Assembly: GCA_037445395.1 (NCBI GenBank)
Contig: JBBIKR010000027.1
Coordinates: 1-38,076 of the forward strand
Direction: 5' to 3'
Source of the DNA: Thermoflexales bacterium
GTDB taxonomy: Bacteria > Chloroflexota > Anaerolineae > B4-G1 > DUEL01
Length of the DNA stretch: 38,076 nucleotides
Shown here: in pieces, positions 1 through 38,076 of the stretch
Layout: every line of letters starts with the position of its first letter
Position numbering within the stretch: the first letter of the stretch is position 1
Position numbers and translations under genes: made by a program
The notes under the pieces: model-generated
What the model was told of the DNA's origin: nothing
Seen by the model: only the letters and a program-made list of their open reading frames with translations
Database searches by the model: none

Positions 1-16
1 GCCGCCGCAAAACCCC
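1..16. repeat. Right arm, cut by the window edge, of a GGGGTTYTGCGG...CCGCARAACCCC hairpin repeat
   Basis: gccgccgcaaaacccc is identical to 18295-18310, the right arm of the hairpin after aor. Here it is followed by a T-run. Confidence 0.6.
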
Positions 17-24
17 TCATTTTT

Positions 25-118
25 CCCCTCCCCTCTCCCGCCGCCGTCAGGCGAGCGGGAGAGGGGCACGAACGATTCAAAGAAATTAATGAACCCAGGG
101 GCAGAGGTGGGGTGAGGG
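25..118 (+). repeat. About 95-bp hairpin-containing intergenic repeat, copy 1
   Basis: Its reverse complement aligns by eye at roughly 80% identity with 25690-25785 (shared ccctcacccca...ggttcat...tgaatcRttcgtgcccctctccc...gggagagggg). Internal stem cccctctccc/gggagagggg. Confidence 0.75.
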
Positions 119-159
119 AATGACGAAAACGCCTGTTGGTACCTAACTTGATGCCAATA

Positions 160-2351
<2,192 letters not shown>

Positions 2352-2972
2352 CTACTCGGCGGTCGCAACGATCACGCGCGCCGGCCGTAGCAGCCGGTCG
2401 CCGATGCGGTAGCCTGCCCGGACCACGTGGGCGACCGTATCCGGCTCTTTGCCGACCTGATGCGCGGGGACGGTCCCCACCGCTTCGTGCCAGGCCGGGT
2501 CAAAGGGCTGGCCCTCCGCCTCAATGGGCGCCACCCCCTCCCGGCTCAGCAGATGCATCAGACTGCGGTGGGTCAGTTCCACCCCCTGGCGGATGGCCTC
2601 CGCGTCGGCGCCGTCGGCGGAGAGGGCCCGGGCCAGGTCGTCGGCGACGGCCAGGAAGTCCCGCAGCAACCGCTCCCGATCGGCAGCAATCCGCTCCTCC
2701 GTCAGGCGCTGCAGCCGCTTGCGGAAGTTATCCATTTCCGCCTCCAGGCGCAGCGCCCGGTCTTTCCACCGTTCCAGTTCTTCTTTCAACGCCTGTTCTT
2801 CCTCCGAAGGGCCCGCCGGAACTGACGGGGCGGTAGCGGTTGTCGGCGGCACGGGCGGCGGCGCCTCGGCGACCGGCGGCGGGGCCTCATCCACCGGAAC
2901 GACCGGCGACGGCGGCGCCTCCTCCAGTTCCGGCTGGACGATGCGGATGGGGATTTTCTTTCGGGTCGTCAC
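2352..2972 (-). CDS. grpE: Nucleotide exchange factor GrpE
   Basis: 206 aa with a Pro/Ala-rich N-terminus, a long helix (ALKEELERWKDRALRLEAEMDNFRKR) and a GrpE C-terminal beta domain. GTG start with GGAGG RBS, 18 nt after the dnaK stop. Confidence 0.93.
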   Translation of the reverse strand: MTTRKKIPIRIVQPELEEAPPSPVVPVDEAPPPVAEAPPPVPPTTATAPSVPAGPSEEEQALKEELERWKDRALRLEAEMDNFRKRLQRLTEERIAADRERLLRDFLAVADDLARALSADGADAEAIRQGVELTHRSLMHLLSREGVAPIEAEGQPFDPAWHEAVGTVPAHQVGKEPDTVAHVVRAGYRIGDRLLRPARVIVATAE

Positions 2973-2990
2973 AGCGCCTCCTCGCGTGCG

Positions 2991-4898
2991 CTACGTTTCA
3001 CGGAATTCACCCTCAATCACATCCCCCTCGCCGCCGGAGGGGCCGGCACCACCCGGAGTGGGGCCGCCCGGACCGCCCGCCGCCTGCTGCCGGGCGTACA
3101 TCTGCTGGCCCAGCGCCATACTGGCCTGCTGGAGTTGCTCTATCAGCCGCCGGATGCGGGCGATGTCCTCGCCCTTCATCGCCTCCCGCAGGTCGCGAAT
3201 GATGTCCTCAATCCGCTGGCGGTCAGAACCCGACACCTGGTCCCCCAGTTCCCGCAGGAACTTCTCCGTCTGGTAGATGACACTGTCGGCGGCATTGCGG
3301 GCCTCTGCCAGTTCCCTCCGCTGCCGGTCCTCCGCCTCGTGCCGCTTCGCCTCGTTCAGCAACCGCTCCACCTCTTCTTTGCTCAGGTTGGTGGTGGCGG
3401 TGATGGTGATGCGCTGTTCCCGGCCCGTTGCCTTATCCTTCGCCGAGACGTTGAGGATGCCGTTGGCGTCAATGTCAAACGTGACCTCAATCTGCGGGAT
3501 GCCGCGCGGGGCCGGCGGGATGCCCTCCAGGTTAAAGCGGCCCAGGCTGATGTTGTCGGCCGCCATCGGGCGCTCCCCCTGCAGGACGTGGATGGTGACC
3601 ACGGTCTGGCCGTCCTCGGCGGTGGTGAAGATTTCGCTCTTGCGCACCGGGATGGTGGTGTTGCGCGGGATGAGCGGCGTCATCACACCGCCCAGCGTCT
3701 CCACGCCCAGCGTCAGCGGGGTGACGTCCAGCAGGACCACGTCGCGCACCTCGCCGCCCAGGACGCCGGCCTGAATCGCCGCGCCGACGGCCACCACCTC
3801 GTCGGGGTTGACGCCCTTGTGCGGCTCCTTGCCGCCGGTCAGTTCCCGCACCAGGTCCTGAATCATCGGCATCCGGGTGGCGCCGCCCACCAGGACCACC
3901 GCGTCCAGGTCCCGGGCGCTCATCTTCGCATCCCGCAGCGCCTGCTCAAAGGGGCCGCGGCAGCGCTGGACCAGGTCGGCCGTCAACTGCTCCAGTTTGG
4001 CCCGCGTCAGCCGCATCTGCAGGTGCTTGGGGCCGGAAGCGTCGGCGGTGATGAAGGGCAGGTTGATCTCCGTTTCCAGCATCGTGGAGAGTTCAATCTT
4101 CGCCTTCTCCGCCGCTTCCTTCAGCCGCTGGAGCGCCTGCCGGTCCTGCCGCAGGTCAATCCCGTACTCCTTCCTGAACTCATCCGCCACGTAGTTGACG
4201 ATGCGCTGGTCCCAGTCGTCGCCGCCCAGGAAGGTGTCGCCGCTGGTGGCCTTCACCTCAATAACGCCTTCCCCGACCTCCAAGATGGAGACGTCAAAGG
4301 TGCCGCCGCCCAGGTCAAAGACCAGGATGGTCTCCACGCCCTTCTTGTCCAGCCCGTAGGCCAGGGACGCCGCCGTAGGCTCGTTGATGATGCGCAGCAC
4401 CTCCAGCCCGGCGATCTTCCCGGCGTCCTTCGTCGCCTGGCGCTGGCTGTCGTTGAAGTAGGCCGGAACGGTGATGACGGCCTGGGTGACGGGCTCGCCC
4501 AGGTAGGCTTCAGCGTCCTGCTTCAGTTTGCGCAGGATCATCGCCGAGATTTCCTGGGGCGTGTACTCCTTCCCGGTCTGCGGGATGTAGACGCGGGCAT
4601 CCCCCTGCGGCCCGGCGACGATTTTGTACGGAAGAATCCGGCGCGCTTTCTCCACCTCCGGGTCATCGTAGCGCCGCCCCATCAGCCGCTTGATGGAGAA
4701 AATGGTGTTTTCCGGATTGACAATGGCCTGCCGACGGGCCGCCTGGCCCACCAGCCGCTCCCCCGTCTTGGTGAACGCAACGACGGACGGGCAGAGGTTG
4801 CCCCCTTCGGCGGTGGGGATGACGACCGGCTCGCCGCCCATCAGCACGGCCACCACCGAGTTCGTCGTACCCAGATCAATCCCAACGATTTTGCCCAT
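2991..4898 (-). CDS. dnaK: Molecular chaperone DnaK (Hsp70)
   Basis: Hsp70 signatures [21 protein letters not shown] and [14 protein letters not shown] with GGAGGT RBS. Confidence 0.98.
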
Positions 4899-4912
4899 AA
4901 CTCAACCTCCGG

Positions 4913-4948
4913 AATGGTAAATTGGTGACTGGGAAATGGTAAATTGGT
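4913..4948 (-). promoter_or_regulatory. Two perfect 14-bp direct repeats (minus strand ACCAATTTACCATT, 22-bp period) next to the dnaK RBS
   Basis: aatggtaaattggt occurs at 4913-4926 and again at 4935-4948, 2 nt from the GGAGGT RBS of dnaK. No CIRCE-type inverted repeat is present. Confidence 0.5.
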
Positions 4949-5021
4949 ATCCCCGGGAATATCGCGGTATCAGTATGCCACCGATGTATGAGAAATCCGT
5001 TAGAGGTGTATTAGAAACGCG

Positions 5022-6362
5022 TTAGAAATGGGTATCCGAAGTTCGCATCCGGATTTGCAGGGCCACTTCGCGGAGGGTGTAGATGGTCGTGAAACCCGCC
5101 GCGGCGGTGACCAGGCCCGCCGCTACGAAGACGGTCTGCACGCCCAGGAAGTGGCCCAGGAAGGCCGAAAGCCCTTCCGCCAACGCCGTCCCGGCAGCGA
5201 CGATGAGCGCCACTGCCGACTGGACCCGCCCCCGTACCTCATCGGGCGAGAGGGTCTGGACCATTGTATCCAGTGCCCCGCGGGCGATGACGATGCAAAT
5301 CCCCAGAGCCACGACACTGAAGAGGACGACCAGGTAGGTGGGGGCGTAGGCGAAACCGACGATCGCCCCACCCGCCAGAATCAGCATCCAGCCCACAAGG
5401 ATGTGGAGAGAGACCCAGCGCGAAAGGCGCGCGGCGACCAGTCCGCCCAGAATGGAGCCGACGCCCAGCGCGCTCATGGCCCCACCGTATTCCAGCCCTC
5501 CGGCCCCTAACTGGACCTTGAGGTGGGGGATGGCCAGAAGGACGACCGCGCCGATGCCCAGGGTTGCCACGCCCGTCACCGGTAGCACCCGGCGCAGGGA
5601 TGGGGAATGGTAGATAAATCCCAGTCCTGCCCGCATATCCTGCCACAGGGTACGGGAGGGGGTCAGGCCGGATTGGCCGTTCCGCAACGGCGGAATGCGG
5701 ATCATCAGGATTGTCGCCGCCGAGACCACAAACGTCGCGCTGTCAAAGATAATGGCGGCTGGCCATCCCCACAGTTCCACAATGCTCCCGGCCAGCATCG
5801 GGCCCAGGATGAGGGCCAGGATGTAACTGCCCTGGATCATTCCGTTAGCCGCCAGGAGGAGGTCGTCGGGAACGATGTTGGGGATGCTGGCGTTGCGGGC
5901 CGGGTAGAAGAACGCGCCGATCATCGCCAGCCCCGCCGCCGCCAGGTAGAGAATCCAGAGGTCGCCGGTGGTCCGCACCAGCAGGGCCGCCAGAACCAGG
6001 AGCGCCCGCAGGAGGTCGGAGGCAATCATGACCCACTTGCGATCTATGCGGTCGGCGATGACGCCCCCCACCAGTCCAAAGAGGACCTGGGGGAGGGCCA
6101 GGGAGAGCGCCGGGATCAACAGGGCCAGAGGCGAAGCGGAGAGGTAGGTGATCAGGGTGACGGCCGCGATCAGGAGGCACTGGTCCCCGATCTGGGAGAG
6201 CAGTTGTCCCACCCAGAGGAGCATGAAATCTTGCTGCGCCAGCAGCGGCTTCGCCAGCCCAAATCGGATGGGCCTGCGCCGGGGAAGAGCGGATACCGCG
6301 GGATGTTCTGGTTCGCCTTCCCCTACCGGCGTTTGCAACAGGGTCGCAGTGGGTTCCTCCAT
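5022..6362 (-). CDS. MFS transporter
   Basis: About 12 hydrophobic segments and an MFS motif-A-like loop GGVIADRIDRK. I moved the start to ATG 6362 (AGGTGA RBS) because TTG 6422 lies inside a repeat hairpin. Confidence 0.85.
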   Translation of the reverse strand: MEEPTATLLQTPVGEGEPEHPAVSALPRRRPIRFGLAKPLLAQQDFMLLWVGQLLSQIGDQCLLIAAVTLITYLSASPLALLIPALSLALPQVLFGLVGGVIADRIDRKWVMIASDLLRALLVLAALLVRTTGDLWILYLAAAGLAMIGAFFYPARNASIPNIVPDDLLLAANGMIQGSYILALILGPMLAGSIVELWGWPAAIIFDSATFVVSAATILMIRIPPLRNGQSGLTPSRTLWQDMRAGLGFIYHSPSLRRVLPVTGVATLGIGAVVLLAIPHLKVQLGAGGLEYGGAMSALGVGSILGGLVAARLSRWVSLHILVGWMLILAGGAIVGFAYAPTYLVVLFSVVALGICIVIARGALDTMVQTLSPDEVRGRVQSAVALIVAAGTALAEGLSAFLGHFLGVQTVFVAAGLVTAAAGFTTIYTLREVALQIRMRTSDTHF

Positions 6363-6408
6363 ACGGGTTTTCACCTGTTTGCTGTGCCGTCCCTGAATCG
6401 GGTGAGTC

Positions 6409-6435
6409 GGGGGCGACCGCAAGGGTCGCCCCTAT
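6409..6435. repeat. GGCRACCGYAAGGGTYGCCCCTAY hairpin repeat, copy 2
   Basis: gggggcgaccgcaagggtcgcccctat has stem ggggcgacc/ggtcgcccc and a GCAA loop. Confidence 0.65.
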
Positions 6436-6642
6436 GTCCCCTGCCCCCGGTTGACCGTCCGGCGAGAGGGCCGCCGGCGCGGGCCGACACCCGGCGCTTC
6501 AGTGAGCGCCGGTGGGGGTCGGGGGTGAGGTGCGGCGGGCGGCTTCGCCGTCCGCCGCAGACCCCCTTCTCTTTGCCCCCTATCCCCAACAGCCAAACTT
6601 CAGGGGGAGAAGCAGGAACTACCAACGTTCCCGATCCTCCCC

Positions 6643-7089
6643 TCATCGGGAGCGAACCAGAACGGTCCACGTCCCTTTCTGCACCACTTCGTCCCGCTGA
6701 TTCAGCACGACGGCAGAGATGGTCACGAAGCCCCCGCCCAGATGGGGCATCTCTTTTTTCTGCATCGCGGCCATCCGCACCCGAATTGTATCCCCAATCC
6801 GGATGGGGGCGCGGAATTTCCAGTCCAGCCCGATCAACGCGATGGCCGTTCCCTCCATGAGGCCCGTCTGCCAGGCCAGCCCGCTGGCGACGGAAAGCCC
6901 CAGCAGGCCATGGGCGATGCGCTCCCCGAACATCGTCGTCCGGGCATACTCCGGGTCCACATGCAGCGGGTTGTGATCGCCGGAGAGTTCGGCGAAGGTC
7001 AGAATGTCCGCCTCGGTGATGGTGCGCGGCGCCGATTCTATCTCTTCGCCGATGACGAAGTCCTCAAAGTACCGTCCCCGGGGTTCCAT
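6643..7089 (-). CDS. MaoC-family (R-specific enoyl-CoA hydratase-like) hot-dog dehydratase
   Basis: 148 aa with FAELSGDHNPLHVDPEYA...FGERIAHG, typical of the MaoC dehydratase fold. ATG with GGAGG RBS. Confidence 0.88.
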   Translation of the reverse strand: MEPRGRYFEDFVIGEEIESAPRTITEADILTFAELSGDHNPLHVDPEYARTTMFGERIAHGLLGLSVASGLAWQTGLMEGTAIALIGLDWKFRAPIRIGDTIRVRMAAMQKKEMPHLGGGFVTISAVVLNQRDEVVQKGTWTVLVRSR

Positions 7090-8059
7090 CGGGTGCCTCC
7101 TGAGTTGTGGTGTCCTCCATGACCGCCTTCAGCGCCCGGATGGCGACCTCCACCATCCCGTCGTCGGGCGGGCGGGTGGTGAGCCGTTGCAGTGCCAGAT
7201 TGGGGCCCACCAGCGGGCGCATCCAGGGCCGGTCGGCGAAGCGGGCGCTGAACTGCATCCACTCGTAGGCCAGGCCGACGATGAGCGGGATCGCCAGAAT
7301 CCGGCTGAGGGCCCGCCCCATCAACGGCAACTGCCCCAGCGGAGCCAGGACCAGGACCGAAATGACCACCACGGTCAGCAGAAAGGATGTGCCGCACCGG
7401 GTGTGGGCGGTGGAGTGGGCCTGAACGGCCTCCACCGTCAGCGGCGCCCCGGCCTCGTAGGCGTTGATGGTTTTGTGCTCCGCCCCGTGGTAGGCGAAAA
7501 CCCGGCGAATGTCGGGCAGAAACCCGACCCCCCAGATGTAGCCCACCACCAGGAGCAACCGGACCAGTCCCTCCAGCAGACTGTCTGCCAGGGGGGAGAG
7601 TGCTGCGGGGAGCAGGCCCACCAGCAAGGACGGCAGAACCATAAAAAGGCCGACGCCCAGGACCAGCCCCAGCAGTCCGCTCACCCACCCCAGCGCGCCG
7701 CCGAACGAGCCCGCTTTCTCCTCTTCGCCCAGGGCTACATCCGCCGACCACATCAGCGCGCGGACCCCCAGCCCCAGCGCGTCCCAGAGCATGGTCAGCC
7801 CGCGCAGCAACGGGATGCGGGGGATGATGCCCTGGTAGATGGCCGACCGGAGCAGTTCGGTGCGGAGGACAATCTCCCCCTGGGGGTTGCGGACGGCCAC
7901 CGCCACGCGGCGGGTGCTCCGCATCATCACCCCCTCAATCACCGCCTGCCCGCCGTAGCGCCGGAGAAGGTCCGGGGGGCGCGGCCGATCATCGTCGGAG
8001 ACGACGTCGGGGCGCTCGTTGACCCCGCACAATCCACACCATCCGTGGAATCCGTGCAA
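7064..8059 (-). CDS. DUF1385 (YqhQ-like) membrane protein
   Basis: YGGQAVIEGVMMRS near the N-terminus and YHGAEHKTINAYE, plus hydrophobic segments. The 5' end is uncertain because TTG 8059 lies in tandem CACGGATT repeats. The 3' end overlaps the maoC-like start by 26 nt. Confidence 0.8.
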   Translation of the reverse strand: MHGFHGWCGLCGVNERPDVVSDDDRPRPPDLLRRYGGQAVIEGVMMRSTRRVAVAVRNPQGEIVLRTELLRSAIYQGIIPRIPLLRGLTMLWDALGLGVRALMWSADVALGEEEKAGSFGGALGWVSGLLGLVLGVGLFMVLPSLLVGLLPAALSPLADSLLEGLVRLLLVVGYIWGVGFLPDIRRVFAYHGAEHKTINAYEAGAPLTVEAVQAHSTAHTRCGTSFLLTVVVISVLVLAPLGQLPLMGRALSRILAIPLIVGLAYEWMQFSARFADRPWMRPLVGPNLALQRLTTRPPDDGMVEVAIRALKAVMEDTTTQEAPDGTPGTVL

Positions 8060-8066
8060 TCCGTGG
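8031..8066. repeat. Short tandem array of CACGGATT-type 8-10-mers (minus-strand reading)
   Basis: aatccacacc atccgtgg aatccgtgc aatccgtgg sits between the Ldh_2 stop and the DUF1385 5' end. It is related to the ACGGAAT-based palindromes at 22503, 27531 and 36897. Confidence 0.6.
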
Positions 8067-9164
8067 TTACAGAGAATACTCCACCCCCAACTCGGCGGCG
8101 ATGGCCTGCAGGTCGGCCGCGACTTTGGGGTTCAGCGGAATGCCTTCCCGAAGACGACGCTCCGTCTCCTCGTACTCTTTCTCCCCGTGGATGTAGATGC
8201 GGGTGGCGCCTTCCGCTTTGGGGGCGTTCTTCAGCCGCCGCTGAAGGTCGTCCATTGCCGCCTTGAACTCCTCCACGGGTCGGAACGCATCCACCCGCCA
8301 GGCCCCGAAGAAGTGGCCCAGGTTGGCCGGCAGGGGCTTCCCGTCCGGCGTCTTGGGGTAGACCAGGTCGGCGTAGGCGGCACCGGAGAGAACGGCACAG
8401 AAGACGTCCACCCAGAGGGCCAGGCCGTACCCTTTGTGCCCGCTGAGCAGTTCTCCTTCGCCGCCCAGCGGGAGCAGGCCGCCACCGGCCCGCTTCTTGA
8501 AGTTCTCCAGCACCCGACCGGCGTCGTCGGTCGCGATGCCGCGCTCATCGGTGGCCCATCCCAGCGGCATGGGCTTCCCCAGCCGATGATAGACCTCCAG
8601 TTTGCCCCGGGGGACGGTGCTGGTGGCCATATCCAGGACGAAGGGGCGCTCTTCCCCGGCGGGCGCGGCGACCGCAATGGGGTTGGTCCCCAACATCGCG
8701 TTGCGGCCGAAAGTCGGCACGACCAGGACGTCGGCGTTGGTCATGGACATGCCGATACAGTCGTGCTCCAGGGCCATCATGGCGTAATATCCGGCGATGC
8801 CGTAGTGGTTGGAGTTGCGCACGACGACGAATCCCGCGCCCACTTCCAGCGCTTTGCGGATGGCCCTCTGCATCGCCCGATAGGAGACGGGTTGCCCCAA
8901 CCCGGCCCCGGCGTCTATGAGGGCAGTGGCCGGTGTCTCATGCACCACCCGCTCCTGGGGACGGGCGACCATCATGCCGGTCTGCAACCCCTCCACGTAG
9001 CGGCGCAGTCGGGCCACACCGTGGGAATCAATCCCGCGCAGGTCCGCCGCCACCAGCACATCGGCGGTGATCCGGGCATCCTCCTCCGACACCCCCAGTT
9101 TCCGGAAGACCGTTTCGCAGAACGCCTTCAGAGGCTCTGCCCAGACACGGATCTCTTCTGCCAT
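8067..9164 (-). CDS. Ldh_2 family (type-2 malate/L-lactate/ureidoglycolate-like) dehydrogenase
   Basis: 365 aa with LRGIDSHGVARL and VVRNSNHYGIAGYY motifs. ATG with AGGAG RBS. Confidence 0.85.
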   Translation of the reverse strand: MAEEIRVWAEPLKAFCETVFRKLGVSEEDARITADVLVAADLRGIDSHGVARLRRYVEGLQTGMMVARPQERVVHETPATALIDAGAGLGQPVSYRAMQRAIRKALEVGAGFVVVRNSNHYGIAGYYAMMALEHDCIGMSMTNADVLVVPTFGRNAMLGTNPIAVAAPAGEERPFVLDMATSTVPRGKLEVYHRLGKPMPLGWATDERGIATDDAGRVLENFKKRAGGGLLPLGGEGELLSGHKGYGLALWVDVFCAVLSGAAYADLVYPKTPDGKPLPANLGHFFGAWRVDAFRPVEEFKAAMDDLQRRLKNAPKAEGATRIYIHGEKEYEETERRLREGIPLNPKVAADLQAIAAELGVEYSL

Positions 9165-9238
9165 TCTTCTCCTTTCGTGATGGTCTGGTATTCTATTCCA
9201 TCTTTCTCCTACCGTGCGGGAGAGGGCATCCCGATCGC

Positions 9239-9496
9239 TCAGTCACCAATAACCTCCGCTATAATCTCATCGGCATCGTACTGGAAGGGCGAGACGCCGT
9301 AGCGCGCCAGCGCTGCCAGGAACTCGGCTCGGGGTATCCCTGCGACTTCGGCAGCCTTCGCTTGAGAAAGGCGGCCCATCTCATACCATTTGATTGCGGC
9401 CGCTAATCGCATCTCGGCTACAAATTGGGGAGGGTCCTGCCGTAGGGCCGAGAATACGCTTCGTGGCAGTCTCAGCGAAACCTGTACTGTGTCCAT
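9239..9496 (-). CDS. UPF0175-family antitoxin-like protein with no adjacent toxin
   Basis: 85 aa. The pattern ...LAAAIKWYEMGRLSQAKAAEVAGIPRAEFLAALARYGVSPF... is the typical UPF0175 HTH pattern. ATG with GGAGG RBS. Confidence 0.75.
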   Translation of the reverse strand: MDTVQVSLRLPRSVFSALRQDPPQFVAEMRLAAAIKWYEMGRLSQAKAAEVAGIPRAEFLAALARYGVSPFQYDADEIIAEVIGD

Positions 9497-9547
9497 GTTG
9501 CTTATCCTCCGTTAACGATCGGAGCAGGGATGATCTGTCCAGTCCCT

Positions 9548-10504
9548 TCACCCGCGCCCCATTTCCTGCGGCAAAATCAACTCCTGTCGCACCCGTTCCA
9601 GGAGCGCCTCCGCCCGCAGTTCCTCCAGCCGGTAGCAGGGGGCCTGGAGGTGGTCCGCCAGCGCCTGGGCCAGCCCCTGGTCAAAGGACTTGTGCTCCAT
9701 GTTGATGACCACCGACCGGATGCAGGCCTGGGGGAAGAGTTCCGCGATGCGGTGGGCTTCCTCCTGGGGCGGCAGGTCGCTCATGGAGACGTTTCCGGCC
9801 CCGTCGGTGAGGAGGACCATTAGAGGCATCAGGTCGGGGTGCTGGCGAAGTTCGCGGGTGATGACCTCGTAGGCCAGGTGGAGGCCGGCGGAGAGGGGGG
9901 TTTTACCGCCCACCGGGACGTCCTGAAGCGCTTTCTGGGCGCGGGTCACGCTGTGGGTGGGCGGCAGGACCAGCCGGGCGCCGTTCTTCTGGAAGACGAC
10001 CACCCCCACCCGGTCCCGGCGCTGGTAGGCATCGGTGAGCAACGACATCACGGCCCCTTTGGTTGCCTCCATCCGCTCCGCCACGGCCATAGACCATGAG
10101 GCGTCCACCACGAAGAGGATGAGGTTGGCCATGCGGCGGACGCGCACTTTGCGGTGGTAGTCCTCCGGGCAGACGACCAGCGCGGGCCCGCCGGCCCGGC
10201 GACGGCGGCTCTGATAGGGCGCGGCGGCCCGCAGCGTGGCATCAAAGGCCAGGTCGCTGGGGTCTTCGGGGGAGGGACGGGCCTGGATGTACCGCCCGCG
10301 CCGCTGGTCGGTGCGGGTGGTGCTGCGCCGACCGGTCCCGGAGCGGGTCAGACGGTCCAGAGGGGTATCCAGCCGTCGGGGGATGAAGGACTCGCCAGCG
10401 GGAATCTTCTTCCCCCCTTCCCACCACTGTCCCTCGGAGGGCCACCGGGGGATGTTCTGGAGAACGGGCTCGCGCGGCTGCTGCTGTCCCTCGGAGGAGG
10501 GCAT
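9548..10504 (-). CDS. VWA-domain protein resembling the linker plus C-terminal half of Mg-chelatase subunit D (ChlD/BchD)
   Basis: Basic, disordered N-terminus, then FDATLRAAAPYQ, then the MIDAS motif ILFVVDASWSM (DxSxS). Starts 17 nt after the chlI-like stop. Confidence 0.8.
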   Translation of the reverse strand: MPSSEGQQQPREPVLQNIPRWPSEGQWWEGGKKIPAGESFIPRRLDTPLDRLTRSGTGRRSTTRTDQRRGRYIQARPSPEDPSDLAFDATLRAAAPYQSRRRRAGGPALVVCPEDYHRKVRVRRMANLILFVVDASWSMAVAERMEATKGAVMSLLTDAYQRRDRVGVVVFQKNGARLVLPPTHSVTRAQKALQDVPVGGKTPLSAGLHLAYEVITRELRQHPDLMPLMVLLTDGAGNVSMSDLPPQEEAHRIAELFPQACIRSVVINMEHKSFDQGLAQALADHLQAPCYRLEELRAEALLERVRQELILPQEMGRG

Positions 10505-10521
10505 CTCGCCCGTCTCAACCT

Positions 10522-11628
10522 CTACGTGCGTTTTTTTTTCTCCTGGGGGACCTCCTCGTCAACGACTTCCTCTGCCAGCGACGGCTCCTTTTGGGCAACC
10601 TGGACGCGGGCCTCGGCCAGCCGTTCCTCCAGATTATCCAGCGTCGCCTCTACCGGCTGGAGAGGGTGGCGCCGGAGGCGGTGGGGCAGGGCCAGTTCGG
10701 CGGCCAGGAGGATGTCCCGGTCGGTGATGCGGGTGCGGCCCTCAAAGGCGGCGTTGGCCCGGGCCGTCTTCAGGATGACCATATCGGGCCGGTGGCCGTC
10801 CACCCGCATCTCGGCCATCATCGCCGCGATGACCGCCAGGTCGCCCCGGGTATGGCGGACCTGGGGCAGGAGTTGGCGGGCGCGGGCAATCTCGCGGGAG
10901 AGGGCCTCCTCGCGCGGCCGCCATTCTTCGTAGAAGCCCTCCGGGTCGCCCTCAAAGGCCAGGTTGCGCTCCATAATGAGCATCCGCGCCGCCGGGTCGT
11001 GGACGCTGCGGATGTCCACACAGAGGGCGAAACGGTCCAGGAGTTGGGGGCGCAGGTCCCCCTCCTCCGGGTTCATCGTCCCGATGAGGATGAAACGGGC
11101 CGGGTGGCTGAAGGAGATGCCCTCCCGTTCCACCACGTTAATCCCCATCGCCGCCGCGTCCAGAAGAATATCCACCACGTGGTCGTCCAGAAGGTTGACC
11201 TCGTCAACGTAGAGGACGCCCCGGTTGGCGGCAGCCAGTACGCCCGGCTCAAAGTGGCGCTCCCCCTTCTGGATGGCCCGTTCAATATCCAGCGTGCCGA
11301 CCACCCGGTCCTCCGTCGCGCTGACGGGGAGGTCCACGAAACGGGTGCGGCGTCGGGCCCAGGGGAGGGTCTCTCCGGCGGCAGCCCGCTCCTTGCAAAG
11401 GGTGCACCAGGTGGCGGGCTGGTCCGGGTCGCAGGAGAAGGGGCAGTCGGCGACGACCTCTATCTCCGGCAACAGCGCGGCCAGGGCGCGGGCCGCGGTG
11501 GACTTGCCCGTCCCGCGCTCGCCGCGAATCAACACCCCTCCAATCTGGGGGTAGACGGCGTTCAGGACGAGCGCCCGGCGCATCAGGTCCTGGTTGACGA
11601 TTGCGGTAAAGGGAAAAATGGGCGGCAT
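10522..11628 (-). CDS. ChlI/BchI-type AAA+ chelatase ATPase subunit
   Basis: FPFTAIVNQDLMRRAL, Walker A GERGTGKST, Walker B LYVDEVNLLDDH, and the Cys-rich insert CPFSCDP...WCTLC. Confidence 0.88.
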   Translation of the reverse strand: MPPIFPFTAIVNQDLMRRALVLNAVYPQIGGVLIRGERGTGKSTAARALAALLPEIEVVADCPFSCDPDQPATWCTLCKERAAAGETLPWARRRTRFVDLPVSATEDRVVGTLDIERAIQKGERHFEPGVLAAANRGVLYVDEVNLLDDHVVDILLDAAAMGINVVEREGISFSHPARFILIGTMNPEEGDLRPQLLDRFALCVDIRSVHDPAARMLIMERNLAFEGDPEGFYEEWRPREEALSREIARARQLLPQVRHTRGDLAVIAAMMAEMRVDGHRPDMVILKTARANAAFEGRTRITDRDILLAAELALPHRLRRHPLQPVEATLDNLEERLAEARVQVAQKEPSLAEEVVDEEVPQEKKKRT

Positions 11629-11724
11629 GGTTCAGACCGTATAAAGGTTGAGATTTTCCGTTCCAATTATACCGCGCTCCGGAGAAATGGGAAATGGGAC
11701 AACGGTGTCCTGCTTCAACGATGT

Positions 11725-12987
11725 TCATCCGCGTCCGTCGGCGTTCGTGCGCGTCCCGTAGACGAGCGCGGCGTCGTACATGGCGACGATGTTTACCGGT
11801 GGGATGTCGTGCTGGAGGTCGTGGATCGGGGCGAAAACGTAGCCGCCTCCCGGCGCGAAAACGGAGAGGCGGTAGCGCACATCCGCCTCCACCTCCTCCG
11901 GGCTGGCCCAGGGAAGCAGACCCTGCACATCGCACCCGCCACCCCAGAAGACCAGACGGTCGCCGAATTCCCGCTTGAGCCTCTCCGGCTCCATGTTCAC
12001 GGCCGAGGTCTGCACCGGATTGAGGATGTCCACCCCGGCCTCTATCAGATCGGGGATTAGTTCATAAACCGAGCCGCAACTGTGGAGGAAGACGCGGGCG
12101 CGCGTACGGGTGTGGACCAGGCCATACAATTCCCGGTGATAGGGCTGAAACATCCGGCGATAGACCTCGGGCGCGATCTGCAACCCCTGCTGGGTCCCAA
12201 AATCATCCCCAAAGCCCACCACGTCCACATACTCCCCCACTGCGTCCAGGTACCGCTCCAGGTTCTCCCGAGCGGCCCGGGCCAGTTTCGCCACCAGCGC
12301 GGCGGCGAAATCCGGGTTCCGCTTCAGGTCTATCAGCCAGCGGACCCACCCCCGGGCGAACTGGGCCCCCTCAAAGAGGCTTCCTCCGAACCAGCCGACG
12401 ATGGCGTACTCCGTCTCCTCATAGAGGCGACGGGCGGTCCGATGCAGGAAGTCCAGTTCTTCTTCGGAGAGACGGGGCGGCTCCCAGCGCTCCAGGTCGG
12501 CGAGGGTGGCGTCGGCCAGGGGGGCGTCGCGGGGCACGAAGTGGTACGTCCCGGCGGCCATCCAGTGGGAGATGGAGCCATCGGCCGCGCGGATGAGGAG
12601 GTCGCCCCGGGGAGTGACTTCGGGCTCAAAGTCGGCGGAGATGAGGGCGGGGGAGCCGTCGGGGAGGCGCCAGGGCTTCCAGCGGGTGTTGCGGACGCCG
12701 GGGAGCGGTTCCAGGACGGGCAGGCCAATCACGTCCACTCCGAAGCGGCGGCGGACCGGTTCCTCCACCTCGGCCAGTTGGAGGAGAATATCGGCCACGC
12801 GCACGGGCTCCCCGTCCATCCCCAGGTACTGCTTCAGGCGCGCGTAGGCAACGGCGCTGATGCCGGTGACGGGTGTCCCGCCCAGGTCTATGGGCACCCG
12901 GTCCGGCTCGCGATGGGAAAGGGCAGTACGCACACGCTCGCGGGAGTTCACGGCAAGAAGACTCCTGGCCTGTAATGACTGCTTCAC
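11725..12987 (-). CDS. Uroporphyrinogen decarboxylase (URO-D) family protein, MtaA/CmuA-like, function unknown
   Basis: 420 aa with N-terminal RERVRTALSHREPDRVP and FLHSCGSVYELIPDLIEAGVDILNPVQ, typical of the URO-D fold. GTG start. Confidence 0.75.
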   Translation of the reverse strand: MKQSLQARSLLAVNSRERVRTALSHREPDRVPIDLGGTPVTGISAVAYARLKQYLGMDGEPVRVADILLQLAEVEEPVRRRFGVDVIGLPVLEPLPGVRNTRWKPWRLPDGSPALISADFEPEVTPRGDLLIRAADGSISHWMAAGTYHFVPRDAPLADATLADLERWEPPRLSEEELDFLHRTARRLYEETEYAIVGWFGGSLFEGAQFARGWVRWLIDLKRNPDFAAALVAKLARAARENLERYLDAVGEYVDVVGFGDDFGTQQGLQIAPEVYRRMFQPYHRELYGLVHTRTRARVFLHSCGSVYELIPDLIEAGVDILNPVQTSAVNMEPERLKREFGDRLVFWGGGCDVQGLLPWASPEEVEADVRYRLSVFAPGGGYVFAPIHDLQHDIPPVNIVAMYDAALVYGTRTNADGRG

Positions 12988-12998
12988 CGCACCGATCT

Positions 12999-13041
12999 AT
13001 GGGGTTCTGCGGGCGGGCTACGCCCGCCCGCAGAACCCCAT
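12999..13041. repeat. GGGGTTYTGCGG hairpin repeat (20-bp stem, 3-nt loop)
   Basis: atggggttctgcgggcgggc-tac-gcccgcccgcagaaccccat followed by TTTTT. It lies in the divergent URO-D/comM intergenic region. Confidence 0.8.
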
Positions 13042-13132
13042 ACCCTTTTTCCAAACATGCCCTCAAAGTGTACCACGAACCAGGGAGCATTGCAATCCCT
13101 TCTGCTGGGATGAGCGCGCAGTTTTGTCCCAC

Positions 13133-13161
13133 TTGCCCCATCCTCTTGCATGTGGTAAACT
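13133..13161 (+). promoter_or_regulatory. Candidate sigma70-type promoter for comM
   Basis: TTGCCC, 17 nt spacer, TAAACT, about 34 nt upstream of ATG 13195. Confidence 0.35.
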
Positions 13162-13194
13162 TATCCTGCATCCAGCAAAGGGTGGGAGAAGAGC

Positions 13195-14712
13195 ATGCTG
13201 GCGAAAGTCACCAGTTGCGCCCTCATTGGCCTGGAAGGGATCCTGGTCCAGGTAGAAGTGGATGTCGCCCACGGCATGCCCTCCCTCACCATCGTCGGGC
13301 TGCCGGATACCGCCGTCAAGGAGTCCATAGAGCGGGTGCGGACGGCCCTCCGCAATACCGGCCTGCGCTTCCCCAACACGCGGCTGACCATCAACCTGGC
13401 CCCCGCCGACATCCGCAAAGAGGGCCCCATCTACGACCTGCCCATCGCTGTGGGCATCCTGGTCGCCTCGGAACAGGTCTGGCCCCAGGAAGTGGAGGGC
13501 GCCCTGTTCATCGGCGAACTCTCGCTGGACGGCTCCGTCCGCCATATCCCCGGCGTCCTGCCCATCGCCGCACTGGCCCGCCAGGAGGGGCTGCGGCGGC
13601 TCTTCGTCCCGGCAGCCGACGCGCCAGAGGCGGCACTGGTGGACGGGCTGGAGGTCTATCCGGTGGAGAACCTGGGCCAACTGGCGGCCCATCTGCAGGG
13701 CCTGGTGCGCATCTCGCCCTACTGTCCATCCGAGGACCCGACCGCCCAGCCCCCACCGGCCTACGCGGCGGATTTCGCCGACATCCGGGGCCAGGAGCAC
13801 GTCAAACGGGCGCTGGAGGTCGCCGCGGCCGGCGGCCACAACGTCCTGATGGTCGGGCCGCCCGGCGCGGGGAAGACCCTGCTGGCCCGCTCCGTCCCGT
13901 CCATCCTGCCGACGATGACGCTGGAGGAGGCGCTGGAGGTGACCAAAATCTACAGTGTGGCGGGTCTCCTGCCGCCGGATACGCCGCTGGTCCGCCACCG
14001 CCCCTTCCGGGCTCCCCACCACACCATCAGTTATCCGGGGCTGGTCGGCGGCGGCCACTGGCCCCGTCCGGGCGAAATCTCCCTGGCCCATCGGGGCGTC
14101 CTGTTCCTGGACGAACTGCCGGAGTTCAACCCGCACACCCTGGAGGCACTCCGTCAGCCGATGGAGGACGGCATCGTCTCCATCGCCCGCTCCACCGGGA
14201 CCCTGATCTTTCCCAGCCGCTTTATGCTCATCGCGGCGATGAATCCCTGCCCCTGCGGCTACTACGGCGACCCGGTGCGGGAGTGCACCTGCAGTTCGGC
14301 CGCCATCGCCCGCTACCAGAAGCGCATCTCGGGGCCGCTGCTGGACCGGATAGACATCCACGTGGAGGTCCCCCGGGTGGACTATAACAAACTGACGGAC
14401 GACCGACGGGGAGAGCCCTCGGCGGCCATCCGGGAACGGGTGGAGCGGGCACGGGAAATGCAACGGCGCCGCTTTGCGGGCACCCCGCTGACCTGCAACG
14501 CCGACATGGGCCCGACGGATGTCCGGGAGTACTGTCGGCTGGATGAGAGCGGGCGGGCGCTGGTGCGGGCGGCGATGCAGCAACTGCAGATGAGTGCGCG
14601 CGCCTTTCACCGCATCCTCAAACTGGCCCGCACCATCGCAGACCTGGCCGGCAGCGAGCGGATAGAGACGGCCCACCTGGCGGAGGCGATTCAGTACCGG
14701 CCCAGAAAGTGA
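13195..14712 (+). CDS. comM: YifB/ComM-family Mg-chelatase-like AAA+ ATPase
   Basis: 505 aa. N-terminal Lon-like domain (ALIGLEGILVQVEVDV..GLPDTAVKES), Walker A GPPGAGKT, Walker B LFLDELPEF and a C-terminal ComM domain. Confidence 0.93.
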   Translation: MLAKVTSCALIGLEGILVQVEVDVAHGMPSLTIVGLPDTAVKESIERVRTALRNTGLRFPNTRLTINLAPADIRKEGPIYDLPIAVGILVASEQVWPQEVEGALFIGELSLDGSVRHIPGVLPIAALARQEGLRRLFVPAADAPEAALVDGLEVYPVENLGQLAAHLQGLVRISPYCPSEDPTAQPPPAYAADFADIRGQEHVKRALEVAAAGGHNVLMVGPPGAGKTLLARSVPSILPTMTLEEALEVTKIYSVAGLLPPDTPLVRHRPFRAPHHTISYPGLVGGGHWPRPGEISLAHRGVLFLDELPEFNPHTLEALRQPMEDGIVSIARSTGTLIFPSRFMLIAAMNPCPCGYYGDPVRECTCSSAAIARYQKRISGPLLDRIDIHVEVPRVDYNKLTDDRRGEPSAAIRERVERAREMQRRRFAGTPLTCNADMGPTDVREYCRLDESGRALVRAAMQQLQMSARAFHRILKLARTIADLAGSERIETAHLAEAIQYRPRK

Positions 14713-14721
14713 TGGAGAGCG

Positions 14722-14994
14722 ATGGACAAACCGTTATACCGCTGGGCATACGAACAATATCGGTGCTGGAACGAGGCCAGGGAAAGGGAGCGCGCCCGCA
14801 GCGCAGGCCGTCTCTCCCCCGAAGAGGCCTGGAGGCGGTACGTGGAGTTGGTGGAGTTCTGCTGGAAGTTGTGCCCCCAGCAGAGCGAGGCTCAACGGCG
14901 GGAGAAACTGGCCGCGCTGGAACGCTATTATGAGAGTGTCCGCCGGATGGAGGCCTGGAGACAATCCCGTGGAAAAACGATTGATTGCCCGTAG
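14722..14994 (+). CDS. Hypothetical small protein (90 aa)
   Basis: ATG with GGAGAG RBS, 9 nt after the comM stop. Helical, Arg/Glu/Trp-rich sequence. I recognise no family. Confidence 0.5.
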   Translation: MDKPLYRWAYEQYRCWNEARERERARSAGRLSPEEAWRRYVELVEFCWKLCPQQSEAQRREKLAALERYYESVRRMEAWRQSRGKTIDCP

Positions 14995-15068
14995 CGAGGC
15001 GGACGGACGGGAGAAAAGGCTGATCGGTATGGCTGGTATGTCCCCCGGCGAAGGAGGGGTGAAGAGGG

Positions 15069-16073
15069 ATGGAACAGTTTTACGGACTCACGGCTGAAAT
15101 GTATCGGGCGGTGGTCGCCCTGGTGGACGACCGGATGAAGGAGATTCGGGTCACGCGCCAGCACTTTGACCGGCTGGTGAAGGCGCTGGCGCGCACCGAG
15201 GAGCAGTTAAAGGAACTGGTCGCCGCCCAGGCGCGCACGGAAGCGGAACTGCAGGAGTACCGCCGTCAATCCGAGGAGCGGTTCGCCCGCATAGAGGCCG
15301 CGCTGGGGCGGCTGACCGAAGCCCAGGCGCGCACGGAGGAGGAGTTCCGGGAGTACCGCCGCCAATCCGAGGAGCGGTTCGCCCGCATAGAGGCCACGCT
15401 GGAGCGGCTGGCCGAAGCCCAGGCGCACACGGAGGCCCGGGTGCGGGAACTGACGGAAGCCCAGGCGCGCATGGAGGTCGCCATCCAGGAACTGCGGGAT
15501 GCCCAGGCGCGTACCGAGGCCCAGGTGCGGGAACTGGCTGAAGCCCAGGCGCGTACCGAGGCCCAGTTGCAGGACCTGATCCGGGTGGTGGACCGGATGA
15601 ACGATGTGCTGTCCGACGTCCGGGGCAAGCAACTGGAACTTACCTACCAGCGGCGGGCAGCAGCCTATTTCGGCCCTCTCCTGCGGCGACTGCGCGTCCT
15701 CTCGCCCGTTGATATAGAGGACGACCTGGAAGCTCACCTCTCCGCGGAGGAATTCCGGGACCTGGTGGAAGTGGACCTGCTGGTTACCGGCCAACCCCGA
15801 CGTATGCCGGAGGCGCCGCAGGTCTGGCTGGCCGTGGAGGTATCGGCAGTGATTGACCGGCACGACGTGGAGCGGGCCCGGCGGCGGGCGGCGCTTCTGC
15901 GTCGGGCCGGCCTGCGAGCCATCCCTGCTGTGGCCGGAGAACGCATCACGGCGGGAGCCAGAGAAGAGGCGCTGGCGCAGAACGTGCTGGTCATTCAGGA
16001 TGGACGAGCATCCTTCTGGGAAGAAGCACTGGCAGAGGCTCTGAACCCCGCACCGGCCGGCAGCGCAGCGTAA
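15069..16073 (+). CDS. Coiled-coil tandem-repeat protein with a C-terminal PD-(D/E)XK-like module (putative)
   Basis: Six AQARTE-initiated repeats (2 x 32 aa, then 4 x 14 aa). The C-terminus has EVDLLV...WLAVEVSAVIDRHDVERARRRA, which resembles a restriction-endonuclease-fold core. That fold assignment is inference. Confidence 0.6.
   Translation: MEQFYGLTAEMYRAVVALVDDRMKEIRVTRQHFDRLVKALARTEEQLKELVAAQARTEAELQEYRRQSEERFARIEAALGRLTEAQARTEEEFREYRRQSEERFARIEATLERLAEAQAHTEARVRELTEAQARMEVAIQELRDAQARTEAQVRELAEAQARTEAQLQDLIRVVDRMNDVLSDVRGKQLELTYQRRAAAYFGPLLRRLRVLSPVDIEDDLEAHLSAEEFRDLVEVDLLVTGQPRRMPEAPQVWLAVEVSAVIDRHDVERARRRAALLRRAGLRAIPAVAGERITAGAREEALAQNVLVIQDGRASFWEEALAEALNPAPAGSAA
15225..15584 (+). 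repeat. Intragenic tandem repeats (2 x 96 bp, then about 4 x 42 bp)
   Basis: gcccaggcgcgcacgga recurs at codons 53, 85, 117, 131, 145 and 159 of the 15069 gene. The two 96-bp units are near-identical. Confidence 0.85.
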
Positions 16074-16117
16074 ACGCATTACCTGTGACGATGAACCATT
16101 CATAAGGAGAGGCCACC

Positions 16118-18268
16118 ATGACCGATCAAACCCAACCCATTCGTCGCGTTCTGGCCGAATACACCTACACCGTCCCGCCTGTGGAGCGGGGCTACACCGG
16201 GCAGACCCTCTACGTCAACCTGTCCGATTACACCATCGCCGCCAAACCGGTCACCGAGGAGATGAAGGAGAAGTTCATCGGCGGCCGGGGCTTCGGCCTC
16301 TGGCTTCTCTGGCACGGAACCCGCGACGACACGAAGTGGAACGACCCCGAGAACGAAATCATCATCTCCTCCGGCCCCATCGGCGGCATCACCCAGTACC
16401 CCGGCTCCGGCAAGTCCCTGGTCGTCACCATCTCCCCTCTCACCGACATCCCCATAGACTCCAACGTCGGCGGCCACTTCGGCCCCCTCCTCAAGTTCGC
16501 CGGGTGGGACGCCATAGAAATCCAGGGCAAGGCCGACCGGGAAGTCATCGTCGTCATTGACGGGCAGCAGGGACGCATCACCATAGAAGAGGCCCCCGAT
16601 GCCCCGGTGGATACCCACCTCATCGGCGAGTGGCTCATCCGGCAGATGGCGGAAAAGGAAGAGGACCGCTACTTTATGTCCGCCGTCTCTGCCGGACAGG
16701 GGGCCGAACATACCCGTATCGGCTGTCTCAACTTCGCCTTCTACGACCGCCGCCGGGGCGCGTTCCGCTTCAAGCAGGCCGGTCGGGGCGGCACCGGCAC
16801 CGTCTTCCGGGATAAGCACCTCAAGGCCCTGGTGGTCAAGAGTCCGCCCGTCCGCGCCGACTCCGTCCACCCCGCCGACCCGGAGCGCATCGCCCGCGCC
16901 GGTATGCGCCTGCACAAGGAGATCCACGACTACGACGATTCCCAGAACCGCATGCGCCGCCGGGGCACCACCTACCTGGTCCAGATTATGAGCGACTATG
17001 ACCTCCTCCCCGTCCACAACTTCAAATACGGCGGCCATCCCGACGCCTCCAAAATCAACGGCGACGTCTGGGAGTCCCGGTTCCGGCAGGGCCTGCCCGA
17101 CGGCTGCTGGTACGGCTGTACCATGTCCTGCTCCCACGCGGTGGACGGCTACACCGTCCGCACCGGCCCCTACAAGGGCCAGACCGTCATCGTGGACGGC
17201 CCCGAGTACGAGACGGTGGCGGGCGTCGGCTCCAACTGCGGCATCTTTGACCCCGACGCCATCCTGGAGATCAACTTCTACTGCGACACCTACGGCATAG
17301 ACACCATCTCCTTCGGCACCCTCGCCGCCTTCGTCATGGAGTGCTACGAGGCCGGCATCCTGGATAAGGAGAAGACCGGCGGGCTGGAACTCCGTTTCGG
17401 CAACGCCGACGCGGCCATAGAGATGCTCCACCAGATGGCCCGCGGCGAGGGCTTCGGCAAGATCGCCGGGCAGGGCACCCGTTTTATGAAGAAATACTTC
17501 GTGGAGCACTTCGGTGCCGACCCCCAGTTCGTCCAGGACATCGGGATGGAGGCCAAAGGGCTGGAGTACTCCGAGTACGTCTCCAAAGAGTCCCTGGCCC
17601 AGCAGGGCGGCTACGGCCTGACCAACAAAGGTCCCCAGCACGATGAGGCCTGGCTCATCTTTATGGACATGGTCAGCAACCTCCTGCCGACCTTTGAGGA
17701 CAAGGCGGAAGCCCTCCACTACTTCCCGATGTTCCGCACCTGGTTCGGGCTGGTGGGCCACTGCAAACTCCCCTGGAACGACATCATCCCGCCGGACAAC
17801 AAGTACACGCCGGAGCCGGCCAAAATCCCGGCCCACGTCCAGAACTACGTGGACCTCTTCTCCGGGGTGACGGGGAAGCAGATCACCCGCGAGGACCTCA
17901 TCACGATGTCGGAGCGGGTCTACAACTTCCAGCGGGTCTTCAACCTGCGCCGGGGCTACGGCCGTCGGGAGCACGATAATGTCCCCTACCGCTCCATGGG
18001 GCCGGTGACGGTGGAGGAGTACGAATCGCGCGCGGAGCGGTACGACAAGCAGTTGCGGGAACTCCTGGGCCTGGACCCGACGAAGATGACGACGCAGGAG
18101 AAACTGGCCGCGCTGCGAAAGTACCGGGAGGAGCAGTACGAGCGGCTGAAGGACGCCGTCTACGCCCGCCGGGGCTGGACGCGCGATGGCGTCCCCACGG
18201 TGGAGACCCTGCGGCGGCTGGGGATTGACTATCCCGACGTCGTCGCGGTGGTGCAGCGGTACCTGTAA
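16118..18268 (+). CDS. aor: Aldehyde:ferredoxin oxidoreductase family (tungstopterin enzyme)
   Basis: 716 aa. AOR N-terminal domain (YTGQTLYVNLS...FIGGRGFGLWLLW), Cys-rich cluster region DGCWYGCTMSC, and EYETVAGVGSNCGI. AAGGAGAGG RBS. Confidence 0.9.
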   Translation: MTDQTQPIRRVLAEYTYTVPPVERGYTGQTLYVNLSDYTIAAKPVTEEMKEKFIGGRGFGLWLLWHGTRDDTKWNDPENEIIISSGPIGGITQYPGSGKSLVVTISPLTDIPIDSNVGGHFGPLLKFAGWDAIEIQGKADREVIVVIDGQQGRITIEEAPDAPVDTHLIGEWLIRQMAEKEEDRYFMSAVSAGQGAEHTRIGCLNFAFYDRRRGAFRFKQAGRGGTGTVFRDKHLKALVVKSPPVRADSVHPADPERIARAGMRLHKEIHDYDDSQNRMRRRGTTYLVQIMSDYDLLPVHNFKYGGHPDASKINGDVWESRFRQGLPDGCWYGCTMSCSHAVDGYTVRTGPYKGQTVIVDGPEYETVAGVGSNCGIFDPDAILEINFYCDTYGIDTISFGTLAAFVMECYEAGILDKEKTGGLELRFGNADAAIEMLHQMARGEGFGKIAGQGTRFMKKYFVEHFGADPQFVQDIGMEAKGLEYSEYVSKESLAQQGGYGLTNKGPQHDEAWLIFMDMVSNLLPTFEDKAEALHYFPMFRTWFGLVGHCKLPWNDIIPPDNKYTPEPAKIPAHVQNYVDLFSGVTGKQITREDLITMSERVYNFQRVFNLRRGYGRREHDNVPYRSMGPVTVEEYESRAERYDKQLRELLGLDPTKMTTQEKLAALRKYREEQYERLKDAVYARRGWTRDGVPTVETLRRLGIDYPDVVAVVQRYL

Positions 18269-18274
18269 TCAACG

Positions 18275-18312
18275 GCGGGGTTTTGCGGTGGCAAGCCGCC
18301 GCAAAACCCCGC
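18275..18312 (+). terminator. GGGGTTYTGCGG-family hairpin directly after the aor stop (17-bp stem, no U-tract)
   Basis: gcggggttttgcggtgg-caag-ccgccgcaaaaccccgc starts 7 nt after TAA 18266-18268. Confidence 0.55.
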
Positions 18313-18324
18313 ACGGGCACACCG

Positions 18325-20319
18325 ATGGCCTGGATTGTCGCCGCAGAAACGGTGGTCATTGCCGCCCTCGCGCAACTGCTCCTGGTCCGGCAGGTGTGGC
18401 TGGGACTGCTGGCCTGGGGGGCAGCGGTGACGCTGTGGCTGCAGGCGGCGCGCAGGGAGCACCGGCTGATCGGTGAAGCGCTACCGCTCCCGGAGCCACT
18501 CCCCTCCACCCAACTCCGGCGTATCTCCCGCCAGCGGCTCATCCTGCTGGGCGTCAGCGCGATCGCGACGGCGGTGAACATCCTCTATTCCCGGGATAAC
18601 AACTTTGAGGCGGTCGGCCTGATCTCCTGGGGACTCAGTGTGGGTGCCCTGATGGCCGCCTTCTGGGAAGGCCCACGCCCAGGGCTTTCTCCTTCGTGGT
18701 GCGGGATAGACCGGCGGGGGTGGTGGCTTTCCTGGGAAGGGGTCGCGTTGACATCGCTACTGGCACTGGGCGCGTTCTTCCGCCTGTGGCGTCTCCATCA
18801 GGTCCCCCCGGAGCAGACCTACGACCACGCCTTTAACCTTCTGGACCTCTACGACCTGCAGCGGTTCCCGGAGAAGCCCGTCTTCTTCCCCCGGAATATG
18901 GGGCGCGAGCCTGCCTTCTTCTACTGGGCCGCGGCCGTCATCCCTCTGGCGGGGATGGAACTCGGGCTGGACGGCCTCAAACTGGCGTCTGCGCTGGTGG
19001 GGCTGTTGACCCTTCTCGGCGTATACCGGATGACCCGGGAGGTTTACGGGCCATGGGTAGCGTTCTGGGCGACGTTGCTGACCGCCGTGGCGAGTTGGCC
19101 GGTGATTCTCAGCCGGTTGGGGCTCCGTTGCTGTATGGCCCCTCTGGCCAGCGCGTGGGCCTTCTACTTCATGTTACGCGGGCTACGCTCCGGCCACCGC
19201 AACGATTTCCTCTGGCTGGGGCTGATTCTGGGCGCGGGGATGTACACCTACACGGCCTTCCGTATTGTGCCCTTAGCGGTTGCACTCTGCTGGGCCGTGG
19301 TGTGGCTGACCGCGCGCCGACAGGAACTGGGGCGTCGCCTGCGCTGGGAAAACCTCGCCCTGACGGTGCTGACCGCGCTCCTGGTTTCCATCCCGCTGGC
19401 CGGTATGGCCCTGGTGGACCCGCACTCCTTCTGGATGCGCACGTCCTGGTATGTGGAGGACTACCCGCACGTGGAGCGTCCCCTCCTTGTTTTCCTGTAT
19501 AACCTGAAGAATCTGGCATTGATGTTTCACTGGCGTGGGGATACGGCAGCCATTACCTCCCTGCCAGGACAACCGGTGCTGGACCCGATCCTCGGCGGTC
19601 TGCTGGGGTTGGGAACGGTCGTCGTCATCGGGCGTATCGCCCGCCGTCGTAACACGGACGTCCTCAGCCTGGGACTGGTCGTGGCCGGGGCCGTCAGCAT
19701 GCTCCCCTCGGCGCTGGCTCTTTCCCATCCCGGCGAAAACCCCAGCGTGATGCGGACCAGTTGTGCCATTCCGGTCGTCTTCGCGGTGGCCGCGCTCCCC
19801 ATGGGCCTGTGGACGCAGGGGATATGGGCGAATATGACCCAACGCCGGCCGCGTGTCCTGGCAGGAATTGCCGTCGCTGTTCTGATCGCCGCTCTGGTCG
19901 GGGTCAATTTCCATCGGGTATTCGTGCGCTACGCGGACGCGTACCGCCGTGTGGTGCTGGATATTGACCCACTGATTACGGCCATTCGGGGGTTTGCGGC
20001 GACCGTTGGTTCAGCAGAAAAAGTCTATGCCATCGCATGCGGGGGATGGCTGGACCCCCAGATCATCGCCTTTCAACTGGGAGTACCCCGCTGGCCCCAT
20101 TGCCTGGAGAACGCGGAAGCGGCCGCGGACCATGCCGGAGGCGCGCGAATGTATCTCCTGTATCCCTATGACGACGAGAACCTGCAACGGCTGGAACAAC
20201 TGTTCCCCGAATGCACGGCACGCCTGTATGATTCCCCGGAAGATCGGGATTTTATCGCTTATATCTGCCTCTCGGCTTCCGGGAATAGAGAGGCAACTGC
20301 TGATAGGGTAGAGCCCTGA
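18325..20319 (+). CDS. Polytopic membrane protein, putative GT-C fold (ArnT/PMT-like) glycosyltransferase
   Basis: More than 10 hydrophobic segments with an architecture like GT39/GT83 enzymes. Start set at ATG 18325 because TTG 18283 lies in the terminator hairpin. The function comes from architecture only. Confidence 0.55.
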   Translation: MAWIVAAETVVIAALAQLLLVRQVWLGLLAWGAAVTLWLQAARREHRLIGEALPLPEPLPSTQLRRISRQRLILLGVSAIATAVNILYSRDNNFEAVGLISWGLSVGALMAAFWEGPRPGLSPSWCGIDRRGWWLSWEGVALTSLLALGAFFRLWRLHQVPPEQTYDHAFNLLDLYDLQRFPEKPVFFPRNMGREPAFFYWAAAVIPLAGMELGLDGLKLASALVGLLTLLGVYRMTREVYGPWVAFWATLLTAVASWPVILSRLGLRCCMAPLASAWAFYFMLRGLRSGHRNDFLWLGLILGAGMYTYTAFRIVPLAVALCWAVVWLTARRQELGRRLRWENLALTVLTALLVSIPLAGMALVDPHSFWMRTSWYVEDYPHVERPLLVFLYNLKNLALMFHWRGDTAAITSLPGQPVLDPILGGLLGLGTVVVIGRIARRRNTDVLSLGLVVAGAVSMLPSALALSHPGENPSVMRTSCAIPVVFAVAALPMGLWTQGIWANMTQRRPRVLAGIAVAVLIAALVGVNFHRVFVRYADAYRRVVLDIDPLITAIRGFAATVGSAEKVYAIACGGWLDPQIIAFQLGVPRWPHCLENAEAAADHAGGARMYLLYPYDDENLQRLEQLFPECTARLYDSPEDRDFIAYICLSASGNREATADRVEP

Positions 20320-20328
20320 GGAGGGCCC

Positions 20329-21270
20329 ATGCGCTTCCTGATTACCGGTGGCGCCGGATTCCTGGGGGCAGCGCTGGCCAACCGGCTGGCCTCCGAGGGG
20401 CATCAGGTCCGGGTCATAGACGACCTGAGTGCCGGTGACCCCTCCCGGCTGGACGGCCGCGTCCTCTTCACGCGCGGGAGCGTCCTGGACCGGCCCAAAC
20501 TCTGGACCCTCCTGCAGGATGTGGACTGCGTCTACCACCTGGCCGCGCGCGTCCTGGTGGCCGAATCCGTCCTCTACCCGCGCGAGTACAACGAAGTCAA
20601 CGTCGGCGGGACGGTCACCCTGATGGAGGCCATCCGGGATGCCGGGGTGCGGCGGGTGGTGCTGGCCTCCTCCGGCGCCGTCTACGGCGAACAGCCCGCC
20701 CAGCCGGTGCGGGAGGATGCTCCGCCCAACCCCCAGTCCCCCTACGCGGTGAGCAAACTGGCCGCGGAGTACTACGTCCGCACCATCGGCGCCCTGTGGG
20801 GGATTGAGACCGTCATCCTGCGCATCTTCAACGCCTACGGCCCCGGCCAGAATCTGCCGCCGTCCCACCCTCCGGTCGTTCCCCGTTTCCTGCAGCAGGC
20901 GGTGCGGGGTGGGACCCTGGTCATCTTCGGCGGTGGCAACCAGACCCGCGACTTCGTCTATGTGGACGACGTGGTGGACGCGCTGGTCGCCGCCGCCACC
21001 GCCCCGGACGCGGACCGCCGCATTATCAACGTTGGCTCCGGGCAGGAGACCTCCATCAACGAACTGGCATTGCTGGTCCTGAAAGTGGTCGGGCGGGATG
21101 TGGAGACGATCCACAGCCCCGCTCAGGGCGGCGGCGTCTCCCGCCTCTGCGCCGACATCACCCTGGCCCGCCGCCTCCTGAACTACCGGCCCCGCATCAG
21201 CCTGGAGGAGGGCCTGCGGTTAACTCTGAAAAGGGACCCCCGCTTCGCCCATGGTGCGCCTCCCCCGTGA
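20329..21270 (+). CDS. NAD-dependent epimerase/dehydratase (extended SDR, UDP-sugar 4-epimerase/decarboxylase-like)
   Basis: ITGGAGFLG Rossmann motif, catalytic SPYAVSKLAAE (YxxxK), GAGGAGGG RBS. Confidence 0.9.
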   Translation: MRFLITGGAGFLGAALANRLASEGHQVRVIDDLSAGDPSRLDGRVLFTRGSVLDRPKLWTLLQDVDCVYHLAARVLVAESVLYPREYNEVNVGGTVTLMEAIRDAGVRRVVLASSGAVYGEQPAQPVREDAPPNPQSPYAVSKLAAEYYVRTIGALWGIETVILRIFNAYGPGQNLPPSHPPVVPRFLQQAVRGGTLVIFGGGNQTRDFVYVDDVVDALVAAATAPDADRRIINVGSGQETSINELALLVLKVVGRDVETIHSPAQGGGVSRLCADITLARRLLNYRPRISLEEGLRLTLKRDPRFAHGAPPP

Positions 21271-21844
21271 GTTCTTTGACCGCGATACCCTGCGGGTCGC
21301 CCGCGACCTCCTGGGCCGGGTCCTGGTGCGCCTGCTGGACGGGGAACGGCTCAGCGGGCGCATCGTGGAAGTAGAGGCCTACATCGGCGAGGACGACCTG
21401 GCCTCCCACGCCCGCTTCGGCCGCACCGAGCGCAACGCCGCCATGTACGGTCCTCCCGGCTGTGCCTACGTCTACCAGATTTACGGCCTCCATCACTGCC
21501 TGAACATCGTCACTGAACGGGAGGGGTTCCCGGCGGCGGTGCTGATCCGGGCCCTGGAGCCGCTGGAGGGGCTGGAGACTATGCGGGCCCGGCGCGGCGG
21601 CGTCCCCGACCCTCTCCTGACCAGCGGGCCGGCCCGCCTCTGCCAGGCAATGGGTATTGACCGCGCCCTGGATAAGGCCGACCTCTGCACCCCCGATGCC
21701 GTCCTTTTTGTGGAGGACGGGCCCCCCATCCCCGACGACGCGGTGATGACCAGCCCGCGCGTCGGTGTCCGGGGCGACCACCGGGCCCGTACCGTCCCCT
21801 GGCGGTTCTACGTCTGGAACCACCCCTGTGTTTCCAGGCGGTAA
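21251..21844 (+). CDS. mpg: DNA-3-methyladenine glycosylase (Mpg/AAG family)
   Basis: 197 aa with FFDRDTLRVARDLLGRVLV...GRIVEVEAYIGEDDLASHA...YGLHHCLNIV, typical of the AAG fold. Overlaps the epimerase 3' end by 20 nt. Confidence 0.88.
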   Translation: MVRLPREFFDRDTLRVARDLLGRVLVRLLDGERLSGRIVEVEAYIGEDDLASHARFGRTERNAAMYGPPGCAYVYQIYGLHHCLNIVTEREGFPAAVLIRALEPLEGLETMRARRGGVPDPLLTSGPARLCQAMGIDRALDKADLCTPDAVLFVEDGPPIPDDAVMTSPRVGVRGDHRARTVPWRFYVWNHPCVSRR

Positions 21845-21851
21845 ACGAGAC

Positions 21852-24692
21852 ATGTCCACTCACAGCCCGGTTCCCGCGAGTTCCCCGCGCCCGACTTCCT
21901 TTCTGCGTCCTGCTTTCCGCTTCCTGTTTCTGGCCTCCTGCCTCCTCTTCGCCCTGGCCCTGCGCGCGTGGGAACTGGACCGCTGGAGTTTATGGTACGA
22001 CGAGGCCTACTGCTGGTGGGTCGCCTCGCAGGTGCCTCTGGGGGAAATGCTCCGCCTCAGCGCGCGGGAGGTCATCCCGCCCCTGTACTACCTCCTTCTG
22101 CGGCTCTGGATTCCCCTGGCCGGTGCCACGGAATTCGCCCTGCGCTGGCCATCGGTGCTGCTGGGGGTGCTGACCGTCGCCGGTGCGGTGCGGCTGGCAT
22201 GGCGACTGACCGGTAGCGGCATGGGGGCTGTGGCGGCCGCCCTTCTCTTCGCCGTTGGCACGCCCTTCCTCTGGGCCTCCCGCGAGGTGCGCATGTACGG
22301 CCCCCTTCTGGCCTGGACCCTGCTGGCGGATGTGGCGTTGCTGGAGGTCTTCACCGCCCCTCCGGTGCGCCATCGCTTCTGGGCCTGGCTCTGGGCCGGA
22401 GCGACCTTCGCCGCGCTCTACACCCTGGCCACGGCTCCCTTCTGGCTCATCGGTCAGGGGCTGATCGCTCTTCTCCTCCTGACCGAACACACCATACGGA
22501 ATACGAAACACGGAATACGGAATACGCAATACGTATTCCGTATTCCGTACTCCGTGTTTTGTGTCCCCTCCCTCCGCGCGCTCCTGCCCCCCGCCCTGAC
22601 GGTCGCCGTCCTCTACCTCCCCTGGGTCTGGGTGTCGGTGAAAATGGCCCCTCAGGCCCAGACCTACTGGCACGGCTTCATGCCCCCATTGTACCTGCTA
22701 CGCCTCTCCGTCGGTGGCCTGACGGTCATGGAGCATCTCCCGTCGGAGATCGCCGAAGGCGCGGCCGGGCTGATCCTGCTCTCCGCCATGGCCGCGCTGC
22801 TCCTGGGGCGACCCTCCCTGCGGGCCGGACTCTACCCGCTCCTCTATCTGATCCCGCTGGGACTCATCGCCCATCTGTTCCGCCAGACCCCCAAATGGGG
22901 GCCCCGGCACGCCACCCTCTTCGCCCCGGCGGTCTACCTGGCCTTTGTTGTCGGCTGGGGCACCCTGGGCCGCTGGCGGTCCCTCTGGCTGCGCGCGGTG
23001 CTGGTCGTCCCGCTGGCCCTCGGCACCGCCCTGGCGGGCTGGCTCATCCTCCAGGCCGACCGTAACCTGCTGACCGACCCGCAGTTTGCCCGAGGGGACT
23101 GGCGCGCTGCGGCCCGCTACGTCCAGGAACACCGACGGCCGGGAGAGGTCGTCATCGTGGAGACCGGCTCCGTCTTCCCGACGTGGCTGTACTACGCCGG
23201 AGACGCAGGACTGCTACCGATGCCCGACGACCCGCTGCTGGACGTCACCCATGTGCTCACCTACACAGGGGTGGCGCAGGAACTGAACCGGGTCCTGGCC
23301 GATGCCCCCGGCGTCTGGCTGGTCACCTGGCTGGACCACGTGACCGACCCGACGCGGCTGGTCGCCACGATGCTGGAGGACGTGGGACGGGAAGAGACGG
23401 TGCCCGGGTTCCGGGGGGTGGGCGTGCGCCACTTCCTCCTGGACCGGCCCCCCCAATTCCCTCCAGAACCCCCGACGACCGCGCGCCCCGATGTGGAGGT
23501 ACTGCCCGGTATCCGCCTCTGGGGGTACTCTCTGCCCGAGGCGCCCCATCCGGCCGACCAGCCTCTCCCCCTGCGGGTCTGGTGGGTCACCGACGACCCC
23601 GCGCCCCACGCCGGGCGCGTCTACATGGCTTCCTTCCGGCTGGTGGACGCGCTGGGCACCGAATGGGGCCAGGACGACCGCATTGTCACCGACGGCGACT
23701 ATCGGCCGGAGCGCTGGCCGCCGGATACCCCCATCTTCGGGCGCTTCTTCCTGCAACTCCCCGCGGGCATCCCGCCGGGGGTCTATACCCCGACTCTGAG
23801 GCTGGTCACCCCCGACGCGTCGGGAATGGTGGCTCTGCGGCCCGTGGTGATCGCCCATCCGGCCAGCCCTCCCCCGATGCCCCCGGAATTCTCCCCACCC
23901 CGCGCGGCGGATAGGGCTGCTCCCCTGAATCTCATGGGAGTCCATCTTTTCCAGAGCGAAGCCATGCCCTGCCGCAGAATTGTCGGCGAACTCTTCTGGG
24001 AAGTACGGGAGACCGTTCGGGAGGAGTACCGGATTGAGGTCGCCGCGGGGGAACATCGGGAGGAAAACCCGCTGGCTCCTGCGGATTCCCTGGCCCTGCT
24101 CCGTCCGGGCGACCGCTTTCGCTCCTACTTCCAGTTAACCTTCCCCTGCCGGGCGCTGGACCTGGAGGCACCGCTGGAGGTCCGCCTGGTGCGGGCCAAC
24201 GGGACCGAAACGGGCGGGGTCTGGTACGGCCCGCCGGTCACCGTGCGGACGGAGCGGGTCTTCGCCGAACCGACGGTGCCCTACGAGCCCCTGGGGGCCG
24301 AATTCGGGCCGGGATTCGCCACCCTGCTGGGGTACCGGATAGACCCGCCCCAGGTGCGCGCGGGCGAACCATTCACCGTCACCCTGATCTGGCGGGCGGG
24401 TTTCACCGACGACACTCCCCGGTCGGTCTTCGTCCACATTGCCCCGCCCGGCGCGCCCACGTCGCTGGTCGCCCAGCACGACGGCTGGCCCGCGCGGAAC
24501 GCCCGGCCCACCCACACCTGGGTCAACGGCGAAGTCATCCTGGACCCCCACCCGCTGTCGGGGATCCCTGCCGGAAGGTACCAGATTCGGGTGGGCCTCT
24601 ACGTTCCGGGTGGGGAGCGGATGCCCGTCACCGTCGGGCCGGAAAGCCCGCCGGACCGGGCGCTGAGTTTCCCCCTGGAGGTTCGTGAGTGA
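21852..24692 (+). CDS. Large membrane protein: N-terminal GT-C-like glycosyltransferase domain plus a roughly 500-aa extracytoplasmic C-terminal domain
   Basis: ATG 21852 lies 7 nt after the mpg stop. First-loop motif WSLWYDEAYCWW and many TM segments up to about residue 440. Carries an in-frame palindromic insertion at 22503-22562. Confidence 0.6.
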   Translation: MSTHSPVPASSPRPTSFLRPAFRFLFLASCLLFALALRAWELDRWSLWYDEAYCWWVASQVPLGEMLRLSAREVIPPLYYLLLRLWIPLAGATEFALRWPSVLLGVLTVAGAVRLAWRLTGSGMGAVAAALLFAVGTPFLWASREVRMYGPLLAWTLLADVALLEVFTAPPVRHRFWAWLWAGATFAALYTLATAPFWLIGQGLIALLLLTEHTIRNTKHGIRNTQYVFRIPYSVFCVPSLRALLPPALTVAVLYLPWVWVSVKMAPQAQTYWHGFMPPLYLLRLSVGGLTVMEHLPSEIAEGAAGLILLSAMAALLLGRPSLRAGLYPLLYLIPLGLIAHLFRQTPKWGPRHATLFAPAVYLAFVVGWGTLGRWRSLWLRAVLVVPLALGTALAGWLILQADRNLLTDPQFARGDWRAAARYVQEHRRPGEVVIVETGSVFPTWLYYAGDAGLLPMPDDPLLDVTHVLTYTGVAQELNRVLADAPGVWLVTWLDHVTDPTRLVATMLEDVGREETVPGFRGVGVRHFLLDRPPQFPPEPPTTARPDVEVLPGIRLWGYSLPEAPHPADQPLPLRVWWVTDDPAPHAGRVYMASFRLVDALGTEWGQDDRIVTDGDYRPERWPPDTPIFGRFFLQLPAGIPPGVYTPTLRLVTPDASGMVALRPVVIAHPASPPPMPPEFSPPRAADRAAPLNLMGVHLFQSEAMPCRRIVGELFWEVRETVREEYRIEVAAGEHREENPLAPADSLALLRPGDRFRSYFQLTFPCRALDLEAPLEVRLVRANGTETGGVWYGPPVTVRTERVFAEPTVPYEPLGAEFGPGFATLLGYRIDPPQVRAGEPFTVTLIWRAGFTDDTPRSVFVHIAPPGAPTSLVAQHDGWPARNARPTHTWVNGEVILDPHPLSGIPAGRYQIRVGLYVPGGERMPVTVGPESPPDRALSFPLEVRE
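22503..22562. repeat. ACGGAATACG-type palindromic repeat inserted in frame within a CDS
   Basis: Arms of about 30 nt centred on 22532/22533 with 2 mismatches and 1 G:U pair. This AT-richer island encodes ...TIRNTKHGIRNTQYVFRIPYSVFCV... The same family occurs at 27531-27575. Confidence 0.85.
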
Positions 24693-25594
24693 CCGAAACG
24701 CACATCCGCTCCGGGTTCACCCGCGGTATCCTCATCTGTCTGGCGGGGACGGCCATCTGGTCCACGACCGCCATATTTATCGCCCATCTGAGCAACCATT
24801 ATCGGTTGCCGCCGCTGGTCCTGGCCTTCTGGCGCGACCTCTTCGTCGCACTGGGGCTGGCATTCGGGCTGAGCGCCATCCGGCCCTCCCTGCTGCGCAT
24901 TCCCCACCCCCGCCGCAACCTTGTCTTCTTTGTTGCCTACGGGTTCACCCTGGCCGTTTTCAACGCTCTGTGGACGACGTCCGTCGCCCTCAACGGCGCG
25001 GCGGTCGCCACGGTGCTGGTCTACAGTTCTCCTGCCTTCACGGCCCTGGCAGAGCGCCGCCTGTTTGGCGAGCGCTTCGGCCCAGCCCGTGTGGTGGCTC
25101 TGGTACTGAGTCTGGCGGGTTGTGTACTGGCCTCCGGCGCCTACGACCGGGATGCCTGGAGCGTGAACCCGCTGGGCATTGTCGTGGGGCTGAGCGGAGG
25201 GTGGGCATTTGCCGCCTACAGTCTCTTCGGCAAAGCGGCCCATCGTCGGGGAATTTCCCCCTGGACCGCCACTTTCGGTGCATTCACGACGGCGACCGCT
25301 TTCCTGCTCCTCCTGCAACACAGGGCCACCCTTTTCTGGCTGGGCCCTCAGGTGAGCGGGTGGGCCCTTCTGACAACCCTGGCGCTGGTACCGACCATCG
25401 GGGGGTACGGCCTGTACACCGTCAGCCTGGCCTACCTTCCCGCCGCCGTCGCCAACATCATCGTCACCCTGGAGCCGGTGATGACGGGCATGATGGCGTA
25501 CCTCATCCTGGGGGAACAGATGACTTCCGTCCAGTTGCTGGGCGGCGGGTTAATCCTGACCGGCGTCTTTCTGCTCCAGGGAGAGCGCCGGTGA
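24689..25594 (+). CDS. EamA/DMT-family transporter
   Basis: 301 aa with about 10 TM segments in two EamA-like halves. GTG start overlaps the upstream stop (GTGA). Confidence 0.85.
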   Translation: MTETHIRSGFTRGILICLAGTAIWSTTAIFIAHLSNHYRLPPLVLAFWRDLFVALGLAFGLSAIRPSLLRIPHPRRNLVFFVAYGFTLAVFNALWTTSVALNGAAVATVLVYSSPAFTALAERRLFGERFGPARVVALVLSLAGCVLASGAYDRDAWSVNPLGIVVGLSGGWAFAAYSLFGKAAHRRGISPWTATFGAFTTATAFLLLLQHRATLFWLGPQVSGWALLTTLALVPTIGGYGLYTVSLAYLPAAVANIIVTLEPVMTGMMAYLILGEQMTSVQLLGGGLILTGVFLLQGERR

Positions 25595-25689
25595 AGGCTC
25601 CTTTCTGGCCCACATGGGGTGAATTGCTGCGCAAGCCCCCCTTATGAACCAGGGCCTTTCAAAGAATTTACCATTCGCCTGCCCTACAC

Positions 25690-25785
25690 CCCTCACCCCA
25701 TCCCCTGCCCCCAGGTTCATCAAAAACTCTGAATCATTCGTGCCCCTCTCCCACCCGCCTTCGGCGGTGGGCGAGGGGAGGGGGA
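25690..25785 (-). repeat. About 95-bp hairpin-containing intergenic repeat, copy 2 (inverted relative to copy 1)
   Basis: See 25-118. It is flanked by further short inverted segments (cagggcctttcaaag at about 25650, ctttgaagagccctg at about 25831). Confidence 0.75.
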
Positions 25786-25855
25786 AGATAGGGAGGTGAG
25801 GGGTGGAAGCCAATTCATTTGCGTGAAAACTTTGAAGAGCCCTGCTTATGAACGC

Positions 25856-25884
25856 TTGCCAGTTTTCCGTGTTCAGGGTATACT
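25856..25884 (+). promoter_or_regulatory. Near-consensus sigma70 promoter upstream of yedE
   Basis: TTGCCA (25856-25861), 17 nt spacer, TATACT (25879-25884). It stands out in GC-rich sequence. Confidence 0.6.
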
Positions 25885-25890
25885 ATAGAC

Positions 25891-26163
25891 ACCTTCTCTG
25901 TCATCCTGGCATCAGCAAAGGGGTGAGAAATGACCCTCTGGTATCACCGCCGCACCTGATGGGAAGGTCGGGGCGCCGGTTGGCGCCCGCAGACCGCTGG
26001 GCTCATGTCCGGGGGCGGCGGGGATGCCGCACCCTGAGACCTCTACGGGCGCGTGCCTCCCGAGCCGCCGCCGGCGTGGGCCGACGGCGGCTTTTCGTTG
26101 CCCACGCCGTGCCCGGGCCGCCGCCCGGTCGCGTGGAGATTCCATCTCAAGGAGGTACGCACC
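25891..26163 (+). promoter_or_regulatory. Long, GC-rich, highly structured 5' leader of the yedE operon (candidate riboswitch or attenuator)
   Basis: Hairpins: GGGUGA-GAAA-UGACCC (25921-25936) and gggcgcc-GGUU-ggcgccc (25971-25988). Long-range pair ccgccgc (25947-53)/gcggcgg (26015-21). A terminator-like stem competes with a 9-bp alternative helix (26073-81/26100-08). Confidence 0.45.
26064..26095 (+). terminator. Terminator-like stem-loop plus U-tract inside the yedE leader (putative attenuator)
   Basis: gccgccg (26064-70) pairs with cggcggc (26085-91) and is followed by TTTT (26092-95). It is mutually exclusive with the helix ggcgtgggc/gcccacgcc. Confidence 0.4.
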
Positions 26164-27276
26164 ATGTCCGAACGTCTCACCCGTTTCTTCGCCTCGCGCT
26201 GGGGCATCCTCCTGGCCGGGGCGGTCATCGGTCTCCTGGCCCCGCTCCTGCAGAAGGCCGGCAACCCCACCAACATGGGCATCTGCGTGGCCTGCTTTGA
26301 GCGGGACATCGCCGGAGCCCTGGGCCTCCATCGGGTCGCCACCGTCCAGTACATCCGGCCCGAGATCATCGCCTTCGTCCTGGGCTCCCTGATCGCCGCT
26401 CTCCTCTTCCGGGAGTTCAAGCCCCGCGCCGGTTCCGCCCCCATCGTCCGCTTCCTCCTGGGCATGTTCGCCATGATCGGCGCCCTGGTCTTCCTGGGGT
26501 GCCCCTGGCGGGCCCTCCTGCGGCTGGCGGGCGGAGACCTGAACGGCCTGGTGGGCACCGCCGGGCTGGTCGCCGGGATCGCCGTCGGCGTCTTCTTCCT
26601 GAAGCGGGGCTACTCCCTGGGCCGCAGCCGCCCGGCGCCGGCCGCCGTGGGCTGGATGATGCCCGCCATCATGCTGGGCCTCCTGCTCCTTCTCATCTTC
26701 CGCCCCCAGTTTACCAAAGACGGCCCCATCTTCTTCAGCGCCGAAGGGCCCGGCTCCAAACACGCCCCCATTCTCATCTCCCTGGCCGTGGGGCTGGTCA
26801 TCGGCTTCCTGGCCCAGCGCACCCGCTTCTGCACGATGGGCGCCTGGCGGGACGTCATCCTGATGGGGGATACCCACCTGATCACCGGGGTGGGCGCCCT
26901 CTTCGTGGTGGCGCTGATCACCAACCTGGCCCTGGGGCAGTTCAAACTGGGTTTCGCCGCCCAACCCGTGGCCCATTCCAGCCACCTCTGGAATTTCCTG
27001 GGGATGGCGCTGGCCGGGCTGGCCTTCCTCCTGGCTGGCGGCTGTCCGGGCCGTCAACTCTTCCTCTCCGGCGAGGGAGATGGCGATGCCGGTCTCTTCG
27101 TCCTGGGGATGATTTTCGGTGCGGGATTCGCCCACAACTGGGCCCTGGCCGGTGTCCCCGACAAACTGGCCGAGGGCGTGCTGACGGTGGGCGGGCCCGG
27201 CCCCTACGGACAGGCCGCCGTCATCATCGGGCTGGTCTTCTGCATCGTCCTGGGCTTCACGATGCGGGAAAAGTAA
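26164..27276 (+). CDS. yedE: YedE/FdhT-family putative selenium (sulfur) transporter
   Basis: ATG 26164 with GGAGG RBS. Polytopic protein with the family motif NMGICVACFERDIAG. Followed by a TusA-like gene and selD. Confidence 0.85.
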   Translation: MSERLTRFFASRWGILLAGAVIGLLAPLLQKAGNPTNMGICVACFERDIAGALGLHRVATVQYIRPEIIAFVLGSLIAALLFREFKPRAGSAPIVRFLLGMFAMIGALVFLGCPWRALLRLAGGDLNGLVGTAGLVAGIAVGVFFLKRGYSLGRSRPAPAAVGWMMPAIMLGLLLLLIFRPQFTKDGPIFFSAEGPGSKHAPILISLAVGLVIGFLAQRTRFCTMGAWRDVILMGDTHLITGVGALFVVALITNLALGQFKLGFAAQPVAHSSHLWNFLGMALAGLAFLLAGGCPGRQLFLSGEGDGDAGLFVLGMIFGAGFAHNWALAGVPDKLAEGVLTVGGPGPYGQAAVIIGLVFCIVLGFTMREK

Positions 27277-27311
27277 GACAACTGCTCGCAGTTGTCACAG
27301 GAGGTGGAATC

Positions 27312-27521
27312 ATGGCGAAGGTCGTAGACGCACGGGGCCTCTCCTGCCCCCAGCCGGTCATCCTGGCCCGGCAGGCCATAGAGGAGGGGGAGTTCCCCAT
27401 TGAAGTTTGGGTGGATACCGTCACCTCCCGCGAAAATGTGCGCCGGGCTGCCCAGCGGGCCGGCCTCCAGGTGCAGGTGGAAGCGGTGGGGGACGAGTTT
27501 AAACTGACGTTGACGCGGTAA
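27312..27521 (+). CDS. TusA-family sulfur/selenium carrier protein (69 aa)
   Basis: MAKVVDARGLSCPQPVILARQAI... contains the CPxP active-site motif. GGAGGTG RBS. It is hidden in the ORF track inside the out-of-context ORF 26499-27521. Confidence 0.85.
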   Translation: MAKVVDARGLSCPQPVILARQAIEEGEFPIEVWVDTVTSRENVRRAAQRAGLQVQVEAVGDEFKLTLTR

Positions 27522-27530
27522 ACAGCACAC

Positions 27531-27575
27531 ACGGAATACGCGATACGGGACACGTGTCCGTATTGCGTATTCCGT
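27531..27575 (+). terminator. ACGGAATACG-type palindrome 10 nt after the tusA-like stop
   Basis: acggaatacgcgatacgggacac/gtgtccgtattgcgtattccgt has arms of about 22 nt with one bulge and one mismatch. Same family as 22503-22562. Confidence 0.6.
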
Positions 27576-27617
27576 CTTCTGCATCGTGTCAGCAGTTACG
27601 CGGTTGCGCATCGGCGA

Positions 27618-27707
27618 GGAGATTGCTTCGCGGCTTCGCCGCTCGCAATGACCCTTCCGAGCCCAGTGAGATGTCATTGCGAGGCACGAAGTGCCGAAGC
27701 AATCTCC
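27618..27707. repeat. Inverted pair of GGAGATTGCTTCG...CTCGCAATGAC units (LLRFARND-type repeat)
   Basis: 27618-27652 and 27673-27707 are reverse complements at their flanks, and each carries its own small internal hairpin. The same units occur at 31232-31268 and 31281-31317. Confidence 0.8.
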
Positions 27708-27748
27708 AGGTGCGTAAGTCCTTTGTGTGTCTTGTTTCGGGAGGAAAG

Positions 27749-28801
27749 ATGACCCGGCGGGATTTCACCCGGCTGACCCAGATTGCCTCCTGCGCGGGTT
27801 GAGCGGGGAAACTGGCCCCCGGGGCCCTGGCGCAGGTCCTGCGCCCCCTGCTGGATTCGCTGGAGGAAAGCGAGCGCGTCATCGTGGGGCTCGGCTCGCC
27901 CGACGATGCCGTCGTCTACCGGATGGAGAACGGCACCCTGCTGGTCGCCACGGCGGACTTCTTTGCGCCGGTGGTGGATGACGCCTACACCTACGGCGCC
28001 ATCGCCGCCGCCAACTCCATCAGCGACGTCTACGCCATGGGCGGGACGCCCTTCTTGGCCCTCAACCTGGCCGCCATCCCGTCCGACATGCCGCCGGAGA
28101 TTGCGGCGGAGATTTTCCGGGGCGGGATGGAGAAGGCGCGGGAGGCGGGCGTGGTCGTCGCCGGCGGGCACACGATGGACGATAAGGAGCCCAAGTACGG
28201 CATGGCCGTCATCGGGACGGTGGCCCCGGATCGGTTGTTGCTCAAGGGCGGCGCGCGGCCTGGGGAGCGCCTGGTGCTGACCAAACCCCTGGGCTCCGGC
28301 GTCATCAGCACGGCCTATAAGTCCGGACAGGCATCGCCGGAGGCGCTGGCGGAGGCTGTCCCCTGGATGCTCCGGCTGAACCGGGACGCGGTCCGGGCCG
28401 TCCACGCCACCTCTGCCCGCGGTGCCACCGACATCACGGGCTTCGGCCTCCTGGGCCACGCCACCGAGATGGCCCTGGCCGCGGGAGTCCGCTTCCGCAT
28501 TCGGGCCGACCGGGTCCCCATCCTGGAGGCCGCCCGCCCTCTGGCCGACCTCTGGCTCTTCCCTGGCGGGACGGCGGCCAACGAGATGCACTTCGGCCAG
28601 TGGGTGACCTTTGACCCCTCCATCCCGGAGGAAATCCAGATGCTCCTCTACGACGCGCAGACCAACGGTGGCATTCTGGCGGCCATCCCCGCCGCAGAGA
28701 TGGCGCGCTTCACCGAAGCGTGCCGGGCGCTGGACCAGCCTTTCTGGGAGATCGGGGAAGTCCTGGAGGGAGAGCCGGGGATAGAGGTGGAATCCTCCTG
28801 A
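27749..28801 (+). CDS. selD: Selenide, water dikinase (selenophosphate synthetase) SelD, with selenocysteine read from in-frame TGA 27800-27802
   Basis: ATG 27749 with GGAGGAAAG RBS. MTRRDFTRLTQIASCAG-U-AGKLAPGAL aligns by eye with E. coli SelD ...RLTQYSHGAG-C17-GCK20ISPKVL. Downstream motifs are DDAVVY, TADFFAPVVDD and AGGHT. The ORF-track pieces 27554-27802 and 27884-28801 share one frame. Confidence 0.88.
27800..27802 (+). other. UGA selenocysteine codon in selD
   Basis: In frame with both flanking ORF pieces and positioned at the catalytic Cys/Sec residue of SelD. Confidence 0.85.
27821..27849 (+). promoter_or_regulatory. Candidate bacterial SECIS stem-loop
   Basis: Lower stem 27821-24/27846-49, internal loop CCCU, upper stem 27829-34/27840-45, apical loop GGUCC (27835-39). 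The core GCGCA-GGUCC-UGCGC resembles E. coli fdhF UGCA-GGUC-UGCA. Confidence 0.6.
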
Positions 28802-28849
28802 GGTGTCAGGCATTCCGGAGGGCCTGGCCCGTTCCCCATCGGAGGTGGG

Positions 28850-30001
28850 ATGATCTACCTGGACAACGCGGCCACGTCCTGGCCCAAGCCGCCGCAGGTC
28901 CTGGCGGCGATGGCCCGTTTTCTGACCGAAGTGGGCGCCAATCCGGGCCGCTCCGGGCACCGGCTTTCCGTGGAGGCCGGGCGCATCGTCTACGCGGCGC
29001 GGGAGGCGGTGGCCGAACTCTTCCACGCCCCTGACCCGCTGCGGGTGGTCTTCGGAATGAATGCCACGGAGGGGCTCAATCTGGCCCTGCGGGGCCTCCT
29101 GCGCCCCGGCGACCACGTGGTCACCTCCAGCATGGAGCACAACTCGGTGATGCGGCCGCTGCGGGCCCTGGAGCGGGAGGGGGTCTCGGTGACCGTCGTC
29201 CCCTGCTCCCCGGAGGGCTTTCTGGACCCGCGCGCAGTCCTGGAAGCCCTCCGGCCCGAAACCCGCCTGGTCGTCCTCAACCATGCCTCCAACGTGACCG
29301 GGACTCTGCTGCCGGTGGCGGAGGTGGGCCGGGCCTTGCAACGGATGGGCGGCCCGCTGTTGCTGGTGGACGCGGCGCAGAGCGGAGGCGCCGTCCCCAT
29401 AGACATGCAGGCCGACGGCATTGACCTGCTGGCCTTCACCGGGCATAAGTCCCTCTACGGCCCGATGGGCACTGGCGGCCTCATCATCGGCGAGCGGGTC
29501 CCGCTGGAGGAGTTCCGCCCCCTCCTCCGGGGCGGGACGGGGAGCCGGTCGGAGTGGGAGGAGCAACCGGACTTCCTGCCGGATATGTGCGAGAGCGGCA
29601 CCCCCAACGGGGTGGGGCTGGCGGGGCTGGAGGCCGGGGTCCGCTGGGTGCTGGAGCAGGGCGTGGAGGCCATCCGCGCCCACGAGGTGGAACTCTCTCA
29701 GCACCTCTCCGATGGCCTGCGGGAAATCCCCGGCGTGACCGTCTATGGGCCGGACGACGCGCATCTCCGGACGGCGGTGGTCTCCTTCAACATTGCCGGG
29801 ATGGAGCTGTCGGAGGTGGGGATGCGGCTGGACGAGGAGTTCGGCATTATGTGCCGGGTGGGACTGCACTGTGCGCCGGCGGCCCACCGCACCATCGGAA
29901 CCTTCCCCGTCGGGACGGTCCGCTTCGCTCTGGGGGCCTTCAACACCCGGGAGGAGGTGGACGCCGCGCTGCGGGCCGTGGCGCGGCTGGCCCGGGAGTG
30001 A
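28850..30001 (+). CDS. Class-V aminotransferase-fold cysteine desulfurase / selenocysteine lyase-like enzyme
   Basis: 383 aa with MIYLDNAATSWPKP, the PLP-lysine motif FTGHKSLYGPMG and the active-site region RVGLHCAPAAH. GGAGGTG RBS. Confidence 0.85.
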   Translation: MIYLDNAATSWPKPPQVLAAMARFLTEVGANPGRSGHRLSVEAGRIVYAAREAVAELFHAPDPLRVVFGMNATEGLNLALRGLLRPGDHVVTSSMEHNSVMRPLRALEREGVSVTVVPCSPEGFLDPRAVLEALRPETRLVVLNHASNVTGTLLPVAEVGRALQRMGGPLLLVDAAQSGGAVPIDMQADGIDLLAFTGHKSLYGPMGTGGLIIGERVPLEEFRPLLRGGTGSRSEWEEQPDFLPDMCESGTPNGVGLAGLEAGVRWVLEQGVEAIRAHEVELSQHLSDGLREIPGVTVYGPDDAHLRTAVVSFNIAGMELSEVGMRLDEEFGIMCRVGLHCAPAAHRTIGTFPVGTVRFALGAFNTREEVDAALRAVARLARE

Positions 30002-30121
30002 GAGCGTCTCTAAAAATTGCTCGTAGTGAACCACGAAGCGCAGCGGAGTGGCGTCTGGGACCGAAAACGGCACTCCGCTGCGCTCCGTGCCGGACTACGA
30101 ACGAATTTTCAGACACGCTCT
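30001..30121. repeat. 121-bp long imperfect palindrome (arms about 54 nt) directly after the desulfurase stop
   Basis: gagcgtctctaaaaattgctcgtagtgaaccacgaagcgcagcggagtggcgt pairs with acggcactccgctgcgctccgtgccggactacgaacgaattttcagacacgctc. Confidence 0.8.
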
Positions 30122-30156
30122 GAGGGGGCTTTGGCGGCGGCCACGGGCCAGCCACG

Positions 30157-30279
30157 GCGCCGATTGGAAATCGGCCTGGGTGGGTGCTTTCGCGCCGGGC
30201 GCCAACCTGCGTTGATGCTTCCGGTCAGCGCAGGCCGACCGGAGGCCGAAGGCCCAGGGAGGCGACTTCAGTCGCCGCC
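30157..30279 (+). repeat. GCGCCGATTGGAAATCGGCC-type multi-hairpin repeat, copy A (short form)
   Basis: Shares gcgccgattggaaatcggcct...caacctgcgttgatgcttccggtcagcgcaggccgaccgg...cttcagtcgccgc with copies B and C. Confidence 0.8.
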
Positions 30280-30284
30280 TTTTT

Positions 30285-30522
30285 GCGCCGATGGGAAATC
30301 GGCCTCAGGGGGCGCTTTTGCGCCAGACGTCAACCTGCGTTGATGCTTCCGGTCAGCGCAGGCCGACCGGGGGCTGGAAGCCCAGAGAGGACGACGCCTC
30401 GGGCGAAAGCCCCCTCGGGCCGAGAAGCCCCCTCGGCCTGAGGCCTCGGGGCCGAAGGATCGGGGCCGAGGGCTCGGCAGCCTGTCCCGAGCGAAGCGAG
30501 GGATGGCCCTTCAGTCGGCGCT
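30285..30522 (+). repeat. Same repeat family, copy B (long form with an internal CCTCGGGC-type low-complexity tract)
   Basis: Near-identical to A over about 90 nt. The 3' end ggcccttcagtcggcgct matches copy C. Confidence 0.8.
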
Positions 30523-30542
30523 ACGGTATACAGGAGGAGATT

Positions 30543-31136
30543 ATGAAGAAAATCGTGGATGCCCGGGGGCTACCCTGCCCCCAGCCGGTTCTGCTCACCC
30601 GCAATGCCCTGCAGGAAAGCGACACGGTGACCACCATCGTGGATAGCGATACTGCCCGCCACAACGTGGCCCGGATGGCCGAGAAGGCCGGGTGCACCGT
30701 GCAGGCCGAAGAGCGGGAAGACGGGGTGTACCTGCACATCCGCCGGGGCGAGGCGATGCCGGGGGCGGCTCCGGCCCCTCAGCCGCAACCGGCCGGCGGG
30801 CCGCTGGTCCTGGTCATCCCGTCGGAATTCATGGGCCGCGGCGAGCATGAAGAATTGGGGCAGATTCTGATGCGCGGTTTCCTGCACACCCTGAACGAGG
30901 TCAGCCCCCTGCCCGACGTCATCATCTTCTTCAACAGCGGGGTCAAACTGGTGGTGGAGGGGTCGCCCGTGCTGGAGGACCTGCGTACACTGGCGGATCA
31001 GGGGGTGCAGATTCTGGCCTGTGGCACCTGTCTGGGGTACTACGGCCTGAAGGAGAACGTCGCTATCGGCGAGGTGTCCAACATGTACACCATCGCCGAG
31101 ACGCTGTTGCAGGCGGGGAAAGTCGTTTCACTGTAG
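30543..31136 (+). CDS. yedF: YedF: selenium metabolism protein with an N-terminal TusA-like domain and a C-terminal DsrE-like domain
   Basis: MKKIVDARGLPCPQPVLL (CPxP) plus a C-terminal ...IIFFNSGVKL...ILACGTCLGYYGL... AGGAGGAG RBS. The ORF-track N-terminal extension from 30291 runs through repeats and I reject it. Confidence 0.85.
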   Translation: MKKIVDARGLPCPQPVLLTRNALQESDTVTTIVDSDTARHNVARMAEKAGCTVQAEEREDGVYLHIRRGEAMPGAAPAPQPQPAGGPLVLVIPSEFMGRGEHEELGQILMRGFLHTLNEVSPLPDVIIFFNSGVKLVVEGSPVLEDLRTLADQGVQILACGTCLGYYGLKENVAIGEVSNMYTIAETLLQAGKVVSL

Positions 31137-31400
31137 CACAGGATTTATCCCAATGCCACTAACATTTGGACGTGGGGCGGGCTTTTGAGCCTGCCGGCAG
31201 CCCGGAGAGGCGATCACGCAAAACTCACTCTGTCATTGCGAGCCGCCAAAGGCGGCGAAGCAATCTCCACAAGCCATTCAGGAGATTGCTTCGGGCGCTC
31301 TGCGCCCTCGCAATGACACGGAACAGGGCCATATCGCACTGCCCATAAAGTGAGTCTTGCGGAACCGCGAAAAGTTAGTGCCATTGGGATTTATCCTGTG
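31137..31400. repeat. 264-bp nested palindromic (MITE-like) element filling the convergent yedF/parB gap
   Basis: 27-bp terminal inverted repeats cacaggatttatcccaatgccactaac / gttagtgccattgggatttatcctgtg (3 mismatches). Inner inverted pairs are cgcaaaactcact/agtgagtcttgcg and the LLRFARND-type units 31232-31268/31281-31317. The right end overlaps the last 3 sense codons plus the stop codon of parB. Confidence 0.8.
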
Positions 31401-32239
31401 CGGTAATCCTGCACGAACCGCTGGTACAGTCCCTCCAGTTCCTCTTCTGAGTAGTAGTAGATGATAATCCGTCCCCCCTTCTTCCCCGGGCGGACCTGGA
31501 CGCGCGTCCCCAGCGCCTGCCGGAAACGGTCCTCCAGGGCCTGGATTTCGGGGGCGGCGGACCGGGCGGTCGGGCGCCGGGGCCGGGTCTGCAGAATCCG
31601 CCCCACCAGTTCCTCCGTCTGGCGGACGGTCAGGCCCTGGCGCAGCACCATGCGCAGCGCCGCGACCTGGGCCTCAGGGTCCTCCAGGGCCAGGAGCGCC
31701 CGGGCATGCCCCTCCCCGATGCGGCCGTTGAGGAGCGCTTCCTTGACCGCGTCGGTGGCTTTCAGCAGGCGCAGGGTGTTGGTGACGGCGACCCGGCTCT
31801 TGCCCACCCGCCGGGCCACCTCCTCGTGAGTCAGCCCGAATTCCTCAATCAGTTGCCGGTAGGCCCCCGCCTCCTCCAGCGGGTTCAGGTCCTTCCGCTG
31901 CAGGTTCTCTACCAGCGCCAGTTCCAGCGTCTGCTGGGGGGCCAGGTCCTTGACGATGACGGGCACCGTCGTCAGGCCGGCCAGTTTCGCCGCCCGCCAG
32001 CGCCGCTCCCCCGCCACCAACTGGTAACCGTCCCCATCCCGGACGACGATGAGCGGCTGGAGAACGCCGTGCGTCTGAATGGAAAGGGCCAGTTCCACCA
32101 GTTCGTCGTCCCGGATGAGCATACGGGGCTGATGGGGATTGGGGCGGATGTCCTCCACCGGCACCTCCAGGATGCCGGTCGCTTCCTCGCCGACGGGGAT
32201 CAGCGCTTCCAGCCCCTTGCCCAGGCCGAATTTACCCAT
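31391..32239 (-). CDS. parB: Chromosome partitioning protein ParB (Spo0J)
   Basis: MGKFGLGKGLEALIP N-terminus, ParB box ALVENLQRKDLNPLEEA, and an HTH. ATG 32239 with GGAGGTG RBS overlaps the parA stop by 8 nt. Confidence 0.93.
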   Translation of the reverse strand: MGKFGLGKGLEALIPVGEEATGILEVPVEDIRPNPHQPRMLIRDDELVELALSIQTHGVLQPLIVVRDGDGYQLVAGERRWRAAKLAGLTTVPVIVKDLAPQQTLELALVENLQRKDLNPLEEAGAYRQLIEEFGLTHEEVARRVGKSRVAVTNTLRLLKATDAVKEALLNGRIGEGHARALLALEDPEAQVAALRMVLRQGLTVRQTEELVGRILQTRPRRPTARSAAPEIQALEDRFRQALGTRVQVRPGKKGGRIIIYYYSEEELEGLYQRFVQDYRTG

Positions 32240-33026
32240 GTTCCACCTCCGCCGACGGCGCCCGTCCGTCACCGCTGAGCAGTTCCCAGGCCAGGGCCCG
32301 GTAGGCCAGGTCGCCTGGGGAACGGGGGGCGTAAGCCAGGATGGGGAGCCCGTGGCTGGGGGCCTCGCTCAGCCGGACGTTGCGCGGGATGACCGTCCGG
32401 AAGACCCGGTCTCCGAAATACCGCTGCACTTCCACCACCACCTGCTGGGAGAGATGGGTGCGGGAGTCAAACATCGTCATCACCAGGCCCCGCAGGCGCA
32501 GGTGAGGGTTCAGGGAACGGCGCACCAGGTCCAGCGTGCGCATCAGTTGAGTGAGTCCTTCCAGGGCCAGGTACTCGCACTGGATGGGGACGATGACGCC
32601 GCTTCTGGCGGCGACCAGCGCGTTGACGGTGAGGATGCCCAAACTGGGGGGGCAATCTATCAGGACGTAGTCGTAGCGGTCATCCAGGCCGGAGAGGGCC
32701 ATTTCCAGCCGCCGCTCCCGGGCCAGCATGGGGATCAGTTCCACCGTCGCGCCGGCCAGTTGGGCCGAACTGGGCACCAGGTCCAGCCGCACCCAGCGGG
32801 TCAGGGTGATGATCCCGTCCAGCGGCGCCTCGCGCACCAGGGCATCGTAGACCGTCGCCGGAAGCGCGGCGCGGTCCACCCCCAGGCTGACCGTCGCGTT
32901 GGCCTGGGGGTCCATATCCACCAGCAGGACCCGCTGGCCCCAGTGGGCCAGATAAGCCGCCAGATTGACGGCGGTCGTGGTCTTGCCCACGCCGCCCTTC
33001 TGGTTGGCGAAGGCGTAGATGATCAT
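32232..33026 (-). CDS. parA: ParA/Soj partition ATPase
   Basis: Deviant Walker A FANQKGGVGKTT and DCPPSLG. The ATG overlaps the PfkB stop (ATGA). Confidence 0.95.
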   Translation of the reverse strand: MIIYAFANQKGGVGKTTTAVNLAAYLAHWGQRVLLVDMDPQANATVSLGVDRAALPATVYDALVREAPLDGIITLTRWVRLDLVPSSAQLAGATVELIPMLARERRLEMALSGLDDRYDYVLIDCPPSLGILTVNALVAARSGVIVPIQCEYLALEGLTQLMRTLDLVRRSLNPHLRLRGLVMTMFDSRTHLSQQVVVEVQRYFGDRVFRTVIPRNVRLSEAPSHGLPILAYAPRSPGDLAYRALAWELLSGDGRAPSAEVEHG

Positions 33027-33880
33027 AAATCCTGGTGGTTCTCAATACACCGGACCACTTCCTCCGGGGTGGGGGTGCCGGAGAGGCCGGGCCGGGTGAC
33101 GGAGACGGCGGCGATACAGTTGGCCCGGCGCGCGGCCTGGGTGGGGTTGTCCCTCTGCCAGAGGCGGGCGAAGAAGACGGCCGCGAAGATGTCCCCCGCG
33201 CCGGTGGGGTCCACCTCCCGGGCCGGGAAGGCCGGCAAGTGCCAGACCCGCCCCTCAGCGTAGACGGAGCATCCGCGCGCGCCCCGGGTGACGGCCAGGA
33301 CACGGGTCCGGGCGGCCCAGCGGGCCGCCAGCGCCTCGTCGCCGCCGATGTCCTCCTCGCTCAGGACGACGGCGTCCGCCCGGGGAAGCCACTCCTCCGC
33401 CTCCTCCCACGGGCCGGGGGCGACCCGTCCGGCCCCGTCCCAGCGGCGCATCCAGCCCTGCGGGGTCAGGCCCAGAAAGTCGGCCCGGATGTGGTCGGCC
33501 AGGGCAGGGTCGCACTCCTGCGCCACCGGCCCCAGGTGGAGAATGCCGACGTGGCGCAGGATGAAACCTGCGCCACGGAGAGTATCGGGAGTCAGCGGAG
33601 CGGCGCGGGCGTGGAGAAACTGCATCCGCCCGTCCGAAGTGTACCGGTTTTCAAAGACCGTGTTCCTGGGGGCCGGAATGCGGTAAACGGTGACATCGGG
33701 AAGGACGGCGCTCAGGTCCAGGGAGTCGTCGGTGCTGGTGAGGACGGCGGTACGCAGGCCCAGCGCGCGGGCGGTGCGGGCGGCGTAGGCCGCCGTGCCG
33801 CCGGGGGTCAGCGACCCGTCCGGCAACCGGTCCTGGGTGACATGGCCGACGACGAGGTAGTCCCAGAGAAGCAAACTCAC
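33023..33880 (-). CDS. PfkB-family carbohydrate/nucleoside kinase
   Basis: 285 aa with N-terminal GG motif (TPGGTAAYAA) and C-terminal DPTGAGDIFAAVF anion-hole motif. GTG start overlaps the upstream stop (GTGA). Confidence 0.85.
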   Translation of the reverse strand: MSLLLWDYLVVGHVTQDRLPDGSLTPGGTAAYAARTARALGLRTAVLTSTDDSLDLSAVLPDVTVYRIPAPRNTVFENRYTSDGRMQFLHARAAPLTPDTLRGAGFILRHVGILHLGPVAQECDPALADHIRADFLGLTPQGWMRRWDGAGRVAPGPWEEAEEWLPRADAVVLSEEDIGGDEALAARWAARTRVLAVTRGARGCSVYAEGRVWHLPAFPAREVDPTGAGDIFAAVFFARLWQRDNPTQAARRANCIAAVSVTRPGLSGTPTPEEVVRCIENHQDL

Positions 33881-34308
33881 CGGGGTGCCGTCCTGGTACC
33901 CAACGCTTGCGAAAGCGCACGAAGTCGCGCGCCGATGGGGAGCCCCTGGAACGGAATTTCGTAGGAACTCAGGTGGCCGATCAGGGGCCGATAATATGCT
34001 TTCCCTGCCAGGATAATGAAGTGGTCGGTGCGCAGGTCAGCGTACCGGGCCAGTTGCTCCACCACGCGCTGTGCCCACTCCCGAATCTCACCTGCGGACA
34101 TCGTTTTCAGCGTCTGGTCGTAGGGCTCAACCTCGGCGTCCAGCGGCAACAGGCCGTATTTGGCGGAGAGGATGTAGATGGCATCCGGCGCCAGTTGCTC
34201 CGCGTAGGCCAGACTTTTCCGGAACAGAGCACTGGTATAGAGGTCTCTGGCGCGGGCTTTATGGGGCAACTTCCGCTTGACACAGGAAATCAGGACGATG
34301 CGCTTCAT
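33877..34308 (-). CDS. Small alpha/beta protein resembling the DUF6884 family (function unknown)
   Basis: 143 aa. The pattern MKRIVLISCVKRKL...ARDLYTSALFRKSLAYA...ILSAKYGLLPLD..VEPYDQTL matches what I recall for DUF6884. The family name is from memory. The ATG abuts the upstream TGA with no gap. Confidence 0.5.
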   Translation of the reverse strand: MKRIVLISCVKRKLPHKARARDLYTSALFRKSLAYAEQLAPDAIYILSAKYGLLPLDAEVEPYDQTLKTMSAGEIREWAQRVVEQLARYADLRTDHFIILAGKAYYRPLIGHLSSYEIPFQGLPIGARLRALSQALGTRTAPR

Positions 34309-35043
34309 TCACACCCCCTGTTTGGCACACCACGTTTCCATAGGGCATGCCCGGCACTGCGGGACAACGGCAAGACACCGGGTGCGCCCCAGATGCCACA
34401 GGGCCGCGTCCACAATCCCCGGCAAGTCCGGGTTCATTCTTCGCGCCGCCGCGACCGCCGCCCCATCTGTGGGAGCGTCGCTGACGCCCAGGCGGTATAA
34501 CACGCGCACGGTGTGGGTATTGGGCTTGATGTCTATGCTCCAGCGGTCGGGGAAGCGCACGCGAAAGACCCGTTCAATCAACAACACGGCCATATTCGCG
34601 ATGCCCGGCCCCACACCGTAGATGGAGAGAAAGGTACGGATCACCTCGGCCGCGCTTCGCCCCTCCCAGATTCGGGCCGCGTTCCCGCCGTACCTGTCCA
34701 CGACCAGATGGGTCAACTCATACAGCGTGCGCGGCGCGTCACTGATGTAGTGGGGACGGCGCGGCAGGCGCCGGATCAGAGAGGCCCAATTCTCCAGGGA
34801 GTACGCATACAGACGCCTGGGGTCCAGATGACCAACGACGGTGCGAACGTCGTAGGGGATGGTCCAGATGATTTCAGATTTGGTGCCGCGGTCCAGGCAG
34901 GCGGCCATGCAGAAGGCGTAGGGGTCTGAAGTGACCAGGTATGCGGCGTCGGGCACAACGGTTGGGCAGAGATCGGCCACGGGCACCTTTTCGCCGTAGG
35001 CCACCAGGGCCTGAGTGAGATCGGAAAGGGTTCCGGCCATCAT
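34309..35043 (-). CDS. HhH-GPD superfamily [4Fe-4S] DNA glycosylase-like protein (EndoIII/MutY-like, non-canonical catalytic residues)
   Basis: HhH hairpin IYGVGPGIANMAV, then THTVRVLYRLG (compare EndoIII DTHIFRVCNR). The C-terminal C-x6-C-x2-C-x5-C (CLAVVPQCRACPMETWC) has exactly the EndoIII FeS spacing. AGGAGG RBS. Confidence 0.8.
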   Translation of the reverse strand: MMAGTLSDLTQALVAYGEKVPVADLCPTVVPDAAYLVTSDPYAFCMAACLDRGTKSEIIWTIPYDVRTVVGHLDPRRLYAYSLENWASLIRRLPRRPHYISDAPRTLYELTHLVVDRYGGNAARIWEGRSAAEVIRTFLSIYGVGPGIANMAVLLIERVFRVRFPDRWSIDIKPNTHTVRVLYRLGVSDAPTDGAAVAAARRMNPDLPGIVDAALWHLGRTRCLAVVPQCRACPMETWCAKQGV

Positions 35044-35123
35044 CCCTCCTTTGCCGTAAATACCTCACCCTTCCCCCTCATAGGCGCTAACTCAATGGAG
35101 TGCCGGGCTGTCCACCGCCAGGA

Positions 35124-35278
35124 GCGCCGATTGGAAATCGGCCTCCCTGGTCGCTTTCGCGCCCGGCGTCGGCCTGCGCCGACGCATGCTCCCGGTCGGC
35201 GAAGGCCGACCGGAGGCTGGAAGCCCAAAGAGGACGACGCCTCGGGCGAGCCCTCGGCGTGGCCCTTCAGTCGGCGCT
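35124..35278 (+). repeat. GCGCCGATTGGAAATCGGCC-type repeat, copy C
   Basis: Shares its 5' end (gcgccgattggaaatcggcct), middle (ggccgaccggaggctggaagccca.agaggacgacgcctcgggcga) and 3' end (ggcccttcagtcggcgct) with copy B. Confidence 0.8.
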
Positions 35279-35325
35279 TCGTGCGACCCCGCCCGAAGGA
35301 GTACCCGGAATCCCCGGATGGCCTG

Positions 35326-36075
35326 CTACTCTTTCCCCACACGCGGAATAATCGTCACCCGGCGGCGGTTGCCCTCGCCGACGCTCTGGGTGGTGACGTC
35401 GGGGTGGTCCCGGAGCGCCAGGTGGATGATGCGGCGCTCGTAGGGGGGCATCGGCTCCAGATAGACGGTGCGCCCGCTCCGGACCGCCTGAGTGGCCATC
35501 CGCTCCGCCAGACGGCGGAGGTTCTGCTCCCGCCGTTGCTTGTAACCCTGGACGTCCACCACCAGATTGACCATCTGGCCCATCTTCCGATTGACCAGCA
35601 CGCGCAGGATGTGCTGAAGCGCAGCCAGGGTCTCCCCGCGCGGGCCGATCAGCGTGTCCGCCCCGGCGGTCTGGATATTCAGCACAAGGGCGGCCGTCTC
35701 CTCATCGGTTGCCGGCTCCGCCAAGCGGACCTGAATCTCGGCGGAGTATCCCAGGTGACGGAGGAGGTCCTCCAGTATGGAGCGGGCCACTTCAGCAGCC
35801 GGCGACTCCGGAGCGACCGGGGGAACCGGTGGGGCTGGGGCCGGGGTCGGGACCGGCGCAGGAATGGCCTCGGGGGCCACCAGCGGCGTGAGCCGGACCC
35901 GCGCCATCCGGGCGCCGATGCCCAGAATGCCCCGGCTCCCTTCGTCCAGAATCTCAATTTCCACCGCCTCGCGCGGGAGACGCAGCGCAGTCAGCCCCGC
36001 CGCGATGGCGGCCTCTACGGTCTCGCCGAAGAAAATCTTGCCTTCTGTGCTCACATTCGTACCCTCTTGGAGCAA
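35326..36075 (-). CDS. jag: Jag/KhpB RNA-binding protein (Jag_N, KH, R3H)
   Basis: N-terminal ...GETVEAAIAAGLTALRLPREAVEIEILDEGSRG, a Pro/Ala linker, and the C-terminal R3H region YERRIIHLALRDHPDVTTQSVGEGNRRRVTI. TTG 36075 has a GGAGG RBS, and GTG 36054 is an alternative start. Confidence 0.88.
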   Translation of the reverse strand: MLQEGTNVSTEGKIFFGETVEAAIAAGLTALRLPREAVEIEILDEGSRGILGIGARMARVRLTPLVAPEAIPAPVPTPAPAPPVPPVAPESPAAEVARSILEDLLRHLGYSAEIQVRLAEPATDEETAALVLNIQTAGADTLIGPRGETLAALQHILRVLVNRKMGQMVNLVVDVQGYKQRREQNLRRLAERMATQAVRSGRTVYLEPMPPYERRIIHLALRDHPDVTTQSVGEGNRRRVTIIPRVGKE

Positions 36076-36081
36076 GTTTCT

Positions 36082-36888
36082 TTACCTCCGCCTCTTCCGC
36101 CGGGCGGGCTGGGACGGCCGCTCTTTGGGGCGTTCTGCCTCTTTCGGCCGTTCCGATTCCTTCGGTGCCTCCGCCGCGCCCGCCGGGACCGGCTGCGGCC
36201 TGGGCGTCACAAAGTACTGGAGCAGGGTAACCAGATTGGAGATGATGAAGTAAATGGAAAGCCCTGAGGCATAGGAGATGGAGATGAAGCCGAACATTAA
36301 CGGCATCATGATCAACATCTGCTGGTTCATCGCCCTGGACTGGGGGTCCGTGGAGGGCGGGGTCAAGATTTTCTGCGAGAGCCATGAAGTGACCACCACC
36401 AGGATGGGAAGGACGTAATACGGGTCCGGTTGCCCCAGGTCCATCCACAGGAATCGGCTCTGCAGAGGGATGAGGGAGGCCAGGCCGGGGATGAAGGGAT
36501 AGACGTTCTGGGAAAGGCGGACCAGGTCCAGCGGACTGACCGCCAGGGTGCGCATGATGGCCTGCCAGAGGCCGTAGAGGAGAGGTAGTTGGATCAGGAG
36601 GGGCAGGCACCCTCCCAGGGGATTCATGCCGGCCTCCCGGTAGAGTTTCATCTGCTCCTGGGCCAGTTTTTCCCGGTCATTCGCATACAGTTTCTGGAGT
36701 TTCGCCAGTTCCGGCTGCAGTTCCTGCATCCGGCGGGCCGATTGCTGCTGCTTCAACGTCAACGGCAGGACGGCCAGCCGCACCACCAGCGTGAGCGCGG
36801 TAATCGCCAGCACCGTCTGGTGGCCCAGGAGGCGGTAAAACAGCAGCAACAGGTTCACCATCGGGTTCAAAATCAGAAAATCCCACAT
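36082..36888 (-). CDS. yidC: Membrane protein insertase YidC (short Oxa1-type)
   Basis: 268 aa with LPLTLKQQQSARRMQELQPELAKLQKLY..., NPLGGCLPLLIQLPLLYGLW and a basic C-terminal tail. Confidence 0.93.
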   Translation of the reverse strand: MWDFLILNPMVNLLLLFYRLLGHQTVLAITALTLVVRLAVLPLTLKQQQSARRMQELQPELAKLQKLYANDREKLAQEQMKLYREAGMNPLGGCLPLLIQLPLLYGLWQAIMRTLAVSPLDLVRLSQNVYPFIPGLASLIPLQSRFLWMDLGQPDPYYVLPILVVVTSWLSQKILTPPSTDPQSRAMNQQMLIMMPLMFGFISISYASGLSIYFIISNLVTLLQYFVTPRPQPVPAGAAEAPKESERPKEAERPKERPSQPARRKRRR

Positions 36889-36896
36889 TTCCTGCT

Positions 36897-36923
36897 CCGT
36901 ATTCCGTGGTCGGTGATTCCGTC
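36897..36923. repeat. ACGGAAT-type short repeats in the 35-nt gap between the bamB-like stop and the yidC start
   Basis: The minus strand reads gacggaatcaccgaccacggaatacgg. Same word family as 22503, 27531 and 8031. Confidence 0.5.
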
Positions 36924-38039
36924 TTACTGTTGCTGGGCCGGATATGACCAGACCGGGCGGCCGTTCTCCACGTAGAAGGCCTGCACGCGCTGGGGGGCGT
37001 TGATGCGGGTCACATAGACCCGCTCCCCGCCGATCGCCATAGAGCCCAACTGTCCCTGGCCGGCCTGCTGCCAGAGAACGAAGCCGTCGGCGGTATCCAG
37101 ACCGAAGAGGGTGCCGTTCTCGCTGGCGATCAGCAACCGCTTCCCGTCCGGGCTCAGTGCTGGGCCCAGCCGGACGGCCCCCTGCACCCGACTGCGCCAG
37201 ATTTCCTGCCCGGTCGCCGCATCCAGCGCGTAGACGTTGCCACCCACATCGGCCGCGTAGAGGCGGCTGCCGTCGCTCGCCGGAGTCCCCCAGAACCAGT
37301 TGGCGCCGGTAAAGCGCCAGATTTCGGTGCCATCGGCCAGCCGCAGAGCGTAGAGGTTGTGGTCAAATGAACCGATGTAGAGGGTATCGGTCAGGACGAG
37401 AGGGCGGTCGGCCATGGCGCTACCGGCCTGAAACTGCCAGCGCAGCACGCCGGTCTGCAGGTCCAGGGCATAGAGGTGGTGGTCCAGCGAAGCGATGTAG
37501 ACGGTATCGGATATGATCAGGGGCGTCGCCCAGACCCGGCCCCGGGTGGGATATTGCCAGGCGAGGGTGCCGTCGTCTATCCGCAGGCCGTAGACGTTGC
37601 CGTCGCTGTTGCCGATGACGAAGATACCGTCTCCGGCGGCGCCGGGAGCGATGAATTCCCCGCCCGCGGTGAAGGGTTGGGGCCATGCCATCCGACCGCC
37701 GTTGAGGGAAAGGGCGCGCAGGACACCCTGAGAATGGGCAAAGAAGCCGCCCCCGGTCCGTTCGTAGGACGTGACCAGGAGCAGTTCATCGTTCAGCAGG
37801 GTGACCGTGTAGAAGGGACCGTACTGACGGAGGTCCGGTGTGGCGGGGAACGCCCAGACTTCCTGACCGGTCTCCGCGTCCAGCGCCCGCACCTGTTCCA
37901 GGTCCGCCACGTAGAGGGTTCCGTCGTGGAGGAGCAGGGTGGTCCATGTGGTGGCGCGGATGCCGCCGGAACAACCGGCGAGGAGGAGGACGGCCAGCAG
38001 GGCCAGGGCGACCGGGTGGATATGCGATGGTCTATTCAC
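36924..38039 (-). CDS. PQQ-like beta-propeller repeat lipoprotein (BamB-like)
   Basis: Lipobox LLLAGCSG after an N-terminal signal peptide. Repeated ...LYALD..TG...W.. blades. GTG start with AGGAG RBS. Confidence 0.85.
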   Translation of the reverse strand: MNRPSHIHPVALALLAVLLLAGCSGGIRATTWTTLLLHDGTLYVADLEQVRALDAETGQEVWAFPATPDLRQYGPFYTVTLLNDELLLVTSYERTGGGFFAHSQGVLRALSLNGGRMAWPQPFTAGGEFIAPGAAGDGIFVIGNSDGNVYGLRIDDGTLAWQYPTRGRVWATPLIISDTVYIASLDHHLYALDLQTGVLRWQFQAGSAMADRPLVLTDTLYIGSFDHNLYALRLADGTEIWRFTGANWFWGTPASDGSRLYAADVGGNVYALDAATGQEIWRSRVQGAVRLGPALSPDGKRLLIASENGTLFGLDTADGFVLWQQAGQGQLGSMAIGGERVYVTRINAPQRVQAFYVENGRPVWSYPAQQQ

Positions 38040-38076
38040 GCTGGGGCTCTCCTTGAAATGACCAATGTACCAATGA

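Follow-up and report, generated by a model that had tools for sequence, protein, structure and literature searches.

Leader-peptide attenuators such as trpL, hisL and pheL carry a short translated leader ORF and a terminator before the first structural gene, and the position of the ribosome selects among overlapping anti-antiterminator, antiterminator and terminator helices. In the tnaC leader, whose nascent peptide has conserved residues, RF2 release at the UGA stop codon is blocked by tryptophan; free tryptophan is sensed in the ribosomal exit tunnel, termination is Rho-dependent, and there is neither a SECIS nor a read-through extension. Little has been established about how bacteria sense selenium; the literature searched offered no candidates other than LysR-type regulators (PMC5322559), the selAB operator and the coupling described for fdhFSec (PMC3892789). 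In Escherichia coli, a SECIS-like element in the selAB 5' UTR provides negative feedback by the Sec-charged SelB complex (Thanbichler and Bock; PMC13449736). The element has no UGA or leader ORF, and with its hairpin only 3 nt away from the Shine-Dalgarno site of selA, translation is repressed by bound SelB (PMC13449736). In Treponema primitia, transcription of fdhFSec is selenium-dependent and translation-coupled; the effect is due to lost coupling within a structural selenoprotein gene, and more selenium gives more transcript (PMC3892789).

The leader described here precedes yedE in a stretch of 38,076 nucleotides from a Thermoflexales bacterium, which was analysed as a whole and is hereafter called the window. 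It joins features of the leader-peptide attenuators, the selAB operator and fdhFSec coupling in a new arrangement. As in trpL, hisL and pheL, a short ORF with its own ribosome binding site lies upstream of the operon, a terminator stands before the first structural gene, and mutually exclusive, covarying helices overlap so that ribosome position could choose between them. Tandem regulatory sense codons for an end-product amino acid are absent from the leader ORF, which has a single UGA; the leader would therefore be a variant of this class and not a typical member. In contrast to trpL, hisL and pheL, its sensing element would be one UGA that needs SelB and a SECIS, not a run of sense codons, and the ribosome would either stop at the sensor or continue into an extension bearing the antiterminator strand. 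The leader is proposed to report Sec-tRNASec and recoding capacity, and hence selenium status. As in tnaC, events at a UGA that ends a short leader peptide would decide downstream transcription, whereas the SECIS-like hairpin and the read-through extension have no tnaC counterpart.

Like selAB (PMC13449736), the yedE operon serves selenium metabolism and has a SECIS-type hairpin in its leader, which would likewise give negative feedback from the Sec-charged SelB complex. The selAB hairpin abuts the Shine-Dalgarno site of the regulated gene, whereas in the yedE leader some 165 nt separate the two; here the hairpin, which ends at 25995, comes after an in-frame UGA and is linked to a terminator. 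In both fdhFSec (PMC3892789) and the proposed yedE system, selenium status would be read through UGA/SECIS decoding and alter downstream transcription; the yedE leader differs in being a dedicated leader with a terminator/antiterminator switch, and its predicted sign is opposite. Full-text literature searches returned no earlier account of a leader with UGA and SECIS, and both leaders and attenuation are absent from a 2026 review of prokaryotic selenoproteomes.

Genomic context of the yedE leader

The G+C content of the window is about 67%. Its YedE is 97% identical to the YedE of an Anaerolineae (Chloroflexota) metagenome-assembled genome, and homologues of the protein carry the name 'YedE family putative selenium transporter'. 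The gene heads a proposed regulated operon with yedF, selD and a class-V aminotransferase gene (Table 1). Since an in-frame TGA occupies the catalytic position of selD, its product is a selenoprotein. A tRNA scan of the window gave no tRNA genes, so that selC is not encoded in it, and neither selA nor selB turned up among its other large reading frames as far as these were searched for Pfam domains.

Table 1. Positions of genes and leader elements in the window.
Feature	Position	Strand	Remarks
EamA-family transporter gene	ends 25594		Upstream of the leader
Sigma-70-like promoter TTGCCA-17-TATACT	25856-25884	+	10/12 match to consensus
Shine-Dalgarno-like AAAGGGGTGA of the leader ORF	25917-25926	+	Read from sequence
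Leader ORF, codons 1-9, MTLWYHRRT	25930-25956	+	ATG at 25930
P1 domain, proposed anti-antiterminator	25939-26029	+	25939-56 (3' end of leader ORF) pairs with 26013-29
Sensor codon UGA, proposed Sec	25957-25959	+	Invariant in alignments A2-A5; in no predicted helix
Proposed Sec-dependent extension of leader ORF, 25 codons, WEGRGAGWRPQTAGLMSGGGGDAAP	25960-26034	+	Frame open past UGA
SECIS-like hairpin	25966-25995	+	Lower stem 25966-69/25992-95; upper stem 25971-77/25982-88; loop GGUU 25978-81
Antiterminator 5' strand	26000-26034	+	Wholly inside the extension
Second stop codon (UGA) of the read-through product	26035-26037	+	24 nt before the terminator stem
Antiterminator 3' strand	26047-26082	+	Includes terminator 5' arm, loop and first bases of 3' arm
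CCUCCC anti-Shine-Dalgarno-like motif	26056-61	+	Within antiterminator 3' strand
Intrinsic terminator	26062-26099	+	Stem 26062-75/26080-93, loop GUGG, then UUUUCGUU
P5 hairpin	26102-26136	+	26102-07/26131-36 enclosing 26113-18/26123-28; between terminator and yedE ribosome binding site
yedE Shine-Dalgarno site AGGAGG	26150-55	+	Read from sequence
yedE	26164-27276	+	Start codon ATG 26164-66; product matches Pfam Sulf_transp
yedF/TusA (TusA-type)	27312-27521	+
selD with Sec-UGA	27749-28801	+	In-frame TGA at catalytic position (…SCAG*AGK…)
Class-V aminotransferase (NifS/Sec-lyase-like)	28850-30001	+
Proposed regulated operon yedE, yedF, selD, class-V aminotransferase	26164-30001	+
TusA-DsrE fusion	30291-31136		Beyond a gap after the class-V aminotransferase

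The original prediction, made from this sequence alone, had placed a near-consensus promoter and a structured leader with a terminator/antiterminator switch ahead of yedE. Every feature it listed is present in the sequence, and most were borne out; a GAAA-capped hairpin and a competing 9-bp helix were not upheld as functional. The promoter is the sole promoter-like match in the 2 kb from 25000 to 27000, where 0.1 would be expected from shuffles, and transcription would start near 25891. Of 35 homologous leaders, 13 have a similar site at 55-135 nt before the UGA, and that of L002 is at the same distance as in the window.

Conservation and distribution of the leader

The comparison set comprised 160 yedE loci, from 80 species-representative genomes and 80 metagenomes. 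The leader is kept upstream of yedE in about 50-60 of them, nearly all from Chloroflexota, and has a constant layout: a Shine-Dalgarno site, an ORF of 7-12 codons ending H-R-R-T-UGA, a hairpin, a second stop, a terminator and a hairpin before the ribosome binding site. In BLASTN searches, distant loci match the leader at 66-80% identity over approximately 25942-26105, a degree of sequence identity that is unusual for non-coding DNA at such distance. The full 274-nt leader folds modestly better than shuffles (z = -2.57).

A covariance model of 65 nt, covering the ORF end, the UGA and the hairpin, gave about 42 matches at E < 0.01 in the 160 loci. All were on the yedE strand and nearly all lay 150-280 nt upstream of yedE. 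A sequence-independent scan looked for a short ORF that has a Shine-Dalgarno site and ends in TGA, followed by a hairpin with a G in its loop and by an open extension. It recovered this anatomy in 41 of the 55 known leaders, additionally in 6 of the 97 other loci, and in none of the 97 reverse-complement controls. Related yedE leaders had been proposed for a test of conservation and covariation; the leader is conserved among them, and its hairpin, terminator and antiterminator covary.

Named hosts of the sensor belong to the Anaerolineae, Caldilineae, Chloroflexia and Dehalococcoidia. One extra sensor match came from a bin labelled Bacteroidia. At two loci (L056 and L105), the selenium operon begins with a NifS-like gene that has the sensor in front of it, and L056 bears a second sensor ahead of yedE. 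Leaders of the Dehalococcoidia type retain the sensor and seem to sequester the yedE Shine-Dalgarno site; constraint folding of these leaders revealed no clear switch.

The original prediction had not recognised the leader as any known riboswitch class, and an Rfam scan at gathering scores gave no match in the whole window or in 16 homologous loci. A permissive scan (E up to 10) yielded nothing meaningful in the leader. Its sub-threshold matches in 25550-26300, to Antizyme_FSE and some miRNA models, fell on an unrelated GC hairpin at 25738-90 and were judged spurious.

A short leader ORF ending in UGA

The small ORF with its in-frame UGA (25930-26037, a 35-codon frame including the extension) had been overlooked in the original prediction. 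In homologues it is likewise preceded by GGAGG-type sites, and the consensus directly before the UGA is x-L-(H/Y)-H-R-(R/Q)-(T/I). Among 37 distinct sequences, His is encoded by CAC (16 times) or CAT (11 times), the first Arg by CGC, CGA, CGT or AGA, and the second Arg by CGC, CGT, CGA, CGG or AGG, with Gln or Leu as substitutes in some; all four Thr codons are used, and Ile replaces Thr in some. First codon positions in this segment are invariant and third positions variable. This pattern argues for selection on the peptide, because Arg is encoded by both CGN and AGR, and by its codon usage the leader ORF looks like translated sequence, beyond mere RNA. The GAAA-capped hairpin that had been noted at 25921-36 does exist, but it consists of 4 bp plus a mismatch, is not conserved and overlaps the Shine-Dalgarno site and AUG of this ORF.

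The second stop varies between UGA (34 times), UAG (11 times) and UAA (8 times), in contrast to the invariant sensor UGA. This invariance is partly a matter of ascertainment, because TGA was already written into both the search patterns and the covariance model. Single leaders deviate from the common form: UAA stands at the sensor position in L066, an additional in-frame UGA occurs two codons before the sensor in L023 and L091, and the leader ORF of L112 has no start codon. A subgroup of five leaders (L019, L036, L042, L094 and L102) has a different peptide, ending F-x-F-I-UGA, and keeps both the 11-nt spacer and the antiterminator logic; the loop is GGUC, and the frame stays open over 20-26 codons.

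In all 18 sensor-bearing loci with selD inside the fetched flank, selD has a stop at the Sec site, and these organisms therefore decode UGA as Sec. The leader UGA would be decoded in the same way, and the HRRT peptide would have a functional role in the switch.

A SECIS-like hairpin downstream of the UGA

A hairpin lies immediately 3' of the UGA, which is in frame within an ORF whose frame continues. A spacer of 11 nt separates the upper stem from the UGA; its length is preserved across the group A leaders, and the loop begins 18 nt past the UGA. The minimal E. coli fdhF element likewise has an 11-nt spacer and a loop starting 18 nt after the UGA, so that the two geometries are equal; the bSECISearch description reportedly allows 16-37 nt from the UGA to the apical loop. 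By its geometry, the hairpin looks like a candidate bacterial SECIS.

The original prediction had picked out the 7-bp upper stem with its GGUU loop (25971-88), and comparison supports it: all seven pairs are formed in 100% of the 22-24 sequences aligned, and three of them are changed on both sides. The lower stem also covaries (GGUC/GACC, GGCC/GGCC, CACCC/GGGUG and GGCUU/AAGCC), and RNAalifold recovered the hairpin on block 1. In a bacterial SECIS, the apical loop offers conserved G and U to SelB, whose C-terminal domain binds the element. The loop of the leader hairpin is GGUU in most sequences. Its second position is G in at least 90%, and its third is usually U, with G or C in some (loops AGGG, GGCC and GUCG). 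In L005 the spacer is 10 nt and a second in-frame UGA follows one codon past the sensor.

The Sec hairpin of selD in the window has a GGUCC loop. The SECIS elements of E. coli fdhF and of this selD and the SECIS-like hairpin of the yedE leader have in common an in-frame UGA, a hairpin about 11 nt on, a covarying stem and a continuing frame; in most yedE leaders the loop, too, contains G and U. The yedE leader differs in that its host frame is a 35-codon leader without conserved protein sequence past the UGA, and no E. coli-type bulged U is evident in its hairpin.

An open frame after the UGA

Of 53 sensors, 51 have a frame after the UGA that runs on without a stop for 20 codons or more, versus 33 of 53 for each of the other two frames. 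Closure within 20 codons thus occurs in 2/53 and 20/53, respectively (Fisher p about 9e-7, a value that is indicative only, the sequences being related). Exceptions include L014, where the frame closes one codon past the UGA, and L090, with an earlier in-frame stop. The distance from the UGA to the conserved 'CCC-stop' (CCC-TGA at the second stop of the window) is 72, 75, 99 or 114 nt depending on the lineage and always in frame; the indels of -3, +24 and +39 nt are therefore multiples of three.

The extension ranges from 20 to 38 codons across leaders, and its sequence is not conserved except in the parts fixed by RNA pairing. In every leader the second stop lies at least 22 nt before the terminator stem, so that a ribosome terminating there would not stand in the way of the terminator. 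The region between the UGA and the second stop always contains the antiterminator's 5' strand.

Covarying terminator and antiterminator helices

The GC stem followed by a U-run, already part of the original prediction, is an intrinsic terminator that is present in 24/24 aligned group-A leaders, about 90% paired and with compensatory changes. In the window it folds at -27.1 kcal/mol (z = -3.93); a stricter terminator scan did not flag it.

A switch between terminator and antiterminator had been correctly foreseen ahead of the selenium operon, but its antiterminator lies upstream of the place assigned to it. The original candidate, a 9-bp helix at 26073-81/26100-08, can be drawn, but it is 67% paired and has 5 double-change cells against 5.3 in shuffles. 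It was rejected as the antiterminator for this lack of covariation, and its 3' partner belongs to P5, which covaries (77.5% paired, with 3 pairs showing double changes). The antiterminator supported here is formed by 26000-34 and 26047-82, a hairpin of -62.1 kcal/mol (z = -4.26). In 21 of 24 leaders, the segment that directly follows the SECIS-like hairpin is paired to the terminator top and loop over 8-13 positions (mostly 11-13), with a mean z of -2.25. The terminator loop covaries with this partner (GUGU/GCAYAC, AUGA/CUCAU, CGAUGCAU/AUGCAUC and AUAU/GCAUAUG). On an unbiased MAFFT alignment, the helix is 82.9% paired, 9 of its 11 pairs are doubly changed and there are 29 double-change cells; none of 500 shuffles was as good, and slid controls were 19-57% paired. 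Full 2:3 duplex energies, which include the lower antiterminator, were not clearly better than those of GC-rich shuffles (mean z = -0.75), and the clean signal is limited to the top helix, which contains the terminator loop. Terminator and antiterminator overlap at 26062-26082, are mutually exclusive and are both supported by covariation.

A long-range pairing of 25947-53 with 26015-21 had also been predicted, and it proved to be the core of a 14-bp helix (25939-56 with 26013-29), here called P1, which encloses the UGA, the SECIS-like hairpin and a small hairpin. The P1 domain folds at -57.9 kcal/mol in the window (z = -3.49), and the z of the P1 duplex averages -2.35 per sequence over 24 leaders. 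Column covariation was evaluated in both registers and beat shuffles in neither, because the register differs between lineages and the core is invariant; the support for P1 is therefore complementarity. RNAalifold on block 1 did not recover P1, and its role would be that of an anti-antiterminator.

Proposed mechanism and alternative explanations

A conserved arrangement of ORF, UGA, hairpin and open frame is thus followed by a covarying, mutually exclusive terminator and antiterminator. We consider the leader to be probably a ribosome-mediated transcription attenuator with the selenocysteine UGA as its sensing codon. In such a model, transcription would start near 25891, and a ribosome would load at the Shine-Dalgarno site and the AUG at 25930 and read nine codons to the UGA. 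When selenium is replete, SelB.GTP.Sec-tRNASec would be available and Sec would be inserted, the ribosome would read the 25 further codons to the second stop, and in doing so it would unwind and cover the 5' strand of the antiterminator. With this strand covered, the terminator stem (26062-93) with its U-run would form, and transcription would therefore end before yedE. When Sec-tRNASec is scarce, the ribosome would wait or terminate at the UGA with P1 opened and the extension not entered, which would let the antiterminator form. The latter would sequester the 5' arm and loop of the terminator together with the CCUCC motif, which, unless tied up, could pair with the yedE Shine-Dalgarno site, and yedE, yedF, selD and the nifS-like gene would be transcribed and translated. 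If the leader were not translated, P1 would hold part of the antiterminator strand and the terminator would form. The net effect would be negative feedback, with genes for selenium uptake and activation switched off when selenium is replete and on when Sec-tRNASec runs short. Because RF2 could release the ribosome at the UGA quickly, the on state has uncertain kinetics. How RF2 and SelB compete at the sensor codon may be tuned by the conserved nascent peptide, HRRT, and translation may also be under sensor control in some lineages.

A hairpin of SECIS type enclosed by P1 could also work without being decoded. Binding of SelB.GTP.Sec-tRNASec would then stabilise P1 and the hairpin and favour the terminator, the small ORF being incidental; a SECIS-like element that regulates from the leader of a selenium gene has a precedent (PMC13449736). 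Such an operator would leave unexplained the conserved Shine-Dalgarno site and start codon, the synonymous-codon variation before the UGA, the position of the UGA at exactly 11 nt from the hairpin and the frame that stays open to a conserved second stop, and we regard it as unlikely. The codon variation, and the fact that UGA is the RF2-specific stop codon, would suit an arrest peptide, in which the UGA is an ordinary stop and HRRT senses a molecule or condition, blocks RF2 release and, through the stalled ribosome, favours the antiterminator. TnaC and SpeFL are nascent peptides that block RF2 release, and HRRT loosely resembles the SpeFL motif HIRRxxH. However, the F-x-F-I leaders combine a quite different peptide with the same UGA and hairpin, and arrest would account for neither the open frame after the UGA nor the SECIS geometry nor the location of the antiterminator strand inside the extension; this makes arrest quite unlikely.

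An ORF with UGA and SECIS has the anatomy of a selenoprotein gene, and the 35-codon frame could share its transcript with yedE and encode a selenopeptide with a function of its own, in which case the hairpins further downstream would be an ordinary leaky terminator. This is very unlikely to be its function: the extension varies from 20 to 38 codons and is unconserved outside the parts engaged in RNA pairing, and its nucleotides covary with the terminator loop, a constraint at the level of RNA and not of protein. The original prediction had favoured a riboswitch or a protein- or tRNA-responsive leader. A domain resembling a three-way junction does adjoin the terminator/antiterminator switch and matches no known family, as would be expected if P1, the hairpin and the junction bound a selenium- or sulfur-related ligand and controlled the terminator directly. 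Yet the conserved core varies codon-wise and has a start codon and a Shine-Dalgarno site, P1 lacks covariation, the junction region accepts inserts of 24-39 nt that are always multiples of three, and the conserved single-stranded nucleotides are those of the UGA and the GGU loop. With its most conserved segment behaving as coding sequence, the leader is probably not a metabolite riboswitch, and direct ligand control is the kind of explanation to which we assign hardly any weight. A tRNA-responsive leader came close; the response would run through translation of a Sec codon and not through direct tRNA binding.

Significance

On the attenuation model, the leader would be a natural device, widespread in Chloroflexota, with the efficiency of UGA-to-selenocysteine recoding as its input: a selenopeptide attenuator that measures the pool of SelB.Sec-tRNASec and sets the transcription of yedE, yedF and selD. 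We lean slightly towards this broader view. If true, this would be the first attenuator to have programmed recoding as its sensor, and the motif could serve engineering as a compact selenium- or Sec-responsive switch. A cis-regulatory sensor before a predicted selenium transporter would offer a directly testable mechanism of selenium homeostasis, and it would give functional evidence tying YedE and YedF to selenium supply. The motif is also a searchable marker of selenium regulons in uncultured Chloroflexota.

Variation of the leader among homologous loci

In Chloroflexia (loci L056 and L105), the UGA/SECIS sensor is found upstream of the gene encoding the NifS-like class-V aminotransferase, which is the first gene of the selenium operon. 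In L056, two sensors stand in series, so that the NifS-like gene and yedE are each preceded by one. The leaders of L023 and L091 read ...H-H-R-UGA-I-UGA, with an extra in-frame UGA two codons 5' of the sensor position and 17 nt from the hairpin. The sensors of L066, L005 and L112 look decayed and may be constitutive or relic versions; the terminator is intact in all of them.

SpeFL is an ornithine-sensing arrest peptide with the motif HIRRxxH. We take the conserved H-R-R-T residues of the yedE leader peptide to bear a loose likeness to this motif, which may be coincidental.

Positions of the features discussed (L-numbers are homologous yedE loci, with coordinates within each locus)
Feature	Position	Remark
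Very GC-rich hairpin, UUCG cap	25738-25790	downstream of EamA gene; perfect stem
His-Arg-Arg-Thr codons	25945-25956	directly before sensor UGA
CCUCC motif	26056-26061	just 5' of terminator
yedE Shine-Dalgarno AGGAGG	26150-26155	
Inverted repeat 1	27531-27575	yedF-selD spacer; arms 18 nt, 94% complementary
Inverted repeat 2	27618-27707	yedF-selD spacer; arms 35 nt, 83% complementary
selD	27749-28801	in-frame UGA 27800-27802; hairpin ~27826-27846
TusA domain-DsrE-like domain fusion ORF	30291-31136	'long YedF' architecture
Second copy of one arm of repeat 2	31248-31268 (-)	downstream of TusA-DsrE gene
ParB and YidC (60KD_IMP) genes	31391-32272 (-) and 36082-36888 (-)	near window's 3' end
UGA/SECIS sensor	L056 1386-1435	before NifS-like gene
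UGA/SECIS sensor	L056 ~2790-2830	before yedE
UGA/SECIS sensor	L105 359-423	before NifS-like gene
Leader with extra UGA	L023 ~2774-2838	
Sensor with UAA for UGA	L066 ~2699-2744	
Sensor with UGA-GCG-UGA	L005 2747-2810	spacer 10 nt; no clear start codon
Sensor	L112 1778-1840	no in-frame start codon

Genetic surroundings of the leader

The UUCG-capped hairpin that follows the EamA gene does not belong to the yedE leader; it probably serves that upstream gene as a terminator, or is a repeat element associated with it. Its sub-threshold Rfam matches were rejected as spurious (Antizyme_FSE scored 30 bits, below its cutoff of 40). The two long inverted repeats occupying the yedF-selD spacer, with an arm of repeat 2 recurring downstream of the TusA-DsrE gene, look like a REP- or MITE-like family of palindromic elements. 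Since the TusA-DsrE fusion is encoded shortly after selD and the NifS-like gene, short and long YedF-type proteins are both present at the locus. The ParB and YidC genes suggest that the region may lie near the replication origin.

Possible additional control of yedE and selD

The conserved CCUCC motif is complementary to the yedE Shine-Dalgarno sequence and is buried within the predicted antiterminator. Together, these features suggest a second, translational layer of yedE control. As for selD, its catalytic position is an in-frame UGA, followed 3' by a GCGCA-GGUCC-UGCGC hairpin, which indicates that the enzyme making the selenium donor is itself a selenoprotein here. As selD also lies inside the operon proposed to be controlled by the leader, this arrangement would constitute a bootstrapping loop.

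Follow-up and report, generated by a model that had tools for sequence, protein, structure and literature searches.

A predicted selenocysteine-containing SelD in a Thermoflexales genome, with two hairpins 3' of its in-frame UGA

Relation to described SelD proteins and gene identity

Sec-type SelD is the second most widespread prokaryotic selenoprotein family (PMC1794560), and both its existence and its misannotation are already well known (PMC1794560, PMC13326102, PMC13188914). According to BSepDB, SelD is frequently misannotated (BSepDB 2026), a problem that deep-Sep (2025) also raises. The Sec-type bacterial SelD proteins of Aquifex aeolicus (PDB 2yye/2zod, 2zau) and Acetomicrobium mobile (in BSepDB) belong to the same family as the protein described here and have Sec at the same position, in the motif xxG-U-A-x-K of the N-terminal loop. 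They also have in common with the present gene a SECIS hairpin that lies inside the coding region just 3' of the UGA, and the same misannotation. The kind of gene and the failure of its annotation are hence both well known, and our finding confirms an existing problem. Mildly new is the observation, made across the clade, that hairpins occur at two alternative positions 3' of the selD UGA.

The window, which is the whole stretch of DNA that was analysed (38,076 nt), contains the selD reading frame at 27749–28801 on the forward strand, as do all features given below. Read through an in-frame TGA, it encodes 350 residues and ends with the stop codon TGA 28799–28801. The sequence GGAGGAAAG (27740–27748) directly precedes the start codon ATG 27749–27751 and includes, as read from the sequence, a Shine-Dalgarno motif GGAGG (27740–27744) 4 nt 5' of the ATG. 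The internal TGA (27800–27802) is codon 18, and the codon AAA of Lys21 follows at 27809–27811, so that the read-through translation is MTRRDFTRLTQIASCAG-U-AGKLAPGALAQVL..., with 350 residues in total. In the list of open reading frames the gene is broken into two parts, 27554–27802 and 27884–28801. The second part begins at an internal GTG (27884–27886, Val46), which ORF callers take as a start and which is not the real one, the region 27803–27883 being conserved as coding sequence and covered by the SelD profile. The coordinates that the sequence-only reading had given for the ATG with its ribosome binding site, the TGA, the in-frame GTG and the split frames were all found to be exact in the sequence and in the ORF list.

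The GC3 value is 0.58 in the region 5' of the ATG and rises to 0.82 across the 17 codons that precede the TGA. After the TGA it is 0.89 up to GTG 27884 and 0.90 across the remainder of selD. The coding signal therefore begins at 27749 and continues straight across the TGA.

With Cys put in place of the stop, the translation scores 343.5 bits against TIGR00476 (cut-off 125), its residues 8–315 matching positions 1–308 of the 311 in the profile, and 306.8 bits against NF002098 (cut-off 299). The assignment of the gene to selD, coding for selenide, water dikinase (selenophosphate synthetase), is thereby well supported. Position 1 of TIGR00476 falls on residue 8, upstream of the TGA, which means that the family model covers the part that is lost in ORF calling. 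Close homologues of the protein bear PF00586 and PF02769 (AIRS and AIRS_C in Pfam).

The best structure matches were SelD of Escherichia coli (3u0o, homologous over residues 6–319, E = 4.9e-67) and SelD of A. aeolicus (2yye/2zod, E = 3.9e-63); we take the latter to be natively a Sec enzyme. When compared with 3u0o by phmmer, the stretch ...CAG-U18-AG-K21 is placed opposite ...GAG-C17-GC-K20. Cys/Sec17 and Lys20 are essential residues of E. coli SelD. The register that had been proposed by eye against a Cys-type SelD, in which the TGA occupies the catalytic Cys/Sec position and the Lys is retained, is thus reproduced by phmmer. E. coli SelD differs from the present protein in having Cys instead of Sec; its gene has no SECIS and is located outside any cluster of the type yedE-tusA-selD-csd-yedF.

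Based on these results, 27749–28801 is read as one intact gene for a predicted selenocysteine-containing SelD. The correct protein would have 350 residues with Sec18, and any start after the TGA drops the catalytic loop. This is the form in which most of its homologues are deposited. A protein search yielded thousands of SelD homologues, the best 120 of which were examined, and the catalytic motif is missing in 108 of these 120, as had been anticipated from the sequence for standard annotation. The shortened entries begin, for example, with MAPGALAQVL or VGLGSPDDA, i.e. just past the TGA or at the internal GTG, and one NCBI entry begins with 'MAPGALAQ'. The motif is kept in the other 12 of the best 120, all of which are of the Cys type (CAGCA[S/A]KL) with 52–57% identity, and U is annotated in none. 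As 108 of 120 entries are shortened and none contains U, Sec-type SelD is under-counted when the use of selenium in Chloroflexota is surveyed at the protein level.

A global reassignment of TGA was also considered and rejected, given that TGA terminates 11 of the 25 genes in the window (selD counted).

Conservation of the in-frame TGA and of the N-terminus

A scan at the DNA level with one genome per species yielded 80 loci with 47–94% protein identity, 79 of them with an intact 5' end. Most belong to MAGs of Thermoflexales, Anaerolineae and Dehalococcoidia, in addition to a few Alphaproteobacteria. The codon in the Sec column is TGA in all 79 loci with an intact 5' end, and it is embedded in the conserved motif (C/S)(A/G)G-U-A(G/S)K. 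The tblastn alignments in these relatives comprise residues 1–347 and run across the TGA. A second, independent scan was performed on metagenome contigs with a Cys-type query, and the codon was found to be TGA in 70 of 75 loci and TGC (Cys) in the other five. Since TGA prevails in this set despite the Cys-type query, the SelD proteins of this clade are predominantly of the Sec type. Neither set contains TAA, TAG or a sense codon other than Cys in this column, and the Lys three positions further is invariant in both the genome and the metagenome gene sets. Cys-type relatives read CAGCA(S/A)KL where selD has the TGA; Cys aligns with this codon in the 12 Cys-type database proteins as well as in the five TGC loci.

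The position of the start codon is shared by the 22 closest loci, in all of which the codon is preceded at a short distance by a GGAGG-like motif; the DNA further upstream is unconserved. Among codons 2–17 of these 22 loci (16 codons), the numbers of variable sites at the first, second and third codon position are 6, 3 and 16, respectively. This pattern indicates purifying selection on the translated peptide ahead of the TGA.

These data bear on the reading in which the gene is truncated or a pseudogene, with translation ending at 27802 and a shorter SelD, devoid of the catalytic loop, initiated 3' of the TGA, at GTG 27884 or elsewhere. The GTG is indeed in frame, and 108 of the best 120 homologues are annotated in this manner. 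On the other hand, the 45 codons from ATG 27749 to 27884 are kept as protein in 79 species, with variation biased towards third positions, and this part matches the SelD profile from its position 1 and includes the essential Lys. The ATG and the Shine-Dalgarno motif are conserved as well, and no relative starts after 27884. The product would, moreover, be without the counterparts of Cys/Sec17 and Lys20, the residues known as essential in E. coli SelD. We consider truncation extremely improbable. The sequence-only reading had named, as the finding that would speak against it, close orthologues starting after 27884 without conservation of 27749–27883; instead, the region shows coding conservation, with the same ATG and TGA throughout.

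Hairpins downstream of the UGA

Two hairpins were found 3' of the UGA. The first, designated H1 (GGCCC-CCG-GGGCC, 27814–27826), begins 11 nt after the UGA and has a folding energy of -8.7 kcal/mol. The second, H2 (GGCGCAG-GUC-CUGCGCC, 27829–27845), has a stem of 7 bp, the apical loop GUC at 27836–27838, i.e. 33 nt 3' of the UGA, and a folding energy of -12.1 kcal/mol.

The bSECIS model allows an apical loop of 3–9 nt, an upper stem of 4–16 bp, an MFE of at most -7.5 kcal/mol and a distance of 16–37 nt between UGA and loop, with a G within the first two loop positions that is usually followed by G or U (PMC13188914). H2 agrees with all four constraints of this model (loop GUC of 3 nt beginning with GU, 7 bp, 33 nt, -12.1 kcal/mol), its spacing being close to the top of the permitted range. 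The loop of H1 (CCG) violates the rule on the loop G.

Among described elements, H2 can be set beside the SECIS of E. coli fdhF, an experimentally defined element whose sequence was taken here directly from the genome of E. coli. Both share the apex heptamer GCAGGUC, both lie within the coding region 3' of the UGA, and in both a GC-rich stem is topped by GU. The first base of the heptamer is at +19 in fdhF, compared to +33 in the present selD, 14 nt further, and the 13-nt hairpin H1 fills the extra distance. The stem of the fdhF SECIS has a bulged U, whereas that of H2 is fully paired. For Acetomicrobium selD, BSepDB lists as canonical SECIS a hairpin in the place of H1 (GGGUCC-GGC-GGACCU), the loop of which follows the UGA at a distance of about 17 nt. 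The clade of the present gene is unlike Acetomicrobium in this respect: here it is H2, with 33 nt between UGA and loop, that fits the model and is universally conserved, and H1 has the non-canonical loop CCG.

H2 is present in 75 of the 80 genome loci and in all 69 metagenome Sec-type genes. H1 was found in 71 of the 80 genome loci and in only 15 of the 69 metagenome genes. By lineage, alphaproteobacterial loci and most metagenome genes have H2 only, while both hairpins occur in the clade of the present gene. Five loci lack H2 and have an H1 with a G-containing loop (L034, L064, L072, L077 and L080), as does the Acetomicrobium example of BSepDB. All 149 Sec-type genes have H1, H2 or both, and in four of the five Cys-type genes neither is present.

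Selection at the level of RNA was assessed by a synonymous-site test, in which normalised codon entropy was calculated from a codon alignment of 77 genes and 141 other conserved degenerate columns served for comparison. The codons A+8, L+9, A+10, Q+11 and L+13, which lie in the H2 stem or in the 3' arm of H1, have entropies of 0.12–0.38. All five are below the minimum of the 141 other columns (0.44). The third base of V+12 falls within the apical loop and that of P+15 outside the stem; both codons are unconstrained (0.89 and 0.90, respectively). The result was replicated in the 69 independent metagenome genes, where stem codons yielded 0.00–0.30 against a median of 0.88, the loop codon 0.89 and P+15 0.97. 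Codons of the 3' arm of H1 are constrained too (E+7 is GAG in 97% and A+8 is GCC in 97%).

In the alignment of 80 sequences, 80.8% of the cells are paired, compared to 38–62% when the partner is slid, and double changes occur in 7 pairs. Compensatory changes in H2, from G-C to A-U and from G-C to C-G, were observed in L035, L063, L066 and L073 and in L075; examples are CAA...TTG in alphaproteobacterial loci and GCCCAG...TTGGGC in L075. When all 80 sequences were folded with RNAalifold, only 4 pairs of H2 were retained, because the lower stem shifts its register between clades.

Bulk folding energy was of less use. The region 3' of the TGA is unexceptional when compared with dinucleotide shuffles (z = -0.3 to -0.7), and against synonymous re-encodings the mean z is approximately -1.1, with similar values reached in other windows of selD. 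Such tests discriminate poorly in a gene with 67% GC, which is why the synonymous-site entropy test was used instead. No relevant Rfam family was found, neither with gathering thresholds in the whole window nor in a permissive pass of 27250–30600. The only Rfam matches were meaningless ones of miRNA precursors to a long palindrome.

Taken together, these results favour H2 as the candidate SECIS core and H1 as a putative accessory or lineage-specific element. The sequence-only reading of the TGA as a Sec codon is borne out by H2 insofar as this hairpin fits the bSECIS model and its stem is under selection at the RNA level. H1 as the primary SECIS was rejected: its loop has no conserved G in the clade of the present gene, and it is missing from 54 of the 69 independent Sec-type genes. 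In lineages without H2, H1 may be the SECIS, and both hairpin positions appear to be used across bacteria. It is also conceivable, and in our opinion rather unlikely, that the SECIS of this Chloroflexota SelD clade is bipartite, with H2 as an fdhF-like SelB-binding apex and H1 folding to shorten the effective distance or pausing the ribosome. A spacing function of H1 is speculative. If true, a bipartite SECIS would represent a spacing solution that is not described in the bSECIS model.

The hairpins are also informative with regard to a sequencing or assembly error, by which the true codon would be TGC or TGT and the gene an ordinary Cys-type selD. TGA is one base away from either codon, and Cys-type relatives do exist. 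Such an error is nevertheless of practically negligible probability: the TGA occupies the same column in 149 independently assembled relatives, and the SECIS hairpin and the synonymous-site constraint go with the TGA, the hairpins being absent from four of five Cys-type genes.

Decoding of the UGA and the selenium gene cluster

We consider the gene, with a probability of roughly 0.93, to encode a Sec-type SelD that is decoded via H2 as its SECIS. Translation would start at ATG 27749, and the UGA at codon 18 would be decoded as selenocysteine and not as a stop. The mRNA is predicted to fold into H2, with the loop 33 nt downstream of the UGA, and SelB would presumably bind H2 rather than H1, leading to incorporation of selenium at residue 18. 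Sec18 and Lys21 should sit in a flexible, glycine-rich N-terminal loop of the product. This loop would bind selenium, and the activity predicted for the encoded protein is the synthesis of selenophosphate from selenide and ATP. The selenium donor for the Sec residue of SelD would be a product of SelD itself, and production of the protein is therefore expected to vary with the selenium supply, which would constitute a selenium-dependent feedback. The organism should be scored as Sec-decoding.

The 38-kb window, which contains no tRNA of any kind, has no gene for selA, selB or tRNA-Sec, and none was found at a distance of up to 10 kb from selD in those relatives that are closest (at least 73% identity). 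The situation is different in L035, L063 and L073, which are more distant and share the UGA and H2: here tRNA-Sec is located directly upstream of selD and is followed by selA and selB. In total, selA was found in L033, L035, L063, L066 and L073, and selB in L035, L063 and L073. L033 is a Chloroflexota locus in which selA lies 8 kb from selD. A search with the SelA of this locus showed SelA to be common in Anaerolineae MAGs. No SelA could be linked with the genome of the present gene or with the assemblies in which the closest SelD genes are found; the SelA contigs JAJRVX01, JBPMHD01 and DAOUAJ01 (GC-rich) come from other assemblies. SelB has been reported in Anaerolinea thermophila (PMC4959059), and Sec decoding has been recorded for Chloroflexi (PMC5322559). 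We strongly infer that selA, selB and tRNA-Sec are present in this genome, since without them the in-frame UGA could not have stayed conserved together with a constrained SECIS. A scan for in-frame TGA codons with coding signal on both sides, performed on the window and the flanks of close relatives, returned selD and no other selenoprotein gene.

The missing machinery genes in the 38-kb window would also be compatible with read-through of the UGA without Sec, in which near-cognate or suppressor decoding places Cys, Trp or Arg at residue 18 and the hairpin, instead of recruiting SelB, promotes read-through. The H2 loop, whose distance from the UGA is near the upper limit of the canonical range, points in the same direction. 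This reading would have to account for a UGA that is exactly on the catalytic Cys/Sec column in a family with widespread Sec forms (PMC1794560), for Cys as the only alternative codon in this column and for an H2 apex that equals the SelB-binding apex of E. coli fdhF. It would furthermore leave aside the more distant relatives with the same UGA and H2 that have tRNA-Sec, selA and selB beside selD. We regard it as very improbable and retain decoding as selenocysteine via H2.

The gene is the centre of a selenium-handling cluster formed by a transporter (yedE), tusA, a desulfurase or Sec-lyase-like enzyme and yedF. That selD is associated with YedE, SirA-like, Sec-lyase and YedF genes is known from many phyla (Lin et al. 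2015, PMC5322559), and the same adjacency with selD is observed here. The putative selenium transporter gene yedE (26053–27276) scores 490.8 bits against TIGR04112 (cut-off 200) and matches Sulf_transp of Pfam. Its true start is probably downstream of 26053, as the proteins of relatives have 370–372 aa and the profile match begins at residue 52. It is followed by a small tusA/sirA-like gene (27312–27521), recognised from its translation and its orthologues, which encodes 69 aa with a CPQP motif and is preceded by the ribosome binding site AGGAGG. In the ORF list this gene is masked by a longer out-of-frame ORF. Orthologues of 69 aa that belong to PF01206 are located between yedE and selD in L087 and L088, and were also found in L003–L010.

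Downstream of selD, a gene of the cysteine desulfurase family (28850–30001) encodes a Sec-lyase-like protein with 453.7 bits against TIGR01977 (cut-off 377). It passes this cut-off and stays below that of the SclA selenocysteine lyase model NF040779 (389.8 bits, cut-off 525), in which respect the neighbourhood differs from the published one. The enzyme may work like a Sec lyase, although it falls outside the SclA model. The last gene, yedF (30544–31136), encodes 197 aa with TusA and DsrE-like domains, starts with ATG 30544 behind a ribosome binding site and scores 204.6 bits against TIGR03527 (cut-off 110). A yedF ORF of 281 aa starting from 30291 was rejected as an over-extension; in it the TIGR03527 match begins at residue 89, and relatives have 196–197 aa.

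The gene order yedE-tusA-selD-cysteine desulfurase-yedF is also found in close relatives. Repeat-laden spacers of 227 nt and 542 nt, which are absent from the relatives, set the cluster in the window apart from theirs.

Putative SECIS positions and catalytic residue in related selD genes

The hairpin H2 (27829-27845), which is the proposed SECIS core of selD in the window, is absent from five Sec-type selD genes in the alignment of selD genes (L034; L064, 2979-3041; L072; L077, 1531-1593; L080). These five genes feature a hairpin with a G-containing loop (GUU, GGC, CGGGU or CGGGC) at the position of H1, the hairpin at 27814-27826 that starts 11 nt after the UGA in the window. The canonical SECIS element of Acetomicrobium SelD, as given in the BSepDB paper, is located at the same place. 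Based on this shared position in genes lacking H2, members of one protein family seem to use two alternative SECIS positions.

The search of metagenome loci L089-L168 was seeded with a Cys-type SelD (P0071), but yielded 70 TGA-type and only five TGC-type genes. The Cys form is thus the rare state within the searched SelD clade, which agrees with the literature, where SelD is described as converting from Sec to Cys and not from Cys to Sec. Among the closest homologues, the sole named NCBI entry is P0001 (L087, 6664-7695), a 'selenide, water dikinase SelD' of 343 amino acids. Its annotated start, MAPGALAQ, lies five codons past the TGA. The NCBI annotation of this metagenome-assembled genome (MAG) has cut selD short, with no Sec annotated.

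Alphaproteobacterial clusters of Sec genes

A compact cluster of tRNA-Sec, Sec-type selD, selA and selB was found in alphaproteobacterial MAGs (L035, 9786-14382; L063, 9824-14456; L073, 9692-14462; also L066). The SelD proteins of these clusters share 47-51% identity with SelD of Chloroflexota. The alphaproteobacterial selD genes have retained H2 through compensatory changes (CAA..TTG) and lack H1. The cluster could possibly represent a mobile Sec-trait cassette or a case of lateral transfer between phyla.

Genes and spacers of the selenium cluster

In the window, yedE and selD flank a tusA/sirA-like gene (27312-27521, + strand), which is masked in the ORF list by a long out-of-frame ORF (26499-27521). 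The gene is preceded by an AGGAGG ribosome-binding site and codes for 69 amino acids, beginning with MAKVVDARGLSCPQPV and including a CPxP motif; orthologues occupy the same place in L003-L010, L087 and L088. The true start of yedE is probably downstream of GTG 26053, since residue 52 is the first to be covered by the profile match and related proteins comprise 370-372 amino acids. For yedF, the ORF of 281 amino acids (30291-31136) is over-extended, as the TIGR03527 match begins only at residue 89. A good start is ATG 30544 with AGGAGG (MKKIVDARGLPCPQP), yielding 197 amino acids, the same as in relatives.

The tusA-selD spacer (27522-27748) is 227 nt in length, compared to 7-104 nt in relatives, and has a folding energy of -111.8 kcal/mol (z = -6.2). 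It harbours two long palindromes, with arms at 27531-27548/27558-27575 and 27618-27652/27673-27707. As the 35-nt arm has copies (88-94% identity) in intergenic DNA of L033 and L005, this appears to be a palindromic repeat of REP/MITE-like type that is dispersed in Chloroflexota and has been inserted directly 5' of selD.

The csd-yedF spacer (30002-30543) is 542 nt in length, compared to 10 nt in L087 and 214 nt in L088. A palindrome with 43-nt arms (30012-30054/30067-30109) lies immediately 3' of the csd stop codon, and a direct repeat of 2 × 106 nt (87% identity) follows at 30157-30262 and 30285-30390. Comparison of this spacer with Rfam yielded nothing except chance hairpin matches.

Chromosomal surroundings

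The selenium cluster is neighboured by parB, parA, a pfkB-family kinase gene and jag (31391-38039, - strand); in L088, a relative with conserved synteny, yidC and yidD come next. Judging from this gene content, the cluster probably lies near the origin of replication of the chromosome.

Follow-up and report, generated by a model that had tools for sequence, protein, structure and literature searches.

The window analyzed here, a 38,076-nt stretch of DNA from a Thermoflexales bacterium (Chloroflexota), carries eight minus-strand open reading frames that run from a PQQ/BamB-like gene to parB (Table 1). An earlier reading made from the letters alone (the sequence-only reading) had given their order, coordinates, and four junctions exactly, and its family assignments (DUF6884, PfkB, ParA, ParB, Jag, YidC, and PQQ) are borne out by profile matches. 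Read on the minus strand, the glycosylase-like and DUF6884 genes meet with a 0-nt gap at 34309/34308 (...GTGTGA followed directly by ATGAAG), DUF6884 and PfkB share a GTGA overlap at 33877-33880 (CCGGTGAGT), PfkB and parA share an ATGA overlap at 33023-33026 (TTTATGATC), and parA and parB share an 8-nt overlap at 32232-32239 (ATGGGTAA). The repeat that had been marked between jag and the helix-hairpin-helix (HhH) gene is also real, in that 35124-35249 is one copy of a hairpin-rich unit of ~128 nt, two more copies of which lie elsewhere in the window, at 30157-30412 (repeat families D2-D4), and an AAGGAGG Shine-Dalgarno sequence stands immediately upstream of the ATG of the glycosylase-like gene.

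Table 1. Genes and intergenic gap of the minus-strand cluster, in the direction of reading
Feature	Coordinates	Strand	Remarks
PQQ/BamB-like gene	36924-38039	minus	
yidC	36082-36888	minus	clear YidC profile match
jag/KhpB-like gene	35326-36075	minus	Jag_N, KH, and R3H domains
jag–glycosylase gap, 282 nt	35044-35325	minus	one repeat copy and a Shine-Dalgarno sequence
HhH-GPD/[4Fe-4S] glycosylase-like gene, 244 aa	34309-35043	minus	first gene of inserted module
DUF6884 gene, 143 aa	33877-34308	minus	second gene of inserted module
PfkB/ribokinase-family kinase gene, 285 aa, GTG start	33023-33880	minus	ancestral here, outside the module
parA, Soj-type partition ATPase	32232-33026	minus	AAA_31 (2.4e-60), CbiA; flanking, ancestral
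parB, Spo0J-type	31391-32239	minus	ParB_N, HTH_ParB, and ParB_C; TIGR00180 (5e-54); flanking, ancestral

Overlapping start and stop codons like these are common in bacterial operons and by themselves are not beyond chance. The proposal that the last five genes form one translationally coupled operon holds to the extent that they are tightly packed and may well be cotranscribed in the window genome, but the ATGA overlap with parA exists in the window only. A sequence scan, which is weak evidence in such matters, found no sigma-70-like promoter or minus-strand terminator between the genes.

Comparison with other genomes resolves the five chained genes into two units, a clade-wide jag–PfkB–parA–parB string and a mobile two-gene module that lies inside it. 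All five related Chloroflexota genomes that were sampled have the string without the glycosylase or DUF6884 gene (PfkB identities to the window of 88, 84, 64, 61, and 54%), and for this reason we regard PfkB–parAB as preexisting and the pair as an insertion. In these module-free relatives, the stop codon of jag touches or overlaps the start of PfkB (a TAGTG junction in L086 and a 4-nt overlap in L087). The ancestral order has PfkB–parA–parB immediately behind jag, probably as part of a clade-conserved, origin-proximal string of rnpA–yidD–PQQ–yidC–jag–PfkB–parA–parB. The insertion between jag and PfkB comprises ~1.45 kb, probably acquired horizontally and bearing a putative DNA-base-surveillance module of two genes. 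The GC3 values of these genes are 0.78 and 0.74 versus 0.82-0.90 in the flanks, and their products are 80-85% identical to those of lineage relatives versus 88-97% for the flanking proteins (91-97% for the parA product).

The sequence-only reading had instead taken the glycosylase, DUF6884, and PfkB genes as one unit, cotranslated with ParAB, that could connect chromosome segregation with the processing of bases or nucleosides. The tight junctions in the window would fit such a unit, as would the 4-nt DUF6884/PfkB overlap, which is present in all seven lineage relatives, and one unrelated metagenome locus (L149), where another PfkB kinase (20% identical) and a nucleoside 2-deoxyribosyltransferase-like gene lie directly upstream of an HhH-like gene. 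However, PfkB and ParA/ParB accompany the pair, in the five-gene order, only at seven loci of close relatives (L001, L002, L005, and L091-L094), and even there the overlap with parA is not kept, with PfkB–parA gaps of about 66-386 nt. Co-occurrence across genomes, chosen beforehand as the test that could refute this reading, placed PfkB or ParAB beside the pair in 0 of the other ~150 loci, and none of the 85 multidomain glycosylase-family representatives that were scanned has a PfkB-domain match. These neighborhood data, which show no link between the pair and chromosome segregation, together with the module-free relatives, largely refute the three-gene reading, and we hold it to be highly improbable. 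What stands of it is that a role in base or modification chemistry is plausible for the glycosylase-like/DUF6884 pair, while the tight codon overlaps probably reflect an insertion that rides on an existing operon with read-through preserved and would imply no functional tie to segregation.

The full-length structure matches of the kinase are inositol kinases and not nucleoside kinases. It matches PF00294 (7.6e-19; 68.6 bits against a cutoff of 25.8) and carries an ATP-type GAGD motif with the catalytic Asp, reading DPTGAGD (GXGD), and it falls far below the cutoffs of all NCBIfam equivalogs (TIGR02152 is best, with 52.8 bits versus 299.65) and scores 26.8 with the nucleoside kinase model NF041164, for which the cutoff is 450. 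The only solved structures that it matches over its full length are the myo-inositol kinases TM0415 (5ysp/1vk4, 6e-10) and 3w4s (2e-5), with which it has the stretches IGHV..D and PR.T..ENRY in common. Among the myo-inositol kinases of the ribokinase family (MI3K_TK and TM0415), the PPi-dependent type has R229 and R232 around GXGD; this signature is absent here, P and A standing at those positions, and the phosphoryl donor is thus expected to be of the ATP type. [quoted passage not shown]

Structure prediction, which the sequence-only reading had proposed for the 143-aa protein, was run for both module proteins. The 244-aa protein has no match among Pfam profiles, PF00730 included, and a weak one to TIGR03252 (4e-12). 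Its AF2 model (pLDDT 96.3) matched 1orn (6e-7), 2abk, MutY, and NTHL1 in Foldseek, all with a probability of 1.00, which supports an EndoIII/MutY fold with two predicted helical domains and a helix-hairpin-helix. The four Cys-x6-Cys-x2-Cys-x5-Cys ligands (C223, C230, C233, and C239) are conserved without exception in 56 sequences, and the family has invariant residues of its own in D171, K173, D212, and W216. In a profile alignment to EndoIII, the position of the Lys nucleophile is taken by Gly147 (GVGPG versus GVGRK), a Gly that is invariant in the family, and lacking the hairpin Lys of bifunctional EndoIII/Nth, the putative glycosylase would be of the monofunctional type. The family consensus DIKPDvH aligns with VDTH of EndoIII, with the catalytic Asp ~20 residues past the hairpin. 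Of the 56 family members, 55 have Asp175, as do all 7 lineage relatives, while the window copy is the only one with Asn175 (codon AAT, 34519-34521), and this substitution at the catalytic Asp may leave the module of the window genome weakened or inactive. The DUF6884 gene is broken in two relatives (interrupted in L091 and frameshifted in L094), which could be metagenome assembly errors, and erosion of the module appears to be under way in this lineage.

The DUF6884 protein matches PF21818 (4.4e-46; 156.8 bits against a cutoff of 30), and its alignment has intact CxxxK (C9 and K13) and L47-S-A-K-Y-G52 motifs, which correspond to the CxxxK and LSAxxG motifs of the DUF6884/YaaA-like "cantaloupe" fold as defined in PMC11701544. 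Its last 9 aa form a C-terminal tail that extends into the start of PfkB. In the PDB, its AF2 model (pLDDT 93.3) has just one significant fold match, YaaA (5caj; 7e-5, probability 1.00). Among PADLOC models, the protein weakly matches those of DpdC (2e-6) and strongly matches the M57A model PDLC04712 (1.7e-57, residues 1-135 of 138), one of the two components of PDC-M57, a phage defense candidate defined by its embedding in BREX, DISARM, and type I restriction-modification systems (Payne et al., bioRxiv 10.1101/2024.01.29.577857). By these matches, it is assigned to the PDC-M57A subfamily of the YaaA/DpdC superfamily.

Neighborhoods and fusions upheld the part of the earlier claim that concerns the glycosylase-like and DUF6884 genes, which are neighbors at most loci of either family and are often joined in one polypeptide. 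Across 80 species-representative genomes, M57B immediately follows DUF6884 in 57, an HhH-like gene adjoins it in 17, neither is found beside it in 4, and it lies at a contig edge in 2. Conversely, 62 of 80 metagenome loci that were found through the HhH-like protein have a DUF6884 (43) or YaaA-like (19) gene adjacent. DUF6884 is fused to the glycosylase domain in 26 of 85 multidomain cluster representatives of the family, which in total comprises 844 clusters (50% identity clustering, E ≤ 1e-10), and one such fusion (P0217) recurs on 3 contigs from 2 samples. PF00730 is matched by 19 of these 85 more distant relatives. Other fusions of the HhH-like domain involve DUF7662, DUF6998, and MrcB_N, which we take to be the modified-DNA-reading domain of McrB. 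M57B always lies downstream of DUF6884, while the order of the glycosylase-like and DUF6884 genes varies. The distribution of the pair is patchy and crosses phyla and domains at 50-60% identity. Together, these patterns support the prediction that the two genes form a functionally linked pair.

A base-surveillance module of the defense type, or possibly of the repair type, is our best reading of this pair, and we consider it probable that the inserted pair of this composite locus is a defense-type variant of the candidate system PDC-M57 with a glycosylase. In the division of labor that we infer, the DUF6884 protein, as a member of the DNA-binding YaaA/DpdC group with predicted base flipping, would find and possibly convert a noncanonical DNA base, our best guess being a modified base of the kind found in phages, such as a 7-deazaguanine. 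The partner enzyme would then excise the base or cut the DNA, and the resulting abasic sites or breaks would destroy the marked DNA. The usual effector of PDC-M57 would be its GIY-YIG-like nuclease, a role that the glycosylase may take in the window-type variant. Neighbors of such pairs include restriction-modification, BREX, and Fic families, with type I restriction-modification, Abi_C, Mrr, and AIPR genes around one locus (L090) and HNH and ADP-ribosylglycohydrolase genes around another (L003), so that the label of defense would be given by guilt by association. Searches of viral contigs and plasmids found no glycosylase homologue.

Numerous neighbors of the pair are housekeeping genes (dnaN, DNA polymerase III subunits, and prmA), and this proximity to replication, like the position of the window pair in a constitutive housekeeping operon, would suit an accessory base excision repair module whose value under oxidative or thermal stress would explain its horizontal spread. 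The glycosylase would then remove a damaged base, in keeping with its fold, which it shares with the repair enzymes EndoIII and MutY, and since the family has no Lys nucleophile, another factor must handle the abasic site, which DUF6884 might bind, shield, or process, for example, with Lys13 of CxxxK as the AP-lyase nucleophile. YaaA is a peroxide stress DNA-binding protein, and YfjM, a DUF6884 protein of B. subtilis, was recovered in pulldowns with abasic and ribonucleotide lesions (PMC10220248), an observation that fits repair as well as defense. The patchy spread across phyla and domains, the frequent restriction-modification and other defense neighbors, the exchange of the effector for a GIY-YIG-like nuclease, the fusions to MrcB_N and nuclease-like domains, and the absence of the pair from the closest sister genomes and its erosion within the lineage all argue against repair, which we regard as a serious but unlikely alternative.

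The choice of a 7-deazaguanine as the target draws on phages, in which homologues of DUF6884 lie beside DpdA/TGT, the transglycosylase that places 7-deazaguanine in DNA, in phiFN37 (44% identical) and HRTV-29. A tblastn search with two phage DpdA/TGT proteins found no match in the window or in 170 cellular loci, nor are there que or precursor-synthesis genes near any of these loci or in the window, and the 7-deazaguanine link of the cellular pairs is therefore indirect. As a tentative and rather doubtful elaboration of the defense reading, the pair could be a two-component anti-phage system directed at 7-deazaguanine-type, or similar, hypermodified DNA, in which a DpdC-like reader or converter licenses a dedicated glycosylase or, in PDC-M57, a GIY-YIG nuclease. 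If so, it would combine a modular sensor with a swappable effector and turn a modification enzyme against modification. The lack of transglycosylase and precursor genes also speaks against the notion that the pair marks the host's own chromosome, with the HhH-GPD protein exchanging or removing a base and DUF6884 completing the chemistry in the manner of DpdC. Such an epigenetic role would accord with DNA modification by DpdC, a DUF6884 relative, with the phage homologues in DpdA clusters, and with one fusion that lies beside ParB_N-like, SNF2, and radical-SAM-like genes. However, we know of no hydrolytic HhH-GPD glycosylase that inserts bases, and the alternative GIY-YIG-like partner is destructive rather than modifying, which makes this role quite improbable.

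Our findings remove as wrong a tempting link between base excision and chromosome partition and draw attention to jag–PfkB–parAB as a gene order shared across this clade of Chloroflexota. They define a glycosylase family that is widespread yet mostly overlooked by Pfam, in which neither the window protein nor its close homologues find a match, and give the poorly understood DUF6884/YaaA/DpdC superfamily a concrete and testable partner enzyme. The recent finding of DNA glycosylases in antiviral defense may thereby extend to systems of two components in which the effector can be exchanged.

The origin-proximal cluster of the B. subtilis type reads jag–mnmE–mnmG–rsmG–noc–soj–spo0J. The Chloroflexota clade retains the rnpA/yidD/yidC/jag … parA/parB order but has PfkB between jag and parA (5/5 relatives), the pair having been added by an insertion specific to the lineage. 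With EndoIII and MutY, the 244-aa protein shares the fold (target-normalized TM-score of about 0.65-0.7), the HhH GVG hairpin, the C-x6-C-x2-C-x5-C cluster, and, as a family, the D-x-H catalytic motif, with Asn at the Asp in the window copy; it differs in its identity of <21%, the absence of a PF00730 match and of the Lys nucleophile, and its own invariant residues.

DpdC, a component of the Dpd 7-deazaguanine restriction-modification system that converts preQ0-DNA to ADG-DNA (PMC10164549), belongs to the same DUF6884/YaaA superfamily, and short phage DUF6884 proteins (38-44% identical to that of the window) hold the DpdC position beside DpdA, whereas DpdC itself has ~310 aa and acts downstream of DpdA and DpdB (PMC10164549). 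The window ParB was considered as a DpdB, the ParB-like ATPase of that system, and rejected, given its full partition architecture and its synteny in module-free relatives.

Dag glycosylases of the HhH superfamily (Dag1, Dag2, and others) protect against phages whose DNA contains 7-deazaguanine (10.1101/2025.10.29.685425), and they and Brig1 resemble the window family in having a DNA glycosylase fold outside housekeeping repair, on mobile DNA, and in defense-rich surroundings. By the description in that paper rather than by alignment, the essential Asp184/Trp188 of Dag1 have the same four-residue spacing as the family's invariant Asp212/Trp216. In contrast, Dag systems consist of a single gene, and for Dag1 the paper infers bifunctional activity through a Lys–Asp pair (10.1101/2025.10.29.685425), while the window family, compared with Dag1-Dag19 by description only, has Gly at the HhH Lys, a [4Fe-4S] loop, and a near-constant pairing or fusion with DUF6884/YaaA-like proteins. 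Brig1, unlike the window family, belongs to the UDG superfamily (PMC11078745).

PDC-M57 differs from the window pair in its second component. M57B, a ~213-aa GIY-YIG-like protein (recurrent sub-threshold GIY-YIG/DUF123 matches in 21, 14, and 7 of 31 members), is unrelated to the HhH-like protein (hhalign probability 1.8%) and is absent from the window, where the HhH-GPD/[4Fe-4S] protein, itself without a PADLOC match, stands in its place. The two are alike in that the window DUF6884 matches M57A and both are compact, mobile two-gene cassettes that are often found beside restriction-modification genes.

All eight minus-strand open reading frames of the sequence-only reading, and the four junctions that it listed, are exactly as it described them. 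The stop of the glycosylase-like gene directly abuts the DUF6884 start, PfkB begins with a GTG that overlaps the stop of DUF6884, its own stop shares bases with the ATG of parA, and parA and parB share the 8 nt ATGGGTAA. Pfam and NCBIfam searches confirmed DUF6884 (4.4e-46), PfkB, ParA, ParB (ParB_N, HTH_ParB, and ParB_C), Jag, YidC, and the PQQ/BamB-like propeller. A scan of positions 31000-38076 for sigma-70 promoter and terminator consensus sequences, which is uninformative for this phylum, gave no minus-strand match between the genes, a result that is compatible with a single transcript but weak as evidence.

Features and their coordinates in the window and in other loci
Feature	Locus	Position	Remark
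Glycosylase-like gene	window	34309-35043	minus; 244 aa; stop TGA at 34309
Codon 175 of this gene	window	34519-34521	minus; AAT (Asn)
DUF6884 gene	window	33877-34308	minus; 143 aa; start ATG at 34308
DUF6884/PfkB overlap	window	33877-33880	GTGA
PfkB gene	window	33023-33880	minus
PfkB/parA overlap	window	33023-33026	ATGA
parA	window	32232-33026	minus
parA/parB overlap	window	32232-32239	8 nt
parB	window	31391-32239	minus
Intergenic repeat, ~128 nt	window	35124-35249	between jag and module
Intergenic repeat, tandem	window	30157-30284, 30285-30412	upstream of TusA/DsrE-like gene
Tandem 42-nt and 96-nt repeats	window	15216-15590	in plus-strand ORF 15069-16073
N termini of two TusA-like proteins	window	27309-27385, 30540-30616	71% identical
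DUF6884 insertion	L091	5566-5721	~155 nt, three hairpins
DUF6884 deletion	L094	around 3221	1 nt
DUF433 + PIN pair	L085	3288-3898	between yidC and jag
jag–PfkB gap	L085	4655-5001	345 nt
Different PfkB and HhH-like genes	L149	4531-6720	DUF6884 absent
phiFN37 cluster	L171	2715-5024
HRTV-29 cluster	L173	3501-4626
P0217 fusion region	L177	1-4785

The kinase and partition genes, which the same reading had counted as parts of one unit, turned out to be bystanders: PfkB–parAB is an old gene string, and the glycosylase and DUF6884 genes are a mobile cassette inserted into its operon. Five contigs served for comparison; they come from MAGs of Thermoflexales, Thermoflexia, and other Chloroflexota and encode PfkB orthologues with 88, 84, 64, 61, and 54% identity. 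Each carries the order (rpmH)–rnpA–yidD–PQQ–yidC–jag–PfkB–parA–parB, and glycosylase and DUF6884 are absent from this string in all five; the jag stop and PfkB start overlap by 1 nt (TAGTG) in one of these genomes (L086), and jag and PfkB overlap by 4 nt in another (L087). The five-gene order of the window was found in only seven loci, all from close relatives (L001, L002, L005, and L091-L094), whose DUF6884 and glycosylase share 80-85% identity with the window proteins, while the flanking YidC, Jag, PfkB, ParA, and ParB are better conserved within the lineage (88-97%). GC3 is also lower in the module genes (0.78 and 0.74) than in the flanks (0.82-0.90). The jag–glycosylase gap, 282 nt in the window with one copy of a ~128-nt repeat, varies between about 90 and 640 nt. 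The lineage keeps the 0-1-nt glycosylase/DUF6884 spacing and the 4-nt DUF6884/PfkB overlap, and since its PfkB–parA gap is about 66 to 386 nt, the overlap at parA is peculiar to the window. Lower identity, lower GC3, and variable gaps all fit an insertion. A different insertion, a DUF433 and PIN toxin–antitoxin pair, lies nearby in L085, a close relative that lacks the module, and insertions seem to recur in the jag region.

Several repeats were observed in and around these regions. The ~128-nt GC-rich intergenic element is present in three window copies, two of them in tandem, is also matched downstream of parB in the relatives L091 and L001, and is probably a REP/MITE-like element. The jag–PfkB gap of L085 contains a ~110-nt direct repeat. 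Elsewhere in the window, in-frame tandem repeats code for a segment rich in Glu, Ala, Arg, and Gln that is probably a coiled coil; the only Pfam match is a weak one to DUF16. Genes of the selD/AIRS-like and class-V aminotransferase types accompany the two TusA-like genes in a sulfur or selenium-transfer cluster that is syntenic in relatives.

The 244-aa protein had no match in Pfam and a single, weak one in NCBIfam (TIGR03252, 4e-12). Its AlphaFold2 model, built with 56 homologues, is all helical (pLDDT 96.3, pTM 0.92), and Foldseek against the PDB returned Endonuclease III (EndoIII), MutY/MUTYH, NTHL1, and MIG with probability 1.00 and target-normalised TM-scores of ~0.65-0.7. Profile-to-PDB alignment places the family's 'ikpDvHtvRv' on 'iavDTHveRv' and its 'GVGpGian' on 'GVGRKTAN' of EndoIII. 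Because the family retains the catalytic Asp at position 175, has an invariant Gly at the position of the Lys nucleophile of bifunctional enzymes, and keeps four invariant cluster cysteines (C223, C230, C233, and C239), the protein belongs to a divergent HhH-GPD/[4Fe-4S] family of predicted monofunctional type.

The window copy itself carries Asn rather than the family's catalytic Asp at position 175, explicable by one G-to-A change; the other 55 aligned homologues and 7/7 lineage relatives all retain Asp, so that Asn is unique to this copy. An Asp-to-Asn change at the equivalent position cripples MutY and EndoIII. Two lineage relatives have lesions in DUF6884, which an insertion interrupts roughly 105 codons into the gene in L091 and which has lost a nucleotide within the LSAKYG codons in L094, although assembly errors are possible in both cases. 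Together, these three lesions suggest relaxed selection on the module.

The DUF6884 protein retains both the CxxxK and the LSAxxG motif, proposed by Pfam curators as an active site (PMC11701544), and the one PDB structure that matches its model (pLDDT 93.3) significantly is YaaA (5caj). It is longer than the typical 134 aa, and the extra tail, which is poorly predicted and extends into the PfkB start, looks to us like an ORF that, once integrated, was lengthened until it reached a stop codon.

Glycosylase and DUF6884 together form a genuine, widespread unit. The gene-neighbourhood and fusion comparison proposed by the sequence-only reading bore out this link but did not extend it to the kinase. 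A role in DNA-base processing or modification remains plausible. Among 80 glycosylase-based metagenome loci, DUF6884 adjoins the gene in 43 and a longer YaaA-like (PF03883) gene in 19, with neither in 18, 6 of which are too short to tell; gene order and orientation of the pairs vary. When 1.84 billion cluster representatives were searched exhaustively with the profile, 844 clusters matched at E ≤ 1e-10, and a domain scan of the 85 proteins of at least 300 aa from the 150 best clusters found DUF6884 in 26 (best E 9e-49) and PfkB in none. Further fusion partners, seen in this set and in P0131, P0167, P0236, and P0192/P0231, are DUF7662 (11/85; also known fused to DUF6884), DUF4357 (4/85), DUF7669 (3/85), MrcB_N (1/85), and DUF6998. 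Other fused domains of ~100-150 aa are unassigned, and some have a common 'YPxKxI' stretch; these are possible modified-DNA reader modules. One glycosylase–DUF6884 fusion (P0217, 410 aa) was seen on three contigs, which come from two samples; on L177 the genes upstream of it are ParB_N-like, SNF2-helicase, unknown, and radical-SAM-like, and the region is possibly an island for DNA modification or restriction.

The window PfkB has the ATP-type GAGD motif, lacks the Arg residues that mark PPi-dependent enzymes (PMC5931981), and scores far under every NCBIfam equivalog cut-off; of the solved structures, only those of the myo-inositol kinases TM0415 and TK2285/3w4s match it over the full length. 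We rejected a role as nucleoside kinase for excised bases, as PfkB is older than the module and resembles inositol kinases. Such a kinase separates jag from parA in all genomes sampled from this Chloroflexota clade (window 31391-36075 and L085-L089; PfkB 54-88% identical), and its distance to parA is mostly 8-80 nt. In another locus, the metagenome contig L149, a different PfkB kinase (Pfam 3.5e-24) is directly upstream of an HhH-like gene, with a nucleoside 2-deoxyribosyltransferase-like gene (2.2e-23) also upstream and a weak HNH_2-like ORF after it; we discounted this adjacency as support for a kinase link, being a single case with only 20% identity to the window PfkB.

As to the substrate, the DUF6884/YaaA superfamily also includes DpdC, which turns preQ0-DNA into ADG-DNA (PMC10164549), and DUF6884 homologues were found in 32 phage records. 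The homologue of Fusobacterium phage phiFN37, 44% identical and annotated as 'hypothetical', is encoded third in a row of four genes, after those for a ParB-like protein and a queuine tRNA-ribosyltransferase and before that for a preQ transporter. The gene of Halorubrum tailed virus 29 (HRTV-29, genus Dpdavirus), annotated as 'YaaA', overlaps DpdA; four further phage contexts were uninformative. These short phage proteins are likely unrecognised DpdC analogues. Near the cellular pairs we found no DpdA/TGT, which argues against self-modification and is compatible with reading of foreign or aberrant bases. ParB was rejected as a DpdB analogue, since its domain architecture is that of a complete Spo0J and its synteny also holds in genomes without the module. 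HhH-superfamily 'Dag' glycosylases defend against phages with 7-deazaguanine DNA (10.1101/2025.10.29.685425). A 7-deazaguanine-type substrate is a lead rather than a demonstrated one.

Among PADLOC models, the window DUF6884 matches PDC-M57A over its full length (1.7e-57) and DpdC weakly (2e-6). PDC-M57 is one of 145 'phage defence candidates' defined by embedding within BREX, DISARM, or type I restriction-modification systems (bioRxiv 10.1101/2024.01.29.577857); a literature search found the name in a supplementary table only and in no paper text. Among the best 80 DUF6884 matches (45-83% identical) in 185,579 species-representative genomes, which span Chloroflexota, Proteobacteria, Bacteroidota, Desulfobacterota, Verrucomicrobiota, CPR bacteria, methanogens, and DPANN archaea, a same-strand gene for a ~213-aa protein, PDC-M57B (3.4e-99), lies directly 3' in 57, an HhH-like gene adjoins in 17, neither partner is found in 4, and 2 are at a contig edge. 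M57B had no match in PDB searches with a single sequence or a profile, and its recurrent sub-threshold matches are to DUF123 (21/31 members), GIY-YIG (14/31), and GIY_YIG_2 (7/31). The idea that M57B and the glycosylase are divergent forms of one protein was rejected, as hhalign found them unrelated. The nearest DUF6884 neighbour has the same partner in 104/111 cases, and because DUF6884 identity between the two pair types (56%) is barely below that within each (58-59%), one DUF6884 type appears to serve either of two putative DNA-damaging effectors.

The main rival is that the cassette is an accessory repair module. The neighbourhoods of the glycosylase pairs are mixed and yielded no third conserved partner, yet restriction-modification and defence genes recur in them: HsdR, HsdS, Abi_C, Mrr_cat, and AIPR around one pair (L090), HNH nucleases, an ADP-ribosylglycohydrolase, and a P22 antirepressor-like gene around another (L003), and EcoRV, EcoO109I, N6_N4 methylases, Type ISP, BrxL, DUF6079, Fic, and PD-(D/E)xK elsewhere. 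The glycosylase had no match in a plasmid collection, and its 25 pattern matches in viral contigs gave 0 confirmed members. Set against known systems, the cassette fits best as a new variant of the defence candidate PDC-M57, one that bears a glycosylase.
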